Shown here: positions 1-30,130 of the stretch, in pieces
Numbering within the stretch: position 1 is the stretch's first letter
Layout: the number at the start of each line of letters is the position of its first letter
Notes under the pieces: generated by a model
What the model was told of the DNA's origin: nothing
Databases searched by the model: none
The model's input: the letters and a program-made list of their open reading frames with translations, nothing else
Translations under genes and position numbers: made by a program
Virus record (IMG/VR): IMGVR_UViG_2778261177_000009
Coordinates: 1 to 30,130 of that record
Origin: a virus
Taxonomy: Duplodnaviria > Heunggongvirae > Uroviricota > Caudoviricetes
Reading direction: 5' to 3' (one strand)
Length of the DNA: 30,130 bases

Positions 1-516
1 ATGAAATTTAAAAAATGTCTTCTGCCTGTGGCAATGTTAGCGTCATTCACTCTGGCAGGATGCCAGTCAAATGCTGATGATCATGCCGCCGATGTTTATC
101 AAACCGATCAACTGAATACCAAACAAGAAACTAAAACCGTTAATATTATTTCCATTCTTCCCGCAAAAGTTGCCGTAGACAACGCCCAAAATAAACGGAA
201 CGCACAAGCCTTCGGCGCGCTTATTGGCGCTGTCGCTGGCGGTGTTATCGGCCACAACGTCGGGTCTGGCAGCAATTCCGGAACGACAGCAGGTGCAGTT
301 GGCGGCGGAGCTGTAGGCGCGGCAGCGGGTTCTATGGTGAATGATAAAACCTTAGTGGAAGGTGTTTCTTTAACATATAAGGAAGGCACCAAAGTGTATA
401 CCTCCACCCAGGTGGGTAAAGAGTGCCAGTTTACGACAGGTTTAGCCGTTGTTATTACCACGACATATAACGAAACGCGTATTCAGCCAAATACCAAATG
501 TCCTGAAAAGAGCTAA
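1..516 (+). CDS. SlyB/Pcp-family glycine-zipper outer-membrane lipoprotein
   Basis: Signal peptide ending in lipobox LAGC (MLASFTLAGCQ); Gly/Ala-rich zipper core GALIGAVAGGVIGHNVGSG...GAVGGGAVGAAAG typical of SlyB/YcfJ-type lipoproteins. Family assigned from recall only. Confidence 0.6.
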   Translation: MKFKKCLLPVAMLASFTLAGCQSNADDHAADVYQTDQLNTKQETKTVNIISILPAKVAVDNAQNKRNAQAFGALIGAVAGGVIGHNVGSGSNSGTTAGAVGGGAVGAAAGSMVNDKTLVEGVSLTYKEGTKVYTSTQVGKECQFTTGLAVVITTTYNETRIQPNTKCPEKS

Positions 517-531
517 TAATCAGGAGGAGTC

Positions 532-1071
532 ATGAAGAAAGTTTTTCTTTGCGCCATCTTAGCCTCCTTAAGCTATCCGGCTATCGCCTCATCATTGCAG
601 GATCAACTCTCGGCTGTCGCAGAAGCGGAACAGCAAGGTAAAAATGAAGAGCAAAGGCAGCATGACGAATGGGTCGCGGAGCGCAACAGGGAAATCCAGC
701 AAGAGAAGCAACGTCGCGCAAACGCCCAGGCCGCGGCTAATAAAAGAGCGGCAACGGCAGCAGCGAATAAGAAAGCTCGTCAGGATAAACTGGACGCCGA
801 AGCCACTGCGGACAAAAAACGCGATCAAAGTTATGAAGATGAGCTACGCAGCTTAGAGATTCAGAAACAAAAACTGGCGCTGGCGAAAGAAGAAGCCCGC
901 GTTAAGCGCGAAAACGAATTTATCGATCAGGAACTGAAGCACAAAGCTGCGCAAACCGATGTGGTGCAATCTGAAGCTGACGCAAACAGAAATATGACTG
1001 AAGGCGGTCGCGATCTGATGAAAAGCGTGGGCAAAGCAGAAGAGAATAAATCAGATAGCTGGTTTAATTAA
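532..1071 (+). CDS. secreted, highly charged coiled-coil protein of unknown function
   Basis: AGGAGG RBS 6 nt upstream of the ATG; N-terminal Sec-type signal peptide (MKKVFLCAILASLSYPAIASS); remainder rich in K/E/Q/A/R; followed by a terminator. Confidence 0.5.
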   Translation: MKKVFLCAILASLSYPAIASSLQDQLSAVAEAEQQGKNEEQRQHDEWVAERNREIQQEKQRRANAQAAANKRAATAAANKKARQDKLDAEATADKKRDQSYEDELRSLEIQKQKLALAKEEARVKRENEFIDQELKHKAAQTDVVQSEADANRNMTEGGRDLMKSVGKAEENKSDSWFN

Positions 1072-1110
1072 TCGATGTTAGTAACTTCAATCCTATGATT
1101 CGTGAGTATA

Positions 1111-1142
1111 AAAAACCCTCTGTAGTAACAGAGGGTTTTGTT
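1111..1142. terminator. bidirectional rho-independent terminator
   Basis: 8-bp stem CCCTCTGT/ACAGAGGG with 4-nt loop, flanked by AAAAA upstream and TTTTGTT downstream; sits between the convergent plus-strand gene (stop 1071) and minus-strand Rz (stop 1256). Confidence 0.6.
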
Positions 1143-1255
1143 CATTCATAGTGCAGAGTCAAATCATTCCCACTCAATTATTTACAGTCATCGTAACCAA
1201 TTGACTGAAAACAAGTTTATGAAACGATAAATTCTGCATACCGTTTTATATACCG

Positions 1256-1756
1256 TCACCGGGAAATTGTACCCCGCTTCGTCAGTTCATCGTACTGCCT
1301 TTCGCAGACCCTTCCGGCTTCGGCTGCCCGGTCAGCGTATTCTGCCAGTTTTCGGTTTCGTTCGAGAGATTTTTCGAACACGTCGGTAAGCAAAATTCCG
1401 GTGTCTGCGGCTGACGACCCAGCGCCGACAGTGGCGTTATACTGCCTGAGCTGCTCACGGATGGCAACGAGCTGCTGCTGCAGCCGGCCAGCGCGAGCGG
1501 CAGCATCAAGAGCATCATTGCGCGCCTGGTCGATCCTCTGCTGCGCCTCACGTTCATTGGTTGCTTTCTCCTGTTCATCATGTTGACTGGCTTTCTCATC
1601 TTCTGCTTTGCGGTCAGCCTTCGCCTGCGCATACCCGGCGTCGTACTGTCTGTCACCGTGAATATTCCAGGCTATAACGCCGCCGGCCACCAGAGCAGCA
1701 AGCATCGACACGATAAGCAACTGTTTCCAGTATGCTTTCACGAATGCCGTGATCAT
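1256..1756 (-). CDS. Rz-like i-spanin (inner-membrane spanin)
   Basis: Start taken as the internal Met (MITAFVKAYWKQLLIVSMLAALVAGGVIAW), whose ATG overlaps the endolysin stop as ATGA. N-terminal TM helix then charged coiled-coil periplasmic domain; last gene of the lysis cassette. The 211-aa form in the ORF track is an upstream extension. Confidence 0.55.
   Translation of the reverse strand: MITAFVKAYWKQLLIVSMLAALVAGGVIAWNIHGDRQYDAGYAQAKADRKAEDEKASQHDEQEKATNEREAQQRIDQARNDALDAAARAGRLQQQLVAIREQLRQYNATVGAGSSAADTGILLTDVFEKSLERNRKLAEYADRAAEAGRVCERQYDELTKRGTISR
1282..1518 (-). CDS. Rz1-like o-spanin lipoprotein embedded in Rz (+1 frame)
   Basis: Internal Met begins MMLLMLPLALAGCSSSS (lipobox LAGC) followed by a short Pro-rich peptide (PQTPEFCLP); lies wholly inside the Rz reading frame. 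Confidence 0.45.
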   Translation of the reverse strand: MMLLMLPLALAGCSSSSLPSVSSSGSITPLSALGRQPQTPEFCLPTCSKNLSNETENWQNTLTGQPKPEGSAKGSTMN

Positions 1757-2382
1757 GATGCCAGCGCCTTCTTGGCCGACAGGTAACGCACACGGCGATC
1801 GTCGATGCCATTCTGCCCGCCGTTGATGATCTGCGTGACGCGCATCAGGTCGTCGGTGTACTTCAGGCATCCATATTTCACGAAGTACCACGCCGCGCTC
1901 CGCGCTGCATACTCGTCCTGCGCCAGCAGCTCCGGCTGCTTAACCAGATCCACCTTCAAGCCGTTGCCGCAGTCGCGATAGGTGTTCAGCCCGGTGATCT
2001 GGATAAGCCCGCGCCCGCGGTAAAACCAGCCGTCTGTCGGCCCGTTATTCCCCATGCGTTTGCTGTACACCAGATTGGCAATGGCCCGCTGCCTCTCCAG
2101 TGGCAACGATGGTTCACCCTGCCGGCGCCCGAGGGAATTAGCCTGGCCCTGCGTCAGTCGCCCGGCACGGACGAAACCAGCCAGCCCCGCCACGCTGTAA
2201 TTGAAGCTCTCAACGAGCTGGGTAAAGCCAGTGCTTTCATGCCCGGCCTGGGCAATAAACATCGCCTGATCCAGCGGCTTGATGATGCCAAACTCTTTCA
2301 TGGCCGCCACAATGTGCGGATGCCAGCGCGTGGCCAGCGACAAGTTAACGCCGGCAGCTTTCTGAAACTCGTTAATGTCCAT
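1753..2382 (-). CDS. endolysin, glycoside hydrolase family 19 (chitinase-like) lysozyme
   Basis: GAGG RBS; motifs FIAQAGHESTGF ... LVYSKRMGNNGPTDGWFYRGRGLIQITG characteristic of GH19 phage endolysins; sits between holin-like genes and Rz. Confidence 0.75.
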   Translation of the reverse strand: MDINEFQKAAGVNLSLATRWHPHIVAAMKEFGIIKPLDQAMFIAQAGHESTGFTQLVESFNYSVAGLAGFVRAGRLTQGQANSLGRRQGEPSLPLERQRAIANLVYSKRMGNNGPTDGWFYRGRGLIQITGLNTYRDCGNGLKVDLVKQPELLAQDEYAARSAAWYFVKYGCLKYTDDLMRVTQIINGGQNGIDDRRVRYLSAKKALAS

Positions 2383-2677
2383 GTTGCGACCTCGATATCT
2401 TGAAGATTTGCACGACGTTGCCGCGTGTCTTCAGCACCGCGGCGAACATCACAGCATTGATAACGACCTCAGAAAGATCTGCGGTCATAGGGAAGTGGTA
2501 CAGGTATGAGTACGCGGTGCGCAGCGGGATGCTGGCCGCCGCCACGATGAGGAAATAGGCTATCCACCCGCCCCAGCGGCGATGGCGCGATCCGTTGCGC
2601 TGGAAGAACATCACCCGCAGCGCTATACCGCCGCAGATGATGGAATTAGCGATAAGCAGCAGATCATGGCCTGTCAT
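2372..2677 (-). CDS. small membrane protein, holin/antiholin-like
   Basis: GGAGG RBS; about 100 aa with 2-3 predicted TM helices; overlaps both neighbours within the lysis cassette. Confidence 0.5.
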   Translation of the reverse strand: MTGHDLLLIANSIICGGIALRVMFFQRNGSRHRRWGGWIAYFLIVAAASIPLRTAYSYLYHFPMTADLSEVVINAVMFAAVLKTRGNVVQIFKISRSQHGH

Positions 2678-3077
2678 CGTCTTTTCCTCCCGGGATTAAA
2701 TCGCGCGGATTGTCAGAGCGGTGATACAGCCATATCCCAACCCGCACCGCGACAATTGCGGCAACGAACGCGCCGGCGGAGTAGACAATGCCCCGCTCGA
2801 ACGAGTCCTGTGTGATGGTGGGGATCATGCTGGCAACGCCGATAAGGATTGATGCTGTGGGTTTGTAGAAGAGAAGACCGCAGAGAAAGCTGAGTAGCGC
2901 CAGGAGAACGCGGCGCTTGAACGGATACTCAACTGCAGAGGTAACAAAAATTACCGCCCCGGCCAGCGATCCCAGCGCCACTTCAGGAGGTACGCCGGCG
3001 ATGACTGCTGCCAGCGCACCATAGCTAAGCCCCTGATTTATTGTATCAGCGGTTAGCGATGCAGACATGATGACCAC
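2664..3077 (-). CDS. holin-like membrane protein (possible dual start GTG 3077 / ATG 3068)
   Basis: Several hydrophobic helices and a charged C-terminal tail (GGKDDDRP); first gene of the lysis cassette. A strong AAGGAGG RBS lies just upstream but is in frame with a 12-codon upstream ORF, so the exact start is uncertain. Confidence 0.5.
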   Translation of the reverse strand: MVIMSASLTADTINQGLSYGALAAVIAGVPPEVALGSLAGAVIFVTSAVEYPFKRRVLLALLSFLCGLLFYKPTASILIGVASMIPTITQDSFERGIVYSAGAFVAAIVAVRVGIWLYHRSDNPRDLIPGGKDDDRP

Positions 3078-3133
3078 CGTTTACTATGCATGATGAACCT
3101 CCTTAGTTTGGTCAGTCCATCATACACAATAAA

Positions 3134-3151
3134 CCATTTATGGATAAATGG
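3134..3151. promoter_or_regulatory. perfect palindrome CCATTTAT-GG-ATAAATGG upstream of the lysis cassette
   Basis: Exact 8-2-8 inverted repeat in the 109-bp gap before the first holin gene, near a minus-strand -10-like TATGAT (3111..3116). Confidence 0.3.
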
Positions 3152-3186
3152 TAATCATGACAAATGATCATTGAAAACGTGTTTTT

Positions 3187-3459
3187 CTATGACAATAAAA
3201 GAATTGCCTCTTCAACAACCTGCTTTCTTTTTAATAACATCGTTTCAGTAGATGCTTCATTTTCTGCATCAATATACTTGTCTTGAAGTTCAAGTATTTT
3301 TAAATCTATAGCGTCGTCACATTCAATAACTCCACTTGCTATGATTTTGTCACGTTGATTTACTTGCGCTGTAGTGATATCGCTTCCGCTCATGTTTCCA
3401 TAATAATCAACGATAGCCTTGAATAACACATCTGCCTGTTTTGCATCTGAACCAGTCAT
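3187..3459 (-). CDS. small acidic protein translationally coupled to the tailspike
   Basis: Its ATG overlaps the tailspike stop (TAATG); 90 aa, acidic, no TM helix; lies in the same AT-rich block as the tailspike C-terminal domain. Confidence 0.5.
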   Translation of the reverse strand: MTGSDAKQADVLFKAIVDYYGNMSGSDITTAQVNQRDKIIASGVIECDDAIDLKILELQDKYIDAENEASTETMLLKRKQVVEEAILLLS

Positions 3460-5870
3460 TAATTATACCCCGCTATTCTGATTTCTTTCATATAATTGTT
3501 ATTTACGTTATGTGTCATTTTAAATAACACATACCAACTATATGCAAGTCCATGTGTTTCATCTGCCATTTTTACAAAGCCAGGGGCAGTTGACCCCATT
3601 TGAGTTACTATTGTAGTGTTTTCAACTCCAGATGTAGCAACTTTTGAATTAGAAAACGCCGTGTAAGGATCTGTATTTATATCTCCGTCAAACGATATCA
3701 TCTGAATTAAACTTGCTTCAACAGTAGATCCTGCTGCTGCTGCATTCTGATCAGGTGAAATGTTAAATCTTATAAAAGCTCTTATATCATCAATAGCTTT
3801 TATATCATCTGGAACCCTCCACATGAAGTAAAGATCAACACCGTTTTTTGTTGATACTAATTTGTTAAATGTCCATGATAATGTGTCTGCTTTGTCGTTC
3901 AGAATTATTTCTGATGGTCTTAAATAAAAATATCTTCTGAACCAACCAAGAACAGTATTATTGGTTAAAAACCATGATTGCAGGTTTGTGCCACCAAAGC
4001 CTATAGATTTAGGGTTTTTATTTATTTTGTTTCCGCTTGCGTTATTATTTGCGAAATACAACTCATTTATGTATGCCCCCTTACCATGAAATGCATCAAT
4101 AACAGAGTATTTTGCACGAAGAGCGACAACATTATCAGCTGATGCAGAAATGTTTCTTATAATATTCGGCATGTTAGCATCATTATATGAATCATCAGTA
4201 TAGTAGGTGGCTACACCATTAATGCAGTCACCAACATCTATATTCTCAACAAGACAACCTTTTGCATTATTTAATAGAACCATCTCCGAAGATGCTGTAC
4301 GACCTAATTTTGCAGCTCGTAAATCTTTAAACCCACAGTTTTCTACAAAGTTTGTAGCAGCTCCTGAACCATTAATAGTTCCGGCAGTCATAGGCTTAAG
4401 TAGATCACAATCTTCAATCCAGCAATCTGTTGAGTTTGCAATAAAACCAAATGCATAATAAGTGCGAACAAGATCCGCCTTTTCAACGGTAGCACCTTTT
4501 GCAATTACATCATAACAAGATGGAGAAGAGGAAGAACTATCGTTACCAAAGTTAAACAATTGAGTCCAACCATCACCAACCACATCGAAAAATCTTATAT
4601 GCTGTGCATTAACACAATTAAATGCATAGCCTCCCCAATAGCTGGAATCAGTAAACACTGCAGACATGCGCAAGCCATAAACTTTACATTTCTCACACTG
4701 AACATAAGACTGATTATCTCTCAGGTAAGATTTCAGTGGTAACTCTGCCATCGTAGAATCAGCAACGGAAGACGGGTAATTACCGGAATTGTATGCCGCT
4801 TTTGCTTTTTTATAGTTCCATTCTCTGCCACTCCCAAAAACGAAACCACCACGACCATACATTGACAATGGGTTTATCTGTTTTACCGTAGCCCCATATC
4901 CTATAATTACAACATTGCTGGGTACGAACTGAATAAAATCAATCCAATAGGTTTTACCTGGTGTGAAATATGCTACACCGCCACCTAAAGATCGTAACCA
5001 CTCAAACATATTAAACATTTTTTTAGAATTAGCATGAGCGTCTGGCTGGGAATCAGTAATAACGCCCCATGCCTCAGGACAAGTCCACTTACCAATAAGT
5101 TGATTTAAAGATCCAGACCCTGGCATGCCCAGCAAAGACATACCAAGACCATCTTCATGAGATGCTAACTTTATTGCGAGATCTGCTGTATCTGTCATCG
5201 AAAAAACAGGTATTGGCTTTCCGTTGCTATCCCATCCTAACAACGAGTTTTTCCGAACAGATACCGGGCTTAGTTGGTCAACAGTGCTTTCTGGAACCCG
5301 TAGAGTTCTCGCAAAATTACTGTCAATCTTCTGATCAAGAATGGCATCACCAGCTTTCCAGGCATTGGTGTTGTCAACGATCTGCCCATCAACATAATTC
5401 TTCGTGGCTGCGTCCTGCGCCTGTGACGGGTCACGAAGGTTACGAATGCGGTTGTTGAGTGCGTCATAATAGTTCGCGATGAACGACGGCTTGCGCAGCG
5501 CCAGGCGTAGAAAGCTGAAACACTGCTGGATAAGCATGGTCAGCTTGTCGAACGCATCCTCATGGACCTCTGCGAAGAACTTCCCCTGGTTACGGAGGTC
5601 AGTCTCTTGGGTAACTGGGAGGTCGCGCGAGATAGAAATCTGCCATCCGTTGGCCAGCGGTGACATCAGCACGACATTCCCGCCAGAATAGGTACCCGCC
5701 CCGGTAACGGAGTAATCGGTATCCAGAGTCAGCACCGTAATATTTTCGTTAAGGTCAGCGACCTGGACGGTGAGATCTGACTTCTTGAAGATGCGGAACG
5801 TGTACGGGAAAGATGTGGTAACGCCGTTCCCTGTGTAGTCGTTATGGTCGACTTCGGTTGAGACCGTCAT
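3459..5870 (-). CDS. tailspike protein (conserved N-terminal virion-attachment domain plus beta-helix receptor-binding/depolymerase domain)
   Basis: GGAG RBS; 803 aa; N-terminus MTVSTEVDHNDYTGNGVTTSFPYTF recalled as the conserved tailspike anchor of epsilon15/phiV10-type phages; C-terminal two thirds are AT-rich with Gly/Asn/Ser-rich beta-helix-like repeats. Confidence 0.8.
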   Translation of the reverse strand: MTVSTEVDHNDYTGNGVTTSFPYTFRIFKKSDLTVQVADLNENITVLTLDTDYSVTGAGTYSGGNVVLMSPLANGWQISISRDLPVTQETDLRNQGKFFAEVHEDAFDKLTMLIQQCFSFLRLALRKPSFIANYYDALNNRIRNLRDPSQAQDAATKNYVDGQIVDNTNAWKAGDAILDQKIDSNFARTLRVPESTVDQLSPVSVRKNSLLGWDSNGKPIPVFSMTDTADLAIKLASHEDGLGMSLLGMPGSGSLNQLIGKWTCPEAWGVITDSQPDAHANSKKMFNMFEWLRSLGGGVAYFTPGKTYWIDFIQFVPSNVVIIGYGATVKQINPLSMYGRGGFVFGSGREWNYKKAKAAYNSGNYPSSVADSTMAELPLKSYLRDNQSYVQCEKCKVYGLRMSAVFTDSSYWGGYAFNCVNAQHIRFFDVVGDGWTQLFNFGNDSSSSSPSCYDVIAKGATVEKADLVRTYYAFGFIANSTDCWIEDCDLLKPMTAGTINGSGAATNFVENCGFKDLRAAKLGRTASSEMVLLNNAKGCLVENIDVGDCINGVATYYTDDSYNDANMPNIIRNISASADNVVALRAKYSVIDAFHGKGAYINELYFANNNASGNKINKNPKSIGFGGTNLQSWFLTNNTVLGWFRRYFYLRPSEIILNDKADTLSWTFNKLVSTKNGVDLYFMWRVPDDIKAIDDIRAFIRFNISPDQNAAAAGSTVEASLIQMISFDGDINTDPYTAFSNSKVATSGVENTTIVTQMGSTAPGFVKMADETHGLAYSWYVLFKMTHNVNNNYMKEIRIAGYN

Positions 5871-5973
5871 GTTAAATCTCCAGATAGTCGCAGCACCCGT
5901 TGCGCCGCATATCCGGTTATTTTATTACCTGAAAAACCACATATGGATAGATAGACTGTGAATTCGAACAGAT

Positions 5974-5990
5974 ATTACCTTTCAGGTAAT
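5974..5990. promoter_or_regulatory. TTACC-N5-GGTAA palindrome, site A (ATTACCTTTCAGGTAAT)
   Basis: Perfect 7-3-7 inverted repeat in the gap between the tailspike start and the LexA-box gene; member of a six-site family. Confidence 0.5.
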
Positions 5991-6026
5991 TTTAAAAACG
6001 TGCTGGATAGCAAATAAATTATTTGA

Positions 6027-6046
6027 TACTGTATAAATATACAGTT
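6027..6046. promoter_or_regulatory. LexA (SOS) box TACTGTATAAATATACAGTT
   Basis: Matches the E. coli LexA consensus TACTGTATATATATACAGTA at 18 of 20 positions with intact CTGT-N8-ACAG core; ends 20 nt upstream of the ATG at 6066. Confidence 0.7.
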
Positions 6047-6065
6047 ATTGCATGGAGAAGATAAG

Positions 6066-6323
6066 ATGCAGCAGTATCACTATCCACTGGAAGAGGGATT
6101 TACCGAAAGGATTCACACGCCGGGAGGCGTCAGGTCACTGGTGGAGGGATCGCACTTGATGAAATTACTCCGGGATCTCGATAAGGATGGATTTAATGTC
6201 GATGGCCCACTTGCCGAACTGACTGCACTGATTAACTACGTCACCAGCTCACAGATGTCTATGCGGGATCTGCAAACACATCTCGACTATTGTGCCGAAC
6301 AATTACGAAAACAAACCCGGTAA
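6066..6323 (+). CDS. small SOS-regulated protein, candidate antirepressor-type module
   Basis: First in-frame ATG with GGAG RBS (the ORF track starts at a TTG at 6048); LexA box just upstream; about 40 percent identical by eye over about 75 aa to the C-terminal domain of the AntA-domain protein at 7474..8130. Confidence 0.6.
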   Translation: MQQYHYPLEEGFTERIHTPGGVRSLVEGSHLMKLLRDLDKDGFNVDGPLAELTALINYVTSSQMSMRDLQTHLDYCAEQLRKQTR

Positions 6324-6327
6324 ATTT

Positions 6328-6350
6328 AAAGGCCGCAAGAGCGGCCTATC
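6328..6350. terminator. hairpin terminator between convergent genes
   Basis: Stem GGCCGC / GCGGCC with loop AAGA, T-rich sequence on both sides; overlaps the stop of the minus-strand gene 6346..7074. Confidence 0.45.
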
Positions 6351-7074
6351 GTTTCGCTTTGTGCTCATCCCAGCACGTTTTGCACCATGCCATTAAACCA
6401 TCCGCATTTTGATTATTAGGGTAAAAGCTGGTTCGTTTTCTGCGGACATTACAAATTGGGCACCACTTCATATGGCGTGTATTCTTTGGGCCATCGAGAC
6501 ACCTTGCACACCACTTAGTCAATCCATCTGGATTTTTTGACGATTTCCTGAATTTTTCATATGGAAGGTTTATTCTGCATCGCAAGCACTGCTTGCTACC
6601 ACTTGAGACTCTATTAGCTGATTCTTCTTTTGGCGGCGATACAGAAGGTATTCTTGCTGGCTCTGATACTGCCTGAGGTGCTTTTTTAGATGACTGAGAC
6701 GATATGTCATCACCAGGGAATCTTCCATGATATGCCGGAGGCGTTGACACTCCAGGTGGAAGCTCAGCTGTAAACGGCTTTGGCTGAATCAGTTGCCTCT
6801 CTTTTGCTAACTCCTGCTGTTTATAATATGTCTGGATTACCGCACTATCATAAGCAGGAGGTGCGGAAATATTAGGCGCATTACCTCCAGTTTTTTGAAA
6901 CTGAGTAGAGGTGTGTTCTATCACCTGTGTACGATTAATCGTTATCTCTCCATCTTCGGTCTTTATCGTTTTGTTATGATTAACGACCGTACGATCAGAG
7001 ATCTTAGTCTTGTTCTGGTTGATAACGTAAATAATCACCGCAACCACACCAACAACTATCCAGAAAACTTCCAT
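6346..7074 (-). CDS. membrane-anchored protein with two tandem C-x2-C-x22-C-x2-C zinc-ribbon repeats
   Basis: GAGGA RBS; N-terminal TM helix (VFWIVVGVVAVIIYVI), Pro/Ser-rich linker, then two repeats CLRC..(22)..WCARC and CPIC..(22)..WCKTC sharing a DGL-x2-WC core. Confidence 0.6.
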   Translation of the reverse strand: MEVFWIVVGVVAVIIYVINQNKTKISDRTVVNHNKTIKTEDGEITINRTQVIEHTSTQFQKTGGNAPNISAPPAYDSAVIQTYYKQQELAKERQLIQPKPFTAELPPGVSTPPAYHGRFPGDDISSQSSKKAPQAVSEPARIPSVSPPKEESANRVSSGSKQCLRCRINLPYEKFRKSSKNPDGLTKWCARCLDGPKNTRHMKWCPICNVRRKRTSFYPNNQNADGLMAWCKTCWDEHKAKR

Positions 7075-7093
7075 TGCTTTTCCTCACAATAAC

Positions 7094-7110
7094 ATTACCT
7101 TAAAGGTAAT
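7094..7110. promoter_or_regulatory. TTACC-N5-GGTAA palindrome, site B (ATTACCTTAAAGGTAAT)
   Basis: Perfect palindrome 20 bp upstream of the start of the minus-strand gene 6346..7074; includes a TACCTT that could be a plus-strand -10 preceded by TTGCTT. Confidence 0.5.
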
Positions 7111-7186
7111 ATCTTGCTTTCAGGTGATCAAGCGTTAAACGCAACCAACCAAATACGGTTGATTTTAATATTTCTTCGTGTTTATC

Positions 7187-7204
7187 ATTACCTTTGCGGT
7201 AAAT
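7187..7204. promoter_or_regulatory. TTACC-N5-GGTAA palindrome, site B2 (ATTACCTTTGCGGTAAAT)
   Basis: Second copy 93 bp downstream of site B, in the leader of the antirepressor-like gene. Confidence 0.45.
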
Positions 7205-7292
7205 TTACATCGCACTCCTCTTGTGCCATAGTAATCGGGCACTGGCAAAATCCAGTGCCGGGATTGGTCTCCCGGATTACTAAGTGGCGCAT

Positions 7293-7316
7293 ACCACGCC
7301 AGACGTGGTTTTTTTA
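7293..7316 (+). terminator. intrinsic terminator inside the 5' leader of the antirepressor-like gene
   Basis: Stem ACCACG / CGTGGT with loop CCAGA followed by TTTTTTT; preceded by another stable hairpin (GGCACTGG / CCAGTGCC, 7238..7259). Confidence 0.45.
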
Positions 7317-7473
7317 TGCGTATAGCACAGTCATGCCAGAATTATGGTGGGCTGAATGGGGGTCCGAAAGGACGCCGGTACCACTTAGGCCGGTAAGACC
7401 AACTCCGTTCAGTTCACCACCATCTGATTGGTCTCAGCGGTGGTGATGTAATTCGCTAAGTGGAGACACCATC

Positions 7474-8130
7474 ATGAACGCTCAACTCATCCCCGTATTC
7501 AACGGCACTATATCTAACGAAACAGCCCTACTTTGTAATGCCCGCGATCTGCACGCTTTTTTAGGTGTTAAAAAGGTGTTTGCAGCATGGATTACAAATC
7601 GCATTTCAGAATACGAATTCATTGAAAATCAAGACTATATTTTGCTTTCCAATTTGGGAAAGCAAACATCTGGTAGAGGCGGCCACAACCGCAAAGAGTA
7701 CCACCTCACCCTCGATACAGCCAAAGAGCTGGCAATGGTCGAGCGTAACGAAAAAGGTCGCCAGGTGCGACGCTACTTCATTGAATGCGAGAAACGTTTA
7801 AGACAACAAGAAACAAAAGTGGAGAACGTCTTGTCAGGCTTCATGCCCGCCATTATGGAGGCGATCAAGCTGGAAGACAAAAAAGAATACAGCGCCCCAC
7901 TGAAGCCCGGCTACCGCAGCCTGATTCACTCGCCGTCTGGTGTTCTCGGCCTGACGGAGAACTCACTGCTGATGAATCTGCTGAACCAGTTACAGGACGA
8001 CGGGCACGACGTATCGGGCGCGGCGGCGGAACTGACCACCATGTTCTGCTACATCGTCGGTGTGAGCAAATGCCTGCGTAATATCCAGACACACGCGGAA
8101 TACATCAACGACAAGGCAGGGTTCTTCTGA
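7474..8130 (+). CDS. phage antirepressor-like protein, AntA-type N-terminal domain plus C-terminal domain paralogous to 6066..6323
   Basis: GGAG RBS; N-terminal region ([33 protein letters not shown] ... [35 protein letters not shown]) matches the AntA/AntB antirepressor domain from recall; C-terminal about 80 aa aligns with the LexA-box gene product. Confidence 0.7.
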
Positions 8131-8138
8131 CTGGCGGT

Positions 8139-8160
8139 GGCACAGGGATGTGCCTTTAAA
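8139..8160 (+). terminator. hairpin terminator after the antirepressor-like gene
   Basis: Stem GGCACA / TGTGCC with loop GGGA followed by TTTAAATAATT. Confidence 0.4.
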
Positions 8161-8201
8161 TAATTCTGTACAGATTGCAGACTGGGGGTGAATAGCGTAC
8201 T

Positions 8202-8218
8202 ATTACCTTAAAGGTAAA
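8202..8218. promoter_or_regulatory. TTACC-N5-GGTAA palindrome, site C (ATTACCTTAAAGGTAAA)
   Basis: Core 15-mer identical to site B; 42 bp upstream of the start of the two-gene operon at 8260. Confidence 0.5.
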
Positions 8219-8259
8219 CCTGTTTTTATTTTATACCTGTAACTTACCGGAGATTAAAG

Positions 8260-8586
8260 ATGACAAAACTTGGATTCGTGATGAGAGGTCCGGTAAGAAG
8301 CGGAACTCATGCAAAGCGTAGCAAGAGTCGTATTTTTACTGGTAAGGTTGTAGCACGTAAATCAGCTATTGGCTCGTTCAATAGTGAAAATGCGGCATTG
8401 CGCCATATTTTTATCAGCACAAAGCCAAGAGCATCCGCTGATGTGCATACAATGTCTATTCCTATCACAAAGAGTATAAAGCGGATAAAAAAGCTCTCAT
8501 CTGCAGAATCAAAAGAGATATCTTTCCGCCAGCTTAACTCATTAGAAACGCATATGAAGGAAGAGGAATTCGATGTTTTTGAGTGA
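8260..8586 (+). CDS. small basic protein, first gene of a two-gene operon (candidate antitoxin/regulator)
   Basis: GGAG RBS 7 nt upstream; Lys/Arg-rich N-terminal half and acidic C-terminus (EEEFDVFE); overlaps the downstream gene by 14 nt; AT-rich. Confidence 0.45.
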   Translation: MTKLGFVMRGPVRSGTHAKRSKSRIFTGKVVARKSAIGSFNSENAALRHIFISTKPRASADVHTMSIPITKSIKRIKKLSSAESKEISFRQLNSLETHMKEEEFDVFE

Positions 8587-9085
8587 GTATAGCGGGAAGG
8601 TTATACCTACTGGTGAGTTTAAAACTGATGACTTTCTGATTTCGCTAAAAGATGCTTTTAAACAACACTGGCGTCATGGTCATCATCCTGATCTGGGAAA
8701 AGATACTCTTTTTGAAAGACCAGACGAAGTATTAGGTTTCCATCTCAGAAAGGTTCATGTCAATATTGGTGAATATGCATCATATTCATACTCATGTACT
8801 GAACAGTGTTGGGATGAGTGGTCATACGGATTGATTGATGAACAAGGAAATTACAGGCCAAAACCAACCAGTAACGCATATCTCATATATGCAGTCAATG
8901 AAATAAGAGATGCAGCCTTACTAGCTTATTGGGACCCGCCCGCACACACCAAAGCTAACGCAAAAGTTTGGATGGATTCCGTATTGAATTTCACAAAATT
9001 ATTTCATGAACGAACGAATACAGCTCCACTTAGTAGAAATGTTTATCCGTGGGATTATTCGTACAAATCCAAAAAGCCTGCATAG
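8573..9085 (+). CDS. hypothetical protein, weak collinear similarity to YafO-family toxins (candidate toxin or abortive-infection effector)
   Basis: AGGAAGAGGAA RBS inside the upstream gene; by eye three collinear blocks resemble E. coli YafO (GKDTLF vs GRDALY; RKVHVNI vs ERVAHIH; AYLIYA..AALLAY vs AHLVYC..AWLLIA); His-rich motif HWRHGHHPD; AT-rich. Confidence 0.5.
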   Translation: MFLSEYSGKVIPTGEFKTDDFLISLKDAFKQHWRHGHHPDLGKDTLFERPDEVLGFHLRKVHVNIGEYASYSYSCTEQCWDEWSYGLIDEQGNYRPKPTSNAYLIYAVNEIRDAALLAYWDPPAHTKANAKVWMDSVLNFTKLFHERTNTAPLSRNVYPWDYSYKSKKPA

Positions 9086-9166
9086 TAGTTTTTTATGGAC
9101 GAAACAAAAGTCAGTGCTACACTCATTGACGCCACATTGAGGTGGCTTATAGATGGAAATTTCACA

Positions 9167-9328
9167 ATGAAAAAAGCATTTGCTGCACTGTTCGTTTTAT
9201 TGTCTCTGGTAGCTTCAACTCAGGCCTTTGCTGGTCGTTGTCAGCACGACAGCGACACTGCTGCTGACGGCTCCCGCTGCGGTGGGCGTTCTGCGGATTC
9301 CCGCCCGGGCGGCGGTGGCATTCGTTAA
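9167..9328 (+). CDS. possible small secreted Cys-containing peptide
   Basis: Internal Met begins a classic signal peptide MKKAFAALFVLLSLVASTQAFA followed by a 31-aa Gly/Arg/Asp-rich peptide with two Cys; weak RBS and no plus-strand terminator, so coding status is uncertain. Confidence 0.25.
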   Translation: MKKAFAALFVLLSLVASTQAFAGRCQHDSDTAADGSRCGGRSADSRPGGGGIR

Positions 9329-9349
9329 AACAAGGCCGCGAAAGCGGCC
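9323..9349 (-). terminator. rho-independent terminator ending the minus-strand ejection-gene operon
   Basis: Stem GGCCGC / GCGGCC (9334..9349) with loop GAAA; on the minus strand it is followed by TTGTTTTAA. Confidence 0.5.
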
Positions 9350-9350
9350 T

Positions 9351-9362
9351 GTGACATGTCAC
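9351..9362. repeat. 12-bp perfect palindrome GTGACATGTCAC, copy 1
   Basis: Exact 12-mer also at 26569..26580 and 28870..28881; here it abuts the terminator hairpin. Confidence 0.6.
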
Positions 9363-9369
9363 GCTCACG

Positions 9370-9510
9370 TTATGACAAGCCTATGTACCCTGCTACACCA
9401 GATAATATCAAAATAACTGCAACAGCAAATTCGCCATCGTCAATGATACATTTGCGGTTCATAACGCCAAGTGCAACAAGCGCAAACACAACAAGAATAA
9501 AAGCAATCAT
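9370..9510 (-). CDS. unannotated 46-aa two-helix membrane peptide coupled to the upstream ejection gene
   Basis: Hand translation: MIAFILVVFALVALGVMNRKCIIDDGEFAVAVILILSGVAGYIGLS; AAGGATGAG RBS; ATG 9 nt after the TAA stop of the 824-aa gene; followed by the GTGACATGTCAC palindrome and the terminator. Too short for the ORF track. Confidence 0.4.
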   Translation of the reverse strand: MIAFILVVFALVALGVMNRKCIIDDGEFAVAVILILSGVAGYIGLS

Positions 9511-9519
9511 TTCTCATCC

Positions 9520-11994
9520 TTATTGCGGAGTGACATCCTGTGGTCGCCACCAGTATGTCTGGTTAAACTCTTTCTTCGAACGTTGCTCCATTTTACGCAA
9601 ATAACCTGGTGAAAAATACTCCTGCATCTGGTTAAAGATCATGTGATCGAGAGCCGCCTTTAAGTACCAGAGATTCGCACCTGGCATCAGACCTTTCCCC
9701 AGCTTAACCAGATCACCACCAGTCTGCTCATTCTTCCCTTCCACAGCATTTAACGGTATGCCCTGAGCAATCTTCACTACGTCATCAACCAGACCAGCTA
9801 CCGGGCCAAGCATCGACGCCAGCGCGCCGCTTCCGTACCTAGTGTGATCTGACAATAAAAAGTCACCATAAAGGCCAAGGCCACCGCCTTTCAGTAACGC
9901 ACCAAGCCAGAATTTTGCGGAATCATCACCGGTCATATCACGCGGGTTCCTGCCTGATGCCATATCGTTTAGTTGCTGCGACAGCGCGCCAAGGATGGTT
10001 GTGCTGGCAATAAACGTCGCAATGTATGCCGCACGACCACCAGCAGACGGCATACCCATAGCGCGCGACCAGTGACGCATGACAACGGAGATCGGAAACG
10101 ACTTAAACAGAAACACACTGCGGGTTAACTCACCTTTCCATGTTCCGCGCTGGATTCCTGAACCAGTAACCATCTGCTCACGCGCACCAGGAGTGATGAC
10201 CGCCATATCCACTTCTTCGGTCACCGCTCCGAGCAGCTTACGCATCGCTTCAAACTTCACGCGTTCCGGTTCTCCCAAGTGCTCTACAGCAGCATCAGGA
10301 ATACGCATGATGCTCTCCGGCGTAAGCATCGTATCGTTACCCTTTCCCCAGTCCTCCTGTTGCGCCAGTTTCCACACACTCCAGTCTGTATCTGTGATCC
10401 CCTTACTTTTCAGTATGCGGAAATCTGCGTCATCGAGACTGCGAAGATCCGGTGTTCTGGTGACAACTTCGCCCAGGCTACCCATCATGGTGACACCATA
10501 GGCACGCTTATGCGCATCTGACCACGCTGTCAGGCCGCTGGCACGCATTACAGCCGTAGCCGCCCAACGGGACACAGAAGGCCCCATATTGTCCATCGCC
10601 CAGCGGTTAACGCTGCCAAGCAGAGATTCCATTGCCAGACCAGCACGACGGGCCCGCGCCAGTTCTGTGCGGTTCGCCGGATTCATCGCCTCTAACTGAT
10701 TCCTGAATAACTGGTTCATTGGCAGGTTGGTAACCTTCGCAGACAGATACATGGTTCCAAGATCAGAGAACGATGACAGCAACGCGGATCCGAGTCTGCT
10801 GGCAACCAGCCAGTTGCGGATATTGTCAGACCATCGCGCGATGTGCGGATTCGCTACAGGCTGTGTCTTTCCGGAAATAAAGTTGTACAGATTCTCTGTG
10901 TTGTTCGCCAGCCGCTCGACTTTACCGGTTTTACTCGGGTTAGCTGTTGCCGTTTCTGCCTTCACCTGATCAAGAAGAGAGCGGAAAACATGATCGGGGT
11001 TTGGGCCATATGTTTCCACCAGTGCAATATCTTTACTGATACCTTCCAGGTGACCGACCATGATTTCCCATAGAGAGCGATCGCCATAAAGTTGCTGATA
11101 TTGCAGATAGGAATCTGCATCTTTGAAATGTATCTGTCGTGATGCATTACCACGGTTAGCACGTGCGCCGGAAATTCGCATTCCGGTATCAGTAAGCTTA
11201 TTCAGCCCACCAGTAGCGATCGTGTTATAAGCCTCTCCAAGAAATGCAGACAACTCGGCATCGTTCATCAGTTGTCCATCGGCTCGGGTATAATATTTGC
11301 GATCCAGCTTACCTATAACATCGCTAACCCACTTATCCTTTGATACCGCCCCAACCTTTTCCATAGAATGATGTTGAGGTATTCCCCAGTTTTCGAGATA
11401 GCCAATGTCCCCACCAGCATCATTAAACCGGCGGCGCAGCAGCTCTGTAACTTCTCTCCACGCCTTAGCACCTTTTCTTGCTTTAGCATTGCCAGTATTT
11501 TGCCCCCGCATTTCATATACCAGGTCACGTACGCCCGCTTCATCTTCAAACAGACCAAAAAAGCGAGGATCAACTGCTTCGAATGCCTCCTGCAATTGAC
11601 TCAATGCATAATCACGAGTGGCTTTTGTTCTGGATTCAACAGAGAGGAAATTCGATTTACCGTCTGCATTAAAAGCAATAGTACGGTTAAGAGCGCCAAG
11701 TTTCCCATCAGCCCCTTGATAGCTATTGATAAATTTATCCAATCTCTGACGTGCGGCTATAGTGAGAGCCACACGACGTTTCTTTAATGCCGCTTCTCGC
11801 TGTAATTCTTCAGATGCCAATTGTGCTGCACGATACAACCGTTCTGATTCGGACAGTTGTCGCCACGACATCGGGTCATCACGAGCAATGGAGCGCATAT
11901 TTCGATAAATGCGGTCTTCAATGTTCTGTATTTCTCGCGCCGTTAACGTGCGCTGCGCCGCCTGCTGGACCGCTTGTATACATTCCTGTCTCAT
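9520..11994 (-). CDS. large internal virion / DNA-ejection protein
   Basis: 824 aa, last of three consecutive very large minus-strand genes between the head-tail genes and the tailspike; assignment by size and position only. Confidence 0.55.
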   Translation of the reverse strand: MRQECIQAVQQAAQRTLTAREIQNIEDRIYRNMRSIARDDPMSWRQLSESERLYRAAQLASEELQREAALKKRRVALTIAARQRLDKFINSYQGADGKLGALNRTIAFNADGKSNFLSVESRTKATRDYALSQLQEAFEAVDPRFFGLFEDEAGVRDLVYEMRGQNTGNAKARKGAKAWREVTELLRRRFNDAGGDIGYLENWGIPQHHSMEKVGAVSKDKWVSDVIGKLDRKYYTRADGQLMNDAELSAFLGEAYNTIATGGLNKLTDTGMRISGARANRGNASRQIHFKDADSYLQYQQLYGDRSLWEIMVGHLEGISKDIALVETYGPNPDHVFRSLLDQVKAETATANPSKTGKVERLANNTENLYNFISGKTQPVANPHIARWSDNIRNWLVASRLGSALLSSFSDLGTMYLSAKVTNLPMNQLFRNQLEAMNPANRTELARARRAGLAMESLLGSVNRWAMDNMGPSVSRWAATAVMRASGLTAWSDAHKRAYGVTMMGSLGEVVTRTPDLRSLDDADFRILKSKGITDTDWSVWKLAQQEDWGKGNDTMLTPESIMRIPDAAVEHLGEPERVKFEAMRKLLGAVTEEVDMAVITPGAREQMVTGSGIQRGTWKGELTRSVFLFKSFPISVVMRHWSRAMGMPSAGGRAAYIATFIASTTILGALSQQLNDMASGRNPRDMTGDDSAKFWLGALLKGGGLGLYGDFLLSDHTRYGSGALASMLGPVAGLVDDVVKIAQGIPLNAVEGKNEQTGGDLVKLGKGLMPGANLWYLKAALDHMIFNQMQEYFSPGYLRKMEQRSKKEFNQTYWWRPQDVTPQ

Positions 11995-11999
11995 TTAAT

Positions 12000-13802
12000 T
12001 TAACCTCTCAAGAAACACGCCACAGCAACATCAAACAGGCTGGAATCCTGTATTGCCTGCTCACTTTCCCTGTTCGCTTCATCCAGTACTTCACGCGCAC
12101 TGCGCGATTGTGGATTACCATCATCATCCAGCACGGTGATTATCATGTCCGGAGATTCAAGCAGCGAGTCTTCAGCTATACGCAGATCAATATCTCCTGC
12201 CGGATCTGCCGTCATTTTTTGTTCTGTCTGTTGCAATATCTTACCGGGCTCAAAAGGAGCTACTTCGTCTGGCGTCCTGACCTCTGCTGTTTTATAGAAT
12301 GAAACAGCCTGAGCATTAAGTTCACTTTCTGCCTGCTGTCGTCGTGCCAGTTCTGCTCGAGCTTCAAAAAACTGACCGCCAGGCTCATGCGGTGCCAACG
12401 CGTTACGGGAAAATTCCAGGCGCTCTTGTGCCTGCCGGATTCGTTGGTCAATATCGCGAAGTCTGACCTGTTTATCTGATCGAGCACGAGACAAAGCTTT
12501 ACCGCTACCGGTTGGCTCTTCTGCAAGAATTTGTGCGCGCTGTTCAGTGAGATTTTCAATAATTCGTTGGCTATTAGCGATTTCAGACTGGTAAACCTGT
12601 CTATCGCCACGCGGCAAAAGCTGCGCGGCCTGTTCTTCAAGCAACCGATTTTCTATAGCGCGCGCCGTTACTCCATCATCTACAGATGACAGAGCCTCAT
12701 TAACTGCCTGAGACAGCAGACTCTTGCGCCCAGGAATTTCACTGAAAGATGCAGACTCAACAATGCTGGCAACGTCTACAGGTCTCCCCTGGCTAACATC
12801 AGACATAGCTTTTCGCAGAGCCTGAATGTGAGAATTGCGCGAAAGCACGTTGATCGGCACGCCGGGCGCAATATCAATTTCAGCATGATGAGCGGCATTC
12901 GCCGCCAGTGCAGCATCAACATCAACTGGTGAAAAATTTGGTGCGCTTGTAGACTCGCCGCGAGAGTTCATAAATCTGCCGACACCACCAAACGCCACCC
13001 CAAGAACAGCATCAATAGCAATTGCCTGTCGATCCAACACATCATACTGGTTAGCCATTTCGCTATAGCCACCATCACGAAGCGTTTTTGCAGTAAGCCC
13101 ACGCTGTGCCATACCGAACGCAATATTTGTACCTGCGGCATAGGCAATATCTGGCGTTGCACGTACTGCTGTTGCTGCGGCGCGTCGCACTGAACTTTCA
13201 CCCGTCCGCGCAAGCTGGGCCGCTACACCTTCCGCCAGCGCACCACCAGCACGTAACCCGAGGCTCATAGGGATCAGTGTTCCGGCACCAGCAGTAATGC
13301 CCTGCACTAATCCCGCTTCCTGCGCCGTCCTGAAATCAACACCCTGTTCTGTCAGCCGTTCAAACTCAGAAAAACCCTGTAGCGAAGTTACCGCCGCTGC
13401 ACCTCCGACAGGACCACCGAGCGTTGTACCGACAACAGCCTGCCCGCCCATATCGAACAACCCATAAAGAACCTGCCCGGCGGTTCCGGTTGTCGCGGCA
13501 TCAGGCGTCAGCCGCTTAACCTGCTGCTCTGCTAGTTTTCTCTGCTCGGCAATGTATGAAACTGAAGTATCATTGAGCGAGGTGTTTTCGTTAACAAACT
13601 GAGCAATCGGGGATACGATTTTATCCATCCCTGCCCATAGCAACTGATCTGGCTTTGCCACCAGCCCGGAGTACAAACCAGACAATGCCGCTCCTACAGC
13701 ATTGTCGAAAAAACCAACATCGCTGTTAAAGCCAGCTGGATTTGATGCTGCTTCGTCAAGCTGCTGATTCTGGTTTACTGGATTAAGGCCAAAGTAACTC
13801 AT
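12000..13802 (-). CDS. internal virion / ejection protein (Gly/Ala-rich)
   Basis: 600 aa with a Gly/Ala-rich central region; start overlaps the stop of the upstream 837-aa gene. Confidence 0.55.
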   Translation of the reverse strand: MSYFGLNPVNQNQQLDEAASNPAGFNSDVGFFDNAVGAALSGLYSGLVAKPDQLLWAGMDKIVSPIAQFVNENTSLNDTSVSYIAEQRKLAEQQVKRLTPDAATTGTAGQVLYGLFDMGGQAVVGTTLGGPVGGAAAVTSLQGFSEFERLTEQGVDFRTAQEAGLVQGITAGAGTLIPMSLGLRAGGALAEGVAAQLARTGESSVRRAAATAVRATPDIAYAAGTNIAFGMAQRGLTAKTLRDGGYSEMANQYDVLDRQAIAIDAVLGVAFGGVGRFMNSRGESTSAPNFSPVDVDAALAANAAHHAEIDIAPGVPINVLSRNSHIQALRKAMSDVSQGRPVDVASIVESASFSEIPGRKSLLSQAVNEALSSVDDGVTARAIENRLLEEQAAQLLPRGDRQVYQSEIANSQRIIENLTEQRAQILAEEPTGSGKALSRARSDKQVRLRDIDQRIRQAQERLEFSRNALAPHEPGGQFFEARAELARRQQAESELNAQAVSFYKTAEVRTPDEVAPFEPGKILQQTEQKMTADPAGDIDLRIAEDSLLESPDMIITVLDDDGNPQSRSAREVLDEANRESEQAIQDSSLFDVAVACFLRG

Positions 13803-16312
13803 TGCGGAATATCTCCGGAGAATCTCTGACGCTTCTGTGTCAGATTAAGAACAACGGGAGAACCATCATCTTTCAGCAGATAACCAGTACCAAGTTTCAC
13901 CAGGTACTGACTATCGCCGTAACTTTGCAAACCATACTGACCAGGCGGTGTTTTTATCCCGGTGCCGACAACTTGTTCATTCCAAGCCTGATTAACCTGC
14001 TTATCGAATTGCTCTGCAGACATTCCCCACGGCAAAAGGACATTCCCCATTCCGTTATAGTCATGCACGCCACCTGTAGCTACGTTAACAGCCTGTTTCC
14101 AGATATCAGTGTCAATTTCGCCTGATATCACGCCTTTTTTCGCCATCACACCAGCGTAATAATCCTTTGCGATCTCGTATGCCATTGATGCTCCCTGAGC
14201 GTCACCAGCAAATGCATCCTTCACCATGTCAGAAAACTCAAGGCGAAGATCAGCATCTTTAGGCATCGGAATACCTTTCGCATCATCAGTACCTTTACGA
14301 GCCGCCGCGCCAGCAAGAATTGTCTGCGCAGCGGTTTCAGGAGACACGGAAACATCCGGATTAAACCAGTTTTTTTCTGCCAAAATACCACCAGGCTTAT
14401 CCATCAGTATCCCGGCAACGGCAGCAGATGGAGCGTTGGCACTGATCTGCTGTAGTGCTGACATATACACCTGCCCACCACCAGTACTCTGCCTGATGGT
14501 ATCGAGATATGCTGCCTGTTGGGAAACTGGAGCATCACGAAAGAAAACACCGATCTGATTGGCCTCGTCTTTGGAAAAGAACGTCAGTGGAGTGCCATAT
14601 GACTTAGCAAGGTCACTGACCTGAGCGGCACGCAAGGCAACACTCTGTCCAAAGTTATCCTTATTGCTCATGTCGATAGGCTTTGCCTGTCCGGCGGCAA
14701 GAGAAAACTGCACAGGATCCGATTGCCGCTGCTTTATCACCTGATTTGCAGCCGAAACAACGTTGCCATAAAGAGCTGCGCGTGCCGCATACCCCTCCCC
14801 TGTCTCACCAGTATCCGGGCGTAATTGCTCAACATATGCGGTAATGCTGCTTGTCGGCATGTTGCGGAAAGAGCCTATATACTGTCCGGCGATCTGCGTA
14901 TTTCTGAACTCGGTATATCGCAGGTTTCCTTCTCTGACGCCATAAGCTGCAATAAAATCATCCTCACCTGGTGGGTTAGGAAATTCAACGCCACGCATAT
15001 ACGCAGCCGTCGCATCGCGAACCTTGCTGTCAATTATCGTTTTATATTCAGCCTGCTGCTGCCGACGCAGTTGATCCGCCTGTCGCATAAAACTTGCCTG
15101 AGCCTCAGGAGATGCCGCATCGAATGCTGCATTACCGGTATAACGTTTGGTGTTGGTTGGAATTGTTGATAAACCAAGTGCTGCACTGACACCAGCAGTT
15201 AACTGCTGATCACTGTATGGCTGACTACCGTTCTCATGATGGATAATGGCTGCACAAAGCGCCTTCAGAGTATCAGGATTTGATGCATCAAGAGGCTCAT
15301 CAGCAGAAACGCCAAGTTGTTCGCACACTGCTTTGATATACGACATAGTGTCATTTTTATCAGTAGGCGGTGCCCAGCGATTAATTATCTCGCTGACGGT
15401 ATCAATACCCTGCCGCTGATACGACATCAGGTTCCGCCCTAATGCACGAATCCCGTGTTCAGGTGTTTCGAATTTAGCAAATCTACCATCATCACCGGTC
15501 TGGCCTACCCACGGATTAGTTTTGCTGTATTCGAGATTTCCGGGGTTATTGTTGCGTATGCCACGGACACGCTCGGAAGAGCCACTATCTGCTACAGCAC
15601 GGCGAGCTCCAGCAGCAGTATCACTTAACTCGCCATTACTTTGGATGAATGCGGTCGCATTGTTTGCCGACCACTGGGACAATGCTGCATCAGCAACCTT
15701 CTCTTTAAACTCGATTTTCTTGGCCTGTATTTGCTCGTCGCTCCAGCCATGTGCAGCACCGTACTCCTCAATTTGCTGGAAAGTTTGCTTATTAGCCAAT
15801 ACGTATGCGGCATTGTCGCCATACAATGCTGCGGCATTTTTACCATTGTTCAGCAGCGTCGCCTGAAACTGACCTTCTTCGTAGGCATTAATTTGCCCTA
15901 TCTCGTGCCGCCCGGCCTGCGTAGTGAACTGAATGCGCTGCTGCTGTGCCTGCTGCATGAAAGCATTACGAGCCTGTTCATCCGGCAGCGACATAGCCAG
16001 TTGCTCGACCTGGGCATCAAACTGCTGCGTATACTCCTGACCTTTTCCAATAGCATTTTTCCCTTTCAGGTTAAGCAAACCTGTTTCAGGGTTATTCAGC
16101 AGATCGCTGCTTATCTGGCTTAAGCTAAGAGAAGCATCCTGAGCCATAGCAACATTCGCACGCTGTTTTGCCTGCGCAATAATACCTGCATATTGCTCTG
16201 CAACGTCGCCAAGTACATCACCGACATTTGGTGTCTGAAACGATGAGAATCCCTGCGTCGAAATCCCTCTGCTCTGAACCTGACGGCCCGATGTTGTTGG
16301 TACAACTGGCAT
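13799..16312 (-). CDS. large internal virion / ejection protein, possibly with a cell-wall-degrading domain
   Basis: 837 aa; contains a motif RGIRNNNPGNLEY recalled from virion-associated peptidoglycan hydrolase-like proteins. Domain call is low confidence. Confidence 0.55.
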   Translation of the reverse strand: MPVVPTTSGRQVQSRGISTQGFSSFQTPNVGDVLGDVAEQYAGIIAQAKQRANVAMAQDASLSLSQISSDLLNNPETGLLNLKGKNAIGKGQEYTQQFDAQVEQLAMSLPDEQARNAFMQQAQQQRIQFTTQAGRHEIGQINAYEEGQFQATLLNNGKNAAALYGDNAAYVLANKQTFQQIEEYGAAHGWSDEQIQAKKIEFKEKVADAALSQWSANNATAFIQSNGELSDTAAGARRAVADSGSSERVRGIRNNNPGNLEYSKTNPWVGQTGDDGRFAKFETPEHGIRALGRNLMSYQRQGIDTVSEIINRWAPPTDKNDTMSYIKAVCEQLGVSADEPLDASNPDTLKALCAAIIHHENGSQPYSDQQLTAGVSAALGLSTIPTNTKRYTGNAAFDAASPEAQASFMRQADQLRRQQQAEYKTIIDSKVRDATAAYMRGVEFPNPPGEDDFIAAYGVREGNLRYTEFRNTQIAGQYIGSFRNMPTSSITAYVEQLRPDTGETGEGYAARAALYGNVVSAANQVIKQRQSDPVQFSLAAGQAKPIDMSNKDNFGQSVALRAAQVSDLAKSYGTPLTFFSKDEANQIGVFFRDAPVSQQAAYLDTIRQSTGGGQVYMSALQQISANAPSAAVAGILMDKPGGILAEKNWFNPDVSVSPETAAQTILAGAAARKGTDDAKGIPMPKDADLRLEFSDMVKDAFAGDAQGASMAYEIAKDYYAGVMAKKGVISGEIDTDIWKQAVNVATGGVHDYNGMGNVLLPWGMSAEQFDKQVNQAWNEQVVGTGIKTPPGQYGLQSYGDSQYLVKLGTGYLLKDDGSPVVLNLTQKRQRFSGDIPQ

Positions 16313-16324
16313 CTTATTATCCCC

Positions 16325-16864
16325 TTATCGACCGGTTGGAGTGCCAACAGCAGCAGAAATCGGCGCAGCCTTCTGAGAGAACGGGCTCCACGTTCCGCCG
16401 CCCATCTGGTATGCACCGTATGCTTTTAGTGGTGCCGTTAACAAAGTACTGGTCATCGATGATTTAGCAGCCGACTGAGCAGCAGCCCCCTGTGCCTGAG
16501 CATTCATTCCCTGAACCTGATACCCATATGCCTCACGCTGAGCATTATTCACTGTCGTTAACGCATCAAGAGTGCCGAACTGAGCATTATCCGCAAAAAC
16601 GTCAAGAGCTGTTCCGCTACTTAATTCCGCACCGGTAGCCCCCATAGTGGCCGCCGCAGTGCCTGAGCGTTGACGCATTTCACGACGACGCTGATCCGCT
16701 TCAATATTCCCACGATTGATTGAATCCTGTGCCTGAGCTTCAGCAATTTCAGCATTCCGATCAGCTATGGCTGACTGGTATTTTGCCTGCTTGCTCTGGC
16801 TGTACATTGACGCGGCTGTGGATGCCACTGTGACGGCAACCAAAGCGATGGCTGGGTTACACAT
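16325..16864 (-). CDS. internal virion protein (Ala/Gln-rich)
   Basis: 179 aa, low-complexity Ala/Gln-rich; tightly packed in the structural operon. Confidence 0.5.
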   Translation of the reverse strand: MCNPAIALVAVTVASTAASMYSQSKQAKYQSAIADRNAEIAEAQAQDSINRGNIEADQRRREMRQRSGTAAATMGATGAELSSGTALDVFADNAQFGTLDALTTVNNAQREAYGYQVQGMNAQAQGAAAQSAAKSSMTSTLLTAPLKAYGAYQMGGGTWSPFSQKAAPISAAVGTPTGR

Positions 16865-17328
16865 TATTTTCTCTCCATGTGAAATCTGTGGAAATTAAGA
16901 CCAAGAGCACCATAAGGCGCGGCTTCTTCAAGCCTGAATCCAAGCCAGTGCAGCCATGCTTTGGCAACATGGTTTCGCTCGTCGACGTAGTTTTCCAGAC
17001 GCGGATAAACTGCCAGCATCTGCTGCAATACAGGTCGGCAGTGGCGAAGAAATGTCTTCTGATATTTTTCAATACGGCTGGTTCCGACCAGCCAGGGTGT
17101 ACCATTGCCACCGATCATTGACGCCGGAGATACACCAAACATGGTTACCAGTTCTCCGTTCGCGAACCCTGACCAAGCCATAGTCGCAGTGCGAAGACCA
17201 ACACGCAGCGCATCTTCGGTAGTCATCAGCGATACCGCATACAGTTCGTCAATATCAGCCTGACGAACATCCGGCAAAATCATCTGAAGATGCTCTTCGG
17301 TGGCGGGAATAATTCGAACATCGATCAT
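16864..17328 (-). CDS. virion structural/assembly protein
   Basis: 154 aa; start and stop overlap the neighbouring genes. Confidence 0.5.
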   Translation of the reverse strand: MIDVRIIPATEEHLQMILPDVRQADIDELYAVSLMTTEDALRVGLRTATMAWSGFANGELVTMFGVSPASMIGGNGTPWLVGTSRIEKYQKTFLRHCRPVLQQMLAVYPRLENYVDERNHVAKAWLHWLGFRLEEAAPYGALGLNFHRFHMERK

Positions 17329-19799
17329 CAGAATCCCCCAACAGTAAGACGAGGAATAACGGCAAGAACAGACAGCGGCAACGGGTCAAGCTGACGGATT
17401 CTTACACGTCCGTTTTTGCCCCAGTTACTGTCCAGTTTCACTTCTACTTTTCCGGTAGCGTCATCAACAGGATCATCGTAGAACTCGAATTCACGCTGTG
17501 GATATTCGTACCATTTACCGCCGGGCGTAGTCGCCCAGATGCCGCGACTGGCATTCACAACCAGAGTAACGGACGGGATCACCTGTTTTTTGTCCAGCAG
17601 CGTTTCCTGTCCGTTAATGTTGATATCCAGTGTTTCGAATTCAGCAGTTATTGGCAGGCCGATGTGCACAACAGCCCCAGGTGATTCCAGCGTGACGGCA
17701 CCTCCGGAAACCACTTTCTGTGGTTCCACGTTCGCATCAGAGAGAATGTTTACGGTCTGGCCTTCAAGATGAGACAGGCCTCCAAATGTCCGGCGCGCCA
17801 TCTGCCAGTTCGTGGTAGCCACATTCCTGAGGGATGGCGGGACGTTCCTGTTAGCACGAACCACTACAGCGGTATTGCTGGTTACAGAAATGATGTCGCA
17901 ACGTAATTCTTTTGACACTTCATCGCCAGTATCAGGATCAGTTCCGGTATAAGGGAACTGTAGTTGAGCACCGACATCACTACTGGTGAAGTACGCACCA
18001 CCAGAAACACTGATTGTATATTCCGCGCGGTAATCCCATTCGCCAGAACCACTAGTGATGATCATCGTTCTGTCAGACGTATTTCTTCCATCATAGCTAA
18101 GGCCAGAATCAACAAAGAAAGCATCTTCATCGCTGGTAAATAAACGGCTGGACAGTCGCTCGATGTATCTCACTGTTTGCCCGTTAACAGTTCGGTTAAC
18201 GACGAAATACACCGCATCTTCATTGCCTTCGCTGATACTGCATGTGCTTTCATATTTTCCGGTACTGGATTGTGGTGCCCATGCAAAAACCTGCTGATCA
18301 CGCAAATAGGTCATCACCAGTAATTTACCGTCATCACGAATGCAGAAGGCGCTGGAGTAAGGGACAATAGAGAAGCACCAGTCAACAATGCTGTGCTTCT
18401 GAAAAAGATGATTGGCAAGGATGGTCAGGTCGTTCCCCTGATAGCCGTCAACATCGAATGAGTAGGCCAGATCACGGACAACACTGCCTTTCTCCTGGAC
18501 GAACAGGGCAATATTCGCCACGGCAATTGGTGGGACATTGCTCGAGCCATTTGATCCCTGAGAGCTGAATGCAAATGATGATGGGGTTAACACTTTGTTC
18601 TGGTCGCCAGTGATGACGTACTCACCTCCGGAAGTCAGCGCTACCAGCGAACCAACATCAATCAGGTGGCGGATCTCATTAACCTGACGCCCGGCATAGG
18701 TGTAGATAATTCTGTCGTCATCCTGCGTAGGATTGCTTTTGCCAAAATCCTTATAATCCCCAGTACGGCTGGCCCAGATAGTCTGAGGGAACGCAGTCGA
18801 TGCGGCGAAGTAAAGACGTTGTTGATAATAAACAACAGTGCCAGGATAACCATTAACACTGTTCCAGGTATATTTAGCCCATTTATAGCTGGCATTATCC
18901 TCGCCAACGACCTGCGAAGGGATATAGGAAATCACCTCAGCAGTTGCAGTAGTGCCATTTGCAGCAGTGATACGGGCAATGCCAAAACCACTGTGCAGAT
19001 ACTCCCACTCAATGCCAGTATCATCATCACCGGATCCGCCCCAGCCATCCCATGATGTGCCTTCTGTATGCGAAGGGCGCAAAGTGCCTGTTTTGCCTGC
19101 TGTAACGGCGCGATAGTAGTTACTGTCTGCACGGCGAATATCGCCAATCGACGTACTCTTACTGGTTTCCCATACCGGCACTGAATCCACTGCAGGCTGT
19201 TCCAGATAGAATAATTTGCCTACCTGCTCCGCGCCAAAAATAGAGGCGCTTGCCGTTAACGTAATTGTCCCGGTGCTGGCGCTGGCATAAACCGTCACTG
19301 ACTCGTCAATATTGATATCTTCAAATGGCCCGTTCTTCGTTACCACATCAACCAGTTGCCAGTTGTCATGCGCGTAGCGGCGCAACTCTTTCGGCGGGTA
19401 TGCCGGGTGAACCAGCGTAAGCACGTCGGCGCTTTGCGTGAATTTAATTCGGAACAGATCGGCTTCAGTATATGGCGTGGCAATTTCATAAATAACATTG
19501 CTGCTGTTCAGCACCAACGCACCATCTTTGATAACGCGCATGTACTGGTGTCCGAACTCCAGTGCATAAGTCTGAACCGTCGAGAACTGGAACGGGATCA
19601 GACGGCATTTCCGATTTGGGTATTTGGCGGCACCGACAAAACGCGTACCAGGTCGATTCTCAACGCCGCCATACTGCCGCACGATAAAGTTATCGCACTT
19701 GCGCAATGCCACCTGGTACTTCGCCATGTCAATACGCCCGTACAACGACGGTCCAATCTCACCACCGGCAAAGCTGGGCTGGATCCAACTGATAGCCAT
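17328..19799 (-). CDS. large tail/tube or hub structural protein
   Basis: 823 aa immediately after the head-completion genes; assignment by size and position. Confidence 0.55.
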   Translation of the reverse strand: MAISWIQPSFAGGEIGPSLYGRIDMAKYQVALRKCDNFIVRQYGGVENRPGTRFVGAAKYPNRKCRLIPFQFSTVQTYALEFGHQYMRVIKDGALVLNSSNVIYEIATPYTEADLFRIKFTQSADVLTLVHPAYPPKELRRYAHDNWQLVDVVTKNGPFEDINIDESVTVYASASTGTITLTASASIFGAEQVGKLFYLEQPAVDSVPVWETSKSTSIGDIRRADSNYYRAVTAGKTGTLRPSHTEGTSWDGWGGSGDDDTGIEWEYLHSGFGIARITAANGTTATAEVISYIPSQVVGEDNASYKWAKYTWNSVNGYPGTVVYYQQRLYFAASTAFPQTIWASRTGDYKDFGKSNPTQDDDRIIYTYAGRQVNEIRHLIDVGSLVALTSGGEYVITGDQNKVLTPSSFAFSSQGSNGSSNVPPIAVANIALFVQEKGSVVRDLAYSFDVDGYQGNDLTILANHLFQKHSIVDWCFSIVPYSSAFCIRDDGKLLVMTYLRDQQVFAWAPQSSTGKYESTCSISEGNEDAVYFVVNRTVNGQTVRYIERLSSRLFTSDEDAFFVDSGLSYDGRNTSDRTMIITSGSGEWDYRAEYTISVSGGAYFTSSDVGAQLQFPYTGTDPDTGDEVSKELRCDIISVTSNTAVVVRANRNVPPSLRNVATTNWQMARRTFGGLSHLEGQTVNILSDANVEPQKVVSGGAVTLESPGAVVHIGLPITAEFETLDININGQETLLDKKQVIPSVTLVVNASRGIWATTPGGKWYEYPQREFEFYDDPVDDATGKVEVKLDSNWGKNGRVRIRQLDPLPLSVLAVIPRLTVGGF

Positions 19800-20407
19800 C
19801 AGGACAACCTCGCAATGGTAAACTCATCAACCGGTGGCTGTGGTTCCTGTGATTCATTCTGGCTATGCGAGCCAGCACTAAGAATCACGCGATTGTACAT
19901 ATTGAGGGCAAACGTACCGAGGTCTGCATTCCCAGTCAGCGCCATGTTAATAGCTGCCGCAAGACGCCAGGCCAACGCCTCCATAAAAATGGCATCAAAC
20001 ATGTTCACATCTGTAACGCGAGAGACATACTTGAGCCATGCCTGAGGCTGGTCTGTGTAGATCAACTTTCCTGTTCCGTTGGTGTCTGCACCAACTTCGT
20101 ACTGAACGCGCATTGATGCTGTTGGATTGCGTACACCAGGAAGCATAATTTCAGTAATGCGCAGACAATCTGACGGGTACTGGTACGCATATTCCCAGTC
20201 AGGTGGTGGATTGCTCGTATCTGCAAGCGCCACGCGTTTGGTAGCAAAGTTCCAGTCAAAATCAGAAAGCACAGCATCACGGCAGGCCTCAAAGTGCAGC
20301 GAACATTCCCCCGCTTCCTTGCTGGCTTCCGTCAGGCTGTTAATGCTGCGGCTGTTGCCAATATTGGACAGCGCACGATTGCAGATCTCTACTACAGAGG
20401 CCATCAC
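19799..20407 (-). CDS. head-tail adaptor / head completion protein (putative)
   Basis: 202 aa; overlapping start/stop with neighbours; position between capsid genes and the tail hub gene. Confidence 0.5.
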   Translation of the reverse strand: MMASVVEICNRALSNIGNSRSINSLTEASKEAGECSLHFEACRDAVLSDFDWNFATKRVALADTSNPPPDWEYAYQYPSDCLRITEIMLPGVRNPTASMRVQYEVGADTNGTGKLIYTDQPQAWLKYVSRVTDVNMFDAIFMEALAWRLAAAINMALTGNADLGTFALNMYNRVILSAGSHSQNESQEPQPPVDEFTIARLS

Positions 20408-20733
20408 TCACCTCCGTTACCGTACAGAGTTTCAGCCGCTGATTTTTCTACATCCCCGGAAACAGGAGCGATCGCCATATCAGTGATCTGCAGATCGGCG
20501 CTGCGATTAACGCCATCGTCAGTTTCTCTGGCAGACAGGCCTCGAATAACAGCCTTTGCAGTTATCATCACTTCTGTTCCGACGCCCTGAGGTTGCGCCT
20601 TCAGCTTATTCAATGTGTCGTTATTCAGCGTGATGCACAGCCCCCACGGGTATTCATCGCGAGTTCTGGTTTCTCCGCTCTCATCCTGGTAGCTGTCAGT
20701 GCCGGTTTTGAGGTTTACGAGTTCCATATACAC
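20404..20733 (-). CDS. small virion protein
   Basis: 109 aa in the structural operon; no further assignment possible. Confidence 0.45.
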   Translation of the reverse strand: MYMELVNLKTGTDSYQDESGETRTRDEYPWGLCITLNNDTLNKLKAQPQGVGTEVMITAKAVIRGLSARETDDGVNRSADLQITDMAIAPVSGDVEKSAAETLYGNGGE

Positions 20734-20777
20734 TCCTGCAATAAAGGGGCCGAAGCCCCTTGTCTCATCCGCGAGGC

Positions 20778-21122
20778 TTACACGCCCAGTTCTTTACGCT
20801 TATCTGCGATCTTCTCGCGGAGCGTTTCTGCTTTGGCGTTATGGTGTGGCTTCTCGTTAAAGAGCAATTCGTACTCTTCACGGAGCTTATCCAGTTCACC
20901 ATCATCTGACACATCGTTGATGATTTTGGTGCTGGTTGCTGCCATAGACACCTTTCCTGCTACCTTTGCTTTTGCCTGTCTGGCTGCATCGTTAACAGGT
21001 TCCAGTGCGCTACCAGGCTCACCTTCGTATTCGATTTCTGCCCCCTCCGGCCACAGAGTGTTATGGATATGAGAGAGGCGCAGAACGCGGTATCTTGGTT
21101 TCTCACCTGACATCGATATCAC
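20778..21122 (-). CDS. small head-associated protein
   Basis: 114 aa; adjacent to the capsid and putative decoration genes. Confidence 0.45.
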   Translation of the reverse strand: MISMSGEKPRYRVLRLSHIHNTLWPEGAEIEYEGEPGSALEPVNDAARQAKAKVAGKVSMAATSTKIINDVSDDGELDKLREEYELLFNEKPHHNAKAETLREKIADKRKELGV

Positions 21123-21123
21123 C

Positions 21124-21561
21124 TTAACCAGTTACTTTTGAGCGGATCGGATACGGCGTATTGGCATCAACATCAAGACTGATACCAGCAGTGAATTTGC
21201 CAGCCGTTAGTGGGCCAGTTGCGACGGAGTAGTTAACACGCAGATATCGCTGAACACCGGCAGGCACCTTTGCAGAAACAACTCGTTTACCTGCTGTCAG
21301 GGCGGTCTTTGCCAGTGCGCCACTATCATAAATAGTGGTCCATGAGCTGTTATCCTCACTCGTCTGCAACTGGATGTTTACAGTTGCATCACCGCTTGCC
21401 GCGGCGGCTGTGTTAACCTGCGCCCAAAACTCAAGCGGGTAACCCACGCCGATATCACGATGTTTTCCGTCAATTGGACCGAGATCGATTACGTCAGTAG
21501 AAGCCGCGGTATTCGTAACCGCCTGAGCTTCGGAGAACATCAACAGTTTGTCGGTGATCAT
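21124..21561 (-). CDS. capsid decoration / Ig-like head protein (putative)
   Basis: 145 aa, beta-rich composition; directly downstream of the major capsid gene. Confidence 0.5.
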   Translation of the reverse strand: MITDKLLMFSEAQAVTNTAASTDVIDLGPIDGKHRDIGVGYPLEFWAQVNTAAAASGDATVNIQLQTSEDNSSWTTIYDSGALAKTALTAGKRVVSAKVPAGVQRYLRVNYSVATGPLTAGKFTAGISLDVDANTPYPIRSKVTG

Positions 21562-21612
21562 CTTCTTTCTCCATTAGTGGGTCTGTTACGACCCACAGGT
21601 TAATAACAGGCG

Positions 21613-22605
21613 TTACACCACGCGGGCTTCTGTTTCCAGAAGCGCATCAGTTTCACGGATTGGTACACCACGGAATGAAGTCCACCACTCGCCTTCAGTC
21701 TCTTTTACGCTGATAGCCAGAGATGTTTTCTCCAGAGACTGCAGATCAAGAGCCTGGCCTACAGTGCGGTTCATGTAGAACACCGGGCGGCCCATGCCAC
21801 GGTTTGGAATGCGATGCAGTGCTTTAACCATCAACTTCGCAATATTTGCGGCAGAGGAAGGTTCTGAAAGATTGCTGACATCGATGTTTGCAATGCGAAC
21901 AACATAACGCCAGTCACGCAGAGCAAGTCCGTTGTCCCATTTGTAATGGGTGCGATAGCCTTCGTACTTGCCGCCATTAGCATCTTCCAGTGTCACCTGG
22001 CCTTTATCTTCCATCTGGATGCCAGCCTTCTGCCCTTTCGGGAAGATGCCATGCACGGTGTTTTCGCCCCACACCACTAACCAGATTGAGGTGTTATCTG
22101 TACCCGTGCCACCAGCATCAATGATGTTCTGAGCATTACCCGCAGACAGGCTGGAATAGCGGGAGGACAGTCCCATAAACTGCTGAGGGTTAACGCTGGA
22201 ATCACCATAAAACAGCGTCTGCGCCATCTGCTGATTCATCGCTTCAATAAATGCGCGGTCTTCAGACAGGCGGAATTCAGCGGTATTGCCGTTCAGATCA
22301 GCCAGTGATTTATCGACTTCAGCATAGGTTTCCAGCATGCCAACGGAATCGGTTACCTGCACTGTGGTTGATTTGCTTGGCTGTACTCCATAGTTCAGCA
22401 AACGCCAGGTAGCTGAAGGTAAACCAGAACGAATGGTGGTTCGGTGTCCGGTAGGAAGGTTCCCTTCGACAAAAGGCATATCCTGAAGGATCGGGTTAGT
22501 TTGACCGAGAAGCTCGATAATCTTATCGACTTTCCCGTTTGGATCGACGCGCTTACCCCAGTCAGCCAGCGTTAGCGCAGTTAAGCCTTTAACAGCCATT
22601 GTCAT
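21613..22605 (-). CDS. major capsid protein (HK97-fold type, putative)
   Basis: 330 aa; follows portal and scaffold-like genes in canonical head-module order. Confidence 0.65.
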   Translation of the reverse strand: MTMAVKGLTALTLADWGKRVDPNGKVDKIIELLGQTNPILQDMPFVEGNLPTGHRTTIRSGLPSATWRLLNYGVQPSKSTTVQVTDSVGMLETYAEVDKSLADLNGNTAEFRLSEDRAFIEAMNQQMAQTLFYGDSSVNPQQFMGLSSRYSSLSAGNAQNIIDAGGTGTDNTSIWLVVWGENTVHGIFPKGQKAGIQMEDKGQVTLEDANGGKYEGYRTHYKWDNGLALRDWRYVVRIANIDVSNLSEPSSAANIAKLMVKALHRIPNRGMGRPVFYMNRTVGQALDLQSLEKTSLAISVKETEGEWWTSFRGVPIRETDALLETEARVV

Positions 22606-22613
22606 TTCCTCTC

Positions 22614-23315
22614 TTATTTGCCATAGAGCACTTCGGCCGCACTACGCTGGCCTTCATTACCACCAGTGACCATGCCATCTTCAGACATCGCCTTTCCGAT
22701 TTTCACGAACGTTTTGACCAGGTCAGGGTGATTACCCAGTCCGGTGGTGTTCAGATATTCTTTGAGTTCAGGTGTCCCGAACTGGTCAAGCGCACGCTGT
22801 GCGGCGCTAAGGTTAGAAATCAACTTGTCGCCACCGATTTCTTTGTCAGCTTTTACATCCGCAGCCCACTGCTCGGTTGTTTTCTGCCAGGCTTCTGCCT
22901 GGCGCTGCTGAACACCTGCCAGAATCTTCGGATAAGCATCAACCAGCTTTTGCGCTTGCTCGTTGGTCAGGTTTAGTTCTCGCGCCACCGGCTCGAATTC
23001 CTTCAACGCTTCTGTATCCAGCTCTACGCCTTCGGCAGCCTGAAACTCGTACTTCTCAGGCGCACCCTCTGGTTTATCGCCGTCCTTTTTTTCATCCTGC
23101 TTATCGTTTTCAGGCTTTTTGTCAGCAGCAGGTTTATCGCCATCAGCAACAGGTTGTGGCTTATCACCTTCCTGTTGTGATGGATCACCAACTGGAGCAG
23201 GGTTATCACCTGCAGGCGCTGACGGTTCTGAAGCAGCCGGAGCTGCTCCACCATCGACTGGTTGCTCATTGCAAAGACGGCTATACAGCAAACGCTCAAA
23301 TAAATTCATGATCAC
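22614..23315 (-). CDS. scaffolding protein (putative)
   Basis: Acidic Pro/Asp/Lys-rich N-terminal half and helical C-terminal half; between portal and capsid. True start may be the Met of MNLFERLL two codons in. Confidence 0.5.
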   Translation of the reverse strand: MIMNLFERLLYSRLCNEQPVDGGAAPAASEPSAPAGDNPAPVGDPSQQEGDKPQPVADGDKPAADKKPENDKQDEKKDGDKPEGAPEKYEFQAAEGVELDTEALKEFEPVARELNLTNEQAQKLVDAYPKILAGVQQRQAEAWQKTTEQWAADVKADKEIGGDKLISNLSAAQRALDQFGTPELKEYLNTTGLGNHPDLVKTFVKIGKAMSEDGMVTGGNEGQRSAAEVLYGK

Positions 23316-23608
23316 TCCTGTTCACTGGCCTCTTTGGCCATCTTCAAATACTGTTCAGGGCAATGCGCCATAACGCGCTGAAACAGTTCCAGCGCCAGAT
23401 TGCGTTGCCCCTCATTAAATGCCATTGCCATAGCGTCCATCGGTGAGATAGCGGAAAACACACGGCCTTTCTCCAGCACCGACCAGACAACGCGACGCCC
23501 CTGTTCACTGCTCATGACAAAGCGAATGTCATCAATTTCACGCTGTGCCATGTCACGTTGCTTACGGGCGTTTTCTTCTTTCAGTTGATCGTCTTCGTAA
23601 TCTGTCAT
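23312..23608 (-). CDS. small head-assembly-associated protein
   Basis: 98 aa; overlaps the portal stop and scaffold start. Confidence 0.45.
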   Translation of the reverse strand: MTDYEDDQLKEENARKQRDMAQREIDDIRFVMSSEQGRRVVWSVLEKGRVFSAISPMDAMAMAFNEGQRNLALELFQRVMAHCPEQYLKMAKEASEQE

Positions 23609-25284
23609 TGTGATTGCCCACCCTGACCACTAACTGCATTCGCCATAGCTGACAAAACACTCGGATCCGAAGTTTTAGCTTCGCTTAGCGTCTTGGCCCC
23701 CTGTGCCGCCGCCATCCCCATCGCCATCATTTGTTGCTGCTGTTGCTGCTGTGCCCGTTGCTGGCGCGCCTGCTCAACCTGTTCCTGCGGAACAATGACG
23801 GTTGGAGACACTCCGGACATATCAGCGAATGCATCGATCGCCTGATCAACGTTGAGTTTGTCGAGAGCTTCTGGTTTCGCTTGCGCAAGTTGACCAATGA
23901 AGTTAACCGTGGACGCGAGACTGGACAGGCCGATAGACTTCTGCGCCTGAGCCATGACGGAAATGTATTCGACCTTCAGGGGCATACCTTCCATCGCGTC
24001 AGGCGGTGGTGGCAGCATGTTTTTACGCACCATCATCGAGAAAGCGCGGTCAATGAGAGGATTAAGACATTCGTCGTTCAGACGCTCCAGAACCGGCCCC
24101 AACATCAGAAGTTTTTCTTCTTTCATTTCGATCACTGCTTCAACAGGCATCGAGCGGGTATTGATGTTCTGCAACATCATGAACAGATCGACAAAGTAGG
24201 CGCTGTTAATGATTTGGCGAGTGTCCTGAATGTCTGCTACCAGATCTGCTGTACTGGGGTTAACCAGATAAGCAGGCCTGAAACCATCCTGACCAGTAAT
24301 CTGATCGATATACGTGATGTCGCCAGGAAGAAGGGAGGCGCGCTGATTCTTGAGGGAAGTCGGAGCAACCATCGGCGGATTGGTGGCTTTATCAATCAAC
24401 TGCGACTTGCGCTTCTGGAGAAGCTGCAATGCCTTAACAGGTCCAAGCGCCAGCATACCCGGGCATGATGAACCATAAACATCTTCGCCGTTAACTTCCC
24501 AGCGCGGAGCCATAATTGGAAACTCATCGAATCCGGACTCACGCAACAACTTGTCGTTATCGCCACCAACCTCGTAATAAACCGATTTGAATGGCTTGTT
24601 CTTGCTATCCAACTTCGATGTGTCGCGGTCAATGTTCGGGTAAACCGAATGCATCACTTCAACCCACTTCTCGTAGGTGCCGCTTTCCCACATGCTTTTT
24701 ACGGATTCGCTGACGTTATTTAGCCCGAACTCCTGAACAAGCTGACGAACAGTCATAGAGAACTTGCGAAAACAGGTGTCAACACTGCCACGAGGTGAGT
24801 TAGCCAGGTAGTAACTGCCTATCGGGAATGGCATTGTGCGAATGATGTCCTCATCATCCTCCAGTACCGCCATTGCACCGGTGCTGTATGTGCCGAGGCT
24901 TCCGTATAACTGCGGCAGCGACTGATAGAGATTCGACTTATTGAACATATCGTTCATGCGGTTCTGCACCGCCTCAAGCCACAACTTAACAGGGCCATAA
25001 TCCATCATTTCAGGATCTGGCGTAGCCAGGCGAAACCACGGACGCGCGGGGCTTGTGATGCCTGACATCATGCCGCTGGCGAGAGTGCGCGCCGCCATGG
25101 TCCCGGTCGAATCAATAATGCGTGTATTGCGCCGATCGTTACGGTTGGCCTCAGAAGTCAGAAAGCGGGAACCACGCGGGTTGATGTAATCACTCAACTC
25201 GCGCCAGTGCGGCTCGAACGACTGACGCTCGCTTTCAAGTTGTGCGAACTGTTTGTTCAATCGCTCTTTAGTTGTTTCCGCCAT
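23605..25284 (-). CDS. portal protein
   Basis: 559 aa; first large gene of the head module after the terminase genes; Gln/Ala-rich C-terminal tail. Confidence 0.7.
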   Translation of the reverse strand: MAETTKERLNKQFAQLESERQSFEPHWRELSDYINPRGSRFLTSEANRNDRRNTRIIDSTGTMAARTLASGMMSGITSPARPWFRLATPDPEMMDYGPVKLWLEAVQNRMNDMFNKSNLYQSLPQLYGSLGTYSTGAMAVLEDDEDIIRTMPFPIGSYYLANSPRGSVDTCFRKFSMTVRQLVQEFGLNNVSESVKSMWESGTYEKWVEVMHSVYPNIDRDTSKLDSKNKPFKSVYYEVGGDNDKLLRESGFDEFPIMAPRWEVNGEDVYGSSCPGMLALGPVKALQLLQKRKSQLIDKATNPPMVAPTSLKNQRASLLPGDITYIDQITGQDGFRPAYLVNPSTADLVADIQDTRQIINSAYFVDLFMMLQNINTRSMPVEAVIEMKEEKLLMLGPVLERLNDECLNPLIDRAFSMMVRKNMLPPPPDAMEGMPLKVEYISVMAQAQKSIGLSSLASTVNFIGQLAQAKPEALDKLNVDQAIDAFADMSGVSPTVIVPQEQVEQARQQRAQQQQQQQMMAMGMAAAQGAKTLSEAKTSDPSVLSAMANAVSGQGGQSQ

Positions 25285-25298
25285 TTCAATGACTCCGG

Positions 25299-25505
25299 TT
25301 ACTGACCAAGCAGCGTTTTACCGCTGGTATTAGCGGTTGATGTGTCGCCCTGAGAACCGGTAAGCAGCGTAGAACTACGACCAGCAGCAGCGCGACGGCG
25401 ACGTGTTTCTTCGTCGCGGGCATCAACAACGGCGGCATCCTGCTCCTGTGGTGCTGCCTGAACTTCTGGTGTTGCAGGCACTGATGGTGAGCTACCCATG
25501 CACAT
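25299..25505 (-). CDS. small Ala/Gln/Ser-rich protein preceding the portal
   Basis: GGAG RBS 8 nt upstream of the ATG; 68 aa, low complexity; stop is 15 nt from the portal start. Confidence 0.4.
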   Translation of the reverse strand: MCMGSSPSVPATPEVQAAPQEQDAAVVDARDEETRRRRAAAGRSSTLLTGSQGDTSTANTSGKTLLGQ

Positions 25506-25573
25506 ATCAATGACTCCGTACGCAATTAAATTATTACCAATTTAACCACATATGTTTTATTTATCGTAGGCAG

Positions 25574-25602
25574 TTGACATTTAACGCACGAATTATTACC
25601 TT
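25574..25602 (+). promoter_or_regulatory. sigma70-like promoter (TTGACA, 17-bp spacer, TACCTT) overlapping palindrome site D
   Basis: Perfect -35 hexamer TTGACA at 25574..25579; the TAnnnT hexamer TACCTT at 25597..25602 lies inside the palindrome; oriented toward the tRNA and the plus-strand ORF. Confidence 0.45.
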
Positions 25603-25611
25603 TAAGGTAAC
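25595..25611. promoter_or_regulatory. TTACC-N5-GGTAA palindrome, site D (ATTACCTTTAAGGTAAC)
   Basis: Same motif as sites A-C; lies between the portal-proximal gene (start 25505) and the tRNA island. Confidence 0.5.
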
Positions 25612-25932
25612 CAAAGAGCTCATTCCGGTTACTAACCTGACTGGCTTGTCGTTAAATTGAACAGGTGGAGTGAGCTTTTATTTTGAGCAGTACGGCGTAT
25701 GGCACATGCGCCGATAGCGGTCTGGATACGTTTAAGGGGCACCCTCCCTTGCTCGGGCAAACGAACCAGGTAGCCGGAATGTGCAAGTCGAGCGGTTTTA
25801 TTCCGCGCACGGGGATTCACCATCCCGGCGATTCGGTGTGACGCCTCGGAAGAGACGAGGGTACAACGATGAGAGCATTTATGGAGCCGCGACAAAGTGT
25901 GGTGCCTTAACAGGCTAAGTGCTCTCAGCGTT

Positions 25933-26009
25933 GTGGCATTAGCTCAGTCGGACAGAGCAACCGCCTTCTAAGCGGTTGGTCGCAGGTTCGAATCCTGCAT
26001 GCCACGCCA
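25933..26009 (+). tRNA. tRNA-Arg (anticodon UCU), phage-borne
   Basis: Hand-folded cloverleaf: acceptor GTGGCAT/ATGCCAC, D-stem GCTC/GAGC, anticodon stem ACCGC/GCGGT with loop CTTCTAA, T-arm GCAGG-TTCGAAT-CCTGC, discriminator G and encoded CCA. T-arm matches E. coli argU as recalled. Confidence 0.85.
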
Positions 26010-26052
26010 GAATCACGCCTAAGGACCGTGATGCCAGAAGTTCCAGGTGCTT

Positions 26053-26094
26053 GGCGGTGATGGTTTCCCTTGAAGAACTATCACCGCCCTTTTT
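26053..26094 (+). terminator. hairpin terminator downstream of the tRNA
   Basis: 9-bp stem GGCGGTGAT / ATCACCGCC with 18-nt loop followed by CTTTTT. Confidence 0.45.
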
Positions 26095-26172
26095 ACAGCA
26101 GGACGCCATTGCGATGACTTCATGCTGTAAACCAGTACAGCCACGGAAGGCATAACTCATTGCTTCCAGTTC

Positions 26173-26196
26173 GCCCGGTTCGCCGGGCATTTTTTT
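26173..26196 (+). terminator. strong intrinsic terminator 12 nt upstream of the ORF at 26208
   Basis: Stem GCCCGG / CCGGGC with loop TTCG followed by ATTTTTTT, ending just before the RBS AAGGTGAG. Confidence 0.55.
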
Positions 26197-26207
26197 AAGG
26201 TGAGATT

Positions 26208-26564
26208 ATGAACGACCAGCAAATAGAAAAAGAAATCGTTGAGAAAGGAAAAACCGCTCCGCGAGTTACGCCCCAATATATCGAAAGCATCATTCTTGAA
26301 GAGCATTTCTTTACTGCTTATGACGGTATTCGTGCCGCCAGTATGGGCGTTGGCGATACGTGGACAGCGCATAAATCTACAGACCTCCTTACTTTCTGCG
26401 TACTGGTGCTGAAGAATGGCTTCACCGTCACCGGAGAGAGCGCATGTGCAAGCCCGGAAAACTTTGATGCAGAAATTGGTCGGAAGATTGCCCGGCAGAA
26501 TGCTGTAAACAAAATCTGGATGCTTGAAGGTTACTTGCTGAAGCAGAAGTTAAGCGAGCAATAA
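26208..26564 (+). CDS. conserved small phage protein, possibly N4 Gp49 / Sf6 gp66-like (moron)
   Basis: AAGGTGA RBS; 118 aa; plus-strand gene inside a minus-strand module with its own terminator; family call from recall is uncertain. Confidence 0.55.
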   Translation: MNDQQIEKEIVEKGKTAPRVTPQYIESIILEEHFFTAYDGIRAASMGVGDTWTAHKSTDLLTFCVLVLKNGFTVTGESACASPENFDAEIGRKIARQNAVNKIWMLEGYLLKQKLSEQ

Positions 26565-26568
26565 CACC

Positions 26569-26580
26569 GTGACATGTCAC
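26569..26580. repeat. 12-bp perfect palindrome GTGACATGTCAC, copy 2
   Basis: Exact repeat of 9351..9362; sits 4 nt upstream of the terminator hairpin. Confidence 0.6.
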
Positions 26581-26583
26581 AAA

Positions 26584-26612
26584 CAGCCAGCCTATGAGCT
26601 GGCTTTGTTTTA
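26584..26612 (+). terminator. rho-independent terminator of the plus-strand moron
   Basis: Stem AGCCAGC / GCTGGCT with loop CTATGA followed by TTTGTTTT. Confidence 0.6.
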
Positions 26613-26654
26613 TCCTCACCAGAGGATATCAACGACATTATCCCCACCAGCGGA

Positions 26655-28130
26655 TTAAGCATAGGGATCGTAATCTGTAATGGCCTTTCCTTGCTGGTTC
26701 TGCTGACCTGGAATTCGCAGACGCTTCGACACAGGGAAAGCAAACGTCAGCAATAGCGCATCGCCTTTACCCGGCGAACGCCCAAGCCGCTCCTTGATAT
26801 CTTCCTTCGGTTCGATAACGATTTTACCGTCCACTCGAACTTTGTACTCTGCCGCCGACAGGTCGTCCGCTGTTTCCTGGTCATCAAGCATCCCGCCCAG
26901 CCTCAGCCATGTCTTGCATGAGTTGAACATCTCCCCACGCTTGTTGAGCATCTGCGGGTCAGTAGACGCGCCACCGAACGGAACAAGTTGCCATGTGCGC
27001 CCCCAACCGTCACCGATTGACTTCAGACCGGTACCGTAACCAAAGTCGATGAACACTGCGTCAGCCTGATACAGGTCTTCAAAGTCAGCGATACGCTTCG
27101 CCATAATCAGATCGTCGGTAGTCTTGTTGCCAGTCCACAGCACCTTACTGTGTAGCCCCTGCCGCAGGTATATCACCGCGTCATCAACGCCTAAATATGC
27201 CGGGTCAACACCGATTATCACCGGAGCATGCGCCACCTGCGCAGCGGTTACCACCCGTTTCATTGCCTCATCAGTAAGACCGGTAGGGATAAACTGCAAT
27301 TCAGATGCATCAGGGAATATGCCGCGCACACGGATTTTAACGAAGTAGCTGTCTTCCCCGTAGTCATCAACCCATTTCTGCAACTGCTGTTTGTTAGTGC
27401 CTTCCACCGTCCGGCTGTCAATCTGCGCAGTTTTCCAGCGGTGTTTATATTTGCGGAAACATTCGCGGAAACGCCCGGTGTTACGTGTAGGGTTTCCGAA
27501 CGCCACCCAGATAATCTCAGTGTCTTCGTCCGTAAGCGCACCCTCAGCAACTTCCCACACCAGATCCGCAATGTTCGACGCTTCATCGAATACCACGATG
27601 ATGCGTTTGCGCTCGTTGTGTAGTCCGGCGAATGCCTCAGTGTTGTGCTCAGACCAGGGGATTGCGTCAGCTCGCCACCGCTTGTCGTGCCCAGGATCAT
27701 TGCTGTACATCGCGGTAGCGGTACAGGTAAACCAGTCTTTCGTGATAGCAAGGTTCGACCACTTGATAATTTCCGGCCAGGTCTTCGTTCGTAGCTGGTT
27801 GTCGGTGTTGGCAGTCACCACGACCTTACAATCCTCGCAAGTGGACATGCCCCAGTTGATCAGCATTGAGATGAATGCGGATTTACCAATACCGTGACCA
27901 GAAGCGCGTGCCAGCATAAGCGGCTGATAGCGCGTCTCTGGATTCTGCAGGTGATCACGTATCTCTCGGAACGCATCAGCCTGCCACTGACGTGGGCCGG
28001 TGGCATGTGCCAGTTCAGTCCCCTCTTCCCCCCACGGGAACGCATAGAGGGCATAGCCAAGCGGATCGTGAGTGAACCCTGCAATATCCTCGATCAACTG
28101 CTCTTCAGGAGATAACGCTGTATCTGTCAC
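26655..28130 (-). CDS. terminase large subunit
   Basis: 491 aa; Walker A-like GHGIGKS and Walker B-like IIVVFDEAS; start overlaps the stop of the upstream small gene as in terS-terL pairs; precedes the portal. Confidence 0.75.
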   Translation of the reverse strand: MTDTALSPEEQLIEDIAGFTHDPLGYALYAFPWGEEGTELAHATGPRQWQADAFREIRDHLQNPETRYQPLMLARASGHGIGKSAFISMLINWGMSTCEDCKVVVTANTDNQLRTKTWPEIIKWSNLAITKDWFTCTATAMYSNDPGHDKRWRADAIPWSEHNTEAFAGLHNERKRIIVVFDEASNIADLVWEVAEGALTDEDTEIIWVAFGNPTRNTGRFRECFRKYKHRWKTAQIDSRTVEGTNKQQLQKWVDDYGEDSYFVKIRVRGIFPDASELQFIPTGLTDEAMKRVVTAAQVAHAPVIIGVDPAYLGVDDAVIYLRQGLHSKVLWTGNKTTDDLIMAKRIADFEDLYQADAVFIDFGYGTGLKSIGDGWGRTWQLVPFGGASTDPQMLNKRGEMFNSCKTWLRLGGMLDDQETADDLSAAEYKVRVDGKIVIEPKEDIKERLGRSPGKGDALLLTFAFPVSKRLRIPGQQNQQGKAITDYDPYA

Positions 28131-28759
28131 TGATTACCATCCTGACGTTCTTTGAGTCGCTTCCTGGCTGCTGCTATGCGATCAGCAATTGTCACATTCA
28201 CATTAACATCCAGACGTTCTTTGAACGCGTTAACGTCGACGTGCTTACCGATGAGCTCGAGGTTTTTCACCTTGTCGGGCCATTTCACCTTCTTCAGGAT
28301 ATGCTCGACATCCTCAACAGAGAGATCCGCCTCGCCATTCTCTTTTTGCAGGGAAGCCTGGGTTGTCTTGATGGTAGCGATATCCATAGCACTGAGAGAG
28401 GTACGCCAGACCTTCGGCCATTCAGCGATCGGCTTCATCCCGCCGTCATCGTTCAGTATATCCAGCACGTCCATCTGGTCGATCTCCACCAGGCGCATGA
28501 GAACGTAATCAGCACTGACGCGCATTCGTTTGTTGCGCTCCTCCATCAACTCGGCAATCCGTTTTTGAATGCGTTCATCGCGCATCATGACACTGGCTTT
28601 AACTGCCGCTGTATTTGGGGAGAATCCTGCGTTAATCGCTGCCTGAGTCTGGTTTTCAGGCGTTTTGATGTATGACTGGCAATAAGCCTCCTGCATTGCT
28701 GTTAGTGGCTTAAATTGCGTTGATTTGCGTTTATAGGTTTTAGGTTCAGCAGGCATCAT
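28127..28759 (-). CDS. terminase small subunit (putative)
   Basis: Immediately upstream of and overlapping terL. Start taken as the first ATG (MMPAEPK) with GGTGG RBS; the ORF track extends to a TTG at 28837 across a tandem repeat, which is judged non-coding leader. Confidence 0.5.
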   Translation of the reverse strand: MMPAEPKTYKRKSTQFKPLTAMQEAYCQSYIKTPENQTQAAINAGFSPNTAAVKASVMMRDERIQKRIAELMEERNKRMRVSADYVLMRLVEIDQMDVLDILNDDGGMKPIAEWPKVWRTSLSAMDIATIKTTQASLQKENGEADLSVEDVEHILKKVKWPDKVKNLELIGKHVDVNAFKERLDVNVNVTIADRIAAARKRLKERQDGNQ

Positions 28760-28776
28760 AACCACCGTGGTAATAG

Positions 28777-28791
28777 TTACCGTTGTGGTAA
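28777..28791. promoter_or_regulatory. TTACC-N5-GGTAA palindrome, site E (TTACCGTTGTGGTAA)
   Basis: Formed at the junction of a tandem 18-bp direct repeat (GTGGTAATAGTTACC / GTGGTAATAGTACC, 28767..28798); 18-32 bp upstream of the proposed terS start. Confidence 0.4.
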
Positions 28792-28869
28792 TAGTACCAT
28801 GCAAAATAAAGCCGCCATAGTTGGCGGCAGTATTCAAAACCCGTCAAATTCATCATGCATAATCTACTC

Positions 28870-28881
28870 GTGACATGTCAC
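28870..28881. repeat. 12-bp perfect palindrome GTGACATGTCAC, copy 3
   Basis: Exact repeat; in the gap between the nin-like genes and terS. Confidence 0.6.
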
Positions 28882-29072
28882 ACTATTAATTTCGTTTCAT
28901 GCCAGCCTTTAGTCACCCAGCATTGCGAGTCACCATTACACGGGCATGAATTAACTGGAACTCTCTCGCCGCACTTACCGCAACGTTTTCTGCTGATCGA
29001 TTTTATACGCCCGCGCACACGTGCACCATCCAGATAGGCACATCCGTCCGCAATTAACACATATAGGCCACA

Positions 29073-29354
29073 TCATTTTTCCTCTTTTGGTTTATGAATC
29101 TGAATGGTCATGCCGCTTTGAGTGGTGACTACAACGACAGAACCAGGCTGAAGGCTGTTAAGATTGAATGCTTCGTAAAACGAATCCAAGGCTAGTGCTT
29201 TTTTATTCTTTCGGTTCCACCAACGCCATCCCTTGCTACAGGCTACACTGACAATCCACTGCCCACTCCTGTAAGCCATATAAAACCAGATGAGCAAAAC
29301 CTGAAGGAATGCTATCCAGTCAATAATCGTATATTTCGCGAAGGAGTCCATCAC
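29073..29354 (-). CDS. small membrane protein
   Basis: 93 aa with one strongly hydrophobic helix (IAFLQVLLIWFYMAY); start overlaps the stop of the upstream gene. Confidence 0.45.
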   Translation of the reverse strand: MMDSFAKYTIIDWIAFLQVLLIWFYMAYRSGQWIVSVACSKGWRWWNRKNKKALALDSFYEAFNLNSLQPGSVVVVTTQSGMTIQIHKPKEEK

Positions 29355-29668
29355 TTCACCTCCTGCTGCGGTGCTGCTGGCATTTCACGCCAGTGCGTAA
29401 CTGAGTGCGGATCCGGATATTCGGTGCCATCATCCCAGCGATTGCCATTCCACATTGCAGACCACATCTCACCGTCTTCATACATGACCATTACCGGAAT
29501 TAACTTATCCGGCATTCTCTCACTACAGCTTATCCAACCATCCGGAGTTACCGGATAGTTGCCAGCCTGAACAGTAGGCATATCAGGACCTTTGCGAATC
29601 GCCCTGGCAAGATCGATTGGGTCGTCGTACAACCAGTCACCTGTTTGCGGATGATTGGCTTCTGCCAA
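29351..29668 (-). CDS. DUF551-like phage protein
   Basis: C-terminal motif VTHWREMPAAP resembles the THWMPLPEPP signature recalled for DUF551 proteins of lambdoid nin regions. Confidence 0.5.
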   Translation of the reverse strand: MAEANHPQTGDWLYDDPIDLARAIRKGPDMPTVQAGNYPVTPDGWISCSERMPDKLIPVMVMYEDGEMWSAMWNGNRWDDGTEYPDPHSVTHWREMPAAPQQEVK

Positions 29669-29743
29669 TTGTGCAGCCCACTCCAGGCCGTCTTTGTGTC
29701 CTTGCAGATAGTCCAGCGGTAACTCATCACTATTACTTACAGG

Positions 29744-30130
29744 TTAGGCCTGAAGCATGGCGGCGCGGCAGGCGTTCCAGCCTCTCACCTCTGCAATAGC
29801 GGCAACAGCATCGACCGCGTACATTTTAAGAGGGTTAGGCATTGGTTTTTCTTCAGGTACTACTGGCACTGGAGGGGCGGCATAAACAGGAATAACGTCC
29901 GATTGCTCTTTATTGCTTTCATCCGTCAAAGCCCAGAATAATTTTCCGTCCGGATGTTTGAAAATATAAGCAACTGGTTCTGCGCTATCAGCTTCGCGCC
30001 GCTTCTGTAGCTCTGCTGCCATTGCTCTCACGACTTCAACTGGTACCCTTGCAGCAAACTCTATGTTGGTGATCAGCTCATTAAGATATTGCTCGCTGGG
30101 ATACTGTTTCTTATCGGTTATAGTGGCCAT
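29744..30130 (-). CDS. hypothetical phage early/nin-region protein
   Basis: 128 aa; the ATG is the last three bases of the window (reverse strand); Pro-rich linker. Confidence 0.45.
   Translation of the reverse strand: MATITDKKQYPSEQYLNELITNIEFAARVPVEVVRAMAAELQKRREADSAEPVAYIFKHPDGKLFWALTDESNKEQSDVIPVYAAPPVPVVPEEKPMPNPLKMYAVDAVAAIAEVRGWNACRAAMLQA

Follow-up and report, generated by a model that had tools for sequence, protein, structure and literature searches.

Between the portal and large terminase (TerL) genes of the phage DNA analysed here (the window, 30,130 nt in all) lies a gap of about 1.37 kb, put at about 1.4 kb in an earlier note, which carries a tRNA gene and a small open reading frame (ORF) on the strand opposite to the late genes. 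What is this island, and what does the leader that precedes its tRNA do? The window is that of a phiV10/epsilon15-type phage, 96-97% identical to phiv142-3, phiV10 and the O157 typing phages, and since it is of this type the island is, on sequence grounds, DNA of a phiV10-like E. coli phage. The earlier note had considered that the island might turn out to be host DNA on alignment; such an origin is ruled out by the 96-97% match of related phages and by a tRNA that is unlike the presumed host tRNA-Arg. The tRNA, two terminators, 118-aa ORF and promoter that it described were all recovered where, or very nearly where, it had placed them; the tRNA island, as first described, is nothing unusual, and several phage records annotate it already. 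What had been taken for a plain GC-rich leader contains a conserved, covariation-supported structured RNA that the first reading missed, and the leader is GC-rich only mildly and not as a strong enrichment (53% G+C, with 60% in the core and 49% in the window). Judged by alignment of its copies, this leader is a conserved, strand-specific, pseudoknotted RNA of about 240 nt that is common to unrelated phages. The best explanation of the island is an order of promoter and operator-like repeats, leader hairpin, the pseudoknotted RNA, tRNA-Arg(UCU), two terminators (T1 and T2) with an invariant hairpin between them and, last, an exchangeable cargo ORF:

23605-25284, minus strand: portal gene (ORF list and phage comparison)
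25299-25505, minus strand: gp3-like ORF (ORF list and phage comparison)
25530-25538 and 25592-25600, plus strand: two exact ATTATTACC repeats, operator-like (sequence count)
25574-25602, plus strand: putative sigma-70-like promoter, TTGACA (25574-25579), 17 nt, TACCTT (read from the sequence)
25613-25682, plus strand: leader hairpin P0, AAAGAGCUCAUUCC ... GGAGUGAGCUUUU, then UUUUAUUUU (minimum-free-energy folds)
25693-25935, plus strand: structured RNA element, helices P1-P6 and pseudoknot (alignments, pair counts and covariance model R1)
25693-25701/25705-25713, plus strand: helix P1
25718-25725/25766-25776, plus strand: helix P2
25787-25789/25827-25829, plus strand: helix P3
25812-25815/25823-25826, plus strand: helix P4
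25818-25821/25835-25838, plus strand: pseudoknot
25844-25848/25856-25860, plus strand: helix P5
25862-25880/25917-25935, plus strand: helix P6, enclosing a variable insert
25933-26009, plus strand: tRNA-Arg, anticodon UCU, 3' CCA encoded (ARAGORN and Rfam)
26012-26032, plus strand: tRNA trailer hairpin AUCACG ... CGUGAU (read from the sequence)
26053-26094, plus strand: terminator T1, a 14-bp stem then C-UUUUU (hairpin 26053-26088, then CTTTTTAC; terminator scan)
26092-26131, plus strand: nearly invariant hairpin UUUACAGCA ... UGCUGUAAA (comparison with a Klebsiella phage)
26173-26196, plus strand: terminator T2, GCCCGG-UUCG-CCGGGC then A-U7 (hairpin 26173-26188, then ATTTTTTT; terminator scan)
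26208-26564, plus strand: cargo ORF, 118 aa, Phage_gp49_66 (N4 gp49 / Sf6 gene 66; Pfam PF13876)
26585-26604, no strand assigned: terminator T3, a hairpin separating the cargo ORF from the convergent TerL gene (terminator scan of the plus strand)
26655-28130, minus strand: TerL gene (ORF list and phage comparison)

The structure of the leader was established by pair counts in a structure-blind MAFFT alignment of 30 representatives sharing less than 90% identity. Standard pairs fill 96.5% of pair cells in this alignment against 29-44% with slid partners, compensatory changes occur at 11 pairs, and the observed values were reached in none of 500 shuffles. A second alignment, for helices P6 and P5, gives 94.2% paired, where slid controls range over 29-63% (33-63% here), and 10 compensatory pairs; both alignments together give 19 distinct base pairs with compensatory changes. 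The many G-U pairs fix the plus strand as that of the RNA. Homology has a sharp 5' boundary, the last three bases of helix P6 are positions 1-3 of the tRNA, and covariance model R1 scores the window copy at 147.5 bits. Long invariant single-stranded blocks run through the alignments, and this suggests binding to a conserved host machine. A protein-coding leader (a minus-strand 87-aa ORF at 25632-25895, or mEp460_037, a minus-strand annotation that overlaps the element's copy in mEp460) was rejected: no frame is open across the 30 representatives, and 166 of their 187 alignment gap runs are not multiples of three. The 4227 models of Rfam 15, which include EAR, C4, riboswitches and ribozymes, gave no match in 25609-25932 at E values up to 10, nor did the mEp460 and phage P1 copies match any Rfam family. 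No annotation underlies the element among the matches listed in searches of E. coli, phage and plasmid sequences, and no description of it was found in the literature searched by topic and by sequence string.

The element is widespread. Of 5426 complete E. coli genomes, 1840 (about one third) carry it, as do P1-like phages, where it adjoins trnI, and lambdoid and Stx2 phages without N; phage families that are unrelated and otherwise have nothing in common with the island keep the leader at 77-83% conservation. These contexts are not independent, because the family is narrow (115-160 bits). Loss is seen in epsilon15, which keeps T2, an intact ORF and half of T1 but has lost the tRNA and the greater part of the element, so the cargo ORF can persist without the element. 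In the comparison with related phages that the earlier note had suggested for the island, the terminator-then-ORF layout is retained in epsilon15 (where it is annotated), and also in Klebsiella phages and in phages with another cargo ORF in the slot.

The tRNA itself scores 73.3 bits under the Rfam tRNA model (RF00005; gathering score 29, E = 1e-15), and ARAGORN places its anticodon, tct, at position 35, as the earlier identification of a tRNA-Arg(UCU) had it. Copies at 95% identity or more occur in about 505 E. coli records; in nearly every other E. coli record the match is an annotated tRNA-Arg that is 84.5% identical over nt 7-77, presumably the host gene, from which the phage tRNA would differ. 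AGA codons number 6.4 per 1000 in the phage genes and are concentrated in the tailspike (41% G+C) and accessory genes, with none in the capsid, scaffold and portal genes, a distribution that fits the codon supplementation for AT-rich accessory genes that had been proposed. Positions 26006-26030, at the end of the tRNA and in its trailer, are 92% identical to the Klebsiella phage. Antisense to the tRNA, PhiV10p04 (83 aa, 25939-26190) was rejected as a gene: its peptide matches relatives only in nucleotide-identical stretches, and the rest is wholly different.

Transcription of the island would begin at the plus-strand promoter that had been proposed, TTGACA-17-TACCTT, which is present and conserved in related phages; it falls under the threshold of the scan tool, and its -10 hexamer matches at only 3 of 6 positions. 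TTGACA together with the motif ATTATTACCTTT..GGTAA is kept in Citrobacter, Klebsiella and Pseudescherichia relatives. The second ATTATTACC repeat (25592-25600) overlaps the -10 hexamer. Exact copies of the repeat number two in the window, and 16 matches with one mismatch are found against 5.2 expected, among them two that precede TerS (28769 and 28787) and one, at 7184, that precedes the isrK/C4/antA unit. In the epsilon15 record, 'repressor' binding sites are marked at the homologous position and also ahead of TerS, and the repeats are read as operator-like sites of a transcription unit that would be under repressor control. A second candidate promoter for the RNA element is a possibility (TTGAAC at 25657, 16 nt, TATTTT at 25679, with a start near 25691); it agrees at 8 of 12 positions and is not kept in the Klebsiella or epsilon15 relatives. 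Hairpin P0 is specific to epsilon15-like phages, its stem being kept with altered sequence in epsilon15 and Klebsiella phages, and the homologous stretch of epsilon15 is annotated 'RNaseIII mRNA processing'. In lambdoid copies, a promoter of the TTGACA-N17-TAATGT type precedes the start of the element by 0-50 nt. This promoter has operator-like repeats on its flanks, sits just downstream of cI and is apparently pL; the same lambdoid position holds putL in HK022 and HK639. Several prophages have no clear promoter immediately upstream of the element.

Beyond the tRNA the transcript meets terminators. The scan found the two intrinsic terminators already described (T1 and T2) and a third, T3, after the ORF, a hairpin that is annotated in phiV10 as an opposite-strand terminator. 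The T1 stem covaries between E. coli and Klebsiella phages, and a T1-type hairpin, GGCGGU...ACCGC then CUUUUUACA, follows the element in epsilon15-like and mEp460-type lambdoid phages. T2 is conserved, and the epsilon15 record annotates a rho-independent terminator there. Under a strict criterion, 98 of 112 distinct downstream contexts have a same-strand terminator at +150 to +900 and 8 of 112 have one on the other strand, where a laxer scan had given equal counts on both strands. Between T1 and T2, the hairpin at 26092-26131 has a 5' arm that begins inside the T1 U-tract and is the 5' half of the small RNA proposed for this stretch; positions 26081-26130 match the Klebsiella phage at 96-100% identity, the island as a whole at 69%, so this 5' half is under constraint, and the hairpin is kept in epsilon15. 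A RyhB mimic between the terminators was rejected (18.1 bits in Rfam against a gathering score of 55, E = 2.8), and the stretch concerned is not kept in the Klebsiella relatives.

As had been noticed, T2 stands directly before the cargo ORF, whose ATG comes 11 nt past the final U; across phages, cargo ORFs begin 12-30 nt after T2, and no promoter-like site intervenes. The ORF matches PF13876 with 118.7 bits (gathering score 27, E = 1.6e-34), and the same slot holds unrelated ORFs of 262-296 aa in other phages. The scan found no promoter-like site between T2 and the ORF, which bears out the suggestion that expression of the ORF must depend on read-through. More widely, a co-oriented ORF lies within about 700 nt of the element in each of about 13 distinct genuine downstream contexts, minus-strand ORFs listed ahead of it in three of them being judged spurious.

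The reading that is tentatively preferred is that the element is a cis-acting read-through RNA of the kind represented by put and EAR, and not a member of the put family. By analogy with HK022 put and Bacillus EAR, the structured RNA would act in cis on the polymerase from which it has just emerged, so that polymerases from the early promoter would read through T1 and T2 into the promoter-less cargo gene and, in lambdoid phages, the modified polymerases would go on into the whole early-left operon. Cleavage by RNase P at the tRNA 5' end would release a free tRNA, which could then serve AGA decoding in the AGA-rich tailspike and accessory genes. Excision of the tRNA downstream is compatible with such a mechanism, because put still works once untethered from its transcript (PMC9378689). 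If the mechanism holds, the element, which is not a put family member, would be a separate class of read-through RNA; that it founds, alongside put and EAR, a third and so far unrecognised class of processive antiterminator RNAs that need no protein, and licenses early-left transcription in N-less lambdoid phages, is a possibility that is held more loosely. Observations that speak for read-through are the early-promoter position, the same-strand terminators after the element and the co-oriented, promoter-less ORFs beyond them. Those that speak against it are the several prophages without a clear upstream promoter, a terminator after the element that is equally to be expected of a stand-alone RNA gene, the ORF kept by epsilon15 after losing most of the element, the narrowness of the family, a likeness to put confined to one short hairpin, and the phage P1 copy, which lacks helix P6 and lies deep in the ban operon (about 2.3 kb into it), where no terminator is obvious ahead of ban. 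Plaque formation is also unaffected when trnI and ban of P1 are knocked down by polar CRISPRi (PMC10695390).

The chief rival, held somewhat less likely, is that the element is the gene of a stable, trans-acting non-coding RNA made early and directed at a host or phage target, for example a decoy, sponge or anti-defence RNA, with ends generated by RNase P at the tRNA-Arg or, in phage P1, by processing of the trnI 3' end, and by T1. The exact adjacency to tRNA genes is what would be expected of such an RNA: a tRNA-Arg starts at +225 to +243 in 31 of 157 copies, with P6 ending on tRNA nt 1-3, and a tRNA-Ile2 (CAT) ends 15 nt upstream of the element in 30 of 157, but the remaining 96 of the 157 have no adjoining tRNA. 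The nearly constant same-strand terminator fits equally, as does a compact, double-pseudoknot-like fold with invariant blocks, which suits a stable RNA or ribonucleoprotein, and the phage P1 copy sits among RNA genes (a dicF-like region and three tRNAs). Against this must be set the co-oriented, seemingly promoter-less gene that always comes next, for the early-left operon of lambdoid phages would then sit behind the terminator of an RNA gene; furthermore, no partner protein gene common to the different contexts was found.

Less probable again, and improbable in its own right, is a processing or stability module, in which a 5' domain steers cuts by RNase III, RNase E or RNase P, or shields the tRNA or mRNA from decay or Rho, and polymerase is unmodified. 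Such a module would be at home at transcript 5' ends, where the element lies, next to a hairpin annotated in epsilon15 as an RNase III site, and with P6, a helix of about 19 bp, directly against the RNase P site. A nuclease site nevertheless needs far less than a covarying pseudoknot and invariant unpaired blocks, and the same core is used with and without a tRNA. A riboswitch or self-cleaving ribozyme is distinctly improbable. The pseudoknotted architecture and invariant joining regions would be in keeping with either, the sharp 5' boundary would suit a ribozyme cleaving at its own 5' end, and GCACAU at 25702-25707 could pair alternatively with AUGUGC at 25779-25784, but Rfam yields no riboswitch or ribozyme match up to E = 10, the downstream genes share no metabolic theme, and there is no direct expression platform, T1 lying 110-140 nt beyond the element with a tRNA insertable between them. 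Finally, that the island is an ordinary tRNA moron with a functionless leader and an ORF expressed by leaky termination is very improbable: AGA enrichment alone would account for the tRNA, and epsilon15 retains the ORF and T2 without the element, but the reading is largely refuted by the compensatory base changes in the leader and by its spread, at 77-83% conservation, across otherwise unrelated phage families.

What is new is a covariation-supported RNA without a family in Rfam 15, carried by the model phage P1, by Shiga-toxin phages and by many prophages, and situated at the licensing point of early transcription. Should it prove to be a read-through RNA, it would account for the way in which N-less lambdoid phages pass their first terminators and would be a new RNA that modifies RNA polymerase; should it instead prove to be a stable RNA, it would be a widespread phage non-coding RNA.

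Among known systems, lambda nut comes to mind because the P5 loop, GAAGAGA, and the P6 3' strand, UGCUCUU(U), recall the nutL boxB loop and boxA, respectively. The order of the elements differs, the boxA reading was set aside since the strand covaries as part of helix P6, and no N-like protein was found downstream: none of five early-left ORFs after the element (in mEp460, mEp390 and BUCT708) has an N-like Pfam domain, Pfam covering N proteins poorly, and the first mEp460 ORF lacks an arginine-rich N-terminus. 3'ETS-leuZ, an sRNA sponge that originates in a tRNA trailer, is a precedent without homology for a small RNA in 26092-26196, a stretch that follows a tRNA and ends in a U-rich terminator. 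The T4 stable RNAs C and D and the P1 c4 RNA, the nearest comparisons for the stable-RNA reading, are small stable phage RNAs that are co-transcribed with tRNAs or excised by RNase P from early transcripts; none is related to the element in sequence or structure, and the C4 and isrK family members of the window lie apart from it, at 7239-7424. EAR (eps-associated RNA) of Bacillus is a pseudoknotted structured RNA inside an operon that promotes read-through of distal terminators, and the phage P1 copy of the element is likewise inside an operon (ban), but EAR belongs to another phylum, shares no sequence relation with the element and gives no Rfam match to it.

The closest parallel is with put. 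Model R1 found no match with E < 3 in the HK022 locus (putL and putR) or the HK639 locus (an annotated putL-like RNA). HK022-type put suppresses termination without a protein, through the zinc-binding domain of the RNA polymerase beta-prime subunit. Whereas put is about 70 nt long with two stem-loops, the element has six helices and a pseudoknot in 165-240 nt; unlike HK022 put, it is present as one copy per phage, and its range takes in P1-like plasmid prophages as well as epsilon15-like podoviruses, with frequent fusion to a tRNA. Helix P1 of the element and stem I of putL have CGGCG...CAUGCGUCG..AGCG in common, a 9-nt identity inside one hairpin only, and CAUG is the putL bulge (C26-G29) that touches RNA polymerase (PMC9378689). 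A put-like position is occupied by the lambdoid and epsilon15-like copies and not by the phage P1 copies. Both put and the element are RNAs encoded in cis just after a repressor-controlled early-left promoter, in lambdoid phages without an N gene there, and downstream of both lie terminators and then early genes (PMC9378689).

Over positions 5131-30130 the window is 96-97% identical, across 75-82% of that span, to phiv142-3, phiV10, O157 typing phages 9 and 10 and ZX5, and is therefore a podovirus of the phiV10/epsilon15 type (Uetakevirus). Its late genes lie on the minus strand, and every feature that the earlier note had placed on the plus strand between the terminase and portal genes is present. 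ARAGORN reports a sole tRNA, tRNA-Arg(tct), for which the Rfam tRNA model gives 73.3 bits against a gathering score of 29; the two terminators are recovered by a terminator scan, and the 118-aa open reading frame begins 11 nt past the U-tract of the second.

Features of the terminase-portal region
23605-25284, minus strand, portal gene
25299-25505, minus strand, gp3-like ORF, 68 aa
25574-25579, plus strand, proposed promoter TTGACA, then 17 nt and TACCTT; below scan threshold
25693-25935, plus strand, structured RNA (the element), its final three bases being tRNA positions 1-3
25933-26009, plus strand, tRNA-Arg(UCU)
26053-26088, plus strand, terminator-like site (T1) from the scan, then CTTTTTAC
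26173-26188, plus strand, terminator-like site (T2) from the scan, then ATTTTTTT
26208-26564, plus strand, cargo ORF, 118 aa, clear member of Phage_gp49_66 (PF13876, 118.7 bits)
26585-26604, terminator-like site from the scan
26655-28130, minus strand, TerL
28127-28837, minus strand, TerS (Terminase_2)

As first described, the island is ordinary and already annotated in relatives; the observation is confirmed and its interpretation partly supported. The part that deserves follow-up is 25693-25935, an unannotated structured RNA family. An 83-aa protein annotated in phiV10 (PhiV10p04; 25939-26190, minus strand), antisense to the tRNA and terminators, is very likely spurious.

The proposed promoter is conserved in relatives, although a scan of 25200-26800 reported zero promoter-like sites: TTGACA and the overlapping ATTATTACCTTT..GGTAA motif are kept in those from Citrobacter, Klebsiella and Pseudescherichia. 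Exact copies of ATTATTACC occur only twice in the window (25530-25538 and 25592-25600), with one-mismatch copies upstream of TerS (28769-28795) and of the antirepressor unit isrK/C4/antA (7184-7192), and in the epsilon15 record repressor sites are marked at the homologous position in the island and upstream of TerS. These repeats are candidate operators of one repressor; the island unit would then be repressor-controlled and therefore early. The antirepressor unit itself matches Rfam isrK (67.7 bits) and C4 antisense RNA (61.2 bits), both above gathering score, at 7239-7424 (plus strand), directly upstream of an AntA/AntB gene (ORF 7474-8130), and is a P1/P7 immI-like RNA-controlled unit in a phiV10-type phage.

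Capture of host DNA is ruled out for the tRNA, which is a phage allele: about 505 E. coli records carry it at ≥95% identity, and in nearly every other E. coli record the match is an annotated tRNA-Arg only 84.5% identical across nt 7-77. AGA codons occur at 6.4 per 1000 in a greedy non-overlapping ORF set that includes some short ORFs, probably non-genes. They are concentrated in the tailspike (3459-5870), accessory genes (6346-9085) and large virion proteins; by this count the capsid, scaffold and portal genes have none. The 803-aa ORF at 3459-5870 (minus strand), called tailspike in the earlier note, has 41% G+C, 11 AGA and 18 AUA codons, and is far more AT-rich and rare-codon-rich than the head genes. 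This distribution fits the suggested codon supplementation and does not prove it. Within the low-G+C accessory block, a 170-aa ORF (8573-9085, plus strand) has a weak YafO-toxin-like match, below threshold (19.7 against 25 bits).

A sensitive search with 25506-25932 showed 25692-25932 to be 77-83% identical to non-coding DNA of unrelated phages, all homologies sharing a 5′ start at base 25692 or 25693.

Phages carrying homologues of the element
Lambdoid: mEp460, cdtI, 2H10, PhiR40_1-type, Stx2c phages, Stx2a_1447/WGPS2
P1 group: P1, P7, D6, SJ46, RCS47
Weaker: Klebsiella phage SopranoGao, Stenotrophomonas phage BUCT708, mEp390

The element is carried by 1840 of 5426 complete E. coli genomes, at 2474 places (554 on plasmids), and no annotated feature underlies these copies among the matches listed. 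Pattern scans place it in Kosakonia, Citrobacter, Klebsiella, Kluyvera, Buttiauxella, Erwinia dacicola and other enterobacterial genomes, in 120 viral contigs and in metagenomes. A covariance model of the element (R1; 161 positions) gives 147.5 bits on the window, and 87 of 100 metagenome loci score 49-158 bits. Two contigs labelled as Oscillospiraceae and Bacillota MAGs (L025 and L037) carry the 19-mer of the enterobacterial element, the latter at 150 bits and the former without a model hit; these copies are probably binning contamination. Rfam 15 yields no family for the window's leader up to E = 10, and none for the mEp460 or P1 copies.

The leader thus contains a structured RNA that is conserved. 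Its helices P1-P5 and a pseudoknot rest on A2, a structure-blind MAFFT alignment (30 representatives, all under 90% identity), and P6 on a second alignment (A5) of 28 representatives.

Fold of the element
P1: CGGCGUAUG-GCA-CAUGCGCCG
P2: closing pairs CGG/CCG, UAG bulge, variable tip
P3 and P4: drawn from A2
Pseudoknot: P4 loop CACC with downstream GGUG
P5: CCUCG-GAAGAGA-CGAGG
P6, about 19 bp: UACAAC-G.U-GAGAGCAUU / AAGUGCUCUC-A.C-GUUGUG, enclosing a hypervariable 40-80-nt insert

Standard pairs fill 96.5% of A2 pair cells, against 29-44% with partners slid by 1-3 columns, the structure having been drawn from the same sequences. Two-sided changes occur in 11 of 33 pairs (65 cells), values reached by none of 500 shuffles, a control that overstates significance in so narrow a family of related sequences; the slid controls are fairer. 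The pseudoknot covaries (CACC/GGUG to AACC/GGUU). Similarly, 94.2% of A5 cells are paired against 33-63% when slid, with eight compensatory pairs in P6. The fold is specific to the plus strand because G-U pairs are frequent, and no reading frame stays open across the representatives.

The element occurs in three unrelated settings. Epsilon15-like phages have the order portal, gp3, opposite-strand island, TerL; a tRNA-Arg starts at +225 to +243 of the element in 31 of 157 copies. In P1-like phages it lies within the C1-controlled ban operon, beginning 15 nt after trnI (tRNA-Ile2, CAT); about 100 nt separate its end from ban or, in D6, from other genes. In lambdoid phages and prophages it heads the early-left operon, downstream of cI: cdtI, 2H10 and Stx2c have a cI terminator, TTGACA-N17-TAATGT with flanking inverted repeats, about 50 nt and then the element, and in other prophages its start is the predicted transcription start. 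The putL antiterminator RNA of HK022 and HK639 occupies the same early-left spot. No N-like protein was found by Pfam among five early-left ORFs tested from mEp460, mEp390 and BUCT708, and for LLS, a related phage that also lacks N, a study from 2025 could do no more than suggest a put-like mechanism (PMC12315714).

Downstream, a strict terminator (hairpin of -10 kcal/mol or below, then at least five consecutive T) lies within +150 to +900 on the same strand in 98 of 112 distinct contexts, and on the other strand in 8. The T1 type, GGCGGU...ACCGC then CUUUUUACA, is common to epsilon15-like and mEp460-type phages, and a second hairpin starts within its U-tract. In mEp460 (L005, 2884-3020) the T1-like terminator after the element reads GGCGGUACCAG...CUGGUACCGC then UCUUUUUACAAAAC, the hairpin starting in its U-tract is long (stem of about 15 bp), and CGCUCUUUUUACAA resembles a boxA. 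Each of about 13 genuine distinct downstream clusters has a co-oriented ORF within about 700 nt; minus-strand ORFs preceding it in three clusters were judged spurious. Epsilon15-like phages carry exchangeable cargo behind T2, beginning 12-30 nt past it: gp49_66 in the window and, elsewhere (L041, L106, L130, L053), a protein of 262-296 aa. This protein lacks a significant family match and draws only weak matches to long defence proteins; our reading of its sequence suggests that the N-terminal part is hydrophobic and the region after it coiled-coil-like.

Between the terminators, the earlier note had proposed a small RNA. There, 26081-26130 matches Klebsiella phage ST512-KPC3phi13.3 at 96-100% identity, a conservation equal to that of the tRNA, against 69% for the island as a whole, and the stretch is kept in epsilon15 too; 26092-26131 forms a hairpin with an invariant loop, and the sequence varies in the 3′ half leading up to T2. 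A RyhB-like Rfam match in the inter-terminator stretch is not significant. No promoter is evident, and such an RNA would therefore arise from T1 read-through. The constraint acts at the nucleotide level; 26081-26130 may serve as the seed of an sRNA, as a binding site for protein or as a DNA site beside the terminase genes.

We tentatively read the element as an RNA that acts in cis to promote read-through (processive antitermination), in the manner of put and EAR. Transcription would reach it first and the terminators afterwards, and the promoter-less genes behind these would need it; its invariant blocks are candidates for binding a conserved host machine, and its action would be independent of any shared phage protein. 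Against read-through, the P1 copy sits inside its operon, where no terminator is visible before ban, an obvious upstream promoter is missing in some prophages, and P1 tolerates polar knock-down of trnI and of ban (PMC10695390). Epsilon15 (L002, 3529-3599), too, has the element reduced to P1 and the start of P2 (27.6 bits), joined directly to the T1 3′ half; a single deletion took the P2-P6 remainder together with the tRNA and the T1 5′ half, but T2 and the ORF are retained. The main rival, a stable trans-acting RNA with ends set by tRNA processing and T1, is supported by the element's exact tRNA junctions; we consider it only somewhat less likely than read-through.

The element falls outside the put family: R1 finds nothing in HK022 or HK639. 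The likeness to putL is local and short (A, then CGGCGUAUGGCACAUGCGUCGUUAGCGG, in the element; AACGGCGCGUCUUUAAACCAUGCGUCGGGAGCG in putL), its chance level is by our estimate roughly 1 in 100, and we take it as a lead only. The element's CAUG corresponds to the C26-G29 bulge of putL, an RNA polymerase contact in the cryo-EM structure (PMC9378689).
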